This document shows, one piece after another, positions 1-64,000 of a stretch of 64,000 nt of DNA. Position 1 is the stretch's first letter, and each line of letters starts with the position of its first letter. Source of the DNA: a virus (lineage: Duplodnaviria > Caudoviricetes); the IMG/VR virus record IMGVR_UViG_3300020577_011550, positions 13,792 to 77,791 of that record; one strand, written 5' to 3'. A program made the translations under genes and the position numbers. A model generated the notes under the pieces. It searched no databases, had not been told where the DNA came from, and saw nothing but the letters and a program-made list of their open reading frames with translations.

Positions 1-155
1 AGCCGCAGCCTGGCATGATCTTCAACCTGATGATGCAGCTGCACACGACCGCGCCGGAAACGCTGTTCGTCGGCGATCAGGAATCGGACTGCAAAGCCGC
101 GACGAACGCGGGCGTTCGCTTCCAGTGGGTGAAGGAGTTCTTTGGATGGTCGTGA
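1..155 (+). CDS. 3' end of HAD-IIIA family phosphatase (partial)
   Basis: Frame 3 translates (K)PQPGMIFN...TLFVGDQESDCKAATNAGVRFQW, matching HAD motifs III/IV (KPxPGM, VGD..D); stop TGA at 153-155. Confidence 0.7.
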   Translation, partial: PQPGMIFNLMMQLHTTAPETLFVGDQESDCKAATNAGVRFQWVKEFFGWS

Positions 156-532
156 GCTACGTCCACAAGCACAACCGGCGGACGCTGCGCAAGGCACTGG
201 ATGAACGCATTCGGCGGATGCTCCAGCTTTGCGCAGACGATCTCACCCGGTCAGGCTTTGCGGGCAAGGTGCGTGTGATCTTCCAGACGGGGAAAAGCCG
301 CGTGCAAGCGCGGCTCTATGGGCTGTGCTGTTTCTTCCACCCCACCCCGACTATTTATATCTACACCCGCTATTGCCGGATCAAGACCATTCTCGACACT
401 ATCGCGCACGAGTTCGGCCACGTCGCGCATTTCGTGCTGTTTCCGGAGAGTCGGACGCACTGGTGCAAAGCCTACCGGGAGAAGTTCGCCGTGATGTATG
501 CGCAGATTATGCTGGAACGGTTGGGGGTATAG
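146..532 (+). CDS. HEXXH zinc metallopeptidase-like protein (ImmA/SprT-like)
   Basis: TIAHEFGHVAH motif; ATG at 146 overlaps the upstream stop. Confidence 0.6.
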   Translation: MVVSYVHKHNRRTLRKALDERIRRMLQLCADDLTRSGFAGKVRVIFQTGKSRVQARLYGLCCFFHPTPTIYIYTRYCRIKTILDTIAHEFGHVAHFVLFPESRTHWCKAYREKFAVMYAQIMLERLGV

Positions 533-533
533 C

Positions 534-632
534 GTGACGATCATTGACTTTCTCATCCTCTGGTTTATAGCCAGCATTCCGGCCTCGCTGCTGATGGGGC
601 GCTTTCTGCGCTGGTGCGATACAGGCGAATGA
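534..632 (+). CDS. small hydrophobic peptide
   Basis: GTG start; MTIIDFLILWFIASIPASLLMGRFLRWCDTGE fills the gap between neighbours and its TGA overlaps the next ATG. Confidence 0.4.
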   Translation: MTIIDFLILWFIASIPASLLMGRFLRWCDTGE

Positions 633-1381
633 CTTACCAGCTCCCGCTCCTGAACGGCATTAACCTGCCGATCTGCCCCACCTGCCACCGTGAGACGCAT
701 GTCCTTGGACAATGGTCGCCATCCGGTCGGCTGTTCGTTTGCCGTGACTGCATGAGCACCTACGGACCGCCAGACGGCGTGTTTGTGCCTCATGACAATT
801 CGGTCGGCGTGGGGCTTCGGCAGGAACCACAATATGCCAAGGAGCGCGAGCTATACCACCGGCGGGCGCAAGTGCTTGAGGAATTGGCGAAGGGCTGCAT
901 CTACACCATCAAGGATATCGACGAGCAGGACAATCTACCGTGCACGAAAGAGAATGACCTCTACCTGCTCGTTGAGTACCACGTGAACCCGATGGCCTTC
1001 CAGCGTCCGATCTATGTGGATATGCGCCTCGGCTGTCGCCGCTGTCAGAACCGGTTGCGCTATGTCATGCAGCAGCGCAGCGCGACGATCAACTTTAAGG
1101 AGCGGATGCGGGCGACACTCAGCCAAACGGCCAGCCTGCCGATCTGCGCCCGGTGTGGATCGGTGCATGACAACCGCACGCTGAGCGGGGACGCGGCTGC
1201 GTACTGCCAGCACTGCGATGACATGAACGCGGTGGAATCATTCTGGCAGCATCGCGGTATTTTTGGTGGGGAAGATGACGAAAGCATTCTTGATCGACTC
1301 CAGAAATCACACCCCGGCCTGTTCGAACGGGGAGTCTTACCGGATGGGTGGTTCATCCTTCGCGCAAAGGAGCAATCGTGA
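629..1381 (+). CDS. multi-CxxC zinc-finger hypothetical protein
   Basis: CPTC, CRDC, CRRC, CARC and CQHC motifs; start/stop overlaps with both neighbours. Confidence 0.6.
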   Translation: MTYQLPLLNGINLPICPTCHRETHVLGQWSPSGRLFVCRDCMSTYGPPDGVFVPHDNSVGVGLRQEPQYAKERELYHRRAQVLEELAKGCIYTIKDIDEQDNLPCTKENDLYLLVEYHVNPMAFQRPIYVDMRLGCRRCQNRLRYVMQQRSATINFKERMRATLSQTASLPICARCGSVHDNRTLSGDAAAYCQHCDDMNAVESFWQHRGIFGGEDDESILDRLQKSHPGLFERGVLPDGWFILRAKEQS

Positions 1382-1644
1382 AAGCTGTTATTCGTCTCAT
1401 CCAATGGGTATTCGCCAGTCCGCTGCGACATCAAGAACGCGTCGATGGCTACCGCCGTCGCATCAGCGACTTTTGCGGCGGGCTAACGGACATCCAGTGG
1501 GAAGCGGTGCTGTACGACTGTGTTGCACGATCCGCCTATCAGGGCGAATCTTTATGGTATGAGCTGGGCTGCTACGAAGAAGCGGCATCCATCGGCGGCA
1601 AAGAGACCGTGCTGGCACGGATTCAATATGGGGGTGAACGGTGA
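1378..1644 (+). CDS. hypothetical protein
   Basis: GTGA overlap with both neighbours. Confidence 0.5.
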   Translation: MKAVIRLIQWVFASPLRHQERVDGYRRRISDFCGGLTDIQWEAVLYDCVARSAYQGESLWYELGCYEEAASIGGKETVLARIQYGGER

Positions 1645-2105
1645 GCCTTTACCTGATTCAGCGCGGACCGCGCCCAGCTTATCACAAAGCGCCATTCCAC
1701 CCGGTCATCATTTGCGACCGAAAAAGGATCGGTGAATGGGAATCGCAGGATACAGATAATAAGTGCAATGTTTGGGTCAATTCCACGGGGCCGCACTCAG
1801 GTTGGTTGATGCGGCGGTGGCAGGGGTTGATCATCGACTATGGGCATGTTGTCCACAAGATTGTGCTTCCAGATGGAACAGAAGCGGATTTTTACCGAGA
1901 CTATGATGATCCGCACACGATCAAACATCTGCTGCCCGGCGCAATCTGGTGGAGCGATAAGGTCATGCCCAAATGGATAGAAGCACTGGGCGTGGTCTAC
2001 CCATTGGATAAATTTACACAGGGCTGCATTTTGGATGCAGTAGCCGACGATGGGTGCATGGGAGCGACCCGCCCACTACCAACGCATTGGAAAAGACGGG
2101 AGTAG
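1641..2105 (+). CDS. hypothetical protein
   Basis: 154-aa ORF in tightly packed operon. Confidence 0.5.
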   Translation: MSLYLIQRGPRPAYHKAPFHPVIICDRKRIGEWESQDTDNKCNVWVNSTGPHSGWLMRRWQGLIIDYGHVVHKIVLPDGTEADFYRDYDDPHTIKHLLPGAIWWSDKVMPKWIEALGVVYPLDKFTQGCILDAVADDGCMGATRPLPTHWKRRE

Positions 2106-2108
2106 ATA

Positions 2109-2444
2109 GTGAAAACGCCGCAATTCAGCAAACTGATCGAGCTGGCACAATCGCTCAAATGGTTGGTGTGGGCGTACGACGTGCCGGATTACAGCAAAGT
2201 CGAGCCGGCGAAGCTCAGCGCGCCGCTCAAGCGCATTTACGTGCTGAGATCTCCTAATGGCGTGCCGTTTCGGGATGGGATGCCCGTTGTGGCTGAGCAG
2301 ATTAGTGAAGAGGAATCCGCTTCACCGGATGTGGCAGCAAGGAGATTCAAATTTAAAGCCCCTGCCCGCGAAACCGAACTCGAGGCGTGGCAGGACTTAC
2401 CACAGACGGAAGATCAACTTCGTCAACACTCACTACGAAGCTAG
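2109..2444 (+). CDS. hypothetical protein
   Basis: 111-aa ORF in operon. Confidence 0.45.
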   Translation: MKTPQFSKLIELAQSLKWLVWAYDVPDYSKVEPAKLSAPLKRIYVLRSPNGVPFRDGMPVVAEQISEEESASPDVAARRFKFKAPARETELEAWQDLPQTEDQLRQHSLRS

Positions 2445-2457
2445 GTGAAAGACGGAT

Positions 2458-2778
2458 ATGGACATTACTCCAATTTTAGAACGTCTGGTTAAAGCCAGAA
2501 CTCAGGCGGGCTTGTCGCAAGCACAGGTCGCAAAGATGTTTGAGGTGGAACGTACCACCATTACAAACTGGGAGGCAGGATTATCGCCTCTAACCCTCAA
2601 GAACTTCTTGCACCTGTGTGAAACCTATGGTGTATCGTCGACGTGGGTTCTCACGGGCGTCAACCCGGATTTTGATAAGGAAGCGTTCATGAAGGCGATG
2701 AGCGGTACTTTCGTGAACATGGCGAAACTGATCGAAGTATTCGAGATGATCGCAACCGAAAACGAGGTGAAATTGTGA
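2458..2778 (+). CDS. XRE-family HTH transcriptional regulator
   Basis: LVKARTQAGLSQAQVAKMFEVERTTITNWEAG, a classic HTH_3 pattern. Confidence 0.85.
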   Translation: MDITPILERLVKARTQAGLSQAQVAKMFEVERTTITNWEAGLSPLTLKNFLHLCETYGVSSTWVLTGVNPDFDKEAFMKAMSGTFVNMAKLIEVFEMIATENEVKL

Positions 2779-3146
2779 CCGACACACTGATCGGCGCACT
2801 GTTGAATCAAATCGAAAGCGGGAGCAAGGCCGCCGCCCCTGCCCTACTCGCATTCAAGGCGATGGCGGAAGCTCTCCCAGGCATTCGGCAGCCTGAAGTG
2901 ATCGCGGCGTTGAATCGCATGTGCAAACATGACGATGAGACTCTACGTAAGCAGGCGCGTGAAGCGCGGTTGCTGATGTGGATACCTCAACCAGACGAAC
3001 GCGTGCGCGTGAATGGTTATCCGGGGCGCGTCCACGGTCTGCGAGACAACCAGATTCAGGCGACCGTCGAAATTGATGATGGTCATCGGCTCATGGTCGA
3101 CGATGTGTACATCTGGGAGATTACACCGAGGACGAAGACGCGATGA
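2775..3146 (+). CDS. hypothetical protein (HEAT-like helices plus SH3-like C-terminus)
   Basis: GTGA overlaps; 123 aa. Confidence 0.55.
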   Translation: MTDTLIGALLNQIESGSKAAAPALLAFKAMAEALPGIRQPEVIAALNRMCKHDDETLRKQAREARLLMWIPQPDERVRVNGYPGRVHGLRDNQIQATVEIDDGHRLMVDDVYIWEITPRTKTR

Positions 3147-3685
3147 GCTTTCAACGCGGCGACGTGGTGCAGCACAACGAACACAAGTGGATCGGCGTGG
3201 TCGAGTCGGTCAATTCACTGCTGGGTGACCTGTTCGGCGAATGGTTGGGCGAGGTCATCTGGTTCGAGGGTGACGACCTCGCCAAACGCAGCGCCCGCGC
3301 GGATCAGATTACCAAGATCGACGGGTACGAGTTTGAGGCAGCATTGGCACTTGGGGATGTTGACCGCCTACGCCAACTCTACACCGACATGAAGCAGCAG
3401 CGCGATCAAGCAATCATGGCGACCGTCCCCGAGCTGCATCGCCGCTATCAACTCACTCTGAAGCTCGGCGCGGATAGTGTCGATGACCTCGACGGTGCGC
3501 TCAACAGCGTTCAATTTGATGTATCGGTGCTGATCGACAAACAGTATCTGAATCGCAGCTACCAAAGCGTCAGCGGTGGCCCAACGCGAGACTGGACGCT
3601 TGACATCGAATTCGACCCGGAAATGACGCATGAACGCCATTTCGAAGAGATCAGAGCCTATCTGGAGAAGAAACGTGGGAATTAA
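3143..3685 (+). CDS. hypothetical protein with SH3/KOW-like N-terminus
   Basis: GDVVQH...GVVESV; shares FEAALxLGD with the next ORF. Confidence 0.6.
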   Translation: MSFQRGDVVQHNEHKWIGVVESVNSLLGDLFGEWLGEVIWFEGDDLAKRSARADQITKIDGYEFEAALALGDVDRLRQLYTDMKQQRDQAIMATVPELHRRYQLTLKLGADSVDDLDGALNSVQFDVSVLIDKQYLNRSYQSVSGGPTRDWTLDIEFDPEMTHERHFEEIRAYLEKKRGN

Positions 3686-4421
3686 TCGCGGGACGGTGGT
3701 CACCCACCTGAATATGAACGACCTGCGGGGCGTTGTGGCCGAAGTCAGCACGAACTATGCGCGTGTCATCTGGTTCAACGACACCCTGACGATGCGGGAT
3801 GCAGTTACCTTAGTTGCGCTCAGCCCGGTTCCGAATCAGGAAGCCTACGCCTTCGAAGCCGCGCTCTATCTCGGTGATACAGGAAAGGTGCTGGATCTCT
3901 ACCGCGCTGAAAAGAAGCGCATGGACGGCTGGCAAGAGCACTTCCAGCCGCTGATCGACCAGTACGGCGCAGCGGAAATAGCGTGGATCGCTGGGAGCAT
4001 CGCGGGCATGGTCGCAACCGGGCAGTTCACGCCGGAAGATGCGATCCGGCACTGGGAACGGCCGCAAGCGATTGTCTCTGGGCAGGCTATCTTCTACGGT
4101 AAGTCTCTCGCGCCGAAATGGGTGACCGATCTGGAACGCCGTTTTGCAACCACCCGGCACGAAGCTCCCAAATGGCCGCCGCCCGATTGGTGGCTCAGCG
4201 GCATGCGCCTCGTCGAAGCCCGCGCACGTTTTGACAAATATACGAGCGGCCTGACCGACGGCGAATGGCAAGCTATTCTTGATCGGTGCAATGAAGCCAA
4301 CAAAGCCAGCCCCGACGCCGACGCGTTCTGGAAGGAGCTTGACGCTTACGAAAAGCTTGCCCGGAACTTCGGCAAAGGCCTGCTGCTTGCGAATGTGCAG
4401 AAGGCAAACACCGATGAATAA
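3675..4421 (+). CDS. hypothetical protein, N-terminus paralogous to 3143..3685
   Basis: GTVVTH...GVVAEV...FEAALYLGD; GTG start at 3675. Confidence 0.6.
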   Translation: MGINRGTVVTHLNMNDLRGVVAEVSTNYARVIWFNDTLTMRDAVTLVALSPVPNQEAYAFEAALYLGDTGKVLDLYRAEKKRMDGWQEHFQPLIDQYGAAEIAWIAGSIAGMVATGQFTPEDAIRHWERPQAIVSGQAIFYGKSLAPKWVTDLERRFATTRHEAPKWPPPDWWLSGMRLVEARARFDKYTSGLTDGEWQAILDRCNEANKASPDADAFWKELDAYEKLARNFGKGLLLANVQKANTDE

Positions 4422-4749
4422 CACACTTCGAGCCGAATACTACGATTATGTGCGTCGCGCCTGGGAGAATGATGCGACGGCTATGGACTACGAGCAGTGG
4501 CTTGAAGCGCGGATCGCCGATCTGACGACCGCGCTCACCCCATTCGCGCGGTTTGGGCTGCTCAAGCACACCTACGCACCGGAGGCCGTGTTCACGCTGG
4601 TGCATGACCGCGACGGCAATCGGATCGTCATCAAGTTTGGCGACTTCACGGAAGCGGCTAAGCAGATCCCCGGCCTGACGCTCACCCCATCCGAGACCGA
4701 GACCATTGGCGCGGCTGGTGGTATCGCGCAGATTATGGAGCAGTCATGA
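4414..4749 (+). CDS. hypothetical protein
   Basis: ATG at 4414 overlapping upstream gene; GC3-rich codons. Confidence 0.55.
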   Translation: MNNTLRAEYYDYVRRAWENDATAMDYEQWLEARIADLTTALTPFARFGLLKHTYAPEAVFTLVHDRDGNRIVIKFGDFTEAAKQIPGLTLTPSETETIGAAGGIAQIMEQS

Positions 4750-5324
4750 AGAAGTCATTGATCCCCGTAACCTTCGATGAGAAAGACGGCGTGAACGTGC
4801 ACATGTTTACCCGGGTGCTTTTCACGCCCGGTCAGAACATGTGGGGGCTCGATCCCGAAGGCGTATACGAAGGCATCTATGTCGGCTGGAATCACCCACT
4901 AAACAGCCCGGTTGAAATCAAGATCGACCATGTTCTTCCAGGGCCGCAACCGGTCCGCCTGAAGCCGTCAATTGAGAACGTTTGGCGCATCTGGGACGCC
5001 CGCGACGATGAGGTCGAAGCGCTGCGCAGCGCGCTTGAACAAATGCGCCTTGCTTTGAAAGATGCAGGTAAGGCGCTGCAAGACTTTTATCTAGGACGGG
5101 TGACACCTGAGAGAGCTAAACTGGAACGCTCGATCGCCGATTTAGATTGGCGATTAACGCCTGTGCAGGCAGCAGTCCTCACTCGATACCGCGACTTTAT
5201 CAAGCAGAAGCTTGACAGCGATGATATGAAAGCATTGCGGACGTTTGCTCAGTCTGAAGATTATCGGGTTGCTTTCGGTGACATGGGCTTCGATGAAGCA
5301 TGGGACCGCTTCAATAGTGCCTAA
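4746..5324 (+). CDS. hypothetical protein
   Basis: ATGA overlap; 192 aa. Confidence 0.55.
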   Translation: MKKSLIPVTFDEKDGVNVHMFTRVLFTPGQNMWGLDPEGVYEGIYVGWNHPLNSPVEIKIDHVLPGPQPVRLKPSIENVWRIWDARDDEVEALRSALEQMRLALKDAGKALQDFYLGRVTPERAKLERSIADLDWRLTPVQAAVLTRYRDFIKQKLDSDDMKALRTFAQSEDYRVAFGDMGFDEAWDRFNSA

Positions 5325-5538
5325 TCCGCGCCTGCTGCTGGTCATCGCCGCGTTAATCGGCATGACCAGCGGCCATGTGCTGGGCGCACTGGTGGCGGTC
5401 TTCGTCACCAAACTCGTGGTAGTACCGATGCTCTTCCCTGCCCCGCCTGCACCTGCACCAAAGGCGACGCCGGCGAAGAAGCCCACGACGAAAACAACCA
5501 AATCGACGAGCACGTCGAGAAAGAAGAAGACGACTTGA
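5317..5538 (+). CDS. small membrane protein with basic Lys/Thr-rich tail
   Basis: Two hydrophobic segments followed by PAPKATPAKKPTTK. Confidence 0.5.
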   Translation: MPNPRLLLVIAALIGMTSGHVLGALVAVFVTKLVVVPMLFPAPPAPAPKATPAKKPTTKTTKSTSTSRKKKTT

Positions 5539-5771
5539 CTCAGAAGTCCATTCCCATCGCCCGTTTCGCCGCGCTGATGCATGACGCCGAAGCCGCGGTC
5601 AAGGCCAACGACTTGGCGACGCTGGAACGCATCAACGCCGAGATCGAGCAGATCGGCTACCGCGTGATCGTCCGGAACGGCGAAACGCTGGTGCAGCAGC
5701 TATACTTCAATCCGGCGACCGGGCGCTATGAATTCCCGTCGCCCGTGCCAGAACGAAAGGAAACGAACTGA
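5535..5771 (+). CDS. hypothetical protein
   Basis: Overlaps neighbours; typical codon usage. Confidence 0.55.
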   Translation: MTQKSIPIARFAALMHDAEAAVKANDLATLERINAEIEQIGYRVIVRNGETLVQQLYFNPATGRYEFPSPVPERKETN

Positions 5772-6229
5772 TGGACGACCGTGGACAACTGATCGAACTG
5801 ACCGAGCGCCAGCAGCGCATCCTCACCATCATCTGGCATTTGAGCGTGGACGAGCCGCAGACGATTCAACGGTTGGGCGAACACGACGCTTTTTGGAAGG
5901 CGACCGAGGCCGAGCGGGCAGCCGCCGTCGAAGCATTCCGCGCCGATCTTCAGCCGATGGTCGCGCTGCATCTGGTGACCATCGATGCTCAGGAACGCGT
6001 CGCGCTGACGCACATGGGCTTCGGACATGGCTACGCGGTCAGCCTGTGGAGGCAGGGTGTTTCGCCGAAGCTCGCCAAACAATGGAATTGGACGGGTGTG
6101 CCGATCCCGGATCACCCAATGAAGTTCGTCCGCCCCACCGAAGCCGAAAAGCGCATGGTGTGGGACATCCACGACCCCGCCAAAGCGGATGAGGTCAACG
6201 CCTGGTGGAACGAAGAAGACGCGGAATAA
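5771..6229 (+). CDS. winged-helix-like hypothetical protein
   Basis: LQPMVALHLVTIDAQERVALTHMG resembles a wHTH wing; followed by a terminator. Confidence 0.55.
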   Translation: MDDRGQLIELTERQQRILTIIWHLSVDEPQTIQRLGEHDAFWKATEAERAAAVEAFRADLQPMVALHLVTIDAQERVALTHMGFGHGYAVSLWRQGVSPKLAKQWNWTGVPIPDHPMKFVRPTEAEKRMVWDIHDPAKADEVNAWWNEEDAE

Positions 6230-6264
6230 CAAAAACGCCCCTCGATATGAGGGGCGTTTTGTTT
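6230..6264. terminator. bidirectional intrinsic terminator
   Basis: AAAACGCCCCTC-gatat-GAGGGGCGTTTT with U-runs on both strands. Confidence 0.85.
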
Positions 6265-6981
6265 AAAGGGCGGTTTTGTGAAACGGGTCAGTTCCACGAG
6301 CAAAGGGTCGATGACCCACACCTACCGCCGACTCATCGGCATGACCACCCCGGTAGCCCTGCCACTACCGCCACGCAGGTTCGCTAGCCTCTGCGTGTGC
6401 CTCCGTCCTCTGGTGGGTTTGGCGGCCCTCTACGTCCGCCTCAGCTCAAAAGGTTTGCAAATCACGGTGAAGGGGTTGAACCTCCCGGCATCGGTAGATG
6501 ATGAAAACACCGTCAGCCTACTGAACCGTGATGCGGACTCGAAAGGGTGGAAAAAGCACCCCAACACGCGCCGCTGACGTTTCCGCGCTTTCCGTCATTT
6601 TCCTGCTGAAGGTTGCGGCTCCTTCTGTCCTCCGCTCCACGAAACACAAAACCGTTGGGGGACTGGCAATCGTTGGACGGTTACAGCGTCCGCTTACGGG
6701 ACGCCCTGTGTTGCGCTTCGTCGCATCGCTGGACGACCGCCCTGAACCTGCTCGGGCGCGGCTCCCCTATTCACCAGGTGAACGGCGGTGACCCCCTGAA
6801 AGGCTAGTGCAGAGCCGAGTCTTCGTACCCCGGCTGCGGACGTTGCCTTGTGCCACAGTGCGGAGTTGAACCGCATACATCCCTGTTCTTGAACGGGGCG
6901 CTCTACCGGTGAGCCACATGCAGCAGACGGGACACGGTTGCCCATGCCCCTCACATCGAACCTTGATCATGCACTCAACCC
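6232..6981 (-). ncRNA. large (~750 nt) structured ncRNA, GOLLD-like, with embedded tRNA-like domain
   Basis: Bounded by a TTGACA-N18-TATATT promoter and the 6230 terminator; no convincing ORF; many hairpins; cloverleaf near the 5' end. Family assignment is inferred from size, phage context and the embedded tRNA. Confidence 0.6.
6851..6925 (-). tRNA. tRNA-like cloverleaf inside the large ncRNA (atypical, no CCA)
   Basis: D arm GCTC-ACCGGTA-GAGC; T arm TGCGG-TTCAACT-CCGCA; anticodon arm CCCCG-TTCAAGAA-CAGGG with an 8-nt loop and one C-A mismatch; acceptor stem has a bulged U. Confidence 0.55.
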
Positions 6982-6987
6982 GCCTCA

Positions 6988-7017
6988 AATATAGAACAGG
7001 TGGGCTAATTCTGTCAA
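6988..7017 (-). promoter_or_regulatory. sigma70-type promoter for the large ncRNA
   Basis: Minus strand TTGACA (7017-7012), 18-nt spacer, TATATT (6993-6988). Confidence 0.7.
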
Positions 7018-7088
7018 CAATCAGTTTGTTATAACTTTCAAATGTACCCGCCCTGCCCTCCGTATGGGGAATGGTTCACACACGATGC

Positions 7089-8390
7089 GTGGCACTCTAC
7101 AGCGGCTAAAGTCGCGTAGCATTTGAACGACGCTTGCGCTTGCCATTGCCTTTCAGCAATGACAGAGGCGCTACGTTATCGTTCACGGATGTGCCCCATC
7201 CGGCTCGATTTAAAATGTTGATCGCAGCATTGTGGTCTCTATCGAGCGAGAGGCCACAATCACATTCTACCCATCGGATTGATAGGCCGAAGTCATCAAA
7301 CAGTGAACCACAATTCGAGCATGTTTTGGAAGTGTAGGCAGGATCTACAAACGCGATCTCACGTCCGGCACTCGCAGCCTTGTACGTGAGCAATTGCTTG
7401 AAGAAACCCCACCCGGCGTCCAAAATGCTTTTACTGAGGTGTTTATTCCGTGCCATGTTGGTGATGCTTAAGTTCTCAATCGCAATCCGGTCATATCGCC
7501 GTACAAGATCATGACTCAGCTTGTGCATAAAGTCCTGACGCTGATTGGCAACGTGTTCATGCTGGCGCTGCACTTTCAGCAACTTCTTGCGGCGATTTTT
7601 CGACCCACGTTTCGCCCGCGCTAACTGACGCTGCAAACGGCGTAGACGTTTCTGTCCAGATCTATAAAAGCTAGGGTTGGTGGTCTTTTCCCCATCACTG
7701 GTTGTGATCAGTGACGCAATCCCAACATCGATCCCCACCACATGTCCATTTTTAGGGAGCGTTAACGGTTCGACAGTCTCGCAGGTAAAACAAACATACC
7801 ACTTGTCAGCGCGGCGAAGGATACGCAGAGTCTTGATTGTACCTTCTAGCGGGCGATGCCAACGCACGGGGATACGTCCGACGCCAAACAACCTCAAGCG
7901 GCGACCATCCAGCTTTGCCCCCATGCCGTACTGCTTGAACTCAAAACTGTTAAAACGGTTGCGAGACTTGAAGCGTGGATAGCCGGGGTTCTCTCCTGCT
8001 TTGACACGGCGAAAGAACGCCTGAAACGCAAAATCCACCTGTTTAACAACAGCTTGTGCTGTCTGACTAAACATCTGTTGGGCTGGCGGGAAAGTTAAAC
8101 GATAGTGTTTGGCAAGCTGCTCTAAGTCCGAAAGCGTGACCGTGCGTTTTTCTAGCTTGTAGGCGTATTTTCGTTCCGCTAGCGCCATGTTGTACAGGTT
8201 GCGGGCGCAATCTAAAACACGCAGTAAGTGTTTCTCCTGCGCCTTGCTTGGGTACAAGCGGTATTTAAAAACCTTGATATGAGTGCTAGAATTCGCCATG
8301 CTCTGACAGTCCTATTGTCGGAGAGCCAGTGGGGATTGCCGTCCCGTGACTGGCATTTTTTATTTTAGCACAAATGTTTGATTGTGCAAC
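7089..8390 (-). mobile_element. IS200/IS605-family tnpB-only element (left end approximate)
   Basis: After the tnpB stop comes a hairpin and ...GTAGAGTGCCAC, resembling IS605-type right ends; a leader hairpin GCCAGT...ACTGGC and extended -10 TGcTAAAAT lie upstream; no tnpA adjacent. Confidence 0.65.
7106..8299 (-). CDS. tnpB: RNA-guided endonuclease TnpB
   Basis: N-terminal FKYRLYP HTH; RuvC-I GIDVG, RuvC-II AIENL, Zn finger TSKTCSNCG...CDCG, RuvC-III DRDHNAAINI. Confidence 0.95.
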   Translation of the reverse strand: MANSSTHIKVFKYRLYPSKAQEKHLLRVLDCARNLYNMALAERKYAYKLEKRTVTLSDLEQLAKHYRLTFPPAQQMFSQTAQAVVKQVDFAFQAFFRRVKAGENPGYPRFKSRNRFNSFEFKQYGMGAKLDGRRLRLFGVGRIPVRWHRPLEGTIKTLRILRRADKWYVCFTCETVEPLTLPKNGHVVGIDVGIASLITTSDGEKTTNPSFYRSGQKRLRRLQRQLARAKRGSKNRRKKLLKVQRQHEHVANQRQDFMHKLSHDLVRRYDRIAIENLSITNMARNKHLSKSILDAGWGFFKQLLTYKAASAGREIAFVDPAYTSKTCSNCGSLFDDFGLSIRWVECDCGLSLDRDHNAAINILNRAGWGTSVNDNVAPLSLLKGNGKRKRRSNATRL

Positions 8391-8476
8391 CCTTAATCCC
8401 CTACCCCACCCTTTTCTCAAAATTCATGCGCGTGCTTTTGACAACCCTTATAGGCGACAACCTAAAGCTTTCTTAC

Positions 8477-8505
8477 TTGCTATACCATATGGTTTATGGT
8501 ATAGT
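8477..8505 (+). promoter_or_regulatory. promoter with embedded palindromic operator (copy 1)
   Basis: TTGCTA-N17-TATAGT containing TATACCATA-tggtt-TATGGTATA. Confidence 0.8.
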
Positions 8506-8540
8506 TCTCATAATCACACACACGAAAGGATTTTGAGGTT

Positions 8541-9023
8541 ATGAGCACGAAAGCACAGCGTTTACTCCCCCACCTGATCGCCCACCTGAACGTTTGGAAC
8601 GAGCGCGCGTTCACCGTGTCACAGTTGTACGACGACCTGCTGCGCACGATTGACGATCCCAACTTCGACGTGCTGGAAGGTGTCAGCGAAGCCATCATCC
8701 GCGACGCCGCCAAGCTGCTGCCGGAAGGCTGCGTGAAGGTTCTGCCGAATCGCCGCCTTGTTCTCCAAGCCCGTGCCTTTGCCAAGCCTGAGGAACTTGT
8801 CAAAGTCCTGCGCGCCATCGAACGCGAACGGTTTCCGGAGACCGCCGATCTGAATCTCGGTCTGTTCGTCGACAAACTGATCGAAGACCTGCAATTCCGG
8901 CTGGTGTTGGGTCGTCCGTGGTACGTCCACCAATCGCTGGATTGGGCGAAGGCGACCGGGCTGTTTGAAGTGACGCCCACGTTCTACGGCATGATGCTGC
9001 GTTGGACGCGAGGTGCAGCGTGA
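8541..9023 (+). CDS. hypothetical protein (first gene of DNA-metabolism operon)
   Basis: Strong SD GAAAGGA...GAGG; 160 aa. Confidence 0.7.
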   Translation: MSTKAQRLLPHLIAHLNVWNERAFTVSQLYDDLLRTIDDPNFDVLEGVSEAIIRDAAKLLPEGCVKVLPNRRLVLQARAFAKPEELVKVLRAIERERFPETADLNLGLFVDKLIEDLQFRLVLGRPWYVHQSLDWAKATGLFEVTPTFYGMMLRWTRGAA

Positions 9024-9580
9024 ACACGGTCGATTGGGAACATCCGATTGGTTTCGAACGTGTCGTCAAAGGCGAGACCCGGCGTGAAAACCGCTTCCTC
9101 GTCACCTGCGGGGAGTGTGGCGAGTCCCGTTTGCTCAAGCGCATTGATGCGAAGAAGGTCGAGCAAACAGACGCGCCGTGCTACCCGTGCACGCAGCGCG
9201 AGAAGGGCAAGCTGGGCTACCGCGCGACCATCGAGCGGCATGGCGAAAACTTCTTCCTCGATCTCATCCGCGAACGTGAGCTGAACAATCCGCCGGTGCT
9301 CACCCGCGCGCTGATGGACATCCTCGATAACGTGCTTCACATCCGCTACGAACGTGAAATCCAATGTGGCCGCTACCTGATCGATTTCGTTATCGGCGAC
9401 CGGTTCGCCATCGAGGTCAACGGTGGTGTGCATGTGCTGCATGCCGAGCGCGACGCGCGCAAGGCGCAGTTCCTTCGCGAGCAGGGCTATGAACTGCTCG
9501 TCCTCGAACAAGCCGACATCCCCGACGCTGCTGATCGGGTGTGTGAATTTTTAGGAGTATACGAACTTGCAACGGTCTGA
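9020..9580 (+). CDS. DUF559/Vsr-like endonuclease with N-terminal CxxC pairs
   Basis: YEREIQCGRYLIDFVIGDRFAIEVNGGVH...RDARKAQFLREQGYELL. Confidence 0.8.
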   Translation: MNTVDWEHPIGFERVVKGETRRENRFLVTCGECGESRLLKRIDAKKVEQTDAPCYPCTQREKGKLGYRATIERHGENFFLDLIRERELNNPPVLTRALMDILDNVLHIRYEREIQCGRYLIDFVIGDRFAIEVNGGVHVLHAERDARKAQFLREQGYELLVLEQADIPDAADRVCEFLGVYELATV

Positions 9581-12500
9581 GATTGTGAAGGCGCTTGAGC
9601 CCTTCGTGCCATCCGATGAGCAGATGGCGATTTTTGAGGCGGCTGTCAATACGAAAGACAACATCGGCATTGACGCCAAGGCGGGGACAGGTAAGACGAC
9701 CTCGATTGTCCAGTTGGCGAAGCTGCTGCCCGGCGGAAAGTCCATGAAGAAGCGCTTCTGTGCGTTCAACAAGCCGATTGCCGATGAACTGGCGGATCGG
9801 CTGAAGGACACGGGCACCGATGCGAAGACGTTCCACAGCATGGGCGTGGGCGCGCTGATCCGCTATTTCGGCGGCAAGCAGATGAATCTGGACGACCGCA
9901 AGTATAAGAAGCTCGTCCAGGCGTGGTTGGCACTGCCCGACGAGCCGGAATGGGCGAAAGAGGTGGAGCAGCCCCGCGAACTGGCGCTGAAGGTGCGGGA
10001 ACTGGTGGTTCAGACGGTGAGCAAGCTGCCTCCGGATGATCGGAAGGAAATCGCCGCCGAGATGAACAAGCAGTTTATCGAGTTGATGACGAGCGTCTTG
10101 AACTTCCTGCGCCTGAAGCTGATCGGCTGGACGGATACCGCTGCGCTGCGCGATCTGATCGACCACTACAGCTTTCAGGACACCCTCCCCGATGAATTCG
10201 TCGACGTCGCGGTCGAGATCGTTCCCTATCTGATGGGGCTTGCCGAGCAGCTCGTGAAGAAGGCATTCGAAGTCGATTTCACCGACCAGATTTATTGGGC
10301 GGTATACTGGCAGATCCCGACTACGCAGTATGACTACCTGCTGGCAGACGAATGCCTGCCCTACTTGACCCCCGTGCAATTGGCTGACGGATCAGCGCTC
10401 CCGATTGGCGAGATCGTCGAGAAACGGCTGTCCGTGAAGGTGCTGGCCTACGACACGGCGACGGGTGAGCAGCGCGCGTGTGAAGTCACCGGTTGGAGCA
10501 GAACGCTCAATCAGAAACCGCTGGTCAAGATTAAGGCGCGCTGGACAAAAAGCCACAAAGATGTTGTGGCTGACGGCTATAAGCAGCGTCCCACTAATTT
10601 CGTCGTCTGCACCGTCGATCACAAGATCTGGGCAAATGGGACATGGATGTATGCGGGCGATGTTCGTCCCCGCATGGTTGTACAGGTCGAGACGGGCGCG
10701 ATCAAGTCGCAGGCATACAAGATCACCACCAGCGGGCGCGAAACCCTTTCCAGCGAAATGACCGCTAAAAACCGGGAGGGGATTGTCGCGAATCATCGCG
10801 GTGGGTCGATCACGGTCCGGGGCGGGAACGGGCGTGGGCTGACACTGGCGCAGAGCGTGCTGCTTGAAGCGCTTGGCGAAGGCTGGACAGCCGAATACGC
10901 AGTAAAAACGGGATTGCGTCAGGACAGCGGTTATCCCACGAGCTACAAAGTGGACATCGCTAATCCGGAACGCATGATCGCCGTTGAGGTCGATGGTGAA
11001 ACCCATCGTAACCCGGTTCAAAAGCAGCGTGATCAGAAGAAACAGGCGCTGCTTGAAACGCTTGGCTGGACGGTGCTGCGCTTTTCGAACCGCCAGTGCA
11101 TCCAGACCACACAGCAGTGCGTGCAGGCGATCAACGACGATTGCCCGCTCGATGCGATTGTCGCGTCGGTTGAACCGATGAGCCTGCCTGACAACTTCGT
11201 CTATGACATCACTGTCGCCGACTGCCATAACTTCTATGCCAATGGCATCCTCGTCCACAACTGTCAGGACATCAACCCCATGCAGCGCACGCTGCTGGCG
11301 CGTTCCATCAAGCCGAACGGCGGGCGCATCATCTTCGTGGGCGACCCGGATCAGTCAATCATGAATTTTGCAGGGGCCGACTCGGACAGCTTCGAACTCT
11401 CCGTGAAAACTTTCAACGCGAAGGTGCTGCCGCTCACCCTCACCCGCCGCTGCGATCAAGTGATCACGCACCATGCTGCCCAGCTCGTCCCTGAATTCCG
11501 CTGCCCGCCGGAGAAGCCGCGCGGCAAATTTGTGTGGCTGGACGAGTCGCGCATGGCAGGCATTGTGCAGCCCGGTGACATGGTCGTTTGTCGCATGAAA
11601 GCGCCACTGGTGACCGGGTGCTTGAACGTGATCGCGGAAGGCAAACCCGCCACTATTCTAGGCAGTGACATCGAAAAAGGCTTGATCGCGCTGCTCGAAA
11701 AGCGCAGCGACTACAAAGACGACTTCGACAATCTGGATGACGCGCTGGATGGCTACGAAGCCGAACAGGTGGAGCACTTCACAGCGCGCGATGAGCTTCA
11801 GGCCGCGGATGCCGTTGCCGATCAGTGTGCGGCGCTGCGCACCATCATCCACCGCGCGAAAGCCGACGACATGGACGCCTTGAAGCGCTATATCGAAACC
11901 CTGTTCTCCAGCGGCAAGAAAGAGGACATGGTCGTCTTCGTGACCGCGCATAAGTCGAAGGGCTTGGAGGCGGATCGCGTGTTCATCCTCGCACCGGATC
12001 GGATGCCCCTGTCCTATCCGAACATGCTGCCTGAATCGGCAGTACAGGAAATGAACCTGCTGTACGTCGCACTCACCCGCGCCAAACACACGCTGGTGAT
12101 CCTCACCAACGAGAAGTATCGCAAGAACAATGTCATGCCCGCCTACGGGCAGACAGACTTTGACGAGCACCAATGGGCAGCCGACGAGTTCGAGCCAAAG
12201 CCTCCGCAGGAATACGACTACGTCTACAACAGTCGGCATGATGATTTCGACCGCGTGCCCGTTAATTCGCCCGTGGGCGAAACGACGATTGATGAGATCG
12301 TGCAGATGATCAAGGACTCGGGCGTTGAGGGTTGGGATCTCGAACTGTCATCCGGCTTCGAAGACAACGGCCCCAGCCAATGGGTGCTGGCCTACGATGA
12401 CCCCGAGCTGGTTGACGACATCATTTTGGGCAGCAACCTGACGATGGTCAAGCAGCGGCTGGAAGTGGAATTGAAGCGACTCGCCAACGCCAATCAAGCG

Positions 12501-12665
12501 CCGCCTGAACCCGTCGCGCCTGCCCCGGTCGTCATCACACCCATCATCCCGGAGAAGGTTGATAAGCTGCGCGCGGTCGTCGCGACGCTCACCGATGTCG
12601 AGCTGGAGGACATGATCCGCTATCTCTCCCAGTTCCGTGAAGAGCGCCGGAAGGCCAGCCCGTGA
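9567..12665 (+). CDS. UvrD/Rep-like superfamily 1 helicase containing an intein
   Basis: AKAGTGKTT (motif I), DE|CQD (motif II, split by the intein), [30 protein letters not shown]; TTG start after AGGAG. Confidence 0.9.
10353..11261 (+). mobile_element. intein (303 aa) with a DUF559/Vsr-like endonuclease domain
   Basis: Starts [13 protein letters not shown] and ends [21 protein letters not shown] followed by Cys(+1); internal [19 protein letters not shown]...[19 protein letters not shown]. Confidence 0.9.
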
Positions 12666-13111
12666 GTTTCCATCAGGTCGAAATCTGGACAGACGGAGCC
12701 GTCAAGCCCAACCCAGGGTTTGGCGGCTACGCCGCTCTGCTGATCTACGGCGAACACGAACGCGAGCTCAGCGGTGGTGAACCCCATACGACCAATCAGC
12801 GCATGGAGCTGATGGCGGCGGTGGTCGCACTGGAAGCGCTGAAGCGGCCGTGCGAGGTGACGCTCTACACCGACTCGAAGTACCTGAAGCACGGCATCAC
12901 CGAGTGGGTGAAACGCTGGAAGCGGAACGGGTGGATCACCAGCACAAAGCAGCCGGTCGAGCACCGGGATTTGTGGGAACGCCTCGACGAGCAGGTGCAG
13001 CGGCACTTGCAAGTCACGTGGAAATGGACGAAGGGCCACGCCGGAACCGAGAAGAACGAGCGCGTGGACAAATTGGCCGTAGAAGCTCGCAAGCAGATGG
13101 AGGAAACGTGA
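12662..13111 (+). CDS. rnhA: ribonuclease HI
   Basis: [33 protein letters not shown]...NERVD with all catalytic residues present. Confidence 0.95.
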
Positions 13112-13428
13112 ATCGCGTTGTCCGCTATATCGATACGCAGCTCGACATTTTGCAGGGCCAGTGCGACGCCCTCAGCTCGCCATCCGGATTGCTTCCTAAC
13201 GCGCGCCAGCTGCTGGAGCGCCATGACCAGTTGAAAGCGCTGATTGCCCGCAAGTCCGATCTCGAAACCATGCGCACCCAGTACGTGGTGAACTGCAATG
13301 CCGCCGATATTTGCCGTAGTTTGATGCTCACTGGGCGCGGCGACGCCCAGTCCAAACGTGGCCTTGAACTCGCAGAAGCCACCCTCAGAAGCATCGAAGA
13401 GGAGTTGTTCAATCATGACCCCCGCTGA
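13108..13428 (+). CDS. hypothetical protein
   Basis: GTG after GGAGG; overlaps neighbours. Confidence 0.5.
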
Positions 13429-13696
13429 GATTTTGAAGGCGATGGTGGAGGCGGCGCAGCGGATGCCGCCCACCATCCTCAAGGAACACTACAAGGTCAC
13501 GTTCGTGACGCAGATCAACAGCACCCGGAATGCGTACCGGCTGGAGAAGTTTTCGCCAGACGAGGACGCGGCCGTCATCGCGTACAAATTCACCTTGCCG
13601 CCGTACAACGACGAACTGATCCTGTGGAGCCCGGATCTGGATTTCAGCGAGGCAGAAGCCATGGCGATTGCAGCAGCGGTGGTCACACGACTATGA
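13415..13696 (+). CDS. hypothetical protein
   Basis: ATG at 13415 after GAGGAG. Confidence 0.5.
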   Translation: MTPAEILKAMVEAAQRMPPTILKEHYKVTFVTQINSTRNAYRLEKFSPDEDAAVIAYKFTLPPYNDELILWSPDLDFSEAEAMAIAAAVVTRL

Positions 13697-14157
13697 CCTG
13701 CGTGATTCCGAATTGCACACGCCAGCGTAAAGTCAGCCGCACGGGCAAAGAACTGACGATGTGCGATGAGCACAACCGGGAATACTGGCGTCGGCAGAAG
13801 AACAAGGACTGGGACGGTTGGCCGGGTCAGAAGCCCGGCAAGCGTGGCGGGGCGCGAACCAAGCGGACTCCACCGCCAGCCCTGCCCGAACCGCCCCGGA
13901 ATATTCGCGTGCTGGCGCTGCGCTGCGACGTCTGCCGAATCAAGAAGGCGATCAGCGAATTCGCGCCGGGTGCGCGGACGTGCAGCACCTGCGCCAGCGT
14001 GGGACAGGTCATCAGCATCATCGACCCGGTCAAGAACACGGTGCGGCATGCGCGCGTGATCGGCATGGACGAACAGCCGCGCAAGATTGAGACCTACTAC
14101 GGACTGTTCGTCCAGCAGGAAAAAGAGAGCGGCGCGCTGGTGGTGGTGGAGGGGTAA
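13693..14157 (+). CDS. zinc-finger hypothetical protein
   Basis: CxxxxC...CxxH, CDVC and CSTC motifs. Confidence 0.55.
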   Translation: MTCVIPNCTRQRKVSRTGKELTMCDEHNREYWRRQKNKDWDGWPGQKPGKRGGARTKRTPPPALPEPPRNIRVLALRCDVCRIKKAISEFAPGARTCSTCASVGQVISIIDPVKNTVRHARVIGMDEQPRKIETYYGLFVQQEKESGALVVVEG

Positions 14158-14489
14158 TGTCAGCAAAATCTTTCTTCCGCGGCGTCTACCCAACGAGTCC
14201 CGGCTGGTGCGTCTACATGACCATCAAGGGCAAACGCGCCTATGGTGGGCTGTACTACTCAGACGTCATTGCCGCGGTGTTTGCCAACGACCTGTTCAAG
14301 CAGCGCCCCGGCGTCCCGCTCAACGACATCCCGCCGCACATTGAACAAGTGGCCCGGCAGCTTCCGTCACGTCGGCGGAAGCACGCGACCAAAGTGGAAA
14401 AGCGGATGCTTCAAGCTCATGCAGCGCAGGTCGATCGGTTGTATCTGGAATGGTTGCTCGTGCAGCAGGCGGAACAATATGGCCGATAA
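14157..14489 (+). CDS. AP2-domain-like DNA-binding protein
   Basis: FRGVY...WCVYMTIKGKRAYGGLY.S...AA...N resembles the AP2 consensus. Confidence 0.55.
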   Translation: MSAKSFFRGVYPTSPGWCVYMTIKGKRAYGGLYYSDVIAAVFANDLFKQRPGVPLNDIPPHIEQVARQLPSRRRKHATKVEKRMLQAHAAQVDRLYLEWLLVQQAEQYGR

Positions 14490-15084
14490 CAAGATTCCGA
14501 TTGAATGGGGTAAGCAGAATTTGTTTTCGAACCCCACAGGTTATCAGCTCAACATCCATACTGGCGTGACCGTTGGCCTGCAAAACACGTTGACGCTCCT
14601 CCAAATGCCGCTCGCCGAGGAGCACCTTGACCCGGCCTATGTGTTCCTCAAACGCCTGCCGCTCGTACGCGATCCCTTTGACCGGACGAAGCGGGTCGCC
14701 ATCATCACCGACGGGCTGTATATCACGAAAGATCTCGAAGGGTTACAGCTCGAAATCGCGAAGATGGATCGGCCGCAGAATGATCCCATTCCGGAGATGA
14801 TGGTCTATTCGCGGGATACGGTGGCGGGCGTGCTCGACGTCGTCATCGTCTGGGGCATGGTCTTAAGCGGCAAGGCTCCCAACGGCGATTTGGTGGGCGA
14901 CTGGTACTTCATCATCTGTCGGTTGGACGAGCTGATTCGTGTACTAGAGGACATCTTTCTGATCGACCGCTGGTTTAGCAACGTTGAAGAAGCGACTCAG
15001 CCCCTGCCGAAAAAGAAAGCGACCGTGGATGAGAAGCGGGCGGCCATCGAACGGGTGTTGGCAGAAGCCGGGTTGCCCCGATGA
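14479..15084 (+). CDS. hypothetical protein
   Basis: ATG at 14479; operon packing. Confidence 0.55.
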   Translation: MADNKIPIEWGKQNLFSNPTGYQLNIHTGVTVGLQNTLTLLQMPLAEEHLDPAYVFLKRLPLVRDPFDRTKRVAIITDGLYITKDLEGLQLEIAKMDRPQNDPIPEMMVYSRDTVAGVLDVVIVWGMVLSGKAPNGDLVGDWYFIICRLDELIRVLEDIFLIDRWFSNVEEATQPLPKKKATVDEKRAAIERVLAEAGLPR

Positions 15085-15572
15085 ACGATCGACCAACCAT
15101 TCTCATCTGTGGCAGTCGCGAGGCTTCGCCCGTGCTGCTCGACTATGCGCGCCGCGCCACACTCCGCGCGCTTGAAAATGGCTGGTGGCTCATCGCCGGG
15201 GATGCCCTTGGTGTGGATCAGGTGGTCGCCGAAACGGTGCGCAACCACTTCCAGCACGAAGACGAGCTGATGTATGGGATGCGCGTCTACGGGCTTGGCG
15301 ATATGCCGCGGCATGGCATTGGCTCAAATACGGGGCGTGTTCATTTCCAGAAACTGACTGGCTACACCAAACAAACCATGACCCGTGGCCGCTGTGATTT
15401 GCATGTCTACAACGAGTACACGGCGATCAGCAGCTACACCGACCGCGACCGCTACATGGTGCGCGAGGCGGATAAGGTGCTGTGCATCTGGAACGGCAGC
15501 AGCCGGGGCACGCTGGCAGTCTACGAGTACGCCGAAGAACTGGGAAAGGAGGCTTGGCTTAAATATGAATAG
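15081..15572 (+). CDS. SLOG superfamily (YspA-like) protein
   Basis: ILICGSR, IAGDALGVD, RDRYMV...AD...WNGSSRGT. Confidence 0.8.
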   Translation: MNDRPTILICGSREASPVLLDYARRATLRALENGWWLIAGDALGVDQVVAETVRNHFQHEDELMYGMRVYGLGDMPRHGIGSNTGRVHFQKLTGYTKQTMTRGRCDLHVYNEYTAISSYTDRDRYMVREADKVLCIWNGSSRGTLAVYEYAEELGKEAWLKYE

Positions 15573-16857
15573 TGCCCTTTTCTCCTCCGCCGCCGCGCTA
15601 TGGGCCACGCCACAAGACCTGTTCGATAAGCTGCACCGCGAATTCCACTTTGAGGTGGACGTGTGTGCAATCGCTGAGAATGCCAAGTGCCCGGTCTACT
15701 TCACGCCGGAAATGGACGGCTTGAAGCAGGAGTGGCTAAGTACCCTCATAGTCAATAAAACAGGATCTATCTGCCAATGTCAGAAGCACTCATTCAATGC
15801 TCCAAGTGCAAAGAATATAAACCTGCTACAAGGGAGTTCTTCTACCCAGACCAACGTAAGAAAAGCGGATTTGCCACTCAATGCAAAGCTTGCAAAAGAA
15901 AAGGGAAACGTTCGGACAAAGCGATTGAAACAGGTAAATTGGAATGCACCCGTTGTAAGGTCACTAAACCCCTTACACTTGAGTATTTTGCTCGCAACCC
16001 TGATAACCGAACAGGATATTCCTCTTGGTGCCGAGAATGCAGTCGTGAACATGCTCGGCTTAAACAGGCGCGCCGACGCGCTGATCCTGTGGAGCGAGCT
16101 TCTGTCATTGCGGCCAAAGAGAAATATGCTAAATCAGAAAAGGGGCGACAGCGCAGTCGGCGCAACACTAACATCCAAAACCATAAGAGACGTCAGCGAA
16201 ATATTGAAACGCAATGGGATTGGACAGCAACCGACTGGAAAACCTGTAAAGCCGCTTGGGATCACTGCTGTGCATATTGCGGGGAACGCGGAAAACTTAC
16301 GCAAGATCACTTTATCCCCTTATCTTCTCCCGACTGCCCCGGAACAATCCGTCAGAATATGGTTCCGGCGTGTGCCAAGTGCAATTCTTCAAAACAAAAT
16401 CGGTCGCCATTTGAATGGTGCACGAACCAAGATGTACTACGAAGGATACAGAGTTACTTCGCATCATTGCCCACAGTGCGGTGAATGCATCGAAATTACG
16501 TATCCATCTATAGCATGGATGAATCCCCCGTACGGTTCGCCGGAGCACGTGTGCAAGCCCAACTGCAAAAAGAAGCGCTGCGCGAAGCGCGGCTACCACA
16601 ACACCGTATACAAGCCGGGCATCATCGACTTCATGCACAAGGCGTACACCAGCGCGAAAGCGGGCGCAACCGTCGTGTGCCTGGTTCCGGCCCGCACCGA
16701 CACCAAATGGTGGTGGAGCTACGCGATTCACGGCGAAGTCCGGTTTTTGAAAGGACGCCTCAAATTTGGGGACGGGAAGAAGAATGCGCCCTTTCCGTCA
16801 GCGATCATCATTTTTCATCCGGGTCTTGCCAATCAGGGAGTAAAATGGGGGCTATGA
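15565..16857 (+). CDS. phage Dam-type DNA N6-adenine methyltransferase with a ~258-codon in-frame insertion
   Basis: WATPQDLF, DVCA, DGLKQEW before the insertion; WMNPPYG, LVPARTDT, LKGRLKF, APFPS after it; no stop codon in this frame. Confidence 0.8.
   Translation: MNSALFSSAAALWATPQDLFDKLHREFHFEVDVCAIAENAKCPVYFTPEMDGLKQEWLSTLIVNKTGSICQCQKHSFNAPSAKNINLLQGSSSTQTNVRKADLPLNAKLAKEKGNVRTKRLKQVNWNAPVVRSLNPLHLSILLATLITEQDIPLGAENAVVNMLGLNRRADALILWSELLSLRPKRNMLNQKRGDSAVGATLTSKTIRDVSEILKRNGIGQQPTGKPVKPLGITAVHIAGNAENLRKITLSPYLLPTAPEQSVRIWFRRVPSAILQNKIGRHLNGARTKMYYEGYRVTSHHCPQCGECIEITYPSIAWMNPPYGSPEHVCKPNCKKKRCAKRGYHNTVYKPGIIDFMHKAYTSAKAGATVVCLVPARTDTKWWWSYAIHGEVRFLKGRLKFGDGKKNAPFPSAIIIFHPGLANQGVKWGL
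15777..16484 (+). CDS. HNH endonuclease nested in another frame inside the MTase gene
   Basis: Two CxxC..KP..F..CxxC zinc modules, then CAYCG...LTQDHFIPLS...NMVPACAKCNSSK; lower GC than the flanks. Confidence 0.9.
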   Translation: MSEALIQCSKCKEYKPATREFFYPDQRKKSGFATQCKACKRKGKRSDKAIETGKLECTRCKVTKPLTLEYFARNPDNRTGYSSWCRECSREHARLKQARRRADPVERASVIAAKEKYAKSEKGRQRSRRNTNIQNHKRRQRNIETQWDWTATDWKTCKAAWDHCCAYCGERGKLTQDHFIPLSSPDCPGTIRQNMVPACAKCNSSKQNRSPFEWCTNQDVLRRIQSYFASLPTVR

Positions 16858-17270
16858 GACAGTGGACGCCCGTCGTGAATCTGGTGGTCGGCACTGATCG
16901 TCCAACGCTCGAGCAAATCGAGCGCGTGCAATTTGTGGTTGCTCAATCATGGTGGAAGCATCAGCAGGTGGTCACGACCGACGACCACGGCATCAACGCC
17001 GAAGTTGCCCGGCAGTGCCTGCTCCAGTGCGTAGAGTGCACGATTATTGGCACAGGCCAGCGCCCGGCGAATGGCGCCGACGGGCAGTATGTGCGCGTGC
17101 TGGTCGAGAAGGGGATCGCCCGTATGGAACGCCGAGCCCGCCGCGATGCCTTCGCGCTCGGCATGGCTGATCGGGTGATTACTTTAGGTGTGCAGGTCAA
17201 GACGGAGAAGTGGACACTGGACTTGCAGGAGCTCACGCCCCTGCAAGTTTTCGGGGAATACAGACGTTGA
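16854..17270 (+). CDS. hypothetical protein, possibly a degenerate SLOG
   Basis: DDHGINAEVA and RRARRDAFALGMADRVI weakly echo SLOG motifs. Confidence 0.5.
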   Translation: MRQWTPVVNLVVGTDRPTLEQIERVQFVVAQSWWKHQQVVTTDDHGINAEVARQCLLQCVECTIIGTGQRPANGADGQYVRVLVEKGIARMERRARRDAFALGMADRVITLGVQVKTEKWTLDLQELTPLQVFGEYRR

Positions 17271-17298
17271 AGAAGCCGGGCATTACGCCCGGCTTTTT
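17271..17298. terminator. intrinsic terminator between convergent operons
   Basis: AAGCCGGG-cattacg-CCCGGCTTTTT. Confidence 0.8.
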
Positions 17299-18076
17299 AG
17301 TTATGCTGAGGAAGTGTCGGTTTTGGAGTCTCACGCCGAAATTCAAAATCCCAATCGGCATTCCCTACCCACGGATAGGTACAATCTGGCATCGCCTTAA
17401 TCTCAAGCACTTCTTCTGGAGTCAAAGAGAACCACTCGGTATCGCCATGTCGCTTATCTGCATATCGTACATGCAGCTCGTGCTCTAAGCAGGCGATTTG
17501 GTTGCTCTGAATCTGGTGTAGAAGCTCAATGCTGAACGGCAACCCTGAAGTAATTTCGCGTCCACGTCGCTGTGGGTTGTTCGAAAAGCCGATCTTGTAG
17601 TGCCCTGTCGAAAGCTGAAACAGATACACATAGCCAGTATGAGGATCGGGATATTTCCAATACAGGTCTTTAAAGCGGAGATATTCTTCATACCGTCTCA
17701 AAAGAGTGTCGGCCTCTTCAAGACGATCATGAAGCATTAGCACTTCATCGGTCGGCTGTAAAACGCACTGCTCGTAAAAGTAGCTACACCACAGTTCAAG
17801 CTGGCTGCGTCCTTCGTCAGAGCGAACGAACCAACGAATAAATTGAACAAACTCAGTGTCCAGATACTTATGGTTCCGATAATGTTCAATTCCCGTATCT
17901 AAACGCTTGTGCATCCAATACAGGTTAGCAGCAGCAAGCAGAGCTTTATGGTTAAGTTGAACATGGAGAAGAGTCTCAGCGAGCGCGTTTACATCCGCGC
18001 CATATACATCGGAAACAAGTTCAATCGAGGTTTCACCGATTAGGAATTTGAATCCACTGATTTTGATGTTATACAT
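17297..18076 (-). CDS. GIY-YIG-like T5orf172-domain protein
   Basis: GYVYLF...YKIGFSNNPQRR...LEHELH..Y...EWF; AT-rich. Confidence 0.85.
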   Translation of the reverse strand: MYNIKISGFKFLIGETSIELVSDVYGADVNALAETLLHVQLNHKALLAAANLYWMHKRLDTGIEHYRNHKYLDTEFVQFIRWFVRSDEGRSQLELWCSYFYEQCVLQPTDEVLMLHDRLEEADTLLRRYEEYLRFKDLYWKYPDPHTGYVYLFQLSTGHYKIGFSNNPQRRGREITSGLPFSIELLHQIQSNQIACLEHELHVRYADKRHGDTEWFSLTPEEVLEIKAMPDCTYPWVGNADWDFEFRRETPKPTLPQHN

Positions 18077-18183
18077 CGCGCACCTCCGCGATTTGTCACC
18101 TATGAAGAGATGGCAGTCAGGACGGTAGGTGTTCCGTCTTTTCGGTGATCAGCCTAGACTGCCAATAGAATTATACCATGTGA

Positions 18184-19278
18184 TCAACTGTTCAGGGCAT
18201 TCCGCTTTTCTTCGATCCACGCTGCGAGTTCGTCCAGTTCTTTCGCCAGCGCTTCACGCCTTTCCGGACGCTTCCAATCACGGTCAAACTGCTTCTGAAA
18301 ATCGGTGCGTTTCTGAATCACAGGCAGCGGTTTTGCGGTCGTTTTAGGCGAAGATTTCGAACTTTTTTTCGCGTTGTTTAACGCGTTCAACAACGCGCGA
18401 ATTTGACGAATTCCCCAATCTTCTTCATCAGCGATTTGCCACTGTTCTTGGGGTAGTGCCAGCACCTGCCGATACACGCTCAACGATGCCCGGTTGGTCA
18501 CGCCGCACCCATTAAGCAGCTTCTGCATCGACCCATCCGGCGCGTCAAGATCGACGACCTGTGCATAGTAATCGCGATCATTGGCAAAGTAGTTGTAAGC
18601 CGTGAAGCGCTTACGACCGGCGAGCAATTCCATCATGAGAAGCGCGTACTGACGGGCGCGCGCAACCATGTTCAGGTCTTCGCGATTGACGTTGCTCGTC
18701 GCCTGATCGAAGCGGTCAAACTGCTCGTCGATCTTGATGGGAATGTATAACCACCGCTCATCCCGCGTGAGGTAGTACAGCAGGTGGAAGCCCAGCCAGC
18801 GGCGTTCACCATCGCCAATGAGATAGGTTTGCTCATCGCGCGGAGTGACGATGATCGGGTATTCCAATCCATCGTTCGCTATGGAAGCGGCAAGCTTCAC
18901 CGCTCTAAGGAGAGCGCGCTCAATCGGCTTGATCCCCTCGTCAGGCAGCTCGGCAAGCTGACGGTTGATGATGCGGAGATAAGTCTCTTTCAACGCATCA
19001 ACGGGCTGACCGCTTTCAACGCTGGCCTCAGCAAACCACCCATCGAACAAAGAAATGGTTGATTGCGGGTTGCCATCCCAATGGATACGAGCGGCGTAGG
19101 GAATAGCCCGCCGCGGCTGTGTGACGTCGGGATAAACAATGACGATGTTCGCCGTCAAATCAGCGGGCGCAATCGGAGCTGCTGGCGGATCGGGTGGCGG
19201 TGGATCAGTTTTGGCTTTGGGCGGCGCGCCTCGCCGCCCAAAGATTTCGTCCGCTCCAGGCGGTCCCTGCTGTGTCAC
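18184..19278 (-). CDS. parB: ParB-like partition protein
   Basis: GLEYPIIV...YLIGDGERRW; directly downstream of parA. Confidence 0.75.
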   Translation of the reverse strand: MTQQGPPGADEIFGRRGAPPKAKTDPPPPDPPAAPIAPADLTANIVIVYPDVTQPRRAIPYAARIHWDGNPQSTISLFDGWFAEASVESGQPVDALKETYLRIINRQLAELPDEGIKPIERALLRAVKLAASIANDGLEYPIIVTPRDEQTYLIGDGERRWLGFHLLYYLTRDERWLYIPIKIDEQFDRFDQATSNVNREDLNMVARARQYALLMMELLAGRKRFTAYNYFANDRDYYAQVVDLDAPDGSMQKLLNGCGVTNRASLSVYRQVLALPQEQWQIADEEDWGIRQIRALLNALNNAKKSSKSSPKTTAKPLPVIQKRTDFQKQFDRDWKRPERREALAKELDELAAWIEEKRNALNS

Positions 19279-20120
19279 GCCGTCACCTCTAGACTATTTT
19301 GCACGAGGCTCACAACTTCCGCGGCAAACGGTTCAAAACGGCGAACAGCCTCGACCGCCGACGCACGGTCATAGGATGCTTCACGGTCTTTCACTTCGCG
19401 GTGCGCGTAGATCGACATGAGGCGATTGCGCGACTCCTGCCACGCTACACCCGCGCTGATCGCAGGTAGGATGCGCGGCGGATAGGGGCGATGGCGATAC
19501 ATCATCTTGAGCATTTCGTGATTCACCTTCGCCGTATTGTCACGTGCCGCCATCCGGGTCGGCAGCACGCCGATCAGCTTCGCAGCGGGGAAGTTAGTCG
19601 CTTCACCTTTGGCGCGCGCCGTATCAAGAAAGTTGAGTGTGTCGCCGACGCTCTCAATGCAGTCCAGCTCCGTCATCGTCGGAATATAGACATAATCCGA
19701 CGTGTAGTAGACCGCCGTGTGCAGCTGCGTGATACCGGGGCTGGTGTCGATGAGCACCACATCTGCCCAACCGCGCAGGAGATTGACCTTTTCGTAGAAG
19801 ACTGCCGGGGTGCGCTTGTCTTCTTCGATCTCGCGCGTGCCATTCCACGCCGACACGAGCATCAGGTCAGCATCCTTGCGATTGGTGAACAGAGGCGATA
19901 CCGGGCGCAGCACGTCTTCCCATTGTGCGCCGCCGTACATCAGATCAAACAGGTCATCCCGTTCTTCCAGTCCGACGCGGCGCGACGCATTGCCTTGACC
20001 GTCAGCCTCGATCACCACCGTGAACAGACCGGCCCGCGCGCACGCAGCCGCGAGATTCATGATCGTTGTCGTCTTACCAACGCCGCCTTTACGAGCAATA
20101 CCACCAATGATAACCGTCAC
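19275..20120 (-). CDS. parA: ParA/Soj-family ATPase
   Basis: RKGGVGKTTT deviant Walker A, EADGQGNAS, VLIDTSPG. Confidence 0.9.
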   Translation of the reverse strand: MTVIIGGIARKGGVGKTTTIMNLAAACARAGLFTVVIEADGQGNASRRVGLEERDDLFDLMYGGAQWEDVLRPVSPLFTNRKDADLMLVSAWNGTREIEEDKRTPAVFYEKVNLLRGWADVVLIDTSPGITQLHTAVYYTSDYVYIPTMTELDCIESVGDTLNFLDTARAKGEATNFPAAKLIGVLPTRMAARDNTAKVNHEMLKMMYRHRPYPPRILPAISAGVAWQESRNRLMSIYAHREVKDREASYDRASAVEAVRRFEPFAAEVVSLVQNSLEVTA

Positions 20121-20210
20121 TTCGTCACCACCTTCGCGGCGAAGCTGCCGCCCTGTGCGCCTACTTTCGTCGGCGCGTTTGTCTTCTGAACCTTCACTTG
20201 GACTTTGAAA

Positions 20211-21116
20211 TTACCGTGCATGAATAACGAGCTCCTCTTGCATGTGTGCGAAAAGTTGACCTAGACCCTCGTCCTGCAGCGCTTCCCGCAGCGCTTTCAA
20301 CGTGCGCGCCGGGTCGCCCCGGTACACGGTGACTACGACCGGCAGCACCTGTTTCGTGCGCCGTTCCTCCTCCAATACATCCGCCAAATGTTCCTGCTGC
20401 GCTTCATACCGCGCGCGCTTCAGGTCCGTCACGGTAGCCTTGCGAATCGGCACGCCGGCAATGTGGCCCGTCGCCTCAATCGTTTGCAGTGTCCGTGATT
20501 CTTGACCGGGCTTCCGGTCTTTCATCTGCGCGAATTCCGTCACCAGCTCGGGGCAGGTGAGCCCGTACTTCGCGATGATGTCCAACACGTACGTCTGGAT
20601 CGCAGGCTTCAACCGTCCCAGCCGATCGACCATGTCCTTACCCGCGAGCGCCGTGATCTCCGAGCTGGTGACCAGATGCGCGATCAACGGGTTCTGCTCG
20701 ACGACCGATTCGGCTCTGACGACCTGCACCGCTTTGGCAACATGCGCCTCGGTGACTTTAGGCGCTTGTTCGGCCTGCGCCAATTTCTGCGCGGTTTCGT
20801 AGGCGCGCAGCTGCTGCGTCGGCTCGGGCAGCGTCTTCAAAACCCGCACATGCCGGTCGGGAATGTTTTCGCCCGTGGGCGAAATATTCGCTTGCACCAG
20901 CGCCGCATCTTTCAGCCGGTAGACCTGACTCGCCGACCGCCCGAACCGCGCCTGAGCGCACGCTGCAAAGCTGTGATAGCCCAGCGCCAACCACCCGCGC
21001 CCGTTATAGAAGCGCAGCACTTCCTCACGCGCGCTTTTCAGGCTGAGCGCGATCTTCTTGACGGAGGCTTCCGCTTCCGCCTTCGATAGATCCGTTGGGA
21101 GCAGGTCATCAGTCAC
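20211..21116 (-). CDS. hypothetical HTH-like phage protein
   Basis: RGWLALGYHSFAAC...RFGRSASQVYRL...A pattern seen in phage proteins; GTG start at 21116. Confidence 0.6.
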   Translation of the reverse strand: MTDDLLPTDLSKAEAEASVKKIALSLKSAREEVLRFYNGRGWLALGYHSFAACAQARFGRSASQVYRLKDAALVQANISPTGENIPDRHVRVLKTLPEPTQQLRAYETAQKLAQAEQAPKVTEAHVAKAVQVVRAESVVEQNPLIAHLVTSSEITALAGKDMVDRLGRLKPAIQTYVLDIIAKYGLTCPELVTEFAQMKDRKPGQESRTLQTIEATGHIAGVPIRKATVTDLKRARYEAQQEHLADVLEEERRTKQVLPVVVTVYRGDPARTLKALREALQDEGLGQLFAHMQEELVIHAR

Positions 21117-22044
21117 GAAGCACCGCCAGTGCCTGTTCGAGCACCCCGGCGATGGACTCACGCCGCAGCCGCGCTTCGAGCAGATCGACAAACGTCTTAA
21201 CCCGCTTGCCTTCCGCAACACGCCACTTATCCGGCATCCGGTTCAGCTTATCCCAGTAGGCAAGAGCGCGGGCACTCGTCATCTCCAGCGGTTCATAGTC
21301 ACCGTATCCGACATAGACCCACACCTTGCCATCCGGACGCAGGAATGGCGACGACCAAACAAACGGCGGACGTTCGGGCTTTTCTTTCGGTGGCGACCCC
21401 GCAGCCGTGATCGGCGCTTCCAGCCCGCGCAGGCCAAACATAGCCTGCTGGCGGATCTTGTATTTGGATGGCTCACCCCATTGGTGACGCGCGCCAAACT
21501 GTTTGGAATACGTCTTAATGGAGCGATTCTTTGGCTCGATGTAAGGCAGGCCGCACAGCGCGAACCAGTCTTGTTCGGTCGCAATTTTGAGACGTTCTTC
21601 GCCCGCATAGACATACCCGTCTTTGACGTGGAACGGGGCGCTGCCGTGCTTGATCTTCGTGACCAGATACATGTTGGCATTATCTGCCGGATTGCCGGGA
21701 CCGGTGCGGAGCCATGTCATGTACCCGCGGTTCCAGTCGTCACACAAAAATAGCTCCGCCTTCATGCCTTGATAGACTAGGCCGCGGTATTTCTCACCCC
21801 AGCGCGTGGTCTTCTTTTCGCCGTAGAGCGCTTTGCTGATCGCCCCCTGCGCGACGAGACCATCAAGGAAGGAGGAATAAGAGGGGAGGGCAGTCGCCAC
21901 GATCTCGATATCGCCAACCTCAGCTCGTTCGCGCCGCAGTGAACCGGCGATCTCACTCCACACAAGGTGCGGGCGGATCAGCGCGAGCAGCGCGTCGGCA
22001 ATCGGACGGACTTCGACCGCGGGCCGCTTCTCCCCGTCAGACAA
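21109..22044 (-). CDS. polX: family X DNA polymerase (minimal PolX / beta-like nucleotidyltransferase)
   Basis: IAGSLRR...GDIEIV, ELF, TWLRTGPG, EQDWFALCGLPYIEP; TTG start after GGAGGAGG. Confidence 0.8.
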   Translation of the reverse strand: MSDGEKRPAVEVRPIADALLALIRPHLVWSEIAGSLRRERAEVGDIEIVATALPSYSSFLDGLVAQGAISKALYGEKKTTRWGEKYRGLVYQGMKAELFLCDDWNRGYMTWLRTGPGNPADNANMYLVTKIKHGSAPFHVKDGYVYAGEERLKIATEQDWFALCGLPYIEPKNRSIKTYSKQFGARHQWGEPSKYKIRQQAMFGLRGLEAPITAAGSPPKEKPERPPFVWSSPFLRPDGKVWVYVGYGDYEPLEMTSARALAYWDKLNRMPDKWRVAEGKRVKTFVDLLEARLRRESIAGVLEQALAVLRD

Positions 22045-22285
22045 CGGTTTCCTCCTCCGGGATGGGCAGCAGATCACTTAACTGACACCCGAGGAACTTG
22101 GCTAAGGCAATGAGCGTTTTGACGTTCATGGTTTCGAGTACGCCCTCATCACCTCTCAGTAAATGGCTGATGGTCTGCGTGCGTACCCCCGTTGCTTGCG
22201 AGATCTCCCGCTGCGTGTAGCGCTTGTTGTCGCGCTTGTCCTTTTCCGTCAGCAGCGCCAAAAACCGATTTTCCTGTTTTCCCAC
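22037..22285 (-). CDS. XRE-family repressor (candidate immunity repressor)
   Basis: YTQREISQATGVRTQTISHLL...TLIALAKFLGCQLSDLL; located at the divergent switch. Confidence 0.85.
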   Translation of the reverse strand: MGKQENRFLALLTEKDKRDNKRYTQREISQATGVRTQTISHLLRGDEGVLETMNVKTLIALAKFLGCQLSDLLPIPEEETVV

Positions 22286-22314
22286 TCTCGCACCTCTTCC
22301 GCTAGCGATACCGT

Positions 22315-22368
22315 ATTATAGCACAAAAAGATCAAATATTTGACACCAAAGGCGCATTAAACTATACT
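22315..22368. promoter_or_regulatory. divergent promoters (genetic-switch region)
   Basis: Plus strand TTGACA(22340)-N17-TATACT(22363); minus strand extended -10 TGcTATAAT (22320-22315). Confidence 0.75.
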
Positions 22369-22607
22369 TTTAATATTCTCATGTTCATAGAGGGCGGTTC
22401 ATGGTTTATCTTGATAGTAAATGCTCATTATTTCAGATTTGTAACCAACCTCTGACGTTAAATTCACGCGGGTTAGTTGTACTATGAAACTAATAACGTT
22501 GATAGGCGGCTATGGCCGTATATACCCTATAGCCGATGTAACAGATTTCTTTTTTGATCATTGCTATGCTCACCCACGACACACAACATTCAAGAAAGGT
22601 GAGGATC

Positions 22608-22841
22608 ATGAGCCAGCATGTGGATCCAAAACATTGGGGACGCTTACGATTACCGGAAGAGCTCATCGACGCATCGAAAGCTATATGCAAGCGAGAAGGG
22701 TTCAATCCGCAGGACGAATTCCATCTGTTCCTGTACTTCACCCTTCACAAAGCGTTCCCCGAATGGACGGCGCACGCGACCGAGCTGCACGAACTCGACT
22801 GGCTGCGTGCGCAGCTCGAGGAAATGGGCAAGATCACGTAA
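22608..22841 (+). CDS. small DNA-binding-like protein (RHH/Cro position)
   Basis: SD GAAAGGTGAGG; GRLRLPEELIDASKAICKREG resembles a ribbon-helix-helix. Confidence 0.6.
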   Translation: MSQHVDPKHWGRLRLPEELIDASKAICKREGFNPQDEFHLFLYFTLHKAFPEWTAHATELHELDWLRAQLEEMGKIT

Positions 22842-22861
22842 CGTCGCTGGACTTAACCGAT

Positions 22862-22908
22862 AAAAAAGGACTGACATCTCCGCGCATGGATGATGCCAGT
22901 CCTTTTTT
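22862..22908. terminator. intrinsic terminator hairpin
   Basis: AAAAAAGGACTG...CAGTCCTTTTTT. Confidence 0.7.
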
Positions 22909-22992
22909 GTTGGTTGGGGATTTCGTACCTACCAACATGTTCGTTTTCGATCATCTGTGCTAAATTTGAGAGGGAGTAACGAAAATCTAACT

Positions 22993-23265
22993 ATGCCGCA
23001 TTTCTTGACGCCCCCACGAGGCCAAAAGGTCGTGGCAAAGCAAGTCCTGGGATTTATCCCCGTGCACAACACGTGCGTCACCGCGCAGGTGGAGACGAAC
23101 AAGCGGGGAGGGTATCGTCTGGTGGTTGGCGAGGGCATGGATCTGGCCCACACCGGCCGCTACAAATCGGTCGAAGAAGCGATGGAAGGAGCCGCGAATT
23201 ATGTCCGAGCAGCACACAGCGACCTCGAACGTAGCAGCCTGCGCCAGCCTCAACCTGCTGGCTGA
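22993..23265 (+). CDS. hypothetical protein
   Basis: ATG at 22993 downstream of GAGAGGGAG. Confidence 0.45.
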   Translation: MPHFLTPPRGQKVVAKQVLGFIPVHNTCVTAQVETNKRGGYRLVVGEGMDLAHTGRYKSVEEAMEGAANYVRAAHSDLERSSLRQPQPAG

Positions 23266-23443
23266 CGAATTCACCGAAGTGTTCCTTGCGGGAACAAACA
23301 CGCAGATCGTGACGCTGGCAGCTATCAGCCCGCCGCGTCGCCGCCCGGCAACGACGTATCAGGCGTGGGTGTTCAATTTTGATACTTGCGAAAGCGCCAT
23401 CATCATTTTGTCCGCGGAAACCCCGCTGGACGTCGGGCAATGA
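23201..23443 (+). CDS. hypothetical protein
   Basis: ATG at 23201 after GGAAGGAG; ends at a hairpin. Confidence 0.4.
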   Translation: MSEQHTATSNVAACASLNLLADEFTEVFLAGTNTQIVTLAAISPPRRRPATTYQAWVFNFDTCESAIIILSAETPLDVGQ

Positions 23444-23446
23444 AAA

Positions 23447-23515
23447 AGGCTGGTCTCGAAAGGCCAGCCTCAGCAGGTGATCGGCTCCGATGGTTGAACC
23501 CCTAGAGCCGATCAC
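23447..23515 (+). repeat. two adjacent hairpins upstream of the recombinase gene
   Basis: AGGCTGGTCT-cgaa-AGGCCAGCCT, then a perfect 12-bp inverted repeat GGTGATCGGCTC...GAGCCGATCACC. Confidence 0.7.
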
Positions 23516-23535
23516 CGAGAACAGGATAACTCGAA

Positions 23536-24975
23536 ATGACAAACTTAGCAATCGCACCATCCAAATCTGAAATGCGGCTCGTCCGCCGCAGCATCCTGAC
23601 CATACCTCCAGAGCAGTTGGAGCGGATCAAGATGATCGTGGACTATCTCGGGGATTCAGCGCTCACCATTGCCAAGAATGGCAGTAGCAAGATGAGCAAG
23701 GGTGACATCGCGCTGGTCATTTTCAAGGGGCTGGAAGTCGGTCTTGAACCTATGGCCGCACTCGAAAGCATCGATCTCATCAGTGGCAAGCCCACGCTTG
23801 ATCCAGCCGGCATGCTAGCGCTGGTGCAGGCAAGCGGACAGCTCGATGACATCCAGTTCATCGAAGAGACCGAAGTGACCTCGCGCATCATGATGAAGCG
23901 CGCAGGGCAGTCGGAATACACGCGCATCTTCACAATCGAAGACGCTAAGCGGATGGTCACGACCGAATGGGTGAACCAGGTCAAGCAGACGATCCCGCTC
24001 ACCGAAAAGGCGAACTGGAAGGCGATGCCCTCGATCATGCTCAAGTGCCGCAACATCTCCCAGATGTGTCGCTACCTGTTCGGCGACGTGATTCAAGGGT
24101 TGTACACGCCGGAAGAACTGGGCGCCTCGGTCTCCGTCGATGCCGATGGGCATATGGTGGTTCTGCACACTGAGCAGCCGCGCCAGCAGCAGCAGCCGAC
24201 CGTACCGCCGACAACTCAGTCGACGACCCAGCCGCAGCTTCCGGAAGGCATGAAGGGCACATGGGCGAACGCGGAGTCCATTAACAAGATCCTCAGCATC
24301 TTCGCCGAAGAAGCGAACGGCAGCCTCACCGCGACCGAAGTGTTCCGGTTGGCAGGCATTGAAGCCGCAGAGGGCATGAAGCCGGATGCGTGGAACAAAG
24401 TCTACGCTTCGGGCAAGGAAGCGGGACAGACGATCAAGGCCGCGTTTGAAAAGGCACTCACCGAGAAGCCCGCGACCCCGAAGACGCCCGTGCTCGACGA
24501 TGAGCAGTTGATCGCCGCGCTCGAAGAGCTGTACCCACACGCGCTGGCGGACTTCGAAGAATCGTTGGGTTACGCGCTGCTGGAAAAGGCGCTGACGCTG
24601 CAAGACGCGCTCGCCCGCGTCGCCGGGGTGATCGTCTCCAATGTGTGGTCGGTGCTGGCCAGCGTGGGCACGTACAAGGTCACGACCGGCAAAGCGCCGC
24701 AGCACTACACGGAGCTGGAGACCGGGATCGGCCCAATCCGCATCTACGGTCGTGACACCTTCAAGAAGATGTCTGAATCGTTCTATGACGAGAATGGCAT
24801 CGAGAAGTGGGAAGCGGGGAAGCGCTACGAGTTCAACGTCCCGCTCGTCGTGAGCTGGGAACAGAAGCAGGGCTACAAGGTGGCCACCGACATTGACCTG
24901 TTTGTGCCCGACGGGTTTGAACAGGAAGAAGTCTCGGAGACCACGAAAGACTTCAACGCTATCGGGCAGCCGTAA
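23536..24975 (+). CDS. RecT/Red-beta-like single-strand annealing protein with a long C-terminal extension
   Basis: GLEVGLEPMAALESIDLISGKP...FTIEDAKR...NWKAMPSIML...FGDVIQGLYTPEEL. Confidence 0.75.
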   Translation: MTNLAIAPSKSEMRLVRRSILTIPPEQLERIKMIVDYLGDSALTIAKNGSSKMSKGDIALVIFKGLEVGLEPMAALESIDLISGKPTLDPAGMLALVQASGQLDDIQFIEETEVTSRIMMKRAGQSEYTRIFTIEDAKRMVTTEWVNQVKQTIPLTEKANWKAMPSIMLKCRNISQMCRYLFGDVIQGLYTPEELGASVSVDADGHMVVLHTEQPRQQQQPTVPPTTQSTTQPQLPEGMKGTWANAESINKILSIFAEEANGSLTATEVFRLAGIEAAEGMKPDAWNKVYASGKEAGQTIKAAFEKALTEKPATPKTPVLDDEQLIAALEELYPHALADFEESLGYALLEKALTLQDALARVAGVIVSNVWSVLASVGTYKVTTGKAPQHYTELETGIGPIRIYGRDTFKKMSESFYDENGIEKWEAGKRYEFNVPLVVSWEQKQGYKVATDIDLFVPDGFEQEEVSETTKDFNAIGQP

Positions 24976-24992
24976 CACGCTGCACCGCCTAT

Positions 24993-25037
24993 AAAAGCGA
25001 AACGGGACTCGCATCCCCATGCGTCCCGTTTCGCTTT
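24993..25037. terminator. intrinsic terminator hairpin
   Basis: AAAGCGAAACGGGA...TCCCGTTTCGCTTT. Confidence 0.7.
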
Positions 25038-25106
25038 CAAGTCTATTTTGTCAGCACACAGATAGCATAACACGGTTTTTCGTGCGGTGCTAGTTAGGGT
25101 TCGGTA

Positions 25107-25781
25107 ATGTTCGCATTGCACGATAATTGGTTCAAACTTCCGAGGCAAGTGATCAGCATCTTCCCGCTGCTGGACACGGCACAGGAAACAAAAACGGTTC
25201 TGTATGCACTTTGCCACCTCTGGGATGGTGGTGCTTTCTGGCTCAGTTTTGATGATTTTCTGAATGGGTGTGCGTCTGCCAATAGCGATGAACGCTACGA
25301 CAACGGCGTTTCGCTCACAGAAAAGGAACTGCGGGAAGCTCTAGCCTCACTCGTAAAGAAGGGGTTTTTACGCCAATCGCCAGTCGATCATGCTGAGATT
25401 TATACATTAGTGCTTCAGCAAAGTCACCCAATCAGTGATTGGGGGGATAACCCCAACAGCGCAGGCAAGCCGTGGACGAATACGCCAAAACCTCGCAAAA
25501 CGTCGCCAGGCTATATCTATGTCCTGCGCGGCGGTGAGCTGTACAAGATCGGTCGATCCGCGAACCCAAAGGCACGGATTAAGTCTTTATCAACCGTGTC
25601 GCCGGTCGCGCTTGAAGTCATTTGCTTGTCTGAAACGAACGATATGGTCGGCGTGGAGATTCAGCTCCACGAGCGTTTTGCCGACAAACGACAACAAGGA
25701 GAATGGTTTGCTCTAACCGACGATGATGTTCACTCTATCCGAGCTATGTTAGAACCATCTACTGTTGGGGGGCAATCATGA
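25107..25781 (+). CDS. wHTH plus T5orf172 (GIY-YIG-like) protein
   Basis: C-terminal GYIYVL...YKIGRSANPKARI...VEIQLHERF...GEWF. Confidence 0.8.
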   Translation: MFALHDNWFKLPRQVISIFPLLDTAQETKTVLYALCHLWDGGAFWLSFDDFLNGCASANSDERYDNGVSLTEKELREALASLVKKGFLRQSPVDHAEIYTLVLQQSHPISDWGDNPNSAGKPWTNTPKPRKTSPGYIYVLRGGELYKIGRSANPKARIKSLSTVSPVALEVICLSETNDMVGVEIQLHERFADKRQQGEWFALTDDDVHSIRAMLEPSTVGGQS

Positions 25782-27253
25782 CCCCCAAACACATTCCTGT
25801 TTCATTGAAGCTTATCAACGAAGATAAGGAAAACATCGCATACCGCAAAACTTTTGCCGCGCTGACTGACAGCGTAACCGGAGCAATCCTGCTCCAACAA
25901 ATGTCGTTTAACGCCAAACTTAAGAACTACGACCCGTTCTACAAATTCCGTCAGCCTTGCAGTAAGCATGAGCTTTACAAAGACGGTGACTCGTGGACAG
26001 AAGAGCTGGGCTTTAACGTGGCCGAGTTCGATAACGCACTGAAGATCATTGCTACCAAAGTCACAAAGGGCGTGAGCAAGAAGGCGCTGCTTGAAACAGA
26101 ATATCCGGTTCAAGCACCGGGCGAATCTGATCAAGCATATGCCAAGCGCTACGAGGCCGCGCTGCGCTGTCTTGTCATTTATTGGACAGATGCTAACCGC
26201 CTCACATGGTATCAAGTCAACACTGAGCTACTAGATAAATTCATAAACTCGATTTATCTAGGAAAGTGCAAAGGGTTGAGATATCTGAAAAAGGCCGTTT
26301 ATAGAGATACCCTAAAAGGTCGGAAAGCGGAGATTCCTGATCCAGAGATCACTTCAGAGATCACTTCAGAGAAAAAGATCGACGATCAGGTGTTCGAAAT
26401 TTCCGTCTCGATTCCTACCATCGACGACGATGCGCGCGGCGAGATCCTCCTCCTCCTTCACGGTCAGCGTTTCCACGGCAAGAAGCGTCTCGGCAAGTTT
26501 GAATATATCTGGGAGAAGCTGCTGCCCGTCGCCAAGCGCCCCGATCCCATGGCCTATATGGGCGTGTGGGCGAAGGTGGAAGCCCACGACTACTGGCTGA
26601 CATTCCAGCGTACCTATCAGCAGGCCGAGCGCCTCAGTGCGCGCAATGCGGTGAACATCTGGCAGGACATTGAGCAGATGACCAGCATGGACGTGATGCC
26701 CGTCGAGATCGAGCAGGTGATCGCCTGGCGCATCACGCCGAAGCGGAAGCAGCCGTACAAGTTCGAGTATCTGCTGATGGACATTAAAGCGCTGCGCGAG
26801 CGGGATAAGATCGACGATCCGGATCTGGAGCTGGCGATTTGCAAGGTGTTCAAGGTGCAGGCGGGAGACTTTACCCGGCGACTTGCTCGCTTCTTCGAAG
26901 GCAAAGAGGGTGATTTGCCCGCATGGAATCTCTATCGCCTCAAGGACAACCCGATGAGCGCCCGCGAGCTGGCCGCGTTCAAGCGCTGGTACGACGACGA
27001 CGAGCGGTATGACAATCAGGAGACGCCGCCGACGACGGCCGCCAACCTGCGCGATAAGATCGATTTATTCCGCGCCAGCCTGAATCACGCGGCGCGGGTG
27101 GAACGCGCTCAACCGCTGCTCGAGCAGTGGCTTGGTGTCCAGACTCAGCCAGCACCGCCGGTCGTGGTGGATGAACCGGATGCAGAATTCGCGGCGCAGA
27201 TTGACGCGGACGTAGCGAATATGGTCGGGCAGTTCAGTGGAGGTCGTCGATGA
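25778..27253 (+). CDS. putative replication initiator protein
   Basis: Directly upstream of DnaB; N-terminal TGAILLQQ...SWTEELG wHTH-like region; ITSEITSE linker encoded by direct repeats. Confidence 0.6.
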   Translation: MTPKHIPVSLKLINEDKENIAYRKTFAALTDSVTGAILLQQMSFNAKLKNYDPFYKFRQPCSKHELYKDGDSWTEELGFNVAEFDNALKIIATKVTKGVSKKALLETEYPVQAPGESDQAYAKRYEAALRCLVIYWTDANRLTWYQVNTELLDKFINSIYLGKCKGLRYLKKAVYRDTLKGRKAEIPDPEITSEITSEKKIDDQVFEISVSIPTIDDDARGEILLLLHGQRFHGKKRLGKFEYIWEKLLPVAKRPDPMAYMGVWAKVEAHDYWLTFQRTYQQAERLSARNAVNIWQDIEQMTSMDVMPVEIEQVIAWRITPKRKQPYKFEYLLMDIKALRERDKIDDPDLELAICKVFKVQAGDFTRRLARFFEGKEGDLPAWNLYRLKDNPMSARELAAFKRWYDDDERYDNQETPPTTAANLRDKIDLFRASLNHAARVERAQPLLEQWLGVQTQPAPPVVVDEPDAEFAAQIDADVANMVGQFSGGRR

Positions 27254-28650
27254 CGCAGCAGAAAAGACCTGTGCCAGGGAAGGTACTCGACTTGCAGAGC
27301 CAGCCGGGAATTATGCGTCTCGCACCGCACAGCCCAGAGGCCGAAGAAGCGGTGATCGGCGGGGTGCTGACCGATCCGGATGCATTCTACGGAATCGCCT
27401 CGTACCTCAAACCGCAAGACTTCCACATCAACCGGTTGGCGATTGTCTGGGAAGCGATGCTTAAGGTCGCAGAACGGCATGAAGGCATCGATGTGCTGAC
27501 TGTCAGCGAAGAAATTCGCGCGATGGGCAAGGCAGCGCAGTTTGATGATAAGACGCGTGGCTTTCTGACGAATCTGATCAACCGCACCCCCACCAGCGTT
27601 CACACTGAGACCTACGCCAGCGTAATCGAGCGCCTCGCTATTCGGCGGCGCTTGCTCACGGTGGCGGATGAAATCAAGGCGTTGGCCTATGATGAGCAGC
27701 TTCCGATTGAGATCATTACAACGCAATCGGAAGAACGGTTGTTTGACGCCACGGGGCGCGCGAATCGGGAGCAGGAATTCGCGATGGAACAACTGCTGGA
27801 AGCGCACAATGCGTACGTCGAGGCGGTCAGTAAAGATTCAGGCGTCGCGGGTTTGAAGCTGTATATTTCGGCGCTGGATCAGCAGAATATCATGATCTTC
27901 CGCAAAGATGTGCACGTCCTCGCCGCGCCATCAGGGCAGGGGAAAAGCTCCTTCTTGCTCAATACCCTGGCCATTAATCAGCTGCGCATGGGCAAACTGG
28001 TCGTCATCATCACGAACGAGATGAACGAGGCGGGCGTGATCCGGCGGTTGATCTCGGGCGAAGCGGCTATCAGCGAAGAGCGGCTGCGTCAGGGAACGAT
28101 GTCGCCTGAAGAAAAGCGCCGCTATTTGGAAGCGACCGCGCGCATGGCGAATTGGCGGATGCTGGTGGTGTCGCAGTTGAACCCGGCCAACCCCGTCACC
28201 CCATTGACGGTTGAGCGCACGCTGCGCCGCATTGAGCACTTTCACGGCAACATTGATCTCGTGATCATCGACGGCATGAAGGCGATGAAGTTTGCCGTGG
28301 GCTATGAAGGCGAATATCAGAACGAGCTTAAGCTGATTCTGCCTGGCCTGAAAGGGGTCGCGGATCAGATGAACGTCCCGCTGTTTTGCGCGCATCACCT
28401 CAACCGGCAAAGCTCGAAGAAGACGAAGCCGCCCACACTGGAGGGCATGTACGGCGGCAGCGCGATTGAGCAGTATGCCGACACCGTCTGGGCGCTGGTG
28501 CGCGAAGAATACGACCCGATGATTCCCAATCAGCCCTCGCACTTGATTTCGCTCAAGGTGCGCTCAGGCACGCCGTACTTTGACGAAGTTCTCCAGTTCA
28601 ACAAGGCTGCGAATCGTTACGACAGCGAGCAGTCGCGCATCAACTTCTAA
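27250..28650 (+). CDS. dnaB: replicative DnaB-like helicase
   Basis: PHSPEAEEAVIGGVL, DFH, DVLTV; Walker A APSGQGKS; NEM; HLNR; SAIEQYAD. Confidence 0.9.
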   Translation: MTQQKRPVPGKVLDLQSQPGIMRLAPHSPEAEEAVIGGVLTDPDAFYGIASYLKPQDFHINRLAIVWEAMLKVAERHEGIDVLTVSEEIRAMGKAAQFDDKTRGFLTNLINRTPTSVHTETYASVIERLAIRRRLLTVADEIKALAYDEQLPIEIITTQSEERLFDATGRANREQEFAMEQLLEAHNAYVEAVSKDSGVAGLKLYISALDQQNIMIFRKDVHVLAAPSGQGKSSFLLNTLAINQLRMGKLVVIITNEMNEAGVIRRLISGEAAISEERLRQGTMSPEEKRRYLEATARMANWRMLVVSQLNPANPVTPLTVERTLRRIEHFHGNIDLVIIDGMKAMKFAVGYEGEYQNELKLILPGLKGVADQMNVPLFCAHHLNRQSSKKTKPPTLEGMYGGSAIEQYADTVWALVREEYDPMIPNQPSHLISLKVRSGTPYFDEVLQFNKAANRYDSEQSRINF

Positions 28651-28654
28651 ATTC

Positions 28655-28683
28655 TTGCTATACCATACGGTCTATGGTATACT
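28655..28683 (+). promoter_or_regulatory. promoter with embedded palindromic operator (copy 2)
   Basis: TTGCTA-N17-TATACT containing TATACCATA-cggtc-TATGGTATA. Confidence 0.85.
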
Positions 28684-28706
28684 CCTTTCAATGAAAGGAG
28701 AGGGAT

Positions 28707-29012
28707 ATGCCGGAGACCGTAATCACCATCGTGATCCCCGACGGGCAGGACGAGGCAAAAACCGCCAACATCCTGCTCCGCCGCGGGGACAACGCCCGCA
28801 TTAAATCCATCACATTTTCCACACTCGCCGACCTGACCGACGCAGTTCACGATCTCTCGCTTGAGGTTCAAGAGATCGAGTTTGCGGCTGAGCCGGAGAA
28901 GGTCAAGAAAGCCTCCCGCAAGAAAGCGGATCACCCCGTTGCGCCTAAAGGCCAACCCAACCCACAGCCCGTCGCGGCTGAGTTTTCCGTCAAGCAGCAG
29001 ATCCTATTTTAG
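28707..29012 (+). CDS. PRTRC protein E-like protein
   Basis: First gene of the cassette; Lys/Pro-rich C-terminus ending QQILF, reminiscent of PRTRC protein E. Confidence 0.45.
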   Translation: MPETVITIVIPDGQDEAKTANILLRRGDNARIKSITFSTLADLTDAVHDLSLEVQEIEFAAEPEKVKKASRKKADHPVAPKGQPNPQPVAAEFSVKQQILF

Positions 29013-29023
29013 CGAGGTGCTCC

Positions 29024-29317
29024 ATGCCTGATTTTGATGATACCGAGATGCTGGACGCCGGCGACGAGGCCGACGTCGAAACCACCGAGGCGCAGCCGGT
29101 CGAAGCCGCGCCCGATCAGCCTGTCACCAAGCGCGTGTTCAAGGTCGGCGGCACAACCATCCACGAAGATGCGACGACCGCGGCACTCAGCAGCGAAGCC
29201 GCACGCGACGTGCTCAAGGCGATGTATCCGGAGATCGCCAATGCAACCATCCGCGAAACGGTCAATAATGGTGTGAAAACGGTTGAATTCTTGCCCCAGC
29301 CGGGGCGGAAAGGTTAG
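29024..29317 (+). CDS. prokaryotic ubiquitin-like protein (PRTRC protein C)
   Basis: KRVFKVG...DVLKAMYPEIANATI...VEFLPQPGRKG ending in an exposed Gly. Confidence 0.8.
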   Translation: MPDFDDTEMLDAGDEADVETTEAQPVEAAPDQPVTKRVFKVGGTTIHEDATTAALSSEAARDVLKAMYPEIANATIRETVNNGVKTVEFLPQPGRKG

Positions 29318-29324
29318 TTTTCAC

Positions 29325-29819
29325 ATGTTGGTCAACGAAATCCTCATCAACAAATACACCGTCATCTATGGCGCTCCGGCGAGTGGCAAAACCACCTTAG
29401 CGGTTTTCACTGTTGGTCGAGAGGCTTTGGAGCGTGGGCTAACTGTCGCGGTCGCAACGAAAGACATGTCGGCTTCGAGCTTGCGCGAATACTTGCCTAC
29501 GCTTCAGCATGTCGTTGAGCGTGTGGAGGACTTACCCCCGGTTGATGTTGCGATAGTCGATGCGCTATCGCTGCCGTGGAGTAAGGATATCCCCGATCTG
29601 AGCCGGGCTAGAACGGTCATCGAAACGCGGCTGCTTGGCCGCACGCCGCTGGTCAAAGCTTATATTCATGAGTCCCTCCGTCGCGGCGCGGATCTGATTC
29701 TCAAAATGGTTGAGGAAGGCGCAGAGGTTGTTGAATCACGCCAATTCGAAACCCATCGGATCTTTAAGTTGGCGCTGGTGCCGGGCAGTCCTCAGTTTCG
29801 CCGATTTCTGGAAGGGTAA
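29325..29819 (+). CDS. small RecA/KaiC-like P-loop ATPase (1)
   Basis: YGAPASGKTT Walker A; VAIVDAL Walker B. Confidence 0.7.
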   Translation: MLVNEILINKYTVIYGAPASGKTTLAVFTVGREALERGLTVAVATKDMSASSLREYLPTLQHVVERVEDLPPVDVAIVDALSLPWSKDIPDLSRARTVIETRLLGRTPLVKAYIHESLRRGADLILKMVEEGAEVVESRQFETHRIFKLALVPGSPQFRRFLEG

Positions 29820-29822
29820 ACG

Positions 29823-30314
29823 ATGCTCTTTGACGATGTGTTCAACAGCCGTCATTCGCTCATTGTCGGCGATGAGAGCAGCGGTAAGACGACGCTGGCG
29901 CTCACGCTCGGCGCGCTGGCCCTGACGTATGGCTACAAGGTTGGGTTTGTTTCGCAAGCGGATGTCAACCTGCCCGGCGCGGTGATCGGGCGAACATTTG
30001 GGGAAATTGGCCGCGCCCATGTGCTGATCACCGACTTTCCGCCGCCACCTGTTGCGACCCCATTGTGGGACGTGCTCAACCTCGCCCCGATCGTGATCAC
30101 TGTGGTCGGCGTATCGCGGCGCGATCAGGTGCTGGATCTGATCCCGTATAGATTGCAAGCCGTTTCGGACAACATCTGGCAGGTGCGCTGCACGCGGATT
30201 GTTGTGTTGAAGTCGGAGCGCTACTACCCCGGCGACGTGTTTCCGGTGCAGCTGACGCCCGATCGGCGGCGCTATGTTGGGGTGGGGCAGTTTGACGGCG
30301 CAGCTGTGTCCTGA
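29823..30314 (+). CDS. small RecA/KaiC-like P-loop ATPase (2)
   Basis: VGDESSGKTT; LITD; C-terminal IVVLKSER resembles the KaiC K-x-R strand. Confidence 0.65.
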   Translation: MLFDDVFNSRHSLIVGDESSGKTTLALTLGALALTYGYKVGFVSQADVNLPGAVIGRTFGEIGRAHVLITDFPPPPVATPLWDVLNLAPIVITVVGVSRRDQVLDLIPYRLQAVSDNIWQVRCTRIVVLKSERYYPGDVFPVQLTPDRRRYVGVGQFDGAAVS

Positions 30315-30582
30315 TCCGCTCGAGGAAGAACTCTGCGGACCGCTCAAATACTGCCACAAGTGTAAAGAGTGGTGGCCGCGAGACGGAGAGTTCTTCCCCC
30401 GGCAGGGAGATGGGTTTCAATCTCCCTGCCACGCGTGTATCGCTGAATCGCGTCTGCTGATGATCGGGCAACCGTGTATTGTCGAAGGATGCAGGGAACC
30501 CCGATATACGACCAGCAGCGCACGGTGTAGGCAGCATACGAAAGAGGCACGATGTTCGAAGCACTCACCCAAGAAGACTTGA
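30274..30582 (+). CDS. zinc-finger protein (start uncertain)
   Basis: YCHKCKEWWP..FF..CHAC and CIVEGC...C..H. Confidence 0.5.
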   Translation: MLGWGSLTAQLCPDPLEEELCGPLKYCHKCKEWWPRDGEFFPRQGDGFQSPCHACIAESRLLMIGQPCIVEGCREPRYTTSSARCRQHTKEARCSKHSPKKT

Positions 30583-30824
30583 TCGCGGCGCTGGCTGATG
30601 TGCCAGCGGTCGAACTCGAAGCAATTCAGATTCTGCGCACGCATCCAGCGCAGCCGGGCAACCTGTTTCCGACCGGGCTGGATCGGGAAGTCTATACCCG
30701 GGCGACGATCCAGATAGTGAAGTATGCCCGCGAATGCGCGGACTTGGCGGCGCGGATGCGCGATCTACCGAGTGTGCCGATGCGGGTGATCGACGATGCA
30801 ATTATCGGGGGCTACTCGCTGTGA
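30552..30824 (+). CDS. hypothetical protein
   Basis: SD GAGG; GTGA overlap downstream. Confidence 0.6.
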   Translation: MFEALTQEDLIAALADVPAVELEAIQILRTHPAQPGNLFPTGLDREVYTRATIQIVKYARECADLAARMRDLPSVPMRVIDDAIIGGYSL

Positions 30825-31642
30825 ACACGCTGCTGCTCGGCGATCTGACGGCCTGCCTTCAGCTCGCGGGCGCGTGGCTCGATCCGATGGCCATCGTCGC
30901 CGATGAACCCTACGCCGAAGAGGATTACATGCTCGTGCTGCGCGAGCGGTTCCCCGAACAGTATGCAGAGTTCTGGCGTCTGGTGTACGAGGGGCAATCG
31001 GGCGTGAACGTCGAAATGACGATCACCAATGAGATCAACGAACGGATCCCGTATGGCGAATTCATCGATCTGGATTTTCTACCGTGGGGGCCGCCCGTTC
31101 CGTTTTTGGGGTCAGGATTGTCGAACAATGGCTATGAGGATGTTGATGACATCTGGAGCACCAGCCGCGGCGCCGAAGTTGGCCGCCTGTTTTTGCTGGA
31201 TGATCCGGCCAATGACAACTACGCCTTCAAAGCCCACGCGTTGATTGCCGAAGCTGTGGACGATGAACTGACCTGTGTGCTGACGTGGATCTTCGGCAGC
31301 AGCGGGAACACGTTGTTCGATTGGACGGAATGGGAAGCGGGCGAGAGCGGCCTTGAGCATCCCGGTTGGGAGGGGATGGAATCAACCATCCCGGTTTATA
31401 CCGAGGCGTGCGAACTGCATGACCGGGCGATGAATGGCTTTGAAGCGCTCGAAGAGGATGATGACCTGTACGGTCAAGTGTGTGGCGACATTATTCGCGC
31501 CTACTGGCAGAGTATCGAAGAGGTTCACTATGTACGTTATGACCGCCCCGCCTTCCAACGCGTTGGCATCGGCCTTCCAGTCGATTCAGGCACAGCCGAT
31601 CCTGAGCCTGACCTTCATGCCGTACGGGATCGTGCTGCGTAG
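30821..31642 (+). CDS. acidic hypothetical protein (PRTRC protein F position)
   Basis: Very Asp/Glu-rich; lies immediately before the E2-like gene. Confidence 0.55.
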   Translation: MNTLLLGDLTACLQLAGAWLDPMAIVADEPYAEEDYMLVLRERFPEQYAEFWRLVYEGQSGVNVEMTITNEINERIPYGEFIDLDFLPWGPPVPFLGSGLSNNGYEDVDDIWSTSRGAEVGRLFLLDDPANDNYAFKAHALIAEAVDDELTCVLTWIFGSSGNTLFDWTEWEAGESGLEHPGWEGMESTIPVYTEACELHDRAMNGFEALEEDDDLYGQVCGDIIRAYWQSIEEVHYVRYDRPAFQRVGIGLPVDSGTADPEPDLHAVRDRAA

Positions 31643-32240
31643 CAACAATGCACAGGGCACGATCGAAAAACTTGTCTCGCCCGAAGGCCTCGCCCAGATG
31701 CTGAGTGGCTTGGCGAAACCGTCGTGGAACACCGGACTGCTCACGCCGAACACGTTGTGGATGGGCGACCTCAACGGTAAGCGGGTGGTGGTTGAGTACC
31801 GCAAGCCGCAGGTGACGGGTATCTGGCTGGATGGCAGTGAGACCCCATTGCGCGTAGCGCTGCCGGGGCTGGTCATGCTGCGCGAGGTCAAAGTGGATAC
31901 GAACGCGTCCTATCGCCTGTGGGCGGTCAAGCGACGTCCGCGCAACCTCAAGGCGAAGCTCTACAATGCGCCGCTGCCGAATGTTGGCGGCAGTGGGGCG
32001 TGTTGGGGCACGGTCACGGTCGATAAACGTGACCCGGTCAGCCTAGCAGCGGACTGGAAGGCATTTCTCGGTTCGCGCTTTGGCGATCACTCCTGCAACG
32101 GTAAGTCGAAGATGGAGAAGAACGACATCCGCAAGCGCCTGATCCAGATCGACGGCATGAATGAAGATAGCTATCCGCTCGGCGATTTGGTCGATAGCGG
32201 GCAGACGCTCGAAAAAGCGCTCAAAGAGGTGACCAAGTGA
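31530..32240 (+). CDS. prokaryotic E2 family D protein (PRTRC protein B)
   Basis: TGLLTPNTL...LPGLV...LYNAPLPNV..GACWG (candidate catalytic Cys)...FLGSRF. Confidence 0.8.
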   Translation: MYVMTAPPSNALASAFQSIQAQPILSLTFMPYGIVLRSNNAQGTIEKLVSPEGLAQMLSGLAKPSWNTGLLTPNTLWMGDLNGKRVVVEYRKPQVTGIWLDGSETPLRVALPGLVMLREVKVDTNASYRLWAVKRRPRNLKAKLYNAPLPNVGGSGACWGTVTVDKRDPVSLAADWKAFLGSRFGDHSCNGKSKMEKNDIRKRLIQIDGMNEDSYPLGDLVDSGQTLEKALKEVTK

Positions 32241-33034
32241 GCTACGAATTCGACCCGCAGCTGCACCTGAAATTGATCGTCATCGTCGGCTTGGGCGGCA
32301 CAGGCAGCCAGCTCGCGCGGTCGGTCACGCGCATGGCCTACGATATGCGCCGCCGGAACATGTTCACACCAGATATTTTGTTCATCGATCCAGATGTGGT
32401 CGAGGAAAAGAATGTCGGCCGCCAAATGTTTACCGCCGCCGACGTGGGGCAAAACAAAGCCGAAGTGCTCGCCCGGCGCTTCAACTACGCGCTCGGTCTC
32501 GGCATCACGTGGCGTGCGGAGCCAGTGACCGGCGATCTGTTCAAAGAAATCAAGCTTACTGATCACAGCACCTATCGCGGCAACGAAGTGATTCTGTGTG
32601 GCGCGGTCGATAACCATGCCGCCCGCGCGGAACTGGCGAAGATCAACGCGACGTGGATCGACGCTGGCAACCATTTCGCCGCCGGGCAGGTGGTCATCGG
32701 CAACACGTCTGATGCGGGCAGCGTGAAACGCGCGCTGGAGGAAGCGAAACGCGTGAAGCGAAAGACGCTCATGCTCAGCCCCAACGCTGCGCTCGTGTTC
32801 CCCGAGCTGCTCCAGCCCGATGAGAAACCGAAGATCTCCTGCGCGGATCTGGTCGCGCTCGGCGATCAGCACCTGCTCATCAACGACGCGGTCGCGATGG
32901 TCGCGGCGCAGTATGTATTCAAGCTGCTTTTCCGCCAGCCGATCACCACGTTCAAGTCGTACATCAGCCTCGAAACACTCGCCATGCGCAGCGTGGCGCT
33001 CTCCGAAGACGAACTCCTACCTTATCTGAATTAA
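32237..33034 (+). CDS. ThiF/E1-like adenylyltransferase (PRTRC ThiF)
   Basis: VGLGGTGS, DPDVVEEKNVGRQ, NKAEVLA, AVDN, WIDAGN, SCA. Confidence 0.9.
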   Translation: MSYEFDPQLHLKLIVIVGLGGTGSQLARSVTRMAYDMRRRNMFTPDILFIDPDVVEEKNVGRQMFTAADVGQNKAEVLARRFNYALGLGITWRAEPVTGDLFKEIKLTDHSTYRGNEVILCGAVDNHAARAELAKINATWIDAGNHFAAGQVVIGNTSDAGSVKRALEEAKRVKRKTLMLSPNAALVFPELLQPDEKPKISCADLVALGDQHLLINDAVAMVAAQYVFKLLFRQPITTFKSYISLETLAMRSVALSEDELLPYLN

Positions 33035-33106
33035 AACACAAAGCCCCCGCTTGAGGCAGCGGGGGCTTCTATGAAAGGAGGTGAGGTTCACTTCTTTTCA
33101 CACACG
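33034..33106 (-). ncRNA. candidate ~70-nt anti-Shine-Dalgarno small RNA
   Basis: Between a TTGACA-N17-TATGCT promoter and a terminator; body GGCGUGUGUGAAAAGAAGUGAACCUCACCUCCUUUCAUAG. Confidence 0.6.
33040..33068. terminator. bidirectional intrinsic terminator
   Basis: AAAGCCCCCGCT-tgaggc-AGCGGGGGCTT. Confidence 0.8.
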
Positions 33107-33112
33107 CCCTCA

Positions 33113-33141
33113 AGCATACGAATTTTTTCTAACCTTGTCAA
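33113..33141 (-). promoter_or_regulatory. sigma70 promoter of the candidate sRNA
   Basis: Minus strand TTGACA (33141-33136), 17 nt, TATGCT (33118-33113). Confidence 0.75.
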
Positions 33142-33146
33142 TCTAT

Positions 33147-33175
33147 TTGCTATACCATACGCTTTATGGTATACT
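33147..33175 (+). promoter_or_regulatory. promoter with embedded palindromic operator (copy 3)
   Basis: TTGCTA-N17-TATACT containing TATACCATA-cgctt-TATGGTATA. Confidence 0.85.
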
Positions 33176-33208
33176 ACCCTTAACCTTATGAGGAAAGGTT
33201 GAGGTCAC

Positions 33209-33457
33209 ATGCAACACACACATTTGTTGGACGAATTATTGGAGCAAGCCCGAGCGCATCAGGACGAGGAACGGAACGTCTCCTATGCGCACCAGTGGTA
33301 CAGCGGCGTGTACGTGCAGATCATAGCGATCGGCCTGCAAATGGCGATCTTTACGATCGGCGCGATGATGCCGGACGAACTGCCGCTCGTGACGGATGAC
33401 TATCAGCAAGCGGCTGAATTCTTCGAAGAGCAGATGCAGAGCGCGGAGGCCTTCTGA
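33209..33457 (+). CDS. hypothetical protein (first gene of early operon)
   Basis: Strong SD; 82 aa. Confidence 0.65.
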   Translation: MQHTHLLDELLEQARAHQDEERNVSYAHQWYSGVYVQIIAIGLQMAIFTIGAMMPDELPLVTDDYQQAAEFFEEQMQSAEAF

Positions 33458-33663
33458 TGGACATTTATCTCCAGCATGAAGATTGGCGCGATTGCCCGGT
33501 CATTTATCCCCGGAACAATCCGCTCATGGGCGAAATTGTCCCCACGCCGAAGCCCTCGCTCGACAGCTCAACGCTCATCGGTCTGGGCTATCGCGAAGTT
33601 GCGCCCGATCTGTTGGTGCGCACTGGCATGACCAAGGCGCGCCGCCCCGCTGCACATCTTTGA
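33457..33663 (+). CDS. hypothetical protein
   Basis: TGATG overlap. Confidence 0.5.
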   Translation: MDIYLQHEDWRDCPVIYPRNNPLMGEIVPTPKPSLDSSTLIGLGYREVAPDLLVRTGMTKARRPAAHL

Positions 33664-33664
33664 A

Positions 33665-33880
33665 ATGTGGTACATCGATGAGACCGGGCCGCGGCACGTT
33701 TGCGGTTACGGCACAAGCCCGCGTGCTGCGCATGCCGATGCATGGCGGCTGCGTCGCCAGGTCGCGAATCACGGTTCGCGCATTGCAGCCGCCGAGTTTG
33801 CCCGCAGTCGGATCAAGCAGATTGCCTTCAAGGACGTCGCCGACGAACGCGCGCTCCGCCAACTTGAGTTAGCGGGGTAG
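33665..33880 (+). CDS. hypothetical protein
   Basis: Operon packing. Confidence 0.5.
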   Translation: MWYIDETGPRHVCGYGTSPRAAHADAWRLRRQVANHGSRIAAAEFARSRIKQIAFKDVADERALRQLELAG

Positions 33881-33885
33881 GGCAG

Positions 33886-34188
33886 ATGAAGACGACCTGT
33901 CCTGTTTGCAATGGTGATCGCACGATTCGCAGTCTGCACATGACTGCTGCCGGGCCCGATGAAGTCAACTGCTGGTTCTGTGAAGGCAAGGGGGAGGTTC
34001 CGGTTTCGACCGAGCCGATTTATGTCCTGACCACGAGCCAGATTCACCCGTGGATTTACTCGCAGGCGTGGGTCAAGGGCACTTTGGCGAAGATCCAGCA
34101 TCCGCGTCATGGCACGTTTTACGCGAAGCAGCGTGGCTCGTGCTGGCACCGCATCGAACGCAAGCTGCCGTTCGGCTATGGACTGTAG
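33886..34188 (+). CDS. DnaJ-type zinc-finger hypothetical protein
   Basis: CPVCNG...CWFCEGKG. Confidence 0.55.
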   Translation: MKTTCPVCNGDRTIRSLHMTAAGPDEVNCWFCEGKGEVPVSTEPIYVLTTSQIHPWIYSQAWVKGTLAKIQHPRHGTFYAKQRGSCWHRIERKLPFGYGL

Positions 34189-34197
34189 GGGAAGATC

Positions 34198-36663
34198 ATG
34201 ACGATGCTCGAAGGACTCACTAAACCGATGCGCGACGCGTTGAACGCGATCCGCGCTGGCGGCGAATCGACCATGAAGGCGAACACCAACACGATCAAGG
34301 CGCTGATCGACCGCGGGCTGATCGAAGTCGCGGCGATTGAACAGCCGCAGCGCTGGTTGCTTTCGCCCGTGGGCGAAATGGTCTACTTCAACGACGAGGT
34401 CTTGTCCACGTATCAAACGACCAGCTTCGCGCCGGGGCAGGATGTGCAGTATCTGCACTGGCATACCAACGGTTATCCGTGGCGCTTTGAATGGGAAGCC
34501 GGGCAGGTTGAGCGCATCACCAAAGCATTCGTGTTCGTGAAGTATCCGAACGGCGAGGTGAAGCAGCACGTGCCCAAGCGCTTACGTCACAAGCCGATGC
34601 CGACGCTCAGCGCGGTGATAGCCGAGGCTTTGATTGAAGCTGCTGCGCTGCAATCGACCGACACCAGTTTCGAGCCGTACATCTCCGAGCCGCGCATGGT
34701 CGATGACAAGCTCATCGCCGTGACCGCGATCTGCAATATCTGTGGCTGCCAGTACGACTCGATCCACCTGAAAGGGCTGCGCAATCCGTGGTTGTTCGCG
34801 AACCTGAATCCGCGCTGCCCGGCGTGCTTGTGGCCGGACATTGACGACCGGATCAAGAAGATACGCGAATCGGAAGCCCTGTCGCATGACGAACCCCTCG
34901 TCGTGGAGCCGCGCATGGTCAACGATAAGCTGATCGCTGTGACGGGCTTCTGCGATGTGTGCGGTTGCCAGTACGATGATATTGTTCCCTACGAGATGCC
35001 CCGCGAACGCCTTTGGCGCTGGACAAACTTGGTTTCGCGCTGCTCGGTGTGCTTCCGGAACAACTGCTACGAATGTGGCAAGCCGCTGCCCGCCACCAGC
35101 GACGAACGCAGCATCGGGTACTGTGACGAGTGCAATACACGGCCATTAGGGAGCAAAAAAGCGGCTGAGCAAATCCCTAATATCCCGACCGCCGCTCACA
35201 TCGACTATCCGCTGCTCGTGACGTTCCTCGCCGATGGGGAGAACGCGTTTCATCACTTATGGGCTTGGTACGCGGGTGTGATTTCCATCGCGTTGATGGA
35301 CTACGAGCGTGTCTCCTCAGAGGATGCGATGAAGCGTGCCATGCGCAGCGCCGCCGCTCTGCTGCACCTGCGCTTCGAGGAAGAATACCTGCGCCTCGTC
35401 GATGCAGTCGGGCACAATAACGACGCGGACGCGCTGTTTCACGTGCTGCCCATCAATGCGGAAATGACGGTGCGCACGTGGATGATCGAGTACGGCCAAT
35501 TTGATTACACGGCTCAGCTGATCGACCTGCGCCAGACCGCCCGTGAACATGCCGTCTACGTTGACCCGATCCCTACGCGCTTGACGCCATTGGAATACCG
35601 CGAAGGGCAGTACAGCTCTCGGCAGCGCGCCGGGGTGTGCCGCGTTTGGTGGCACGCGCCGTCCACGCGCCGCTTCGTCGAACACGTCACGCAAGATAGC
35701 TCGACCGGCAGATGGTACGTTCACGCGCACAAACTGGAGATCCCCATCCCGCTGATACCAGATGAATACTTCACCGTCGAAGAATTGACGCCCGCGCGGA
35801 TCAATGACCGCGTGCAGCGTTTGGATGATGGGCAGTTGGGCACGGTCGTCGGCGTCAGCGGCGGCGACGTGTGGGTGAAGCCGGAGCAGGGCGGGGAGCA
35901 GCCGCGCTGGAAGCGCGTGCACGTTGACATCATTTATCCGAAAGACCCGACCGGCGATGAAACTGATGAATACCTGTCGGATGAAGCTGTGCCCCCACCG
36001 TGGACGCCGGATATTTTGAAGCGCGTCCGTATCAAGGCTGGACTTCATGCCGGCATCATCGCCCAAGTCACGGATATTGGCGCGAATGCACGCGGGGCAA
36101 CCTACAAGGTATTCAGCGAATGGTACAACGCCTCCGATTTGGAAGACCCCAACACGCCCATGACGCTTCTGTCCGACGAAGAGATCGCCCACACCTGCGC
36201 GAAGATTCGCCTGCACCTGCATGGCGGGATGCGCGTCGGGTTGATCGAATCAGTGACGCACCTGCTCGATCAGCAGTATCAGGTCAAGTTCGTTCACTTC
36301 ACTGACTACATTCCCCACGCGATTCTCGAACGCATCGAATTCCTGTACATGGTCGATGATCATGACCGTTCGTCCGTCCTGATCGGATTGGACAGCCCCC
36401 CATTGTGGCGTCTGAGTCAGTCCGACGAAGCCCGCGAATTTCAGGCCGTGTTGGATGCCGCCGGAATCGCGCTGCAAGCCCGTTTTAACGCGCAAAACGA
36501 ACTTATCGTCTTTCACCCCCTTGAGGATGTTTTAGAACGCTTGTGCGCCAACGTGCGCAAGCTGGCGGGGGTTTTAGCGGTCGATCTCGGATTCAACAAC
36601 AACCCGTGCTTGGCGCAGGTCAAGCTTCAGAAAATCTTAGAAGGGGCAACCGCCAATGGCTAA
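34198..36663 (+). CDS. large mosaic protein with duplicated Zn-ribbon and several SH3/KOW-like modules
   Basis: 821 aa; EPRMVxDKLIAVT..C..CGCQYD occurs twice; RVQRL..GQLGTV and RVRIK.G...GII modules. Confidence 0.7.
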   Translation: MTMLEGLTKPMRDALNAIRAGGESTMKANTNTIKALIDRGLIEVAAIEQPQRWLLSPVGEMVYFNDEVLSTYQTTSFAPGQDVQYLHWHTNGYPWRFEWEAGQVERITKAFVFVKYPNGEVKQHVPKRLRHKPMPTLSAVIAEALIEAAALQSTDTSFEPYISEPRMVDDKLIAVTAICNICGCQYDSIHLKGLRNPWLFANLNPRCPACLWPDIDDRIKKIRESEALSHDEPLVVEPRMVNDKLIAVTGFCDVCGCQYDDIVPYEMPRERLWRWTNLVSRCSVCFRNNCYECGKPLPATSDERSIGYCDECNTRPLGSKKAAEQIPNIPTAAHIDYPLLVTFLADGENAFHHLWAWYAGVISIALMDYERVSSEDAMKRAMRSAAALLHLRFEEEYLRLVDAVGHNNDADALFHVLPINAEMTVRTWMIEYGQFDYTAQLIDLRQTAREHAVYVDPIPTRLTPLEYREGQYSSRQRAGVCRVWWHAPSTRRFVEHVTQDSSTGRWYVHAHKLEIPIPLIPDEYFTVEELTPARINDRVQRLDDGQLGTVVGVSGGDVWVKPEQGGEQPRWKRVHVDIIYPKDPTGDETDEYLSDEAVPPPWTPDILKRVRIKAGLHAGIIAQVTDIGANARGATYKVFSEWYNASDLEDPNTPMTLLSDEEIAHTCAKIRLHLHGGMRVGLIESVTHLLDQQYQVKFVHFTDYIPHAILERIEFLYMVDDHDRSSVLIGLDSPPLWRLSQSDEAREFQAVLDAAGIALQARFNAQNELIVFHPLEDVLERLCANVRKLAGVLAVDLGFNNNPCLAQVKLQKILEGATANG

Positions 36664-36961
36664 CATTTCTGATCGTAAGCTGCTGCACATCGGCGCGTCA
36701 CAGCGCGCGGCGAAAGCAGCCCGTCCGAAAGACTTTACGGTCGTCCTGCGCGGTGTGCGTATGTCGCCCGGCGAAGCGCTGAAGCGTGGCGGATTTGTCG
36801 TAGCGAGCTGGTGGGAACAGAAGGTCACGCTGATCTGCCTGCGCACCGGTCGGCTGATGCTTCTCTCTGGCAACATCGCCGTGGAAGTGAACGCGCATCC
36901 GGATGTGGTTCGCGCCGTCTTCAAGCCGCACTGTGATGCCCAGTGGTGGAGGAAAAGCTAA
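36656..36961 (+). CDS. hypothetical protein
   Basis: Overlaps neighbours. Confidence 0.55.
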   Translation: MANISDRKLLHIGASQRAAKAARPKDFTVVLRGVRMSPGEALKRGGFVVASWWEQKVTLICLRTGRLMLLSGNIAVEVNAHPDVVRAVFKPHCDAQWWRKS

Positions 36962-37878
36962 TGTCGCTGACCTCGCAGCTCAAGGAAGCGGACAGCCCGG
37001 TTTCGCGCTTTCTGAACGCCAAGATGAAGTCGGAGGCGGTGGACGGCATGATCGCCAGATTCAACGCGGTCACAACGCGTCGGCCGACGCTGGTCACTGA
37101 CGGCGTGAGCGCCGATATCGTCGGCACAGCCTTCGATTACGCGTTTCGCTGGAACATTGAACAGTTTACGCCGCGGCAGCTCGTCGCCTGGCATGGTGCG
37201 CGCGATTTACGCGATGAACGGGTAATCATAGATTTGGTCGAGATGGGCAATGCTCAACCCGACCAGCGCGCTGCCTGCGCCATTGTCTTGTCGTGGTATG
37301 AGCGGATCTTCCGTTCGGGGCACATCCGCCCCGAACTGGAAGCCTCGAATGTCGGGCTGAGCAGTGAAGGTCCGTACCTCACACGCTTATTGGCCCATGT
37401 GCCGGCCGCTGATTTGGCCGACGTGCAGCGTTTGATGTCAACGGTAAATCAGGTCTGGGGTGATCGGCTGAAGGAGCAGCCGTATCACTCCAACCCCATG
37501 TTTGATGGCAGCCCGAATGTAGGCGGTGCGGACGCGGACTGGATCATGGGGCGCACACTCTACGAATGCAAAACCACGCGCAAGAGCCGCCCGTTCACCC
37601 GCGAAATGTTCCTCCAGATGATCGGCTACGTGCTGCTCGATTACTCCGATCGCTACAAGCTGGAAAAAGTAGCGTGGTATTTCGCCCGTCACCAGCTGCT
37701 GATCGAGCTGCCCATCACCAACCTATTTCGGGATCTGCCTGCGCTGCGCGCTGAATTCAAGGCTCGCTTGCGCCCATCCGCGCCCCGGCGCACACGTTCG
37801 CTGGCGCGTGATCTTCGCGACATCGCCGAAAAACATCACGGCGACGAACTCGACTTTGACCTGTATGGAGACTTTTAG
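36961..37878 (+). CDS. PD-(D/E)XK-like nuclease
   Basis: GGADADWI...LYECKTT...LQMIGYVLLD (D..ExK with a QxxxY-type motif). Confidence 0.7.
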   Translation: MSLTSQLKEADSPVSRFLNAKMKSEAVDGMIARFNAVTTRRPTLVTDGVSADIVGTAFDYAFRWNIEQFTPRQLVAWHGARDLRDERVIIDLVEMGNAQPDQRAACAIVLSWYERIFRSGHIRPELEASNVGLSSEGPYLTRLLAHVPAADLADVQRLMSTVNQVWGDRLKEQPYHSNPMFDGSPNVGGADADWIMGRTLYECKTTRKSRPFTREMFLQMIGYVLLDYSDRYKLEKVAWYFARHQLLIELPITNLFRDLPALRAEFKARLRPSAPRRTRSLARDLRDIAEKHHGDELDFDLYGDF

Positions 37879-38298
37879 ATGACGAAGGCTAGCGCACAGA
37901 TGAAGCTCGAAATGCTCGTGGACTTTGCAATCAAGGCCACCACGCTGCGCGAGGTGGATTGGGTCGCTGCTCAGATGGCAGTTTATGGAGAGCGCGGCAT
38001 TGATGCTCTGGTCGCCGGGATCACCGATGCAACCGCGGGTACGCGCGCCGTGCTGCGCATGCTGTCGGTGCTCGGCTCAATGCACGTTGTTTCTACACCT
38101 AAGGTCGCCGCGGCGCTGGAACGACTGCTGCTCACGCGTCCGGAGGTACAGGTGCACAAGGCCGTGCTGCCCTCCATCATTTTGCACGGTCAGCAAGGGC
38201 GCGAAGATGCGGCGCTGGCGGTGCATTCGTTCAAGAATCGCAGCGAGGCGACCGCTGCGCTCGTCACGGAAGCCTATCGCATTCTGGAGAAGTGCTGA
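37879..38298 (+). CDS. helical HEAT-like hypothetical protein
   Basis: Amphipathic helical pattern; starts right after the nuclease stop. Confidence 0.5.
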   Translation: MTKASAQMKLEMLVDFAIKATTLREVDWVAAQMAVYGERGIDALVAGITDATAGTRAVLRMLSVLGSMHVVSTPKVAAALERLLLTRPEVQVHKAVLPSIILHGQQGREDAALAVHSFKNRSEATAALVTEAYRILEKC

Positions 38299-38789
38299 TG
38301 GTTACGATCAAGGCCACTGGTCAGCCCGGCGAACGGCTGCACGCCGAACCGTGCGGGTATCCCGAATATCTCTGCTCGTGTGAGCATCCGCCGCTCAATG
38401 ATGCTGGTATCGCAGCGCTTGATACCGAAGACTTTGACGTAGAAACGCTGAAAAGCACGATTAAAGCGCTGAAGCGTCGCCTTTCCGTATCCACGCCGAA
38501 GCGGCAGTTCAAACAAGTTTTGGAGCTTTATGCTCTGGGATATCTGGAAGAAGCCGAACTCGATCTGGGCGACTTTACCCTCACCGTGCAGCGACGCTCC
38601 AGCGACTGGATGGTTTACCTGAACGGTCAAAAAGGCGTATGGGGTTGCCACAACACGCTCGATGGCGCGATTGGGTACATGCTTCTCACCTATGTTGGCT
38701 GGTGCAATACCGTTCACGACGTGTCTCACCCCGAACTGCATGATCTTGCTCTGAGCATTCTCAAGAAACCGGAGACTGTCCAATCATGA
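38292..38789 (+). CDS. hypothetical protein
   Basis: Operon packing. Confidence 0.5.
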   Translation: MLMVTIKATGQPGERLHAEPCGYPEYLCSCEHPPLNDAGIAALDTEDFDVETLKSTIKALKRRLSVSTPKRQFKQVLELYALGYLEEAELDLGDFTLTVQRRSSDWMVYLNGQKGVWGCHNTLDGAIGYMLLTYVGWCNTVHDVSHPELHDLALSILKKPETVQS

Positions 38790-39199
38790 TCAAGATGTCT
38801 GTCGTTCACGTGTCCGGCCCGAAGATGACGCCGGAATATCGGTTCACGGTCGAGAATCAGCCCGGCGGTATGGCTGCGTTTCAGGACAAAATCACGGAAC
38901 GCACTGTGACCGAGATGGCCGAGTTGAACACACTGATCTCCGAAGGCTACGAGAAGTTCGACGCGCAGAAGTTCACGTTCAGCGACGGCGAGGCGATTAT
39001 CTACCTGCTGTACAAGCCGGATCCGACGAAATACGTTGTCGAAAGCCGCTGGCTGACAACCGACGAAAAGCCGGATTGGGAGCCTGCGCCCGACCCCTAT
39101 ATGTTTGATGACTCCAACGCTGCCTTCGAGCGCCAGCGCGATCTCAGCACGATTTCGCGTGACTACCAGTTTCGCGTGCGGTCGGTGAATCATGCCTAA
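38786..39199 (+). CDS. hypothetical protein
   Basis: ATGA overlap. Confidence 0.55.
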   Translation: MIKMSVVHVSGPKMTPEYRFTVENQPGGMAAFQDKITERTVTEMAELNTLISEGYEKFDAQKFTFSDGEAIIYLLYKPDPTKYVVESRWLTTDEKPDWEPAPDPYMFDDSNAAFERQRDLSTISRDYQFRVRSVNHA

Positions 39200-39893
39200 G
39201 ATTCGCGAGCTAGCGATCATCACCGCCCGCCTATTCCAACCGGGTGCTCCCTGTGTGCGGAAGCATCTGCTCCAGATCGAAACAGATCTATGGTGCTTTG
39301 GAAACCGCGACGCCCAGTCGGTCTGGGATGTGGTGGAAGATGAGCACGCCCCTGCGTCGCATTTTGACGACCGGGCTATCCATATCAGCATCGCCGCTGC
39401 GCCCAGTCCCGCCCCGCGTTCGAACGGTATGACCTATCTGGACTCTCTGCTGTTTGAGCGCAATCCGGATGAAGCCATTGCCCCTAGCAGCACGGTAGCG
39501 CTTGCCTATGTCGCCAAGCGGCGGTTGTTGGACGTTGAGGGTAACGAGGTCCGCTTCTACGGGCTGTTCGAGCTGGAACTCCCCGATGTGGAAGATCGGC
39601 TGTTGGATGCCAGCCAGATCCGCGCGATTTTCCTCGGCGAGCTGGACTTCAACCGCTCACTTAAATCGCTGACGTTCACCGTCACGACCGCCGAACAGGA
39701 AGGGGTGATCCTTGCCGCCATGCGTAATTATCGCGTATCGATGCGTGCACTCCGGATCGCCGATGCAACCAACATTCCAGTTGATAACCTACCGCTGTTG
39801 GCATTGGAGAACGCGGGATTGATCAGCGCAGACTGCTCAGGCCCGGTCATTCTCTACTCACTCACCGATCGCGCCAAGAAAGGCCTGCTGTGA
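39192..39893 (+). CDS. hypothetical protein with C-terminal wHTH; paralog of the next gene
   Basis: RELAIITARLFQPG...RRLLD...LENAGLI. Confidence 0.6.
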   Translation: MPKIRELAIITARLFQPGAPCVRKHLLQIETDLWCFGNRDAQSVWDVVEDEHAPASHFDDRAIHISIAAAPSPAPRSNGMTYLDSLLFERNPDEAIAPSSTVALAYVAKRRLLDVEGNEVRFYGLFELELPDVEDRLLDASQIRAIFLGELDFNRSLKSLTFTVTTAEQEGVILAAMRNYRVSMRALRIADATNIPVDNLPLLALENAGLISADCSGPVILYSLTDRAKKGLL

Positions 39894-40579
39894 ATCTTTA
39901 CCGTGAATTGGTACTTGTCACCGCGCGCATCTTCGAACCCGGCCAGCAGCTTTCCTGCGTTGAATTGGTTGCGCTGGACACCAAGTTCTGGTTGCTGAGC
40001 GAGGGGCAGGATTTGTGGGATGTGATCGAACAGGTGCAAGGAACGAACGATTACACATTCCTGCGCCGCGCGATTCATCTCACCGTTGAACCGCTGCCCA
40101 ACCCGGTGTTCCCGTATCCGGACTGGAAGTCCTACGTGCACATGCTGTTGAGCGAGGCGACGACCTGCACCGAGCAGCAGTTCTTCGAAGTCGATACCTC
40201 TCAATGGAACGATGTCATCGAGCGCCGGTTGCTGGATAGCCGCGCTCGCATCATCCAGTTCTACGCGGTCTACCGCGTCGACGAAACGGTGCAGCGCGAC
40301 GATGAAGACTGCAAGGACACTCGGCTGATCATCGAGTACGAAGGTGAGCTTGATCTCACCATCCCACCGCTTACGACCTCCGCGCTTGAAATCCAGATTT
40401 TGCGGGTGGTTAACGCATTCAGCCATTCGCCGTTTACCGCGGGCGAAATCGATCGCGCATTGGTCACGCGTCCCGGAATGGCGCTGCATAGTGCCCTGAC
40501 GAAGCTCTCGGAACAGGGGTTGCTGAAACATCTCGGCGGGTTTGGCTATGAGACGAAATTTGAGAAGGGGGCACAGTGA
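39890..40579 (+). CDS. hypothetical protein with C-terminal wHTH; paralog of the previous gene
   Basis: RELVLVTARIFEPG...RRLLD...LSEQGLL. Confidence 0.6.
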   Translation: MNLYRELVLVTARIFEPGQQLSCVELVALDTKFWLLSEGQDLWDVIEQVQGTNDYTFLRRAIHLTVEPLPNPVFPYPDWKSYVHMLLSEATTCTEQQFFEVDTSQWNDVIERRLLDSRARIIQFYAVYRVDETVQRDDEDCKDTRLIIEYEGELDLTIPPLTTSALEIQILRVVNAFSHSPFTAGEIDRALVTRPGMALHSALTKLSEQGLLKHLGGFGYETKFEKGAQ

Positions 40580-40848
40580 GACGCAATCAACACACGACCA
40601 ATATGAAACGCCAGATGCAGGGCGACCCGCCGCACACGCGCTGGTCATTGAGCGAAACGCACAAGGAGTGGCAGAAGGCTGTCGCGTCCGGGAATATCGA
40701 ACAAGCGCAGCTGCTTTGGAATGCGGGAATTTCCTACGCGCCGCAGGTCAAGCCGATGTCGCGCAAGGCCTATAACCGTGCTGCCCGGCAGCGGCAGGCG
40801 GCTTCGCTGCCGCAGTTGATCACGGCGAAGGCGCGAGCTCTTCGGTGA
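40576..40848 (+). CDS. hypothetical protein
   Basis: GTGA overlaps. Confidence 0.5.
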   Translation: MRRNQHTTNMKRQMQGDPPHTRWSLSETHKEWQKAVASGNIEQAQLLWNAGISYAPQVKPMSRKAYNRAARQRQAASLPQLITAKARALR

Positions 40849-41042
40849 GAAAATACCCGCGTTGGCGACCGCGACATCGTCGTATTCGGCGGCGTTATCT
40901 GGTTGTCGATTATCCAGCAAATCGGCTGTACACGGTCAAAGGCATGGTGGTACAGGACACCCCCATGCCCGAAACCGAAGAAGCACTACAGGATCGGATC
41001 AAAGAAGAGGCTAATTTCTTGATCCGTGAACTTCGTTTATGA
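40845..41042 (+). CDS. small basic hypothetical protein
   Basis: Arg-rich N-terminus. Confidence 0.45.
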   Translation: MRKYPRWRPRHRRIRRRYLVVDYPANRLYTVKGMVVQDTPMPETEEALQDRIKEEANFLIRELRL

Positions 41043-41069
41043 TATATTTCAAGTGAGGCACACACACAC

Positions 41070-41780
41070 ATGAAGCAGCAACAGGTACTTGAGGCACTCC
41101 AAAAGGTGGTGGACGCTCAATCGATCCACCCGAATACCGCAAGATCGCTGATCAGCCAGAATCTGATCATCGCGACCGAGACGGGCTACCTACTGACGGA
41201 AGATGGTCGTATCCTGCTCGGCGAACAGCTGGTCATTCAGCAATCGACGCGCGTGAAAGACGGTCTGCTCTGGCACACGATCGGCACGCCGTTCACGACG
41301 CGCGCCGAAGCCGAAGACGCAGCCCGGCTGCGTTCAGTGGCGGACGAAGTTGACTATCGCGTAGTGCTGGCTGACGGCATTGAACCCCAAACCTTCATCG
41401 TGTATTCCTACGGCATCCGCTATTTGCAAGACGTGAACGAACTGCGCACGCGTGAGACGACCATCGTTCGCCCCGAAGGCGACGAAGGCGATCCGCTGCA
41501 TATTTTCGCGGTCGAGCGGAATCAGGGGACAGGCTGGCAGCGCTACGGCACGCAGCTGTACACCTCGCAGGTGGATGCTGAAGGTGCGGCTTCGTCCGCA
41601 TCGCAGACCAAAACGGGCGATTACCGGATCGTCCTCGACGAAAGCCCGCTGCTGCTACCGGTGATGTGGCGCGGCGGGCGACGCATGCCGGATGTTCATT
41701 TGCTGCGGCAAATGGGCACGATTGCCGGCGGCGGGACTGAGCATATTGAGACTCTTGTCCAGATCTGGACAGGGGACTAA
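41070..41780 (+). CDS. hypothetical protein with an internal repeated module
   Basis: SD GTGAGG; GTPFTTRAEAEDAAR..DYRVVL echoed by QLYTSQVDAEGAA..DYRIVL. Confidence 0.6.
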   Translation: MKQQQVLEALQKVVDAQSIHPNTARSLISQNLIIATETGYLLTEDGRILLGEQLVIQQSTRVKDGLLWHTIGTPFTTRAEAEDAARLRSVADEVDYRVVLADGIEPQTFIVYSYGIRYLQDVNELRTRETTIVRPEGDEGDPLHIFAVERNQGTGWQRYGTQLYTSQVDAEGAASSASQTKTGDYRIVLDESPLLLPVMWRGGRRMPDVHLLRQMGTIAGGGTEHIETLVQIWTGD

Positions 41781-41799
41781 CTAACCAGAGAGAGAGACG

Positions 41800-42306
41800 A
41801 TGGCAAGCATCCTGATGCTATACAATCAAGAAATCGCCGCATTGCTATTGGGCGTGGGGCGTAAGTTGGAAATCGTGCGGTCTGCTTTAGAAGAAGAAAT
41901 GCTGAGATCGGACGCGCTTCCGCTCTTTCCCTTGCCATCTCTCGTAACTGCTGACGGGAAATCCGTCGTTCAGGTATCGACAATTGTCGAGTCCAGCCTC
42001 GTCGCTATGTCGCGCGACATCAACCGTGCTGAGAAGGCAGAGACGATTTTGGAAGTGCCTGACTTAGCCGAGTATGTCATCCAATACGTGCGCCTGCGCC
42101 AGATCAAGGGTGAGGGCACGGTTCGACACAGCAACGAGATGATGATCAGCTTATCGGAAGCGGGCCTCGATGCTGTCAAGAAGATCGAGGCTTTTCTCAA
42201 GCCCCAGGTTGACGCCAAGCTGCTATACCCCGCGCCGAAGCGTGAACTCAACCGGAAGCTGATCTTCGTGATCGCGCTCTACTACGCAAACAAGCCCGCC
42301 GCTTAA
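41800..42306 (+). CDS. hypothetical protein
   Basis: 168 aa; ends in a terminator. Confidence 0.5.
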   Translation: MASILMLYNQEIAALLLGVGRKLEIVRSALEEEMLRSDALPLFPLPSLVTADGKSVVQVSTIVESSLVAMSRDINRAEKAETILEVPDLAEYVIQYVRLRQIKGEGTVRHSNEMMISLSEAGLDAVKKIEAFLKPQVDAKLLYPAPKRELNRKLIFVIALYYANKPAA

Positions 42307-42316
42307 GGCGGGCTTT
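42292..42316 (+). terminator. intrinsic terminator
   Basis: AAGCCCGCC-gcttaa-GGCGGGCTTT. Confidence 0.7.
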
Positions 42317-42328
42317 CCCCTCAATTTT

Positions 42329-42357
42329 TCGCAATACCATACGCCTTATGGTATAAT
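42329..42357 (+). promoter_or_regulatory. promoter with embedded palindromic operator (copy 4)
   Basis: TCGCAA-N17-TATAAT containing ATACCATA-cgcct-TATGGTAT. Confidence 0.8.
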
Positions 42358-42386
42358 AACTCTCATCATCAAAGGATGAGGGTTAG

Positions 42387-42668
42387 ATGATTCACACACC
42401 ATCACTCACCAAGGTTCTATCCGGATTGGATGTGCGCGCCCTGCGTGCCGTCCAATCGCTTGCGCAGGAGCAGATCACCGCGCGGGAACGGATGCAGGCG
42501 CAGTTATTGAGGATGACTGCGGATTATGATTCAATTGGGCCGCTGTGGACGGCGACCACCTATGGTCTGGGCTACGTTGAGAAACCGGGTTACATGGTGC
42601 TCGACGGCCCATTTACCAGTCGTGTAAGTGCTGAGCAGGTCTTAAAGGAGGTCGTTACCCATGTTTGA
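42387..42668 (+). CDS. hypothetical protein (first gene of operon)
   Basis: SD AAAGGATGAGG. Confidence 0.6.
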   Translation: MIHTPSLTKVLSGLDVRALRAVQSLAQEQITARERMQAQLLRMTADYDSIGPLWTATTYGLGYVEKPGYMVLDGPFTSRVSAEQVLKEVVTHV

Positions 42669-44070
42669 CAAGAACTTTTTCCCCACTCCAGATCCAGTCA
42701 TTGACCGGATGATCAGCCCCATTTTGCGCGAATACGGCGGTCTACGCTATGTGCCAAACTTTCAGATTCTTGAGCCGTCGGCGGGCAAGGGCAACATCAT
42801 CGACCGATTGGTGCACACGTATGGCGCGAAACCTGAACAAATCTTCTGCATCGAAAAGAATGACGAGCTGCGGATGATCCTTGCAGGAAAGGGTTATCGC
42901 GTCATCGACTCGGATTTTCTGACCTATGCAGATCGCTATGCCTTCGACCTGATCATCATGAACCCGCCCTTTGATGACGGCGCATCGCACTTGCTTAAGG
43001 CATGGGAAGTCCTGCGCAACGGGCGGATTGTATGCCTCCTGAATGCCGAGACGGTGCGCAATCCGCACACCAAAGAGCGGCAGGTCTTGAAGACGCTCAT
43101 CGACGCCTTCGGCGAAGTGGAGGACATCGGGCAGGCGTTCAAACAGGCCGAACGCACGACCGATGTGGAAGTTGTCATCGTCCGCCTGTGCAAAGAGACG
43201 CGGGACGAGCTGCCGGGCTTCGAGGGCATGGAATTCGACGGCAAGGTGAACGAAGCGGAATTTACGGCCAACCCGCTCGCGCACCCGAACATCATTCAAT
43301 CGCTGGTGGAACAGTACAACCAAGCCGCCCGGTTGACACAGGAAATCCACGCGCTCAGCAGCCAGTACCGCTTTTACACGCGCGGCATCATCGACACCGC
43401 ACTGGAAGACAAGAAGGCCGCGCCGTCACTCAATACCGCGCTCACCGAACTTAAGGCGCAGTTCTGGAAGTATATCTTCCAGAAAACCAAGATCGGGCAG
43501 GCGACGACCAGCCAGTTCCGCCAAAAGTTTGAGACGTTCGCCGCGCAGACCGCGCAGCTCGCCTTCTCTGAGGCGAATATCATGAGCGTGCTCGGCCTAT
43601 TCTTTCAGAACCACGATCAGATCATCAAAGAATGCATCTTGGACGTGTTCAATAAGGCGACCGCCTACCACGCAAAGAACCAAGTCCACACCGAAGGCTG
43701 GAAGACGAACAAGTCGTGGAAATTGAATAAGCGGATCATCATGCCGAATGGTGTGGTGTATGAACCGCGCTGGGATGGGTGGAGTTGCTATAACCGCCGA
43801 GACTTTTTCCTTGACATTGACAAGGCGCTCTGCTTCATCGCCGGGAAAAAGTTTGATGAGATTCGCGGGCTGTACACCGCGATTGATGATCACTTGCGGA
43901 ACATTGGGCGAAATGGCATCGCCTATGACGAGGTGTTTGAGAGCGAGTTCTTCCGCGTGCGCGTGTTCAAGAAAGGCACGGTGCACCTCGACTTCAAAGA
44001 CCTTGATTTGCTGGCGCGGTTCAACATCGCCGCGGCGGAAGGTAAGGGTTGGCTTGGGGCGGGGTACTGA
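42661..44070 (+). CDS. class I SAM-dependent N6-adenine DNA methyltransferase with DUF4942 C-terminus
   Basis: ILEPSAGKGNI, DFL, IIMNPPF, C-terminal FKKGTVHL. Confidence 0.85.
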   Translation: MFDKNFFPTPDPVIDRMISPILREYGGLRYVPNFQILEPSAGKGNIIDRLVHTYGAKPEQIFCIEKNDELRMILAGKGYRVIDSDFLTYADRYAFDLIIMNPPFDDGASHLLKAWEVLRNGRIVCLLNAETVRNPHTKERQVLKTLIDAFGEVEDIGQAFKQAERTTDVEVVIVRLCKETRDELPGFEGMEFDGKVNEAEFTANPLAHPNIIQSLVEQYNQAARLTQEIHALSSQYRFYTRGIIDTALEDKKAAPSLNTALTELKAQFWKYIFQKTKIGQATTSQFRQKFETFAAQTAQLAFSEANIMSVLGLFFQNHDQIIKECILDVFNKATAYHAKNQVHTEGWKTNKSWKLNKRIIMPNGVVYEPRWDGWSCYNRRDFFLDIDKALCFIAGKKFDEIRGLYTAIDDHLRNIGRNGIAYDEVFESEFFRVRVFKKGTVHLDFKDLDLLARFNIAAAEGKGWLGAGY

Positions 44071-44708
44071 TGAGCGACTTCATAAAGCGTCACTGGAACG
44101 ACGTGCAGCGGATCGCGTTCGTGCGACTGCTCAGCCCGTGTATCACGGTCTACGGTTTCCAGATCCCGGCGGAATGGATGCAGCGCGAGTATGGGGTGAA
44201 CATCCGCCTGTTCTCCGAAGTCTCCGCCTTCAAGCCGGATGGTTCGCTCGCTCGCGCGGGCGAGGCCTTCCATACAGTGGTGCAGTTCCACAGTCCGGAG
44301 GGGATCGCCGAGCGGCGCGTATTCGCCGGGTGGCGCACAACGTGGACACAGGCGATGGTCGATTACGAGGTGTTCGCCGTGACCGAGCGCCAGCGCCAAT
44401 TGTTGGCTGCCAAGCGCATCGACGAGGAACGGCGACGCAAAGCAGCGGAGGCCGACGCCGAGCGCAAGCGCGTGCGTCAGCAGATGGCAGGGTACTACTT
44501 TCAGCAGCACGGCCAGCGCGTGGACAGCTTCAAGGTTGGGCAGAAGGTAGCCACACTGGACGATGGGAAGGTGTGGCAGGTCGTCAAGAAGCACGCTTTA
44601 CAGGTGGAACTGGGGTGGCTGGCAGCCGTGCGTTTTGTGCCACGGGATACGGTGGTCATCAAGGGCTCGAAAGAAGGTTTGCGGTTGTTTCGTGAAGCAG
44701 TAAAGTAA
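44070..44708 (+). CDS. hypothetical protein with SH3-like C-terminus
   Basis: TGATG overlap; FKVGQKVAT. Confidence 0.55.
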   Translation: MSDFIKRHWNDVQRIAFVRLLSPCITVYGFQIPAEWMQREYGVNIRLFSEVSAFKPDGSLARAGEAFHTVVQFHSPEGIAERRVFAGWRTTWTQAMVDYEVFAVTERQRQLLAAKRIDEERRRKAAEADAERKRVRQQMAGYYFQQHGQRVDSFKVGQKVATLDDGKVWQVVKKHALQVELGWLAAVRFVPRDTVVIKGSKEGLRLFREAVK

Positions 44709-44713
44709 ACGTA

Positions 44714-44983
44714 TTGAAGAGGGACGCGATAGACCGCGTCCCTTCGGGAGAGATGATGAGCGCGGTTGATTCGAAAGATGTTGTTTTGGCCAGCGGCGAA
44801 TGGAACGAAAGCACGCTGCCTCAAGTGGTCGCCGCTGGACGCTTGTATATTCTCAATGGGCGTGGCGAATTCGAACAGGTGATTTTCGCGCAATACTGGC
44901 GTGACGGAGCGCTGCGTAATGTTTCGCCAGACGGACGCGAGATCGATGAAGATGGGAACGTGACTCGACAGTTTTCATCCTGA
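44714..44983 (+). CDS. hypothetical protein (start uncertain)
   Basis: Short ORF before a terminator. Confidence 0.4.
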   Translation: MKRDAIDRVPSGEMMSAVDSKDVVLASGEWNESTLPQVVAAGRLYILNGRGEFEQVIFAQYWRDGALRNVSPDGREIDEDGNVTRQFSS

Positions 44984-45009
44984 CCGATTGATGTCCGTTT
45001 CGTGACCGC

Positions 45010-45036
45010 AAGGCCGAGACTACCCTCGGCCTTTTT
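45010..45036 (+). terminator. intrinsic terminator
   Basis: AAGGCCGAG-actacc-CTCGGCCTTTTT. Confidence 0.8.
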
Positions 45037-45074
45037 CGTCCGCCAAGTTATCAGACTCTAACACGCCTCGTCTT

Positions 45075-45086
45075 GTACAAACGTTC
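45075..45086. promoter_or_regulatory. possible LexA (SOS)-type box
   Basis: GTAC-AAAC-GTTC upstream of the LexA-like gene; one mismatch from GAAC-N4-GTTC. Confidence 0.35.
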
Positions 45087-45122
45087 TAATCGCGTAGAGT
45101 AGGATACGAGGAGGCGTTTACG

Positions 45123-45575
45123 ATGCAAATCTACGAATACCTATGCCAGTGCTTTGATGATCATATCGACCCCACACAGAACAGTGTCGCTCACCATTTT
45201 GGCCTCACCCTGTCTGAATTGAAACAGCATCTAATACCCCTTTGGCGCGAAGAGCTGCTCTATCCCGATTCGCTCATCCCTAAAGAGCGTGTAGTCATTG
45301 GCGCTACCCAGCGCGATGGAAAACAGCGGACGAAGCGAATCACAAAGGTTACGCCGCGGCGCATCGCCAGAGAACAGGCAATCCTATCCTTTATCGACAC
45401 GTACATCAGCGAGCGGCACATTTCGCCCACGCTGGATCAGATCGCCGCGGCGGTTGGTCTGCGCGCGAAATCGAATGTCAAAGCATATCTTGATCGGCTG
45501 GTCGAGAGCGGAAAACTGAATCGCGAGGGGAGGGCGGTATGGTTACCGAAAGCGAGTCAGGAAATCAGCTTCTGA
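45123..45575 (+). CDS. LexA-type winged-helix DNA-binding protein (no peptidase domain)
   Basis: REQAILSFI...SPTLDQIAAAVGLRAKSNVKAYLDRLVESGKL. Confidence 0.75.
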   Translation: MQIYEYLCQCFDDHIDPTQNSVAHHFGLTLSELKQHLIPLWREELLYPDSLIPKERVVIGATQRDGKQRTKRITKVTPRRIAREQAILSFIDTYISERHISPTLDQIAAAVGLRAKSNVKAYLDRLVESGKLNREGRAVWLPKASQEISF

Positions 45576-45986
45576 AAGCCGCCCGGCGCGAAAGGCTTGG
45601 AGATCGCTGTAGGGCAAGCTCATTCGTTTTGCGACTGACCCGTTACGCATAAAAACGACGGCCACTGTATCAATCGGAAATGCGTTCGAGTTTGGGATTC
45701 TGCGCAGGATGGGCAGAGCTTCCAGCCGCCGAGCATCATCATTCGCGGCAAGGCTCGTGACTGTCAGGGTGAGCAGTTTGCTTTCGACGGTGTAAGTGAC
45801 CTCGACCGCGGATGTGGCCGCGCGCACACGTTCTTCGTACTGCTGACGCGTGGTCAACAATTCGCTCAATGTGGGCAGCGCGACCAACGTAACAACGAAC
45901 AGCAATAGCCCAACAGTCAACAAGCGGCGGGGTCTCATGGCGTCACTCCAGTTTTGGCGGCACAGTATAACTATGCCGCCAGTCAA
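45543..45986 (-). CDS. membrane-anchored or secreted small protein
   Basis: RRLLTVGLLLFVVTLVAL hydrophobic N-terminus (start may be 45938). Confidence 0.5.
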   Translation of the reverse strand: MTGGIVILCRQNWSDAMRPRRLLTVGLLLFVVTLVALPTLSELLTTRQQYEERVRAATSAVEVTYTVESKLLTLTVTSLAANDDARRLEALPILRRIPNSNAFPIDTVAVVFMRNGSVAKRMSLPYSDLQAFRAGRLSEADFLTRFR

Positions 45987-45989
45987 CTG

Positions 45990-46526
45990 CTAGTTCCGGC
46001 GCGGAAAAGCATCCCGCTGCGCGCCAGCCACCGCGATCTTCCCCTTCGCCGCCTGATAAGTCGCATGGGCAGCGCCGAGAGTTGCGAGTAGGCCAGTGAA
46101 TAACGGAAGTAAATTGTCTTGCCACACTCCGGCAAACCTTGTCACGAAGTCAAAGGCAGACGTGAAGTAGACTTGGTATCCGAGCGTCGTCGAGACCGTG
46201 TAGACAATCCAGATCACCGCAGCGGTCGCTAATGACAGCTGCTGCGCGGTAAATCGCCTGAGGGCGTTGATCTGCTTGAGGTAGCCGACGATGAACACGG
46301 TAAGCGGGGCAGCCACTAGCCCTTGCAAGATCGTGACCACGGAACCAGTTAACAGGTTCGCCGCCGTATCGAGATCGGTGATCGGCACATCGTCAACGAC
46401 GGGCACATCATCCACGGGAGTTTCTTCCACCGGGGCAGGGGTAGCCGTCGCTTCCTGCGCCAGCACCGGTACAGACGCCACGAGCAGCAGCGCCACAAGG
46501 ATCAGAAACAGACACATGCGAAGCAT
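45990..46526 (-). CDS. holin-like multi-TM membrane protein
   Basis: Signal peptide, acidic linker and about three TM segments; directly downstream of the lysin. Confidence 0.55.
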   Translation of the reverse strand: MLRMCLFLILVALLLVASVPVLAQEATATPAPVEETPVDDVPVVDDVPITDLDTAANLLTGSVVTILQGLVAAPLTVFIVGYLKQINALRRFTAQQLSLATAAVIWIVYTVSTTLGYQVYFTSAFDFVTRFAGVWQDNLLPLFTGLLATLGAAHATYQAAKGKIAVAGAQRDAFPRRN

Positions 46527-46568
46527 TTGGTACTCTCCTCTAACTATGCGTAGACATGATACGAGGCG

Positions 46569-47855
46569 CTAAACGAGCGCCTCGTTAATCACCGTAATCG
46601 TGGGCAGGGTCGCGCCGCGCGCTTTCTGCCGTCTTGCCCACAGGGCTTGATAGACTTTCGCGATCCCTGTGTGGAACGTGATGAGCTGTTGAATCTCATC
46701 ATCCGTTAGATTTTCCGAGCAAACCGCGTCATCAGGCGGCGGCGGTTCTTCCACCGGCGGCGGTGTTTCAATGACAGTGAAGGTGGGCACATTGTCGACA
46801 CCTACCGCGACAAACCCTTGCTTATTGTTGTAGGCCGCCTTCACCCACTTGTACCCGCCCGCGTCAATCACAGGCGACAGCCAGACGGTAAATTCAGCCT
46901 CATAGGGAATGGTCTCGATCTTCGGCTGCGCGGTGGTGGCCGTCGGGCGCAGATTCAAGCCGTCCTTCGGGTTGACAGTTGCCTTGCGTTCATCAGTTGG
47001 TTGTGTCACCTGCGCATTCCTTTCATGCCATTCTTGATACGCCGTCTTGGGCGTGCGCTCGACCGTGCTGGCGAGGAGCGTCCATAGCTTGGGCGTCGCC
47101 TTGAAATGCTTCCAGCGCGTGTCGTAGACGCCTTCTCCTTCGCAATAGAAGACGAACGGGTATTTCTTCACGACCGGGGCGAGATTGGTCGTGTACTGCT
47201 CTTCACTCCACCCCATGGCGAGGTATCCAGCCTCCGGTTCGGCGTAGCTCTTCACCGCGCCCACTTCGCCGATCAGGAGCGGCGGGAGCGGGATGCCCCG
47301 CAGCGCCGCTTCATGCTCTAGAAAGTGTGATGTGTCCGTCGCTGTACGATAGCGATTCAGCCGCCACCAGTGAACAACACCCCGCTCGCGCCCCTCGGCC
47401 ATAGCCTCAAATAAGGGCAGGAGCAGGGAATATTGAGCAAATGCCGGATTCCCCGTACTCAGGCAGCACAGGCCGAGCGGAATGCCCGCCGCCGTGCCTA
47501 GCCGGGCCACCGCGACGTGTTTCGCGACGGTGTCCGCCAGCAGCGCCGGGTCGGTGTGGCTGTTGGCGTCTTCGTTGCCCACAAACAGCACGGTCCCTTC
47601 GACGTGGAGCTTGAAAAACAGCTGCGCAAAGCCGTCGGGCGTAACCGTGTTCAGGATGTTGTCATCCTTCCACCAGCGCGAAGCAACAAGCGTGTTAGGT
47701 AGTAAATCTTTTACGTACCTTAGGCGCTGAAGATGCCTGTCGATTGCATCTTTATGCTCGTAAGTTCCGACAATTACTACCAATTGTGGATTGAGCATAG
47801 TAAGTACATTGTCGGGCGTTGGCTTCAGTTCGTGTACGCCAATTCTGGAAAGCAA
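46569..47855 (-). CDS. putative endolysin: clan GH-A-like catalytic domain plus bacterial SH3 domain
   Basis: FVGNE and IGEVG glutamate motifs; GLNLRPT...WVKAAYNNKQGFV SH3b; TTG start after AGGAGG. Confidence 0.6.
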   Translation of the reverse strand: MLSRIGVHELKPTPDNVLTMLNPQLVVIVGTYEHKDAIDRHLQRLRYVKDLLPNTLVASRWWKDDNILNTVTPDGFAQLFFKLHVEGTVLFVGNEDANSHTDPALLADTVAKHVAVARLGTAAGIPLGLCCLSTGNPAFAQYSLLLPLFEAMAEGRERGVVHWWRLNRYRTATDTSHFLEHEAALRGIPLPPLLIGEVGAVKSYAEPEAGYLAMGWSEEQYTTNLAPVVKKYPFVFYCEGEGVYDTRWKHFKATPKLWTLLASTVERTPKTAYQEWHERNAQVTQPTDERKATVNPKDGLNLRPTATTAQPKIETIPYEAEFTVWLSPVIDAGGYKWVKAAYNNKQGFVAVGVDNVPTFTVIETPPPVEEPPPPDDAVCSENLTDDEIQQLITFHTGIAKVYQALWARRQKARGATLPTITVINEALV

Positions 47856-47857
47856 TG

Positions 47858-48754
47858 CTAACTGCCTCCTTTCAGCCACAAGAAATAACCTTCAATGCGC
47901 TGTTTTATTTTCTTAGCTTTTCGCTCGCCAAACCGCCGAACGAGCCAAGCCTCAGGCTCCAAACTATGCTTGGAGTTATTGCAACCACCGACGCCATCTC
48001 TGCTTGAATGACAAAGTGGAATAATGTTTGTTGGCGTCGTTGCCCCCTGAGCAGAAAGCGGCACCCAGTGATCAGCCGCAAGGATCGTCCAGAAGTCTGG
48101 CGCTTTTCCACAGGCAGCACATTTATGATCGAAATATTCGAGCGCCTTATTCCAGTCGGATGATGTAAAGCTCACTTCTTGCTGAAGTTTTCTCGCCCGA
48201 CGCCTATTTGAGTGGACTTTGGCATATTCGGGATGCTTTAGACGATAATTTCGCTGCTGTAAGCGCACTTTTTCTTTGTTGTTTTGTTCATAGATCCGCT
48301 TAGCTACCCTCACTTTTTCAGGGTTATTGAGCCGATACCTACGGACTGCGTCTCGATGTTTTTGTGGGTTTTCGGCGTACAGATCGCGGCGTCGAGCGTT
48401 CAACTCCTCGCCTTTTTCTTTTAGCATCCGTTTCGCGTAGCTTGCTTTACTTTCTCGCTCTGTAAGCAAACGGCATTCTTTGCACGTCCTATTGAGGCCG
48501 TCGCTCGATCTACTCGACAGGTGAAAAAATGCATCTGATGCTGGAAGTGGGCGTTTACAGACATTACAGATTTTTGTTGCTTCTGGATCAGGCCGATACT
48601 CATATCGTGGTTGCTTGGTTGTTTTGCATGCCTTACACCACGATTGATATCTTCCGCGCTTTGCCTTGTAAAATTCGGTGACGGCTTTGACTTGACCGCA
48701 CTTGCTACACCGACGACTCTCTGTGATACAATCAGGAGTACCCATACGAAACAT
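47858..48754 (-). CDS. HNH homing endonuclease
   Basis: Two CxxC zinc modules; CAACG...LAADHWVPLS...NIIPLC...CNNSK; AT-richer; ATG at 48754 after GAAAGG. Confidence 0.9.
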   Translation of the reverse strand: MFRMGTPDCITESRRCSKCGQVKAVTEFYKAKRGRYQSWCKACKTTKQPRYEYRPDPEATKICNVCKRPLPASDAFFHLSSRSSDGLNRTCKECRLLTERESKASYAKRMLKEKGEELNARRRDLYAENPQKHRDAVRRYRLNNPEKVRVAKRIYEQNNKEKVRLQQRNYRLKHPEYAKVHSNRRRARKLQQEVSFTSSDWNKALEYFDHKCAACGKAPDFWTILAADHWVPLSAQGATTPTNIIPLCHSSRDGVGGCNNSKHSLEPEAWLVRRFGERKAKKIKQRIEGYFLWLKGGS

Positions 48755-48922
48755 AACCTTTCGTTGGTTAGAGGCAGTAGGGTGTGTTGGTAGCACCCCT
48801 ACTGCCTTGTTTGATTTCTCCCCTAAGTATAGCACAAATGAGCTATATCCGCCGATCAGCATCAGGATAGAAACGTCAGCTTCAGGGTGCGTTCGGCCAC
48901 CTGATTCACCGTGTTCAGTTCG

Positions 48923-49135
48923 TTACTGGTGCTCAGACTGACGAGGCGCATGTAACGGCGGCCGCCAATTGCCCATAAGCCGACAGGAAACCACGCCGTG
49001 ACAGCGCGCCAAATGCTGGTTGATCGCATCGCCGTGCTCATATGTGCCTACAGTCACCATAAATTGCGGCTGGAGCGCCAGCAGCACAGCATCCGGCGTG
49101 GGCTTCAGCTCATGCGGACCAATCCGAGAAAGCAC
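48923..49135 (-). pseudogene. truncated original 5' end of the lysin gene
   Basis: First ~44 codons (MLSRIGPHELKPTPDAVL...YEHGDAINQHLAR) parallel the lysin N-terminus, then the frame runs into unrelated sequence. Confidence 0.75.
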
Positions 49136-50146
49136 TTACGACACCTGCGCGATCCGGTCAATCAGCATAAAGGGCGATTTCATGATGGCCGTTCTAACTT
49201 CTCCTGAAGCGAGAATGCCTGTCAAATCCCATTCATAGATGCCCGTTCCGACATCGAGATCCAGCCCGAAATCAGCCGGGAAGGTGACTTGCAGCGCCGT
49301 TGCGCTGTATACACTCCCGGTGATGCTCAACACGGGGTTTGTACCGTCTTCGCCCGCTTTGCGGATGCCAAGAGTGATCTCGGTAGCCGCCGTCCAATCG
49401 CCGGTCAGATTCGAGAAAACGACCGTTGGTGTGTTACCACGCACCACGGTGAGCGTTTGCGTTCGCGGATCGTACGAACCGACATAACGAACTGAGCCCG
49501 ACTGAATCAGATCCGTCTTCGTTTTGATCGACGACAATGCCGCGCCTGTCGTTCCAGTCGTCAAATGCTCGCTGCTCGCCTCATCCCACACGGCATCGGC
49601 AATCGCGGCAGCGCTCGTTCCCGCTCCTGTGACCCACGCTGCGTCGCCCCGGTCGCGAATTGCTTCCACGCTATCCGTACTGGCGTCAAACGTGCCGCCC
49701 ACATCGCTGGGCGTGCTGGCCGTTTTCGAGAGAACAGCCTTGAGGAAGCCGAGCACCGTATTGACACCCGATCCGGTAAATGCGCCGATCCGGTTGAGCA
49801 GGGTGGTGAGGTTGGCGGCGATGGTCGAGATTGATGTGACCCATGCTTGTCCGACTTCCAGCTCGACCAGCCAGATCGGATAGTCCGCGGCGGCGTCGAG
49901 GCACTGGAAAACCAGCGTGTATTTACCTGCGCCTTGCAGCGTGGTTTCCGTGCCTTGCAGCGTGTACCCGTAGGACTGCGCCGACGCGCCGTTCGCGCTC
50001 ACGGTCGTGCTCGACGGCGTGAACGCTGTACCGTTCCGCGCTGCGCTCAGCAGGGTAGGGGCGGTACCGAAATTGTTGACAGGCGTTCCCCCGGTCGCAA
50101 ATGTGACCGGGACATAGATGTCAACGCCGACCGCTTCGGTGGTCAT
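49136..50146 (-). CDS. virion structural or tail-associated protein
   Basis: Thr/Gly-rich; AIADAVWDE motif common in phage structural proteins. Confidence 0.55.
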   Translation of the reverse strand: MTTEAVGVDIYVPVTFATGGTPVNNFGTAPTLLSAARNGTAFTPSSTTVSANGASAQSYGYTLQGTETTLQGAGKYTLVFQCLDAAADYPIWLVELEVGQAWVTSISTIAANLTTLLNRIGAFTGSGVNTVLGFLKAVLSKTASTPSDVGGTFDASTDSVEAIRDRGDAAWVTGAGTSAAAIADAVWDEASSEHLTTGTTGAALSSIKTKTDLIQSGSVRYVGSYDPRTQTLTVVRGNTPTVVFSNLTGDWTAATEITLGIRKAGEDGTNPVLSITGSVYSATALQVTFPADFGLDLDVGTGIYEWDLTGILASGEVRTAIMKSPFMLIDRIAQVS

Positions 50147-50367
50147 TTCTCCTCCAGTGCCTTCAAGAGTTCAATCTGTGCGTCGTACCTCGCATCTTCG
50201 ATGCGGTAGGCTTCCTGTACCTGCTGCGCCTCGGTCTGAATCTGTTGCAGTCGAGCCTGAAGACGCGCCGCCTCGTCATTCAGTTCGCCGAGGTGCTTGC
50301 TCGTGCGGTAGTGCGCTTCCTGCTTCTTCTGTTCGAGCTGTTCAATCGTTGGGATGGACATATACAC
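50143..50367 (-). CDS. small coiled-coil protein (tail-fibre chaperone position)
   Basis: Heptad-rich, 74 aa. Confidence 0.55.
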   Translation of the reverse strand: MYMSIPTIEQLEQKKQEAHYRTSKHLGELNDEAARLQARLQQIQTEAQQVQEAYRIEDARYDAQIELLKALEEK

Positions 50368-50370
50368 TCC

Positions 50371-51414
50371 TTATGCCGCTACCATCGGAATTTTGTAATT
50401 CGTGCCGTTGATCGATACGGTGATCGTGTGCGTCGGCGTGATCGTTTCGGCTGTCGGCGTAGTATCGATCCGCAGACTGTCGCACCTCAATGCGGCCTGT
50501 ACGTCAACCGCTGTTAAAAACGTCCAGTCACCCGCCTCGGCCATTTCCAAAGTTTTCAAGACGCCCGTGGTTGTGGCGTTTACGCTCGATCTCGTCCAGA
50601 ATGAGAGCATTCTCGATACAATTTGCAAATAGGGCTGTCCACCGTCTACCCCGTACCGCTGTGTAACAAGCCTTAATGTCTGATCCGCACCCGTGCTAGT
50701 CCGTAGTGCCAGCAACCGAACATCGTTGCCGCCGCTGCTGCTCCCGGCCAGAGGCAAATTAGGCGCGAATGCAGTACCGTTAATACGAAATTCTGAGCCG
50801 GAGTCCACTTCGACAACACCGAAAGCGTGCCAAAAGGTAATCCCGACGCTTTGCAGGCTGTTGTGAATGCGCGTTCGTCCATCGGGGTTCACATTGGTGA
50901 ACGTGATGCCCGCTGTGCCGTGTTCCGTGTTTTTGAAAAGCACACTTGACGCATTTGCGGTTAATGACGTGAATGTTCCCGCCGCTGGGGTCGTGCCTCC
51001 GATGGGTGGCGGCGTGGTCAGTGCGCTGGTCAAATCCGCCGACAGAATCGCGCCGACACTCAGTGCCGCGCCTGCGCTCGACTGTTTCACGAATTGGTTC
51101 GAGCCACCCGTCGCGCTGAGATCCGCAGCCGTGCCGCCGCGCGCCAGCGCGAGCTGTCCACTGGTGATTTTACTGGCGGCAAGACTTGGAATATCGCTTG
51201 CAGTCAACGCCCCGACCGACCATGTATTTGCGCCTGTGCGTTGCGCGAATCCGGTCGAGGACAGCGCAGCCAGTGCCGTGAGATCGCCGTCGAGCGGTTG
51301 ATAGACCGCCGCAAGATCGGGGATAAACCCAATGGCGATCTTGCCGTCTGCCCCGGCCTTCGGGATCTTATATGCGCCTGCCGCCTGACTGATGGGGTAC
51401 AGTGGAACGCCCAT
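50371..51414 (-). CDS. tail fibre-like protein
   Basis: YQPLDGDLTALAAL, IPSLAASKITSGQLALARGGT. Confidence 0.65.
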   Translation of the reverse strand: MGVPLYPISQAAGAYKIPKAGADGKIAIGFIPDLAAVYQPLDGDLTALAALSSTGFAQRTGANTWSVGALTASDIPSLAASKITSGQLALARGGTAADLSATGGSNQFVKQSSAGAALSVGAILSADLTSALTTPPPIGGTTPAAGTFTSLTANASSVLFKNTEHGTAGITFTNVNPDGRTRIHNSLQSVGITFWHAFGVVEVDSGSEFRINGTAFAPNLPLAGSSSGGNDVRLLALRTSTGADQTLRLVTQRYGVDGGQPYLQIVSRMLSFWTRSSVNATTTGVLKTLEMAEAGDWTFLTAVDVQAALRCDSLRIDTTPTAETITPTHTITVSINGTNYKIPMVAA

Positions 51415-51415
51415 G

Positions 51416-51865
51416 CTAGTTTCCTCTCAAAGCTCCAAGTAAAGCCTGATACTCTGCACCCGTCATCACAATCGCCGCACATGGGTGTGTGCCGTAATGC
51501 TCACCATTCGCATCGGCCTGCGGGGTTGGGTCAGCGAAGGGCAGGGCATAGTAGGCATCGGGCGTCTGTTCTGACCAGAACACGTCGAACCAGCGTTCCG
51601 AGCCGTCCGCCATCTCAAAAGTGAGTGTGAGTTCCGGCATCACATCGCTCGTCCACGCGAACCCGCCGTTGGCGTAGCCCACCCAGAACGACCGCTCGGC
51701 ATTGATGTTGAGCACGGCTTGAATAGCCTGTGCATCCAACTGGTAATCTGTCCACGTCGCGGTGTCATAACCTATCCCGGAGACGGGCACACCAAATTGC
51801 GGACAGATATTGATGAGCGGCGTCTGCAGGGCGATGGCAACAAAAAAGGCGCTGAGTAGTCTCAT
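51416..51865 (-). CDS. secreted hypothetical protein
   Basis: Hydrophobic N-terminus. Confidence 0.5.
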   Translation of the reverse strand: MRLLSAFFVAIALQTPLINICPQFGVPVSGIGYDTATWTDYQLDAQAIQAVLNINAERSFWVGYANGGFAWTSDVMPELTLTFEMADGSERWFDVFWSEQTPDAYYALPFADPTPQADANGEHYGTHPCAAIVMTGAEYQALLGALRGN

Positions 51866-52137
51866 CGCGCCTTTTGCATTTTCGGTGATATTCGCCGCCG
51901 GGCGAACTGCCGCTGTTTCATCCGCGTCTGTGCGTGCAGCGCCTTTACGTCACTGCGCAATCGCGCATTCTCAAGATGTGCGTTCGCCAGATCGAGCGTG
52001 AGCAGCCGCATACGCTGTTCAGCCTCCGTGAGCGATCTGAGTAATTGGGCATTCGCATCGGTGAGCCGGTCGCTGTGCCCGTCAATCGCAATGGTGAGCG
52101 CGTCGCGTATGGCGACCCAGATTTGCAGCGTGCTCAT
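51862..52137 (-). CDS. coiled-coil hypothetical protein
   Basis: Overlapping starts and stops. Confidence 0.5.
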   Translation of the reverse strand: MSTLQIWVAIRDALTIAIDGHSDRLTDANAQLLRSLTEAEQRMRLLTLDLANAHLENARLRSDVKALHAQTRMKQRQFARRRISPKMQKAR

Positions 52138-52952
52138 CGCATCTGCTCAAGCAGCCAAATCAGCAAAGGCTCTATCCACCCTTGCGCCATGCCCCCTGCA
52201 AAGAGCGTGCCGAGCACCGTCACCGTGACTGCGCCAACCTGCACCCCGACCGATTGCTTCAAAAACGCCTTCCAGGAAGCATTCAAAGCGTGTTGCAGGG
52301 ACTTTACGCCTAAAGAGCGCACAGTCTCAATGAGTTTATGATCGGCATCCACAATCTTGCGGATACCCGCCAGTTCGCTGGCGTGCGTTTGCTGAACCAA
52401 TTCGACGCGCGTACTCACTGCCTTCACGTCGTCGCGCAGCGCGTGAATCAGATCAAAAAGAGACGGGTTGCCTTCGCCTTTACCCGCCCCACGTACGTCG
52501 CTCATCAGCAGATTCAAGTCAACAGCAACCCCCGCTGTCTGGACGCGAAGTACATCGACCTGCTGCTCTGTTTCCACTTGCCGATCCCGCACAAACTGCA
52601 CGCCCGCGCTATTGAGATTGGTGAGCGCCTCGACCATCCCGCTCACGCGAGATAGGTCTCGGTCGCTGGCATCTTTCTTCGAAAGCAGCTCGCCTAGCAT
52701 ATGTTTCAGTTCACTCAATTGCTCTTGCACGGGCGCGATCACTTTGGCAATCGCTGCATCCACTTCGGCATGTGTCGCTTTATCGGCGAGCGATTGTTGA
52801 AACGGCGCGAGTTTCGCATCCAATTTTGCGTCGAGCTTCTCATCAAACATCGACGCGATTTCGGTTTTGAGGCGTGTGTCACGCACGGAGAGCATATGCT
52901 CAATATTCTCGATGGTGACTTCCACAGCGTCGCCTCCCGTTACGTCTGACAT
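52134..52952 (-). CDS. coiled-coil protein with C-terminal TM segment
   Basis: Heptads, then VGAVTVTVLGTLFAGG. Confidence 0.6.
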   Translation of the reverse strand: MSDVTGGDAVEVTIENIEHMLSVRDTRLKTEIASMFDEKLDAKLDAKLAPFQQSLADKATHAEVDAAIAKVIAPVQEQLSELKHMLGELLSKKDASDRDLSRVSGMVEALTNLNSAGVQFVRDRQVETEQQVDVLRVQTAGVAVDLNLLMSDVRGAGKGEGNPSLFDLIHALRDDVKAVSTRVELVQQTHASELAGIRKIVDADHKLIETVRSLGVKSLQHALNASWKAFLKQSVGVQVGAVTVTVLGTLFAGGMAQGWIEPLLIWLLEQMR

Positions 52953-52983
52953 CCCTTATCCATCACGTTAACCTTCCCCCGGT

Positions 52984-53056
52984 TTAAGCAGATCGGCCGC
53001 TTTACAAGTTCCCCCGGGGAAGGCTAGGAGGCTTGTAAAGCGGCCGATCTGCTTAA
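52984..53056. repeat. perfect 25-bp inverted repeat with 23-nt loop
   Basis: TTAAGCAGATCGGCCGCTTTACAAG / CTTGTAAAGCGGCCGATCTGCTTAA. Confidence 0.9.
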
Positions 53057-53139
53057 CAGTGACCGCTGATCCGTACATCTGTTCTCATTATACAAGGGCG
53101 GTCAATATGCTGGATCGAAGAGCTAACACTTGTGAATTA

Positions 53140-54117
53140 CTAGTGATAATAGCTCTTATCAGTTTCAAATCGCAAAAAGCGCGAACGCCGCCGATTCAGC
53201 TTACCGCCCAGTGCTGCGATCAGAATCACCAGCGGCACGAATACAGGCGCAAGCAGCCGATTATCCGGCACGTTGATATAGGTGGTCGCGCTGCTATAGA
53301 CGACCATGCCGACATGCAGTAGGACAAAGTACCCGGCAGTGATGAGCACAGGCCATGGAAGTCGCAAGCGTTCGCGCCAGCCAACAAAGGTCACGAGGAG
53401 AAGCACCGGAAACCAACTGAACAGCGTGCCGACGGCGAATAACGCTGCGCCGTCCAGATGCATGTCCGCTGCGCCCCGATCCGCGCCCATCGCTGGATAG
53501 CCGAGCGCGACGTTGCGCAGCATCCAGAGGCCAATCGGCACGCCTGCGATCACAAGGTACACCGCAATGCGCTTCCGGTGAACGCGATGCAGCAGGAGCA
53601 GCAGTCCGCCGAGCGGGATGAACAGCACCCCCGTGTAGCGCTGAAGTGCAAGGAGCGCCGCGACGAGGCCGAGCAGCGCCACCTGCGACCAACTTTGCAC
53701 CCGGAGCGAGAGCGCGAACCACGCGGCGACGAGTGTCAGGTAGAGCGGCTCTGACCACGCCCACTGATGCACGTACTGGAGCGGCATCGAGAGCAGCAGC
53801 GCCGCACCCATAAGGGTCTGTGAACTCCAACGCAGGCGCGGCGGTAGAACTGCCAGCATGATCCCAACCGTAATTGCGTAGCACGCTGCGTTCATAAGCC
53901 GAATAGCCGTCTGCACATCAGCAAACGGCGCAAGGAGCAGTGGGTAGAGCGGCGGCCACCACGAATAATAAGTCGGGATGCCGCCGACGTGCCCGATGTC
54001 CCGTGCGGCTTGGATATAGCTCTCGCTGTCTGGTGAGAATTGAACACCGCCGGGAGTCAGCGCCAGCACCAGCACAAAGGCCAAGATAGCAAAGATCGGA
54101 TTGAGGAAGCGGTTCAT
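53140..54117 (-). CDS. GT-C superfamily (ArnT/PMT-like) integral membrane glycosyltransferase
   Basis: SPDSESY in the first loop, PPLYPLLL, WSEPL, RYTG, RLLAP; many TM segments. Confidence 0.75.
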   Translation of the reverse strand: MNRFLNPIFAILAFVLVLALTPGGVQFSPDSESYIQAARDIGHVGGIPTYYSWWPPLYPLLLAPFADVQTAIRLMNAACYAITVGIMLAVLPPRLRWSSQTLMGAALLLSMPLQYVHQWAWSEPLYLTLVAAWFALSLRVQSWSQVALLGLVAALLALQRYTGVLFIPLGGLLLLLHRVHRKRIAVYLVIAGVPIGLWMLRNVALGYPAMGADRGAADMHLDGAALFAVGTLFSWFPVLLLVTFVGWRERLRLPWPVLITAGYFVLLHVGMVVYSSATTYINVPDNRLLAPVFVPLVILIAALGGKLNRRRSRFLRFETDKSYYH

Positions 54118-54191
54118 AGCCCTCGATGCCATCAAGCGACAGATACTGTCGCTATTATAGGATCGATAGACATTAAACACCCTGAAGGTTG

Positions 54192-55214
54192 CTATGCCCA
54201 GATCTCCCCGATCGCGCCGCTCTTAAACACGTTCGTTAAGCCTGCGTCACCATAGAATGACGTCGTGCCGACACTCCCGCCGATTTCCAGAAGTTGCAGG
54301 TAATGGTAGCCGATGCCCGGATACCCGCGATAGATGGAGGTCAAGGGAAGCGCGACGGAATGCGCGCCACCTCCTGAGATGCTATCAGTCGCACGGGCGC
54401 TTGTAGAATCTAGGCCGATCCCCGTCCCATGTGACGCACCGGAGCTGTTGCTCGATGCGGCGACGAACGTCAGATTGACGGGTTCTTCGCTCAGTCCGAT
54501 CACAAACTGCGCGCGGTTGTTGGCGCTGTTATTCCACGAACGGAGCGTGGTCGTGTTGTACGTCCAACTGTCGGTTGAATCGGCGATGAGTAATCGGCGC
54601 GGCTTGCGGTTGTAATTGTTCCACACGTAGCGCTTAAGCACGCTGTCCTCACACTGCCCCGTTGATGCAGTCGTGCGGAACGTGCCGAGATACAGCTTGG
54701 TCGTATCGCCGCTTTTGACGTAGGCTCCATCTTGCAGGGTCAACGCGGTCGCGCGGGTTGTGCCGTTTGTCCACGCGACTGCCGAAAGCGTCGTGCCGTC
54801 GTCGTCAAGGAACACGTCGTAATTCGTATCAGCAGTCAATCCTGATAGGCTCAATGTGAGTTCGGTAAACGTCACATCTGTCCACGCTGCCCCATTGTAG
54901 AGACTGACGTGATTGCCTTTGTATGGCGTGAAGTAAAGTGAAGTTTTCGCCGTCTGGTCGCTCGTGCTATAGGGCACGCCGCTTTCGAGCGTCAACACAC
55001 CGTCGCAGCGTCCTGGCATAACCGTACTGCCACCGCCGCTGCTACCGACTGTTACCCATGCAGAATCGCCCGCATTCCGCCGTTTTAGTTGATAGGGCGA
55101 AGACGAGGTGTCCAACCAGTATTTTCCGGCCCCAACTGCGCCGGGATCGCTCGTTTGCACATAATGGAACGCCTCGTGAAGATCCGTTCCAGTCAAACTG
55201 CTGTGAAGTCCCAT
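54192..55214 (-). CDS. tail-associated structural protein
   Basis: LTLESGVPYSTSD...LYFTPYKGN pattern of phage tail proteins. Confidence 0.6.
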   Translation of the reverse strand: MGLHSSLTGTDLHEAFHYVQTSDPGAVGAGKYWLDTSSSPYQLKRRNAGDSAWVTVGSSGGGSTVMPGRCDGVLTLESGVPYSTSDQTAKTSLYFTPYKGNHVSLYNGAAWTDVTFTELTLSLSGLTADTNYDVFLDDDGTTLSAVAWTNGTTRATALTLQDGAYVKSGDTTKLYLGTFRTTASTGQCEDSVLKRYVWNNYNRKPRRLLIADSTDSWTYNTTTLRSWNNSANNRAQFVIGLSEEPVNLTFVAASSNSSGASHGTGIGLDSTSARATDSISGGGAHSVALPLTSIYRGYPGIGYHYLQLLEIGGSVGTTSFYGDAGLTNVFKSGAIGEIWA

Positions 55215-58147
55215 TAGGCTACATCCTCTAAGCTAAATACGGGATTGCCGCTGCCGTCCGTGATAAATGCGAACGACCCGCCGCCGACGGTGTAAACAAA
55301 TTGTTGATACTGCGCAGTCGCGCCTGTCGTGACATGGCCTTTTGCATCGACCGTGACTTTGCTGTAATCACCCGGGCTCACACCACTATTGTTGTGACTG
55401 ATGGTGGGTGTTGCGCCACCCGAAGATGCGATTGGCGCGGAGGCGCCGACACTCGTCACCGTGCCTGCGGACGCGCTTTGCACCTCCCAGTAGTAGCCGC
55501 CTTCACCATCACTCACCGAGACTGCTATTTGCCCTATCGCGGACGGGGTTGGTAAGTGGTAGCGCGGCACGTCTTCGCTAATATCCCGCGCATGCAGGGC
55601 GGCGGCGCTGCCGGTATCCCATGCTGACCGATCCCCTGCCAGCGCTGTGTCCGAGCTGCTCGGCGTAGTCTGGACGCCGTGCAGATTGAGTGCCGCGCTG
55701 CCAATTCCAGCGACATAAACATCACTACTGCTGATCGCGTAAACATCGATGTCGTTGACCGTGACGCCGGGTGTTCCTTCATCGGAAAAGGTCACGCGAA
55801 TAACGCCGTCTGGATCGCTCCGGTTCACGACCGGAAACATCACACCGTTGTAGGTCGCACTCACACTCTTGTCAAACACCGTCCGCACAAGTGCCCACGA
55901 GCCGCCGATTGAGCGCCGCCAGTGTTCGAGATCGCCACCTCTGACCGTGCTGGCATTCACCGCAAGATACGCGTCTACCGTGCCGTCGGCGTTCACGTAG
56001 ATATCGCCCATGTTGAACTGGTGGTTAGCCGTGGTGATCAGCTCAACCGATCCCCATGACGAACCGTCCCACTTGCGATAGGCGTGTTTCCAGACGCCGC
56101 TATCCTTCACGTTGTACACGATGTGCAGATTGTCAGCACTGTCCATAAATAGGCTGGGGTGATTCGTTTCGTAGGTGCTGTCTAATAACTGGCAGTGTGC
56201 AACCCATTCGCTCGTATCGGTCGTAGTGCCGAGATCAGTATCATCTATGCCCCCGTACCAGTGCCCATCGTTGAGGTCAAGATAGGCAATAAACAGGTAA
56301 CGCCGCTTATCGACGGGCGCATATTCGTAATAGCTCCACATGAGCCAGATGCGTTCGCGCGTCTCGTCATACGCTGGATTGCCGAAATAGATTGAAGCAT
56401 TCGCCGCGCCAGAGACATGCGACTGATGTTCCGTGCCGTAGCTTTCATCACTACGCACGTAGTAGTTTTGCAGGTATCCGCCGCTAAGCTTCGTGTAAAA
56501 CACAAAGATCGTACCATCGGCCAATTTGACCGCCGCGTGATAAGTAGTGTTCGCGCCAATGTTGGACTGATTTGTCCATGCACTGATGTCTTCAGCGCTG
56601 TTGGACTTTGAGTGGTACATGGGCAGTGCGGCGAACATGTTACCGCCAAAGAACACATGAATATACCCGCTGTCATCGACCATAACCGACGGTGATGAGT
56701 GGTCGTCAAAACTGCCAGGGTTGCTGCGCACAAGCACTGCACCCGCCCACGTCCGCGCGGCGTGGTCATATGCGTCGATGTACGTCCCGAATGATGCACC
56801 GAGCCACACGACGTAGGTCACGCCGTTGTAGGTGTAAGCGGAGGGGCTGATAATATTAGGGAAGACCGCCTGATTTGTCCCATTCGAGGCGAACATGACA
56901 GGTGTAAGTGAGCCGAGCTGCCCGTCAACGTCCGACCCGTCGCGCTGACCGCCGATTTGCGTGATCGTGCCACCTGTCGAATACGTACCAATACCCGTCC
57001 CAGTGCTGGCGGTCGCTGTGGCCTTGCATTCATAAAGCGTCAGCGTGCCGCCCGTCGCCTGTGCGCCGATGGCATCACCCGCACCACTGTTCGTGACGGA
57101 GATCGTCACCCCATAGGCGTGCGCCGTGCCGCTCGAATTCAAGAGCCCAATGAGCGCCGACGAACTGGACACCGAACGGATGATCGATAAATTCCGTACC
57201 ACCGTGCCATCGACCAGCGTGATTTGTCCGGTGAGGATTGTGGCTTCTCGCCCTGCCCCCACATATTCCACATCGGCGGCCAGCGCATGATCCCCCGTGA
57301 TCGTCGCGGGCGGAAGCAGCACTATATCCCCCGTCGCGGCGGCCGCAATTGCGCTTGTGAAGCCCGCACTATCGGCATCGAACGATTCAGGGGCTGAGCC
57401 ATCGGCATGATAGACGACAATCCCCGATGTTGTTGTGCCTGAACCCTCCTGCCATAAAATGAAGCGCGTATCGACGATGTACGAATCAAGCAGCGCCGTC
57501 ATGCCATTGACCAATTTAAGCGCGGCCACATCCTTCGTGCCTGTGGGGGCAGCCGGGATATTGGCTTCGAGTAGCGAAAGCGCGATCGACTGCGCTGTCC
57601 CCGACGTCAATGTGAACGTTTCGTCAGATGGATCGAAGCTCAGCGTGGTCCAGCCATGTTGATTTGAAGCGCCCGGCACTTCGCCAGAGATATCCAGCAC
57701 CGTGCCTGTAAACCAATGCCGCGCACCGCCAAACCAGTACCAGCCCGGTCCCACCTGCACAGTGAGCGCTGTTACACCCGGTGTCACGCGAAAACCGCTG
57801 ACAAGCCATGTATCAACCTCGAAGTACATGCCGCTCGCGCGTGAATGGGAATGGGTCGCAATACCCGGATTCCCACCATCGGCGCCGCCTGCCACACCGA
57901 GAATCACGAAGACCTGTTTACCGTCGCGGATCTCGGTCGTAAGTTTCACCGAGCGGTCGAAATCCGGCGCCACTGCATTGTTATGGTAGGCCGTGATATA
58001 ACGACCATCGTCCAGGCGCACGTTGTAGATCGCCGGGTCGCCCGTTTGAACTGATGCCACCCCACCGACGACATAGCCAAGTTTGCCATACAACGGTTCA
58101 GGACGCAGCGCGCCGCGAAAGGCGACTTCTAGAGCTTGAATAGACAT
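55214..58147 (-). CDS. tail spike / receptor-binding protein with BNR-like beta-propeller
   Basis: Beta-helix-like segment followed by DDHSSPSVMVDDSGYIHVFF (BNR_4-like); fibre-like C-terminus. Confidence 0.65.
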   Translation of the reverse strand: MSIQALEVAFRGALRPEPLYGKLGYVVGGVASVQTGDPAIYNVRLDDGRYITAYHNNAVAPDFDRSVKLTTEIRDGKQVFVILGVAGGADGGNPGIATHSHSRASGMYFEVDTWLVSGFRVTPGVTALTVQVGPGWYWFGGARHWFTGTVLDISGEVPGASNQHGWTTLSFDPSDETFTLTSGTAQSIALSLLEANIPAAPTGTKDVAALKLVNGMTALLDSYIVDTRFILWQEGSGTTTSGIVVYHADGSAPESFDADSAGFTSAIAAAATGDIVLLPPATITGDHALAADVEYVGAGREATILTGQITLVDGTVVRNLSIIRSVSSSSALIGLLNSSGTAHAYGVTISVTNSGAGDAIGAQATGGTLTLYECKATATASTGTGIGTYSTGGTITQIGGQRDGSDVDGQLGSLTPVMFASNGTNQAVFPNIISPSAYTYNGVTYVVWLGASFGTYIDAYDHAARTWAGAVLVRSNPGSFDDHSSPSVMVDDSGYIHVFFGGNMFAALPMYHSKSNSAEDISAWTNQSNIGANTTYHAAVKLADGTIFVFYTKLSGGYLQNYYVRSDESYGTEHQSHVSGAANASIYFGNPAYDETRERIWLMWSYYEYAPVDKRRYLFIAYLDLNDGHWYGGIDDTDLGTTTDTSEWVAHCQLLDSTYETNHPSLFMDSADNLHIVYNVKDSGVWKHAYRKWDGSSWGSVELITTANHQFNMGDIYVNADGTVDAYLAVNASTVRGGDLEHWRRSIGGSWALVRTVFDKSVSATYNGVMFPVVNRSDPDGVIRVTFSDEGTPGVTVNDIDVYAISSSDVYVAGIGSAALNLHGVQTTPSSSDTALAGDRSAWDTGSAAALHARDISEDVPRYHLPTPSAIGQIAVSVSDGEGGYYWEVQSASAGTVTSVGASAPIASSGGATPTISHNNSGVSPGDYSKVTVDAKGHVTTGATAQYQQFVYTVGGGSFAFITDGSGNPVFSLEDVA

Positions 58148-61100
58148 TTAGCCTCCGCAGATTCCGACAATCGTGCCGCCGCCGGGGATTTGATAGGCAT
58201 ACAGCTGCCACGCCCCCGATGCATATTTGAGCATCCCGATCCAGCCGGACGTGCCGATCAGGAACGCGAGATCGTGGCTGACGTAGTACACGCCACGCCA
58301 CGCCACAGAACCGGGCGTTACGAGAATGTTCCACGTCGGCGTGGGTGCTAAAGCGTTCCAGGTCTGGAACACGCCATGCTTGCCCTGCTGTGAGTTATAT
58401 CCGACGAGAATCGCTGCATTTGGATCATCATCCGCGACCGAGAACGCACGTTGTCCACCGCCGAGCGAGTAGCCGCCCACCCCGTAGAAATGGGAGCCAT
58501 CAGAAGGAGTGATATCGGTAGAGGTCGAAGCAATGATCCTGTACAGCTTCGCTTCAATCACGCTGCCAGTAAAATCCATGACCCCATGGAAAATGACATC
58601 ATTCCGCAAGAATGGCTTGACGATGCAGGCCACTGGATAATCGCCCGCAGCGCTCATGAGCAGCGCCCAGTTTGCGCCAGAATCTACGGTTCGCCAGAGA
58701 CTTACCCCCGGAGGTGAGCCGACTGTGTTGGCAGCACTAACCAGCGCTTCGCCCGTGCCATCGGGCAGCAACCACAGGCCCGGCTTCCAGGTCACGGCAT
58801 TGTTTGGGAGGTTCGTATCATAAGCCGTTGGCAGCCCCGATCCCGCTGACCACGAGCCACCGCCGTCAATGCTGCGATAGACGCGAGTGCCTGTGCTGTC
58901 CTTGTACAAAGCCACCAGCACAAAATCAGGGTTGCCGCGTTCCGTTTGCAGCTGCACCTGCGTCGCTCCCACCGAACCGCCTGCATAGCTGTACAGTGTG
59001 CCGAGCGCGGGCGTGCCGAAAATGTCGGTAATTGGACGTGCGCCAGAAGTGCCCGCCAAGTAACCATTCACATACCCGCTGCCAGCAAGGTAGAACGGCG
59101 AATCGGCGCGAACAGCGAATGCGTCTAGCGTGCCCCACGAACCACTGAGCGTTTGCGTATCCGTTTCCGGCGTCACCCCATTCGGCATTTGCCGCAGACC
59201 ATTAACGATGTGCAGCTTGCTCGCATTGTCGAAGCACGCGATCCGGTCGAGCAACCCGCTCAAGCCGTACTGCCCCATGAATGTTGGCCGCGGCGGCGGG
59301 TTATACGGTACATAGGGTTGACTGGTGACCGTGGCCGCGGGCGGGATATAGAACGAAATCCCCCCATTGCCCGTGGTCACGCCTTCGAGTGTCAGAGTGA
59401 TCTCTTCTGCGGGGCGGCGCGGCTCGTAGTTGTGCCGGATGCTTACCTTCTTCACGATAAAGAGGTCACCATTGAGCACCAGCCCGCGCAGGTTGCCGCG
59501 CGTATCCGTGATCGAGATCGGCTCATTCCAGCACGGTTCGATCACGTCGAGGTTGGGAATGAGTTTCACCCGCACCTGTTTACGCTGGTTGTTCTTGCGG
59601 GCGAAGTATTCCCCCGTCCAGCGGGCCAGCGTAGCTGCGGGAGTGGTGATCGGCAAAATCTGATACGGCGCGGTATCGCGGCTCTTGCCGGCATTGTGCG
59701 TGATCCCCGGCGCACGCGCCCCATAGAGGGCGTTCTTCTCGCCATCGGTGATCGTCGGGTCAAACGCTGCTCCATAGCCTACCACCTGCCCCGTGTCCTC
59801 AGTCTGTTCATCCGGGATCACGGGCGGGTCGTCCAGCGGCCACATGGCAGGCGTGAGGCCGAGCGTCGTTGACCGGGCCGCGCGCTCGTCGGCGGTCAGA
59901 AAGAAATAATCCGCTTTCATCCACAGCCCACTTTGCGAGTCACAGCCAATCGTCTGATAACCGCAGCGCTTCGCAATATCAACGAGCTGGGACCACACCG
60001 TGCCCGCTTTGGTGTTGAAGTTCTCGATCTCGTCGGTGAGGGCGGGCAAGAATACGTTCACGATGCTGGGCAGTGTGGTATAGGCGGTCAGCACGTAGTT
60101 GATCAAGCGTGATCCGGTAATGTGCTGCATCTCATACCACACGTCCGGCGTGTCCCCCGGATTAAGGATTGTCTGGGGGAAGCCGTAGACCGACTTCATC
60201 CAGTCCGCCGCGCCGCCCGCCGTGAGCGCGTACGTACCGCGCCGCTTGTGCTTCAGCGGAGTCGCATCGCTTAAGATCCACAGCAGCGCGCCGTGGCGAT
60301 ACTGGCGCGGCGGCGCGGCGGCTTCACGCCCAAAGGTAGTACTTTTCCAGTAGTAAATAGTCGAATTGCGCGGAAGCACGGTGGCCGCCGCGCTGCTGTC
60401 TGCGCCGTAAAACTCGAAGCGCATGGAGCGGCCGTCTTCGGTGTCATCCCCCGTCACTTTGAAATCGCTGAGCGGCGGATAGCTGTCATCGTGCGTCCAC
60501 AGCGGCAGGTACATATAGTGCCCTTTGCCGTTGCTGTCGCCGACGAGTAGGCGCACGTAGCGGAATCCTACCGGCACTTCGATGGTGATCTCGGTGCTGC
60601 TCAGTGTGCCGCTCACGAGGGTACAATCGCCAATATCCCACAGATACAGCGCGAAGGTTGCGCTATAAGCTCTAATCTGCGACGCCACTGCCGAGAGCGT
60701 CACCGTGCGGTAGGTTTCGCCCGCGTCCGCCCAATCGGCCAGCTTGACCAAATAATAGCCCTGCCCGTCGTCAGCAACCCCGGCGACAATGTTCGCTTTC
60801 GGCGGAATGGCCGCGTTCTGGTCAAGATAGATCTGGCTGTAATCGTGGTATTCCACGAAGTCGGTCGCAATGCCGGCAGCGTTTAACGTCTCGACGCGGC
60901 GCACGGGGATCAGCCACGGCAAGTGTTCATCGACGACGGTAATGTAGTCGTTGTCGTTGATGTCGATCATGCCCGGCGACGTTTCCTGCACCGCGATCTG
61001 CCCCATCGTGATGCCGCGGACGCGCAGTGACCCGCGCTCACGGCCGCCGGGCGTCGTTCCAATATCAATCGTCATGTTTGCCAGAATATCGAGATAATCG

Positions 61101-61282
61101 TCCCCTGGCGTCACATTGTCATAGAGAATATCGGTGATGCTGTTGGTACTGGCGTCGACGATGACCGCCCCATTGACCTGCGCGCGAAACACAGGCGTGC
61201 GCGGGACGGTCGAAATCAAGCGCGACTTCGTGCGCGCGGGCGCCGTTAAAACCGTCGTGAGTTCGCTGCCTGTGATCTCCAT
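58148..61282 (-). CDS. large tail protein with C-terminal BNR repeats
   Basis: 1044 aa after the distal-tail gene; RSIDGGGSW and RTVDSGANW Asp-box motifs. Confidence 0.65.
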   Translation of the reverse strand: MEITGSELTTVLTAPARTKSRLISTVPRTPVFRAQVNGAVIVDASTNSITDILYDNVTPGDDYLDILANMTIDIGTTPGGRERGSLRVRGITMGQIAVQETSPGMIDINDNDYITVVDEHLPWLIPVRRVETLNAAGIATDFVEYHDYSQIYLDQNAAIPPKANIVAGVADDGQGYYLVKLADWADAGETYRTVTLSAVASQIRAYSATFALYLWDIGDCTLVSGTLSSTEITIEVPVGFRYVRLLVGDSNGKGHYMYLPLWTHDDSYPPLSDFKVTGDDTEDGRSMRFEFYGADSSAAATVLPRNSTIYYWKSTTFGREAAAPPRQYRHGALLWILSDATPLKHKRRGTYALTAGGAADWMKSVYGFPQTILNPGDTPDVWYEMQHITGSRLINYVLTAYTTLPSIVNVFLPALTDEIENFNTKAGTVWSQLVDIAKRCGYQTIGCDSQSGLWMKADYFFLTADERAARSTTLGLTPAMWPLDDPPVIPDEQTEDTGQVVGYGAAFDPTITDGEKNALYGARAPGITHNAGKSRDTAPYQILPITTPAATLARWTGEYFARKNNQRKQVRVKLIPNLDVIEPCWNEPISITDTRGNLRGLVLNGDLFIVKKVSIRHNYEPRRPAEEITLTLEGVTTGNGGISFYIPPAATVTSQPYVPYNPPPRPTFMGQYGLSGLLDRIACFDNASKLHIVNGLRQMPNGVTPETDTQTLSGSWGTLDAFAVRADSPFYLAGSGYVNGYLAGTSGARPITDIFGTPALGTLYSYAGGSVGATQVQLQTERGNPDFVLVALYKDSTGTRVYRSIDGGGSWSAGSGLPTAYDTNLPNNAVTWKPGLWLLPDGTGEALVSAANTVGSPPGVSLWRTVDSGANWALLMSAAGDYPVACIVKPFLRNDVIFHGVMDFTGSVIEAKLYRIIASTSTDITPSDGSHFYGVGGYSLGGGQRAFSVADDDPNAAILVGYNSQQGKHGVFQTWNALAPTPTWNILVTPGSVAWRGVYYVSHDLAFLIGTSGWIGMLKYASGAWQLYAYQIPGGGTIVGICGG

Positions 61283-61692
61283 CAGGCAATTTCTTCCAAA
61301 TCAATGAATTCGAGACGCACGTCGTACCACTCGTCCATTTCCCAACGCCCTGATCCGCCGCTGCCTTTGCCGATCACGCGCAGGCTGAGCAGCGTGGCGT
61401 TAAAGGTCGTCCACGTGTCCGTGCCTTTATCCAGCGTGTAGATGGTGACGGACGTCCCAAAATTGTCTTTGAGGTATTGATACTCGGCGCGCGTCAGTCG
61501 ATAAAACACCCAGTTGACCGAGGGCAGCGTGAGCGGCACCATTTCGCGGTTGCCATTCATGACATATTGATCGGCATCGCTCCACTCGGTGAGCAGATCC
61601 CCGCGAAAATCGCGGAACAACGGCGGGCTGAGTTGCCACAAATATTGCAGTCCCGCCGCGTTGTCGTGAGCATCGGCGATCTTATTGTTCAT
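61282..61692 (-). CDS. minor tail protein (distal-tail position)
   Basis: Immediately follows the tape-measure gene. Confidence 0.55.
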   Translation of the reverse strand: MNNKIADAHDNAAGLQYLWQLSPPLFRDFRGDLLTEWSDADQYVMNGNREMVPLTLPSVNWVFYRLTRAEYQYLKDNFGTSVTIYTLDKGTDTWTTFNATLLSLRVIGKGSGGSGRWEMDEWYDVRLEFIDLEEIA

Positions 61693-64000
61693 CGCGAACC
61701 TTTCTGATGGTGTCGGCGACCTGCGTCGTCACCCGGTCACTCACGTCCTCTACCATGCCCTCGTAATCGAAAGGTTCGGAGGCGATGACGGTGATCGGTG
61801 CGGACACCTGCACCTGATATGAATTCCCGCCGCCCCATCCCCGGCGCTGCTGTTCTTCATTCAGGATGACTTCTCCGTTATGCGCGTACACCAGCCCGTC
61901 ACTCAGCAGCTGCGCCCCGCTGGCAGCCATCGGAATAGCCCGTGTTGCCGCGCCACCACCGGTCATTCCTATCCCATTCAGAGGCGTGTTGGGCGCACCA
62001 TATGCGCCCAGCCCCATCATCGAGCGGTACAAATCCGAGAAATATCGGACACCGTCATCGCGGATGCGTTGGAACACCGTGCTCACGGTTGTCTGGAACG
62101 ATTGGAACAACCCGGCCTCGACGAAGAACTGCGATTGCATCTCGACCAAGCGCCGCTGATTATCGGCCAGCTCCAGCGCCCGGCGGCGGTCAAAATCTTC
62201 CTGCTCGCGCTGCAGGCGGATTGAGCGGTCTTCATCTTCACGGGATAGCCGTTGCCAGAAATCGGCCTCACGTTCGGCCCGCTGTTCGGCGAACTGAACC
62301 CGCATATCGTTCAGCTGCTGCACCGCATCGCGCACGCGTTCGTCGCGCTGATCGCCTAAGGATTTCCTCTGCTCTTGCAGGTCAAGATCACGCTGCTTCT
62401 GTTTGAGCGCGTAATCCTCATTTTCTTTGCGCGTCTGCTCTTGTGCGTTCCGCACCGCGCGCACCGCTGCGACGCCATCACCATCGGCAATCGCGTCCAG
62501 AATGGCGAAATGCCCCTGCCGTTGGATATCCAGCAAACGGCGGTTATGTTCCTCAAATTCGCGTTCCCGATCTTTGAGGTCTTTCGTCAGCAGCTGCGCT
62601 TCCTCTTTGGCGGAATCCGTCTTGAGGGCTTCAATCGCGGCGATTTGCTGACGTTCGCGATCAAACTGCTGGCGCTGCAAGCGTTCGTTTTGCTTCTGCT
62701 CATCGGCCAGCGCGCGCATTCGCCCGCGGGAGAAATCTTCAGCCTCGCGGCCCACGCCAATCAGCCGTTCGTCATTGGCCTGTTTGATCTTCTGCGCATT
62801 CTCTTCGATAGCGTCAAGAATATCCTGCCACTTGGGTGACTTCGCGGCATTGAGCAACGCATCGCCGAGGGTGTTTCCACCCTGCCCAATAGCGTCAGCC
62901 CCTTCTTCCGCAGCCTCGCGGATCGGTGGCCAAAGGAAATTCATAACGCCGTTGAGAAAGTCCTGGCGCACGTTCTGGAAGGCGGTATCCAGCGCCGTGT
63001 TTTGGTCTTCGCTCAAGCCAACACTCTGCGGGCGAATGTCATTCCGCTCAAGACCGATTTGCGCGTTTAGCACTTTGATTTGGTCACTGATGGCGGTGGT
63101 GTCCTGTCCCAGTAGATTCAGTAATCCGCGCTGAAGCTGGAGAAAAGCCATTTGAATGATCATGCCACCTTCACGGAACACGCTGGCGAGAATGCCAAAG
63201 GCGTTATCAAACATCATCTTCGCCGCTACAAGTCCGCGAGCGAGCTGTGTAACCGCTTCTGCCCAGATCATGATGAGCTGCTTAATCCGGTCACCGATCA
63301 CAGCCATAGGATCTTCGCCGCTGTCCGAGCGCAGACGCTGATCCCCGATCCCGCGATCCGCCAACTGTTGAGCGATCCAGACGCCACCGATTGCGCCGCC
63401 TGCGAGAGCGCCAGCGCCTACACCAAGCGAAGTAAGCGTGCTCCCTGCCGCCGTCATGGAAACCATTTTGAGCGTTCGGTAAGCATCAATGGCCTGATTC
63501 AGCACCATGAGCAAAGGGGCAACGCCCGCGGTCATGACTGCGAACACGCCCGCGCTTTGTAACAGCAGCGGGTTCCCCTCGCGTAGATTGTCGATAAAGC
63601 GAGCCAAGCCCTCAGCCGCGGGGAGAACCGCATTCTCCAAGAACGGGGTAAACGCTGTGCTGGCAGCCTCGGTGACAGAGCTGCGAAGGCGTGAGAAAGC
63701 GTTCGCTCCACTGTCGCCCATTTGACGCAGCGCATCTTCTGTAACCCCGATTGAATCGAGGTATTCATTTAAAAGGCGAAGAATTTCCGCTTGGTCACCG
63801 CCTGCGGACGCCTTAATCGAGTTCACCACCGATCGACTGATATTGAACCGCTCGACGATGGAGGTGATATCGCCAGAAAGCATTTCACGAAGCGCAAAGC
63901 TCGCACCCTCAGCGCCTTCCGCTTGGTTCAGCAACCGCAACCGCTGCGAGGTCACTACCAGGTCACGCATCGACAGGTTGGTGCTGTTAATCGTTGCCAA
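61682..64000 (-). CDS. tail tape measure protein (partial, 5' end outside the window)
   Basis: Long helical region, TM-like segment, charged coiled coil and C-terminal AASGA...YAHNGEVIL motif. Confidence 0.8.
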   Translation of the reverse strand: MATINSTNLSMRDLVVTSQRLRLLNQAEGAEGASFALREMLSGDITSIVERFNISRSVVNSIKASAGGDQAEILRLLNEYLDSIGVTEDALRQMGDSGANAFSRLRSSVTEAASTAFTPFLENAVLPAAEGLARFIDNLREGNPLLLQSAGVFAVMTAGVAPLLMVLNQAIDAYRTLKMVSMTAAGSTLTSLGVGAGALAGGAIGGVWIAQQLADRGIGDQRLRSDSGEDPMAVIGDRIKQLIMIWAEAVTQLARGLVAAKMMFDNAFGILASVFREGGMIIQMAFLQLQRGLLNLLGQDTTAISDQIKVLNAQIGLERNDIRPQSVGLSEDQNTALDTAFQNVRQDFLNGVMNFLWPPIREAAEEGADAIGQGGNTLGDALLNAAKSPKWQDILDAIEENAQKIKQANDERLIGVGREAEDFSRGRMRALADEQKQNERLQRQQFDRERQQIAAIEALKTDSAKEEAQLLTKDLKDREREFEEHNRRLLDIQRQGHFAILDAIADGDGVAAVRAVRNAQEQTRKENEDYALKQKQRDLDLQEQRKSLGDQRDERVRDAVQQLNDMRVQFAEQRAEREADFWQRLSREDEDRSIRLQREQEDFDRRRALELADNQRRLVEMQSQFFVEAGLFQSFQTTVSTVFQRIRDDGVRYFSDLYRSMMGLGAYGAPNTPLNGIGMTGGGAATRAIPMAASGAQLLSDGLVYAHNGEVILNEEQQRRGWGGGNSYQVQVSAPITVIASEPFDYEGMVEDVSDRVTTQVADTIRKVRDEQ

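Follow-up and report, generated by a model that had tools for sequence, protein, structure and literature searches.

A gene-free stretch of a phage genome was found to carry what is predicted, from its own sequence and those of its relatives, to be a genuine conserved unit for a folded non-coding RNA of ~750 nt. The window analysed here (64,000 nucleotides) comes from an IMG/VR phage record of 77.8 kb, and the RNA unit fills an 874-nt gap in it between a plus-strand gene (5771-6229) and a minus-strand tnpB gene (7106-8299). The locus is predicted to be under selection and structured, and it matches no catalogued RNA family. Its transcript looks like a string of autonomous cassettes and not like one giant fold. 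Many gene-free phage stretches are usually ignored, while this one appears to hold a structured RNA locus under selection, unrecognised by any database, in which non-decoding tRNA-shaped units are embedded with other conserved RNA domains that seem to move between phages as cassettes.

Setting, boundaries and relatives of the unit

The RNA locus lies just upstream of replication genes (encoding a DUF559 protein, a UvrD-type helicase, and RNase H). Its relatives were reached by protein searches with both flanking genes, which led to metagenomic contigs. A homologous unit on the same strand is present in seven related metagenomic phage contigs, and all the comparisons below are based on about seven distinct sequences. 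In Group A (the window, L011, and L013), the whole unit can be aligned at 74-88% identity. L021, a single 102-kb contig, is collinear with the window and more distant (69-86% identity in blocks), and its gene neighbourhood differs. Group B (L003-L007, L008, L009, and L019) has a gene-free gap of the same size in the same place, and only islands are common to groups A and B. No further relatives were found in phage and plasmid collections by BLAST, in GTDB genomes by pattern and protein searches, or in IMG/VR by protein and DNA pattern, where three pattern matches turned out on checking to be chance coding hits. A pattern search of JGI metagenomes returned only contigs of the known group B type, and a profile search of 1.84 billion proteins added one weak match that has no contig on record.

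As listed in Table 1, a sigma-70-type promoter and a bidirectional intrinsic terminator delimit the unit, and an earlier note made from the letters alone had already pointed out a near-consensus promoter and a bidirectional terminator here. The promoter is identical and on the same strand in L011 and L021 (promoter scan), the block from 7032 to 6965 is almost invariant (alignment A1), and the promoter is kept in lineages that are otherwise 20-30% divergent. In group B, the promoter is TTGACA-N17-TACGTT with a TG upstream of the -10 element; it was missed by the promoter scan and was read by eye, and its -10 (TACGTT) is poor. Judging from the promoter spacing, transcription probably starts near 6981. 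The cloverleaf that the earlier note had placed ~55 nt from the 5′ end begins ~57 nt after this likely start. The opening motif of the leader, GGGTTGAGT(AA)GCATGATC, is present in every relative at a constant distance from the -10 element (alignments A1, A2, and A8, and the group B sequences), and the leader hairpin shows one compensatory pair once L021 joins the alignment (A8). At the other end, the terminator stem is maintained by compensatory changes in L011, L013, L003, and L021, and L021 has a weak T run on the side of the RNA.

Table 1. Predicted features of the RNA unit, in the order of the transcript (window coordinates)
Feature	Position	Strand	Description
Sigma-70-type promoter	6988..7017	-	TTGACA-N18-TATATT; promoter scan, 11/12 matches
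5′ leader	6925..6981	-	opening motif GGGTTGAGT(AA)GCATGATC at 6981-6965, then hairpin 6929-6950
TL1, tRNA-shaped module	6851..6924	-	ARAGORN tRNA-??? at 6850-6924; Rfam tRNA 21.4 bits
M3 and M4 hairpin modules	6736..6850	-	TCACC/GGTGA hairpin; ~34-nt hairpin missing in L013
Core domain	6626..6735	-	common to groups A and B; closed by GUCC/GGAC; ~85% identity between otherwise unalignable groups
Fast-evolving hairpins	6533..6625	-	~38% sequence divergence, stems preserved
TL2, second tRNA-shaped module	6461..6532	-	cloverleaf is the minimum-energy fold in the window and L011
M8, best-conserved module	6344..6440	-	97 nt, 86-91% identity between groups
Variable 3′ stretch	6261..6343	-	~180 nt longer in L011, L013, and L021 (A1, A8)
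Bidirectional intrinsic terminator	6232..6260		12-bp hairpin, T runs on both sides; common to the plus-strand gene 5771-6229

Two side observations concern transcript ends and neighbouring units. In L011, an internal hairpin with a T-rich run (5908-5923, minus strand, corresponding to ~6545-6562 of the window) was flagged as terminator-like and could yield a shorter transcript of ~430 nt. An extra small unit, a CCUCCUCC motif with a strong terminator behind it, is found in group B upstream of the promoter for the RNA (L003 6035-6204 on the minus strand; L008 has it too). The L003 unit has a sub-threshold match to the Rfam suhB/mmgR models (23.5 bits) and may be an anti-Shine-Dalgarno small RNA.

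The neighbouring tnpB gene encodes an RNA-guided nuclease, an IS200/605-type TnpB with a Pfam OrfB_IS605 match (8e-29), a Cas12f1-like TNB domain, and an HTH domain. It belongs to a TnpB-only element (7033 to ~8384) that is missing from every relative and is flanked on one side by the RNA promoter and on the other by the divergent operator/promoter region that serves the plus-strand replication operon. GC falls from 0.58-0.62 to ~0.50 across ~7030-8400, and the homology of the RNA unit to its relatives begins at 7032, which is 73 nt beyond the tnpB stop codon. Since the insert is unique to the window phage, is low in GC, and gives way at 7032 to sequence shared with the relatives, the TnpB element is a recent arrival unrelated to the RNA. 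The omega RNA of a TnpB is encoded in or beside the 3′ end of its tnpB gene and moves together with the transposable element. That the present RNA is such an omega RNA, or another part of the element, was ruled out, because the relatives carry the RNA unit and its promoter without tnpB. If the usual rule holds, the omega RNA of this TnpB would take its guide from the bases just past the right end of the element (7032 downwards, ATAACAAACTGATTGTTGAC). On the far side, a palindromic operator-like sequence, TATACCATATGG..TATGGTATA, is found at ~8481-8503 before the gene 8541-9023, and it is conserved in L021, L022, and L023 and partly in L011.

Does the gap encode a protein? Its open reading frames are all short and arginine-rich, and many open frames are expected at 60% GC. 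The mismatches between the window and L011 are distributed over the codon phases as 50/45/41 (p=0.64), in contrast to 41/11/6 in the neighbouring gene (p=9e-9), and the indels between the two gaps are 1, 2, 5, 12, and 34 nt in length. In a comparison of open frames across the relatives, no common ORF was found. Thus, protein-coding small ORFs were ruled out by the substitution phase, the indel lengths, and the lack of a shared frame. The earlier note had likewise seen no credible ORF, and the conserved coding signal that it had raised as a counter-argument was absent by both the phase statistics and the comparison of frames. A GC-by-phase plot hinted at two plus-strand frames (6278-6577 and 6613-6807), neither of which is conserved. 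A tmRNA was also rejected, as ARAGORN detected none and there was no Rfam tmRNA match at E<=10.

Local structure and the exchange of modules

The window sequence alone folds only weakly better than shuffled sequences (z = -1.8 for the minus strand and -1.1 for the plus strand), and the case for structure thus rests on the relatives. RNAalifold applied to the three group A sequences produced 201 pairs, 18 of which have compensatory changes, versus 8.7±2.3 (maximum 13) in 40 column shuffles that kept the conservation pattern; the consensus energy had a z-score of -3.5 against the column shuffles. The G-U pairs point to one strand over the other, and so does the folding energy (-216 kcal/mol, z = -3.5 for the minus strand versus -181 kcal/mol, z = -2.05 for the plus strand). 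When L021 was added, the number of compensatory pairs rose to 36. Covariation is understood here as counts of compensatory pairs against column shuffles or slid controls, with about seven distinct sequences. The compensatory changes and the near-invariant islands together point to purifying selection on structure.

The covariation among homologs that the earlier note had asked for was thus observed, all of it local. All 18 compensatory pairs of the three-sequence alignment sit in helices spanning fewer than 120 columns. The long-range helices predicted from the same alignment (A3) have zero compensatory changes and several broken cells, and the predicted long-range set was entirely different after the addition of L021 (A8). 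Two candidate long-range contacts were also rejected. A pairing of 6946-6959 with the terminator arm (6242-6255) is not clearly kept in the relatives, and a loop pairing between M3 and M8 (CUAGCCU with AGGCUAG) is lost in L021.

TL1 has an acceptor stem of 7 bp with one bulged U. Its D and T arms and its elbow nucleotides are as usually seen in tRNAs, and CCA is not encoded. Its cloverleaf is 98.5% paired and has five compensatory pairs versus 0-1 in slid controls (three distinct sequences). The Rfam tRNA model (RF00005, cut-off 29 bits) scores below the cut-off on the window copy and reaches 29.3 bits on the L011 copy, both matches being partial (model positions 7-64). The L011 copy also has a mascRNA match of 17.1 bits, below the cut-off of 42.5. 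ARAGORN returned tRNA-??? for TL1 in each lineage scanned, with an abnormal anticodon loop in the window copy. The anticodon arm can be drawn as 6 bp with a 6-nt loop or as 7 bp with a tetraloop, and it is kept as a helix whose loop is UUCAAGAA, UCACAGGA, or CAAUCA across three lineages. TL1 is clearly derived from a tRNA gene. Since its loop is variable between lineages, TL1 cannot be a conserved decoder. A decoding tRNA with a four-base anticodon was ruled out, as both the length and the sequence of the loop vary between close relatives.

In TL2, a 7-bp acceptor stem is combined with a small D-like hairpin, a long arm resembling an anticodon arm, and a T arm whose loop reads UUCRAYY. The second T-loop that the earlier note had reported near 6480 is the sequence GGTTCAACCCC at 6472-6482. 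The D-like loop always retains GG, and the acceptor and T stems are 100% paired, with four compensatory pairs versus 0 in slid controls (four distinct sequences). In L011 and L003, TL2 gave weak matches to tRNA-Sec (16.6-17.7 bits). The acceptor stem, the T arm, and the elbow nucleotides (GG and UUCRA) are preserved in both TL1 and TL2, while the anticodon arm is free in sequence and loop length. Since a 7-nt anticodon loop is absent from both TL1 and TL2, they cannot decode. In L013, a third cloverleaf (TL3, ~3290-3380, minus strand) was found as an insertion of ~86 nt right after M8, and both ends of this insertion coincide almost exactly with the acceptor stem of TL3. The boundaries of this insertion suggest that the tRNA-like units are gained as discrete cassettes.

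The hairpins named in the earlier note are all present: GGCGTCC/GGACGCT with a GUAA tetraloop at 6686-6704, CACGCAG/CTGCGTG at 6372-6397, and GGGTC/GACCC at ~6306-6320, the last of which falls in the 3′ part that is unconserved in the relatives. The first is the GNRA-capped hairpin of the core, whose tetraloop reads GUAA in group A, the group B version being GCAA; the core also contains an AACCGU/ACGGUU stem. Between groups A and B, the core has three compensatory pairs, one of them in the closing helix. In L021, the inside of the core is replaced and the TCACC/GGTGA hairpin is duplicated. The fast-evolving hairpins have compensatory pairs at A3 columns 378:392, 379:391, 406-408:427-429, 434:469, and 447:457.

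M8 consists of a hairpin followed by a junction that is closed by CCACC/GGUGG and bears two hairpins. It has five compensatory pairs, and four of these are in hairpin 3, where they make up four of its seven pairs. The last hairpin has a 12-nt loop with an invariant palindrome, GCUAGC (6383-6388), and no complement of the M8 loop was found elsewhere in the window. A covariance model of M8 (R1, whose E-values are rough) detected six loci and a cut copy in L020, and none in L003 or L006. The core and M8, each of ~100 nt, are compact and testable targets for structure probing.

How are these modules arranged in the relatives? In group B, TL2 comes directly after the leader and before the core, whereas in group A it comes after the core. 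L008 and L009 are without TL2 and the core and have M8 inserted after another cloverleaf-like element, and L008 is without both TL1 and TL2. L003 and L006 have TL2 and the core and lack M8. The core has a closing helix of its own, and so does M8. The only parts that are universal among the relatives are the promoter, the 5′ motif, and the terminator. The gain, loss, and reordering of modules between relatives are hard to square with one giant fold and fit a string of autonomous units.

A proposed processing model and alternative readings

The following model may be proposed. Host RNA polymerase would start at the promoter (7017-6988, minus strand), transcribe ~750 nt, and stop at the 6260-6232 hairpin. 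The transcript would comprise, in this order, the leader, TL1, several hairpins, the closed core of ~110 nt, the fast-evolving hairpins, TL2, and M8. Host RNase P on the 5′ side and RNase Z or RNase E on the 3′ side would recognise TL1 and TL2 and cut the precursor, and the cutting would give several small stable RNAs with expected lengths of ~57, 74, 318, 72, and 230 nt. The tRNA-shaped products could occupy host tRNA-binding proteins, including the defence nucleases that cut tRNAs. I give roughly an even chance to this reading, in which the locus is a non-coding RNA operon of the phage and host enzymes of tRNA processing cut its transcript at the tRNA-like units; the cutting step is what I infer.

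RNase P needs no more of its substrate than an acceptor stem stacked on a T arm, and both RNase P and the 3′ tRNA-processing enzymes recognise such a stack with an intact elbow. The bulge in the TL1 acceptor stem and the absence of CCA from TL1 and TL2 may weaken the cleavage by RNase P. The processing model leaves the universally conserved 5′ motif unexplained, and conserved local hairpins are equally expected from a single large RNA with a variable periphery.

A further extension of the processing model is tentative and rather improbable. M8 could pair with itself via the invariant GCUAGC loop to form an RNA-only dimer or a higher assembly, and the non-decoding tRNA-shaped units could serve both as cutting marks and as joints for the gain, loss, and exchange of cassettes between phages. 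The locus would then represent an uncatalogued class of phage "RNA cassette operons".

Among the alternatives to the operon reading, the one that survives best, though it is unlikely, is a single large structured RNA of a new "ornate" class. The whole 750 nt would form one scaffold with embedded tRNA-like domains, and it might multimerise as GOLLD and ROOL do. The size, the phage origin, the promoter and terminator of its own, the dense conserved hairpins, the GNRA tetraloop, and the T-loops are all in line with this, and the palindromic M8 loop could form a loop-loop dimer. In GOLLD RNAs, a variable 5′ part is followed by a linker, which sometimes contains a tRNA, and then by a conserved 3′ part, and the order of variable region, TL2, and M8 loosely parallels that layout (PMC12286853). 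However, a phage record, a length of ~750 nt, and embedded tRNA-like units are general traits of the GOLLD type and are not specific to GOLLD.

The searches with models of large RNAs speak against a member of a known family. The GOLLD covariance model (RF02032, gathering cut-off 150 bits), which represents the 3′ domain conserved in all GOLLD RNAs, was searched against the entire record of 77.8 kb and had no match at E<=10, and the earlier suggestion of a GOLLD relative was therefore abandoned. The ROOL model (RF03087, cut-off 99.1 bits) had no match either, but the control genomes gave none with it; ROOL was also unlisted in the full Rfam scans of the window region. In the RNA region, Rfam at gathering thresholds gave no match, and at E<=10 the only results for the window region were the sub-threshold tRNA match on TL1 and terminator-driven noise. 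A permissive cmscan of the region in the window, L011, and L003 detected no large-RNA family. Elsewhere in the window, an Rfam int-alpA RNA was found above the gathering score (18097-18164, minus strand, 46.9 bits), and this is the only catalogued RNA in the window.

The comparison of relatives is also unfavourable to one large scaffold. There is no universal structured core (TL2 and the core are missing from L008, and M8 is missing from L003), the module order varies between the groups, the long-range helices are without compensatory support, and the length of the RNA ranges from ~390 to ~940 nt. The earlier note had offered a new ornate RNA class as its second option. What holds of it is an orphan, non-coding, structured, and conserved RNA outside the catalogued families; what is not supported is the single giant fold, since only local helices covary and the modules are reordered.

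A further alternative, somewhat less probable than the large scaffold, is that the main function is that of a tRNA decoy. The look-alikes would soak up defence nucleases that target tRNAs or other tRNA-binding host factors, and the other modules would be spacers or stabilisers. Selection retains the tRNA body (elbow, acceptor stem, and T arm) while the anticodon arm varies, as would suit a decoy, and many bacterial defences cut tRNAs, to which phages respond with tRNAs of their own (PMC10264068, PMC11555353). If the look-alikes are decoys, the locus has a bearing on current work on tRNA-targeting antiphage defences. However, anticodon nucleases usually read the anticodon loop, which is missing from these RNAs, and the decoy reading is weakened by the facts that M8 and the core, rather than the look-alikes, are the best-conserved parts and that L008 is without both look-alikes.

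It is very improbable that the locus is a decaying tRNA gene array, a functionless relic, or an element acting as DNA, for instance a replication origin. In favour of such readings, TL1 is tRNA-derived and its L011 copy reaches the Rfam tRNA cut-off, the locus is next to the replication genes, and the region diverges faster than the neighbouring gene (20% versus 12.6% between the window and L011). Against them stand the signs of purifying selection on structure, the conserved promoter, and the preference of G-U pairs and folding energy for one strand, and neither iteron-type repeats nor an AT-rich stretch was found at the locus (GC 0.58-0.62).

Comparison with known RNAs

GOLLD and ROOL are large non-coding RNAs that occur in phages and prophages and have a link to tRNAs, and the present unit resembles them in these respects (PMC12286853). 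It differs from them in having no model match, no universal core, no fixed module order, and no supported long-range architecture. Moreover, the conserved 3′ module here, M8, is 97 nt in length, in contrast to 416 model positions in GOLLD.

The RNAs RNAC and RNAD of phage T4 are matured by the host tRNA-processing machinery. The tRNA region of T4 yields two small, stable RNAs of unknown role, and the likeness lies in small phage RNAs being transcribed together with tRNA-type RNAs (PMC3014915). In contrast to the present unit, which has no decoding tRNA according to ARAGORN, the T4 pair lies among genuine decoding tRNAs. The non-tRNA modules of the two systems are probably unrelated in sequence. 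As for canonical tRNAs (RF00005), TL1 shares with them the tRNA-type D arm, T arm, and elbow and the 7-bp acceptor stem, while it differs in an unconserved anticodon loop of 8/4 or 6 nt, the bulged U, and the unencoded CCA.

The mascRNA of MALAT1, the tRNA-miRNA RNAs of murid herpesvirus 68, and the immunity RNAs c4 of phage P1 and CI of phage P4, which are processed by RNase P, are cases in which tRNA-like elements act as processing signals. These come from eukaryotic or unrelated phage systems. The likeness is that RNase P or RNase Z is recruited by a non-decoding tRNA-shaped element lying within a longer transcript, as is predicted for the present unit. If its look-alikes are processing signals, the unit would give bacterial viruses a counterpart to the tRNA-punctuated transcripts of mitochondria, herpesviruses, and MALAT1.

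Follow-up and report, generated by a model that had tools for sequence, protein, structure and literature searches.

An HNH endonuclease gene nested in a phage Dam methyltransferase gene whose own reading frame stays open

Results

The window, a 64,000-nt stretch of the IMG/VR virus record IMGVR_UViG_3300020577_011550 (Caudoviricetes), carries a gene for a Dam-family N6-adenine methyltransferase that contains, in a second reading frame, a complete HNH endonuclease gene (Table 1). In the ORF listing a single open frame on the + strand (15385–16857) spans the locus; its Dam part begins at the ATG at 15565, and the stop of the upstream SLOG/DprA-like gene (15081–15572) overlaps this ATG by 8 nt. 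The 430-aa product matches the Dam profile with 70.2 bits (Pfam, gathering cut-off 28.1) in two stretches that are split at approximately profile position 60, and NPPY (motif IV), at residues 320–323, is the predicted catalytic motif. Between the two stretches, after W57 and before hhWMNPPYG, just 5' of the NPPY motif, lies an insert with a GC content of 0.44–0.52 compared with 0.57–0.60 in the flanks. Given that 15565 mod 3 is 1 and 15777 mod 3 is 0, the methylase frame is the HNH frame +1. The initial annotation had described a lower-GC stretch between DGLKQEW and IAWMNPPYG and, within it, an HNH gene across which the methyltransferase frame has no stop; composition and motif coordinates bear out the first point, and the ORF listing, Pfam and the reading frames the second.

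Table 1 Features of the Dam–HNH locus (positions in the window)
Feature	Position	Strand	Details and basis
Dam-family N6-adenine methyltransferase ORF, including the insert	15565–16857	+	430 aa + stop; PF05869, E 2.2e-19
N-terminal Dam segment, M1–W57, ending DGLKQEW	15565–15735	+	Pfam; ~84% nt identity to L170 over 15079–15728
Insert, directly after W57	15736–16497	+	762 nt (254 codons); comparison with insert-less alleles
Degenerate 5' copy of the target segment, LSTLIVNKTGS	15736–15768	+	same alignment columns as xx-hhWMNPPYG of insert-less Dams
AGGA, weak Shine-Dalgarno-like motif	15762–15765	+	11 nt 5' of the HNH ATG; direct sequence reading
HNH homing-type endonuclease gene	15777–16484	+	235 aa + TGA; PF01844, E 2.6e-6
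Intact 3' copy of the target segment (YPSIAWMNPPYG), catalytic motif IV	16501–16536	+	alignment with other alleles
C-terminal Dam segment, IAWMNPPYG to end	16510–16854	+	89% aa identity to insert-less P0181; pLDDT 88–97

The HNH product scores 27.9 bits against its Pfam profile (gathering cut-off 21.4) and comprises two CxxC...CxxC zinc-ribbon modules followed by an HNH/HNN core (C165, C168, D177-H178, N194, C199, C202 and N203). Homologues of the window HNH share 41–54% identity with it; the CxxC pairs and the D-H...N...N core are invariant in 14 homologues, the invariant HNH columns being C165, C168, D177, H178, N194, C199 and C202. A TAA lies in the HNH frame 6 codons upstream of the ATG, and a fusion or frameshift origin of the gene is therefore unlikely. 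Within the insert the HNH ORF is flanked by only ~41 nt on the 5' side and ~13–25 nt on the 3' side. No sigma-70-like promoter was found upstream of the gene in a promoter scan of 15400–17400. None of the matches listed for the window HNH was annotated as a methylase (tblastn against 50,697 phage records; best 30 and 60 of 100). Among related loci, L006, L009 and L093 have a TATAAT 6–7 nt 5' of the HNH ATG.

A syntenic relative with the same upstream gene, L170, is shorter by exactly 762 nt, which corrects the 759 nt (15742–16500) proposed in the initial annotation. Its second flank is 86% identical in nucleotides to the window (16540–16855), and its junction just ~40–57%. Six residues separate W57 from WMN in L170/P0181 (177 aa), as against 260 in the window, and the L170-type allele reads ...WKAGVVHWMNPVYG... 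across the insertion site. The lack of the 762 nt in L170 shows that only some lineages carry the insert, and this syntenic insert-less partner defines the probable target site. Another sequence, P0182/L171 from a JGI metagenome, is insert-less too but lies in a different genomic context. In the phage records, megablast of 15000–17400 (50,697 records) found no near-identical cultured phage, and tblastn with the 430-aa product found no cultured phage with a Dam–HNH arrangement, only insert-less Dams with the halves 360–410 nt apart. Sequencing runs were searched as assembled contigs, of which those from RNA libraries may be DNA carry-over. Joints that skip a net 762 nt occur in contigs of two runs, X12 and X17, both from RNA-type libraries; these contigs differ from the window by 3–12%, with letters replaced at the joint, and hence stem from other strains. 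The DNA run X4 covers the insert at 99% or more, in fragments, and one of its contigs (154 nt, 15690–15843) crosses the 5' junction.

The target segment is present twice. LSTLIVNKTGS and YPSIAWMNPPYGS fall in the same columns of the insert-less Dams, so that the start of the insert resembles the segment that follows the insertion site, and because of this duplication the borders of the insert may slide by a few codons. Decayed 5' copies are also seen in L007 (HIIDAERYG), L009 (AIYLNPCDY), L010 (RWINTYG) and L092 (RVWLTIA). The ~40-nt 5' flank of the HNH gene, noted in the initial annotation for its shortness, is indeed short, but it is not a mere spacer and contains a degenerate second copy of the strand plus NPPY. 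Over 42 nt, the 3' copy has an identity of 0.52–0.60 to four HNH-bearing alleles (L006, L007, L009 and L092), of 0.38–0.48 to the four remaining HNH-bearing alleles and of just 0.40 to the syntenic insert-less L170, despite flanks at 84–86%. In most invaded alleles, Y-(P/R/K) stands in place of W-x. Judging from these alignments, the intact 3' copy probably travels with the cassette.

Across the window HNH gene there are 0 stops in the +1 frame and 18 in the +2 frame. A synonymous shuffle, suggested earlier as a check on a chance open frame, gave a mean of 4.2 stops in +1 and P(0) = 3.5e-4 to 6e-4 (about 5e-4); shuffling of codon order gave P(0) = 0.004–0.006. The second proposed check, whether homologous insertions also keep the methyltransferase frame open, gave a uniform answer: the host frame is open in all 13 nested HNH genes (the window and 12 relatives; 8–9 Dam lineages and 4 N6_N4_Mtase), in register +1 or +2, and no nested HNH with a broken host frame was found among 170 loci. 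The host frame is HNH+1 in the window, L005/6, L007/8, L009, L010, L091, L092 and L094. It is HNH+2 in L093, which has 0 stops in +2 and 9 in +1, and in L077, L118, L155 and L159, in which the HNH is nested in an N6_N4_Mtase (PF01555). Shuffle probabilities of zero stops were 0.0008 for L009, 0.003 for L091, 0.001 for L093 and <2e-4 for each of the four PF01555 loci; at loci of high GC content the shuffle on its own does not reach significance (L010, P = 0.39; L007, P = 0.16). In the control HNH homologues (n = 158, not scored as nested in Dam but including the four PF01555 loci, open in +2), stop density per 100 codons is 3.8 in the +1 frame and 8.5 in the +2 frame, and the +1 frame is free of stops in just 3 of the 158. 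Of the closest free-standing relatives, L004 has 4 stops and L090 has 5. The open methylase frame is not due to chance, and there is selection against stops. Three loci that are stop-free in +1 with no recognisable host gene (L038, at 64% GC, L149 and L162) were treated as chance or unknown.

The pair L092/L094 indicates which frame is selected at the protein level. Inside the insert, 38 of the 69 differences fall at HNH codon position 3 (host position 2); read in the HNH frame, 33 of the changed codons are synonymous and 28 non-synonymous, compared with 16 and 42 when the host frame is read. Of the 83 differences in the Dam C-half, 52 fall at host position 3, with 39 synonymous and 23 non-synonymous codons. 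The substitutions inside the insert thus fit HNH-frame selection only and those outside fit methylase selection, and the pattern of codon changes points to purifying selection on the methylase halves. After the insert, L091 has NPPS and L093 has NSPY, so some hosts may be inactive yet open. A zinc clamp made of the conserved host-frame Cys motifs close to both junctions was considered and rejected: such motifs arise where a C or T follows an xTG codon of the HNH frame, and neither L007 nor L009 has them.

In the AF2 model of the 430-aa product, both Dam halves reach a pLDDT of 82–97 (residues 10–70 and 300–420), whereas the insert region is mostly below 50, with a helical stretch (residues 105–181) at 54–84. 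Residues 59–63, in the 5' target copy, are modelled as a strand. A Foldseek search of the model against the PDB gave weak matches only (E >= 0.016), to E. coli Dam and M.TaqI, and serves here just as a consistency check.

Discussion

The best explanation for these observations, to which we give a probability of roughly 0.8, is a tolerated homing cassette in the Dam gene that is translated through and whose HNH is started separately. A mobile HNH homing-endonuclease cassette would have inserted in a phage Dam gene between W57 and the NPPY beta-strand and would be removed from neither the RNA nor the protein. Ribosomes starting at the Dam ATG would read the whole cassette in the HNH +1 frame and produce a 430-aa methyltransferase whose halves fold together while 254 extra residues loop out, largely disordered; selection would purge stop codons from the host frame and otherwise ignore its amino-acid sequence. 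The nuclease would be made separately from its own ATG at 15777, within the Dam message. The cassette would also bring a functional Y-P-x-x-hWhNPPYG copy 3' of the HNH gene, while the decayed copy stays upstream. We infer that the full-length Dam protein is made and methylates DNA, and the HNH would be expected to cut insert-less alleles at the NPPY-coding site, with the cassette spreading by homing. Residence without splicing, by dual coding with a tolerated loop, was among the options of the initial annotation and is the one that the comparative data support, with 13 of 13 host frames open.

A more elaborate reading, which we regard as doubtful, makes the cassette a motif-replacing module with its own catalytic strand, an internal promoter in several lineages and a host-frame helix with a role of its own. 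If this were true, the module would supply a working Y-P-x-x-hWhNPPYG and leave the resident copy upstream as a decaying duplicate, and the helical segment at residues 105–181 could tune methylase activity or specificity. With the TATAAT of L006, L009 and L093 as internal promoter, the HNH mRNA would be leaderless.

Excision from RNA is improbable. On this view the insert would be an RNA element that has escaped recognition and is self-splicing or cut out by other means, for instance a group I intron in degenerate form, its core overlapping the HNH ORF. Phage group I introns commonly carry HNH genes, insert-less contigs occur in RNA-type libraries, and, strictly, the insert-less sequences of X12, X17 and L170 could each be a transcript that a related invaded phage has spliced. 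The insert also begins in a way that resembles the 3' exon, a feature called intron-like by Arsenault et al. (PMC11855218). However, an Rfam search of 15000–17500 gave neither a group I nor a group II intron at E <= 10, and 10 related loci gave no intron match at the gathering score, which tells against the splicing option of the initial annotation, and the HNH ORF leaves very little flanking sequence for a core. The insert-less contigs belong to other strains, and a 151-nt metatranscriptome contig bridges the 3' junction unspliced, although this is weak evidence with possible DNA carry-over. Introns normally carry exon-frame stops, as in LittleE gp13 (PMC11855218), and excision would give 13 lineages no reason to maintain a stop-free host frame in the register of the host.

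A split methyltransferase, in which an N-terminal piece associates with a C-terminal piece restarted inside the cassette, perhaps at the Met of MYYEGY, is still harder to uphold. Such genes in pieces exist, as in the nrdA of Aeromonas phage Aeh1 that is split by mobE, and in the window and in L009 the host frame has a Met close to the 3' end of the insert. That Met is missing in L006 and L007, which removes the conserved internal start, and in none of the 13 loci does a stop end the upstream piece. An open frame is not required for a split enzyme, and the purging of stops would therefore stay unexplained; the restart at MYYEGY proposed earlier fails on these same two grounds.

We give equally little credence to a recent disruption of a dispensable methylase, with a frame left open by chance or composition and a Dam that is dead or dying. 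In its favour, phages can often do without their orphan methylases (PMC11855218), the motif is atypical in two invaded alleles (NPPS and NSPY), and open alternative frames are not rare in GC-rich loci such as L010. Against this stand the shuffle result at the window locus and the joint result across at least 8 independent lineages and both registers, which is far beyond chance. The C-half also retains its close identity to insert-less P0181, and change in the Dam C-half of the L092/L094 pair is biased to the third position.

Post-translational removal of the host-frame insert, by an atypical intein or by proteolysis, is very unlikely. A stop-free, in-frame insertion at a conserved motif is an intein-like placement, and an intein was the original idea for the ShiLan domain (PMC9957025, PMC11855218). 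Yet Pfam finds no Hint or intein domain in the 430-aa product, in which Dam alone was matched, and the insert starts with L or T (L58/T60) and ends in EITYPS (followed by I), with no start C/S/T and no terminal HN, confirming the earlier remark that intein termini are missing. The host-frame sequence is nearly free to change (16 synonymous versus 42 non-synonymous codons), which a splicing domain could not tolerate, and the modelled insert is mostly disordered. Translational bypass, also raised in the initial annotation, is rejected on length, given that 762 nt is far longer than the 50-nt hop of T4 gene 60.

By its architecture the window locus is a ShiLan-type arrangement, a kind already published in 2023–2025: the ShiLan domain and Pacc40 gp60 contain hidden out-of-frame HNH genes in actinobacteriophage DNA methylases (Gosselin et al. 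2023, PMC9957025; Arsenault, Gosselin & Gogarten 2025, PMC11855218), and for both insertions read-through has been proposed (PMC11855218). In ShiLan, as at the window locus, a phage DNA methylase carries its insertion at a conserved site, the host frame has no stop, a complete zinc-finger HNH lies in another frame, and there is no intron or intein signature. In both, the insert opens with sequence similar to that just after the insertion site, structure models show the host-frame peptide as a small helical element surrounded by loops of low confidence, and related phages carry the insertion only patchily. The ShiLan HNH lies in the third frame of the methylase, and the host is therefore HNH+1, as in the window. 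In contrast, the host gene in the window encodes a Dam-type enzyme of small size (PF05869) and has its insertion immediately ahead of NPPY, whereas the Pacc40 gp60 host is a helicase-methylase and the fragment of ShiLan gp65 (ShiLan_65) seen here has a DPPY near its N-terminus and looks like PF01555. The window phage is an uncultured wastewater or riverine virus with 57% GC, whereas the ShiLan and Pacc40 phages are actinophages, and its HNH starts at an ATG with a weak Shine-Dalgarno-like motif rather than at a GTG without one. The earlier work is descriptive (PMC9957025, PMC11855218); the statistics on stop purging, the loci in the +2 register and the codon-position test are new here. No ShiLan record was among the 60 matches listed in the methylase tblastn search.

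Free-standing homing endonucleases, such as Aeh1 mobE in nrdA and T4 mobA with gene 60/39, likewise place an intron- and intein-free endonuclease inside an essential-type gene whose function is thought to survive, as proposed for the window locus. They do so with two polypeptides or a 50-nt hop, whereas the host frame of the window locus has no stop and no restart and would be read through the nuclease gene. The HNH enzymes of group I introns (I-HmuI, I-PfoP3I; PMC3428280) also sit in conserved phage genes and target the region of a catalytic motif, but no ribozyme core was found at 15000–17500 or in the 10 related loci.

Homing endonuclease genes within coding genes were previously seen as passengers of introns or inteins or as splitters of genes. 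Read-through in a second frame would be a third solution, recognised only in 2023–2025. This hidden-HNH arrangement now extends to a family of small methylases, Dam (PF05869), and to the +2 register, with quantitative support for selection, rather than chance, behind the open host frame. Automatic gene calls at such loci are misleading, whether they give one long "methylase" or an HNH between two methylase fragments. The system is well suited to the study of overlapping frames in which one is selected just for the absence of stops.

Results

In the 77.8-kb IMG/VR virus contig that supplies the window (its bases 13792-77791), a Dam methylase gene contains a complete HNH gene in another frame. 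Two stretches of the 430-aa methylase product match Dam PF05869 (E 2.2e-19), with a break at about profile position 60, and about 255 extra codons separate DGLKQEW (ending at 15735) from IAWMNPPYG (starting at 16510), with a GC content of 0.44-0.52 vs 0.57-0.60 in the flanks. The HNH has two CxxC...CxxC zinc-ribbon modules and its core intact. Relative to the HNH, the methylase is read in frame +1, and across the HNH there are 0 stops in +1 and 18 in +2. The ORFs, the Pfam matches and the absence of +1 stops all bear out the observation in the initial annotation of a complete HNH within an open Dam frame.

Coordinates of the genes and sites discussed, and junction copies at invaded loci (L numbers are contig loci with homologues of the window's HNH or Dam)
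Feature	Locus	Position	Details
Open frame containing Dam	window	15385-16857	from ORF listing
Dam part of open frame	window	ATG 15565 to 16857	430 aa
HNH ORF	window	15777-16484	235 aa; PF01844, E 2.6e-6
Host-frame helical bundle	window	15877-16107	residues 105-181
Terminator-like hairpin	window	~17265-17300	strong, bidirectional
T5orf172/MUG113 gene	window	17297-18076 (-)	259 aa
HNH paralogue	window	47858-48862 (-)	
HNH paralogue	G000:C1	9479-10213 (-)	= L002:1435-2277
TATAAT site	L006	1988-2002	
TATAAT site	L009	2332-2346	
TATAAT site	L093	729-744	
TACAAT site	L092	698-712	
TACAAT site	L004	2000-2014	
PF01555-nested HNH	L077	1800-3917	host +2, no stops
PF01555-nested HNH	L118	2-1153	host +2, no stops
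PF01555-nested HNH	L155	2-673	host +2, no stops
PF01555-nested HNH	L159	1003-2832	host +2, no stops
Tandem Dam genes	L007	2570-4320	first intact, 142 aa; second HNH-invaded, 439 aa
Dam and adjoining HNH	L090	1929-3445	intact Dam 1929-2462
Open +1 frame across HNH homologue	L038	2088-3452	455 aa
Invaded methylase	L091	3-1469	motif IV NPPS, 3' of insert
Invaded methylase	L093	483-1628	motif IV NSPY, 3' of insert
Insert-less Dam	L170	1163-1696	motif IV NPVY
Junction copies	window		decayed 5' LSTLIVNKTGS; intact 3' YPSIAWMNPPYGS
Junction copies	L007		decayed 5' HIIDAERYG; intact 3' EYPQSIWINPPYS
Junction copies	L009		decayed 5' AIYLNPCDY; intact 3' FYPSTVYLNPPYG
Junction copy	L010		decayed 5' RWINTYG
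Junction copy	L092		decayed 5' RVWLTIA

A search with the Dam C-half found P0181, a 177-aa protein without the insert that is 89% identical; its contig, L170, has the same SLOG/DprA-like gene upstream as the window and aligns with it at 84% over 15079-15728 and 86% over 16540-16855. The L170 Dam reads ...DGLKQNW-KAGVVH-WMNPVYGNPEH..., with 6 residues between W57 and WMN vs 260 in the window. The insert-less form also occurs in contigs from two wastewater runs, at whose joints 849 and 811 nt are skipped, with 87 and 49 intervening letters respectively, a net gap of 762 nt (254 codons) at both. Both runs are RNA-type libraries and the L170 library is of unstated type; because the wastewater contigs are 3-12% different from the window and have letters replaced at the joint, they belong to other strains and are not spliced copies of the window strain. 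A 151-nt contig from the metatranscriptome run X17, 98% identical to the window, spans the 3' junction unspliced, which is weak evidence for unspliced RNA because the contig is possibly DNA. At L090 the HNH homologue stands free: it comes directly after an intact Dam, whose 3' end it overlaps, and its +1 frame contains 5 stops. This arrangement, with the nuclease beside its target gene instead of inside, may be a precursor state.

Synonymous-codon shuffling of the window HNH, a check proposed in the initial annotation, gave 4.2 +1 stops on average and made a stop-free overlap improbable (P(0) = 3.5e-4 to 6e-4; 0.004-0.006 for codon-order shuffles), which taken alone is suggestive evidence against chance openness. 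HNH relatives were drawn from a protein database, a representative library, the encoding contigs, and viral and metagenome contigs (170 loci in total). Every Dam-nested relative among them has an open Dam frame, which is HNH+1 in L005/L006, L007/L008, L009, L010, L091, L092 and L094 and HNH+2 in L093 (0 stops in +2, 9 in +1). A further four ORFs span an HNH homologue with the host in +2, and these are N6_N4_Mtase (PF01555) genes. The proposed look at homologous insertions thus gave a uniform answer: a broken host frame, sought among the nested cases of the 170 loci, was not found. Shuffle means are 6-10 stops for the HNH in the PF01555 hosts, each with P(0) <2e-4, and P(0) is 0.0008 for L009, 0.003 for L091 and 0.001 for L093; the test is not significant for GC-rich L010 (0.39) or for L007 (0.16). 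Stop density in the 158 homologues not scored Dam-nested, among them the four PF01555 cases with their open +2 frame, averages 3.8 per 100 codons for +1 and 8.5 for +2, and just 3/158 have zero +1 stops. Because the nested relatives are all open, the shuffles mostly significant and the homologues not scored Dam-nested rarely free of +1 stops, host-frame openness is maintained by selection.

L077, with an ORF of 706 aa, may contain two or more insertions. The open frame at L038, on a contig of 64% GC, has no Pfam match, and it reflects either chance openness at high GC or a host gene from an unrecognised family.

One pair, L092 and L094, is close enough for comparison by codon position. Within the insert the differences fall 38, 25 and 6 on HNH positions 3, 1 and 2; the codons count as 33 synonymous vs 28 non-synonymous for the HNH frame and 16 vs 42 for the host frame. 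This pattern points, for this single pair, to the nuclease as the constrained protein of the insert, with the host frame constrained only against stops. In the Dam C-half, host position 3 takes 52/83 differences (39 synonymous vs 23 non-synonymous codons), and the methylase outside the insert is, in the same pair, under purifying selection. At L007 the intact Dam paralogue could ease selection on its invaded neighbour, whose frame is nevertheless open. Motif IV is NPPY in the window, and some of the methylases with variant motif IV (among L091, L093 and L170) may be inactive or atypical.

The insert carries copies of the target segment, decayed at its 5' end and intact at its 3' end, which share the same alignment columns of insert-less Dams. 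Compared over 42 nt, the window 3' copy is 0.52-0.60 identical to invaded L006, L007, L009 and L092, 0.38-0.48 to the remaining four invaded alleles and just 0.40 to L170, to which the remaining gene is about 85% identical. The intact copy probably moves together with the cassette, either as a co-conversion tract or as part of the cassette itself, and junction divergence probably protects an invaded allele from the nuclease that it encodes.

The initial annotation had also offered an internal restart at the Met of MYYEGY, giving a split enzyme, or unrecognised splicing. That Met is not conserved among related loci. An Rfam search of window 15000-17500 gave no intron match at E <= 10, a search of 10 related loci gave none at gathering score, and the HNH ORF is flanked by only about 41 nt on one side and about 13-25 nt on the other. 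An intein is dismissed by the failure of Pfam to find a Hint domain in the 430-aa product and by junction residues that are not intein-like. Split gene, intron and intein alike leave the purging of stops unaccounted for.

Origin of the HNH by Dam fusion or frameshift is unlikely, because an in-frame TAA lies six codons 5' of its ATG. In the window AGGA stands 11 nt before this ATG, and a promoter-like site for the HNH was sought there and not found. Nested L006, L009 and L093 have an exact TATAAT 6-7 nt 5' of the HNH ATG, and L092 and free-standing L004 have TACAAT at the equivalent place; the box is missing from the window. A -10 box there would place the transcription start at about the A of the HNH ATG, which suggests an internal promoter within the methylase gene and a leaderless HNH mRNA in those relatives, not in the window. 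Because the box occupies differing host-frame codon registers, it is a nucleotide-level signal.

The T5orf172/MUG113 (GIY-YIG-like) gene, in a low-GC island (0.45-0.49) just past the hairpin, may be a second mobile nuclease-type gene adjoining the Dam locus. The window virus has two further paralogues of the HNH family (27% and 33% identity), free-standing between other genes and neither of them nested.

AlphaFold2, supplied with 65 aligned Dams, both invaded and insert-less, modelled both Dam halves confidently, since residues 10-70 and 300-420 have pLDDT 82-97. The insert is largely <50, except for helices at 105-181 (54-84). Short strands are predicted for the decayed copy (59-63) and, leading into NPPY, for 309-313 and 316-319. 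The model matches the folds of E. coli Dam and M.TaqI weakly (E 0.016-0.05); as a prediction, it fits a loop-out insertion. The helical bundle, whose pLDDT reaches 84, corresponds in the host frame to the best-conserved part of the HNH; it may be a true fold or simply a consequence of HNH conservation.

Discussion

The ShiLan domain of an actinobacteriophage DNA methylase was first described in PMC9957025 and later recognised as a hidden out-of-frame HNH, with Pacc40 gp60 as a second case (PMC11855218). As described there, the insertion occupies a conserved site of a methylase, the host frame lacks stops, no intron or intein is detected, the start of the insert mimics downstream sequence, low-confidence loops surround a small helical element (the ShiLan paper describes a similar small bundle) and distribution in relatives is patchy; as in ShiLan, a zinc-finger HNH lies in the other frame in the identical +1 relation. 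Every architectural feature given in the two papers is present at the window locus, and the likeness is one of architecture. The host family here is PF05869, whereas ShiLan gp65, to judge from an N-terminal fragment with DPPY near its start, looks PF01555-like; the phage is an uncultured virus, found in wastewater, riverine and activated-sludge runs, and its HNH start signal is unlike ShiLan's.

Comparison with nested relatives supports the leading interpretation of the initial annotation, splicing-independent dual coding with a tolerated loop, and the proposed mechanism, read-through dual coding with selection purging stops, is well supported by sequence comparison. The arrangement has recently been described, and the window locus adds another member. 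In the relatives, the window excluded, the suggested leaderless promoter would bear on the question about translation that PMC11855218 leaves unanswered.

Follow-up and report, generated by a model that had tools for sequence, protein, structure and literature searches.

The genome of an uncultivated phage contains a 175-bp spacer between the ThiF/E1 gene (32237-33034), which is the last gene of a PRTRC-like operon, and a gene for a protein of 82 amino acids, which is the first of another operon. The question raised by this locus is whether the spacer houses a gene for a small RNA (sRNA) and on which messages such an RNA would act. The stretch of DNA that was analysed, called the window here, is 64 kb long and belongs to a 77.8-kb record, 81% complete according to CheckV. 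An earlier note on the window had proposed an anti-Shine-Dalgarno (anti-SD) sRNA complementary to the initiation regions of the early operons. Ranking, a permutation test and covariation with the targets uphold the central part of that proposal: the locus very probably encodes a small-RNA gene whose product would pair with translation initiation regions of early operons. The adjacent gene, 33209, appears to be its primary and universally conserved target, as opposed to all four operons being addressed equally. The preferred reading, to which a probability of about three in four is given, is that a divergent non-coding RNA of ~70 nt represses translation of 33209 by pairing with its message; we infer the transcript itself, the sign of its effect (repression and not activation) and its timing.

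Four promoters of the phage, at 8474, 28652, 33144 and 42326 (operator promoters 1 to 4, or P1 to P4), carry the palindrome ATACCATA-N5-TATGGTAT within their spacers, and the leaders behind them are paralogous modules. The earlier note proposed a switch for lysogeny or superinfection immunity, which is a hypothetical role: an XRE-type HTH gene at 22037-22285 is a candidate for the repressor, and no integrase or resolvase was found in the 81%-complete record. The operator pattern was located in one phage in IMG/VR (G001, L001/L004), which shares only the operator and an adjacent XRE gene and is without the sRNA. A comparison of positions 32000-35000 with known phages revealed no similarity.

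The promoter and the terminator described in the earlier note are both present (Table 1). The promoter is of the sigma-70 type, TTGACA-17-TATGCT, and occupies 33141-33113 on the minus strand. It lies back-to-back with operator promoter 3, the two -35 boxes being divergent and 5 bp apart. The terminator hairpin (33069-33040) is followed by TTTGTGTTTT on the minus strand, and a T tract is found on that strand only. The body of the RNA, CGUGUGUGAAAAGAAGUGAACCUCACCUCCUUUCAUAG, comprises ~37 nt between promoter and terminator and is without an ORF. The locus thus combines its own promoter, an intrinsic terminator and the lack of a conserved ORF, as expected for the base-pairing class of sRNAs. The '~40 unpaired nt' that had been attributed to the RNA did not hold up, as its 5' part is predicted to form a hairpin of modest stability, GUGUGAAAAGAAGUGA paired with UCACCUCCUUUCAUA (hairpin 1), with ~4 nt left single-stranded at the 5' end. 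Across the predicted folds the seed is free over 4-8 nt only and the anti-SD tract is inside a stem, which counts against the pairing proposed here. Promoter-like matches near the locus are modestly enriched (3 observed, 0.9 expected). According to a covariance model, each phage of the window's clade has exactly one copy of the sRNA, and the search detected no extra copies in the window or its relatives. No Rfam family reached its gathering score, the best match in the region being an unrelated family with E = 0.24. None of the listed sources that contain the unit is registered as RNA. Contigs from 90-99% relatives occur in four runs labelled 'METAGENOMIC RNA-Seq cDNA'; these are possibly DNA, and neither strand nor ends are visible in them.

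Table 1. Positions of the features of the sRNA locus and of the candidate targets in the window. Ranks are among the 94 predicted initiation regions of the genome.
Feature	Position	Strand	Basis and remarks	Duplex rank	Rank after SD correction
-35 hexamer TTGACA, small-RNA promoter	33136..33141	-	Sequence; TTGAC[A/G/T] or TTGAAA in 10/10 units
-10 hexamer TATGCT	33113..33118	-	17-nt spacer after -35; in relatives TATGCT, TATGAT, TAGCAT, TACACT or TACTCT at 17-18 nt
Predicted small RNA, ~70 nt	33034..33106	-	No conserved ORF on either strand; fold MFE -34.7 kcal/mol, z = -6.05
5'-terminal G/U seed GUGUGUG at predicted transcription start	33099..33105	-	Covaries with codons 2-6 of the adjacent gene
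Hairpin 1, with CU-rich tract UCACCUCCUUUC on its 3' side (complement of 33073-33084)	33070..33102	-	Predicted fold
Intrinsic terminator, 12-bp GC-rich stem (33069-33040) and U tract	33030..33069	-	Sequence; compensatory changes
Operator promoter 3, TTGCTA-17-TATACT, palindrome ATACCATA...TATGGTAT	33147..33175	+	Sequence
82-aa gene, first of operon	33209..33457	+	Stop overlaps next start (TGATG), also in relatives
Predicted primary target, initiation region of 33209: SD GGUUGAGGU, AUG, CACACAC in codons 3-5	33186..33224	+	Duplex -31.6 kcal/mol	1/94	1
Probable second target, first gene behind operator promoter 4 (42387), AAAGGAUGAGGG...AUGAUUCACACAC	42370..42400	+	Duplex and covariation	3/94	2
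Possible third target, gene 41070, GUGAGGCACACACACACAUG	41053..41072	+	Rank 1 by cofold energy; motif kept in L023 and L024	13/94	10
Weak candidate, leader of 8541 (operator promoter 1)	8515..8543	+	Scored in the window phage; match not colinear	8/94	5
Gene 22608				14/94	35
Gene 28707 (P2)				24/94	42

The relatives used for comparison are metagenomic contigs reached via homologues of ThiF and of the 82-aa protein. The sRNA unit stands beside a homologue of the 82-aa gene in ten sequences that represent about seven distinct lineages (the window, L012, L008/L023, L019, L013/L024, L015/L021, L017, L018, L044 and L045). It is this gene that the unit tracks, and not ThiF. The gene upstream of the unit is a PAPS-reductase gene in L008 and a different, 273-aa gene in L013, and the palindromic operators of L017, L018 and L045 are different ones. 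The unit is retained even at loci whose upstream gene, operator and promoter spacer have all changed. Neither Pfam nor PHROG has a family for the 82-aa protein; the ESM Atlas has a confident compact model of it, also without a family.

All ten units contain a -10 box at 17-18 nt from the -35 box, a predicted +1 that falls exactly at the 5' G/U run, an internal hairpin and a terminator. Seven units have TTGACA as the -35 box; the rest have TTGACG, TTGACT or TTGAAA. A hairpin at the position of hairpin 1 is predicted for every lineage, each time with another sequence. In the eight units compared, only the minus strand has the T tract at the terminator, and four pairs of the terminator stem have undergone compensatory double changes among the six units that can be aligned. 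Hexamers that are kept while promoter spacers and flanks are unrelated between lineages, together with the compensatory pairs of the stem, mark a gene that has been maintained. The covariance model misses L017 and L018. What ties these two, as well as L044 and L045, to the window's unit is their position, their architecture and the homology of the neighbour gene, not an alignable RNA sequence. Wider searches added little: IMG/VR yielded no relative with the ThiF protein and none with the 82-aa alignment, no relative was found in the GTDB genome collection, and a scan of JGI metagenomes contributed L019 only. The pattern TTGACA-N17/18-TATGCT-N5/8-GTGTGTG had 1 chance match in IMG/VR and 18 matches in GTDB genomes, none of which resembles the unit.

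Complementarity to possible targets was scored with RNAduplex for the 94 predicted initiation regions of the genome, and the contribution of ordinary SD pairing was removed by regressing out the pairing to a 16S tail. Individual loci were scanned in every 60-nt window on both strands. The initiation region of 33209 is third among 15,548 windows of the genome, on a scale of RNAduplex energies that is noisy and crude and on which several coding-region sites score like the real target. Across genes, duplex energy is correlated with SD strength (r = 0.52). Judged by the corrected ranks (Table 1), four sites (33209, 42387, 8541 and 41070) exceed generic SD matching, and two (28707 and 22608) do not. 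The permutation test on the first genes behind the four operator promoters, a set defined a priori, gave p = 3e-4, and ~0.01 when the adjacent gene was left out. CACACAC occurs in about ten places outside the sRNA on both strands of the genome, and four of them are within 30 nt of a promoter-proximal start codon. In the locus scans the adjacent initiation region was rank 1 in L015, L017, L018, L044 and L045, rank 2 in L008 and rank 4 in L013. By these ranks and the permutation test, complementarity to the initiation region of the target is above chance, as it is for base-pairing sRNAs.

In the earlier note, ranks no better than those of ordinary SD-containing genes were to count against the targets, and four of the six genes named there rank better. 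The matches that it quoted (8524-8540, 28691-28700, 33193-33221, 42371-42399, 41053-41069 and 22595-22606) are all in the sequence. Its statement that the first genes behind all four operator promoters pair with the RNA is supported for 33209, for 42387 and, more weakly, for 8541, and has to be given up for 28707; of the two further genes that it named, 41070 is retained and 22608 is not. The matches at 28707 and 22608 are generic Shine-Dalgarno pairing only. The second seed, GUGUGUG against CACACAC, does go beyond generic SD matching, and among the relatives it is the conserved core.

This core interaction is predicted to form between the G/U seed and the CACACAC within codons 2-6 of 33209. 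The C/A repeat that follows the AUG reads CAA CAC ACA CAT (QHTH) in the window, ACC ACA CAC ACA (TTHT) in L017, ACA CAC ACA (THT) in L018 and GAC ACA CAC ACC (DTHT) in L045. The constraint is on the nucleotides and not on the protein, because the (CA)n run is read in different frames. The sRNA has changed along with its target. Where the window-type RNA pairs GUGUGUG with CACACAC, the sRNA of L017 has GUGUGUGUGGUC, which matches the target GACCACACACAC over 12 bp. In L018, UGUGUGUUAUCUU pairs with AAGAUGACACACA and, across the AUG, GUGUGUUAUCUU with AAGAUGACACAC, including one G-U pair. The seed and target of L044 are GUGUUGUU and AACAACAC; its sRNA starts with GUGUUGUUUGUGUGACCGUGAACC, its gene starts with AUGGUUCAAGAACAACAC, and the two can pair in an almost unbroken duplex of 23 bp that spans -6 to +21. 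A cross-matrix of RNAs and targets demonstrates that the L017 and L018 RNAs prefer their own targets (-33 kcal/mol versus -19 to -28). Covariation of sRNA and target in related phages, another check suggested earlier, is thus observed for the seeds of L044, L017, L018 and L045, and for the length of the P4 repeat in L024. The conserved core of the sRNA is the 5' G/U seed, not the anti-SD tract.

The same observations bear on the notion that the spacer has no RNA function and consists of a bidirectional terminator and a chance promoter, the complementarity being a relic of a duplicated promoter-leader module. The four leaders are indeed paralogous, the plus-strand copy of the sRNA is colinear with the P3 leader in an alignment, and the enrichment of promoter-like matches is modest. 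A relic would decay, yet the complementarity has been kept while both partners changed in L044, L017, L018 and L045, and the promoter and terminator have been kept across lineages with completely diverged operators and spacers. This explanation is considered highly unlikely.

The fragments of L017 and L018 contain no other initiation region among the best sites. Apart from the unit and its target, CACACAC occurs in them at a single site, inside the upstream primase gene of L018. We therefore regard the adjacent gene as the probable ancestral target, to which pairing with the P4 gene (perhaps also with 41070 and 8541) would have been added in the clade of the window. Duplication of the module comprising promoter, leader and start possibly helped this extension to P4-type targets.

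The strand on which the unit functions cannot be derived from minimum free energies, which do not discriminate between the minus and the plus strand. As an orientation control, the plus-strand copy was paired with the antisense of the target (the mirror). In L013, L018 and L044 the real orientation beats the mirror by 4.7-9.2 kcal/mol, an advantage that stems from G-U wobbles in the real duplexes. The mirror is about equal to the real orientation in the window type and in L017, and this counts against the assignment. A functional plus strand would be a copy of the SD and CA elements without a start codon in upstream read-through transcripts, acting like a STAB-SD as a 30S-binding stabiliser or standby site for the downstream operon. 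Such a role is suggested by GAAAGGAGGTGAGG...CACACAC with no start codon behind it, by the poor U tract on the plus strand, which makes read-through plausible, and by GAAAGGAGG, which we take to be equal to the cryIIIA STAB-SD. The SD-like plus-strand sequence is present in window-type units and absent from L017, L044 and L045. Furthermore, it is the minus-strand hexamers that are kept in all ten units, and the predicted start coincides with the repeat; only the minus strand has the U tract; and the differences between copy and target are G-U compatible in the antisense orientation only. A plus-strand function is therefore regarded as quite improbable, and the results taken together favour pairing, as RNA with RNA, of a minus-strand transcript with the plus-strand mRNA.

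The direct repeats at 33071-33106 and 33186-33224 bracket the promoter/operator region, as might be expected if they were protein sites on the DNA that flank divergent promoters, for example in operator looping, and not RNA partners. The repeats, however, tolerate bulges and indels of 1-13 nt, and their differences are transitions that preserve G-U pairs. The distance between them varies by ~30 nt or more among relatives, and one of them is inside a coding sequence, where it is read in shifting frames. Protein binding as the reason for the repeats is extremely unlikely.

The presence of targets other than 33209 is suggested by the scores within the window's clade. The first genes behind P3 and P4 are the top two with the cognate sRNAs of L023 (26 initiation regions) and L024 (32). 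In L024 the GU run of the sRNA and the CA run of the P4 gene are each 2 nt longer than in the window, a small but direct covariation of the sRNA with the P4 gene. The leader of 41070, GUGAGGCACACACA, is conserved, and its pairing requires a 13-nt bulge in the sRNA. The homologue of 41070 ranks 5 in L023 and 7 in L024; the P2 gene ranks 4 and 8. At 8541 the match is non-colinear because CACACAC is upstream of the SD, so that the colinearity proposed in the earlier note is not confirmed there. Both 41070 and 8541 are plausible targets.

The feature that gave the proposed RNA its anti-SD label is GAAAGGAGGTGA at 33073-33084. Its RNA counterpart, UCACCUCCUUUC, contains a CCUCC tract and is identical over 12 nt to the canonical Bacillus-type 16S tail. 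The identity is real in the window. Among the relatives it is confined to one near-identical group, UCACCUCCUUUC being found in 4 of the 10 units (the window, L012, L008 and L019), whose bodies are nearly the same. L013 and L015 have CCUCACCUUUC instead, the complement of the local leader motif GAAAGGU(U)GAGG; L018 has CUUCCUCA in place of the CU tract, and L017, L044 and L045 have nothing comparable. In some lineages, then, the CU tract is where the sRNA is complementary to the SD region of its cognate target, and the perfect 16S-tail match is a lineage-specific by-product of pairing with one leader, not a conserved function.

The opposite emphasis would be that the RNA is real and serves mainly as a mimic of the 16S 3' tail, soaking up strong SD sites of many phage and host mRNAs. 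The length of the identity, the single occurrence of AAGGAGGTGA, the complement of UCACCUCCUUUC, in the 77.8-kb genome and the correlation of duplex energy with SD strength speak for such a mimic. The tract is not conserved, however; it is placed within the stem of hairpin 1, and after correction the best targets are genes other than those with the strongest SDs. Mimicry is consequently held to be very improbable. The titration of strong host SD sites, which had been offered earlier as an additional role, is likewise unlikely because the 16S-tail identity is restricted to that one group.

Repression of 33209 would proceed as follows. The RNA would be transcribed from its own minus-strand promoter, divergent from operator promoter 3, and end at the intrinsic terminator. 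Its free 5' G/U repeat would nucleate a duplex with the 33209 mRNA at the C/A repeat found there within codons 2-6. In the window phage the duplex would then extend over the AUG and the SD by means of the CU-rich 3' side of hairpin 1. The predicted duplex spans from about -23 to +16. As P3 transcripts are predicted to start near 33182, which gives a 5' UTR of ~27 nt, the duplex (33186-33224) would take in nearly all of the leader together with the AUG and five codons. An initiating 30S subunit has this footprint, so that repression is to be expected: with the whole 30S binding site covered, translation initiation of the first gene would be blocked. The stop codon of the 82-aa gene overlaps the next start, so that repression should spread downstream by translational coupling; expression of the downstream operon would be lowered in this way and probably also by mRNA decay. 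The seed and the CCUCA tract would also fit the first gene behind P4 and, less well, 41070 and 8541. The RNA may therefore set a translational threshold on several early units that are under the transcriptional control of the protein repressor.

The P3 and sRNA promoters are separable, because the spacing between them differs among relatives, from 5 to about 35 nt. Given this variable distance and the position of the sRNA promoter off the operator, the RNA is probably made whether or not the operator is occupied. Operator-independent synthesis would fit a filter that sets a threshold for leaky early transcription. A wider idea, which is tentative and more doubtful than not, is that the (CA)n tags on several early first genes, read by one constitutive sRNA, form an RNA layer of immunity over the protein repressor. 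Drifting specificity (GUGUGUG, GUGUUGUU, GUGUGUGUGGUC) might then define RNA-based hetero-immunity groups, as c4 does for P1/P7, in this case from an independent divergent gene.

To our knowledge, regulatory RNAs of uncultivated phages are almost unknown, and most candidates have no more behind them than promoter, terminator and a generic anti-SD tract. In the present case the sequence alone is enough to name the target, because the RNA and the start region of its neighbour change together in independent lineages. The outcome is a directly testable RNA-target pair, and the case points to a way in which a phage could filter out the leaky expression of early promoters under repression. A practical warning comes with it, namely that the eye-catching 16S-tail match is apparently a by-product and not a conserved function.

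In its C/U-rich tract complementary to the Shine-Dalgarno sequence, the phage sRNA resembles the RsaE/RoxS and cuckoo/alpha-r14 RNAs. In those RNAs the C-rich motif is the conserved exposed seed, whereas in the phage sRNA it is lineage-specific and in a stem, and the 5' G/U seed is conserved instead. Assignment to the anti-SD or 16S-tail-mimic class was considered and rejected: a conserved exposed CCUCC is absent, the tract being present in 4/10 units and predicted to be paired. According to what is reported of GcvB by Sharma et al. in 2007, a single-stranded G/U-rich seed of that RNA pairs with C/A-rich sequence in or near ribosome-binding sites, and a G/U seed directed against C/A sequence is common to both RNAs. 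Unlike the phage sRNA, GcvB is host-encoded, Hfq-dependent, ~200 nt long and has many targets, and the two are unrelated in sequence or by Rfam.

The layout of the locus, a non-overlapping divergent sRNA gene beside its target, is that of divergent type I antitoxins. The sRNAs IstR-1/tisB, OrzO/zorO, OhsC/shoB and AgrB/dinQ adjoin their targets without overlapping them and repress translation of the neighbour through short complementarity (PMC4147584; PMC3919570). These antitoxins pair inside a long 5' UTR, clear of the initiation site (PMC4147584), whereas the phage duplex is predicted to cover SD, AUG and codons 2-6 behind a 5' UTR of only ~27 nt. The targets differ as well: type I toxins are stand-alone, small hydrophobic toxic peptides of two-gene loci, typically of <60 aa, and the phage protein has 82 aa, is predicted to be compact and is encoded first in a long operon, with extra targets seeming to exist. 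The 82-aa protein has one hydrophobic stretch (Kyte-Doolittle 19-residue mean 1.89). A type I toxin-antitoxin reading was rejected in view of the compact model without a family and the multi-gene operon with overlapping stop and start codons.

The functionally nearest phage precedent is the c4 RNA of P1/P7. It uses short complementary segments that include the ribosome-binding site, and RNA-target covariation sets the specificity of immunity. This antisense RNA of the immI operon is ~77 nt long and represses synthesis of the early (Ant) proteins in trans (PMC8546580). In the work of Citron and Schuster (1992), as it is summarised in PMC8546580, c4 and its targets share one transcript, from which c4 is processed. 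The phage sRNA, in contrast, has its own divergent promoter and terminator and matches no phage antisense family in Rfam. Membership in the P1/P7 c4 type was rejected for the same divergent promoter and the lack of a match to a curated RNA family. Judging by its sequence, the phage sRNA probably constitutes a new RNA family that would exert a familiar kind of control.

The leader 3' of operator promoter 2 contains the self-complementarity CUCCUUUC-AAU-GAAAGGAG (positions 28683-28701), and is predicted to form a cis-acting hairpin of anti-Shine-Dalgarno (SD) and SD sequence, which would mask the leader's own ribosome-binding site. The hairpin is identical in L023, a relative of the window phage, and is partially conserved in L024, another relative.

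The XRE-type HTH gene and the facing gene 22608 look like a switch region. The leader of the latter (22595-22610) reads ACGACACACAAC, then GAAAGGUGAGG, and its pairing with the predicted ~70-nt sRNA does not exceed the level expected from SD strength.

The second gene of the operon behind operator promoter 3 (P3) is divided between two frames in the window. In relatives it is one ORF of 141-149 amino acids, and contigs of related strains are one base shorter at 33645. The gene may be frameshifted or a pseudogene, or the split may stem from misassembly.

Features located in the window.
Feature	Position	Strand	Remarks
TnpB, IS605 family	7106-8299	minus	OrfB_IS605 and Cas12f1-like TNB domains
UvrD-type helicase	9567-12665	plus	behind operator promoter 1
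int-alpA RNA motif	18097-18164	minus	Rfam match, 46.9 bits
XRE HTH gene	22037-22285	minus	faces 77-aa gene 22608
P3 operon gene 2	33457-33880		two frames, split at C-run; break near 33647

The TnpB gene lies immediately upstream of operator promoter 1, and a copy of CACACAC is found at 7077, just past its 3' end. The helicase includes a domain for intein splicing as well as an endonuclease segment of the DUF559/Vsr-like type. The int-alpA motif is located upstream of a T5orf172/MUG113-domain gene (17297-18076).

The operator promoter, TTGCTATACCATA-N5-TATGGTATAAT, is also present in a 102 kb phage (IMG/VR UViG 3300010371_000001; loci L001/L004) that is otherwise unrelated to the window. There it lies beside an XRE-type HTH gene that is transcribed divergently. 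Unrelated phages seem to have the repressor-operator module in common.
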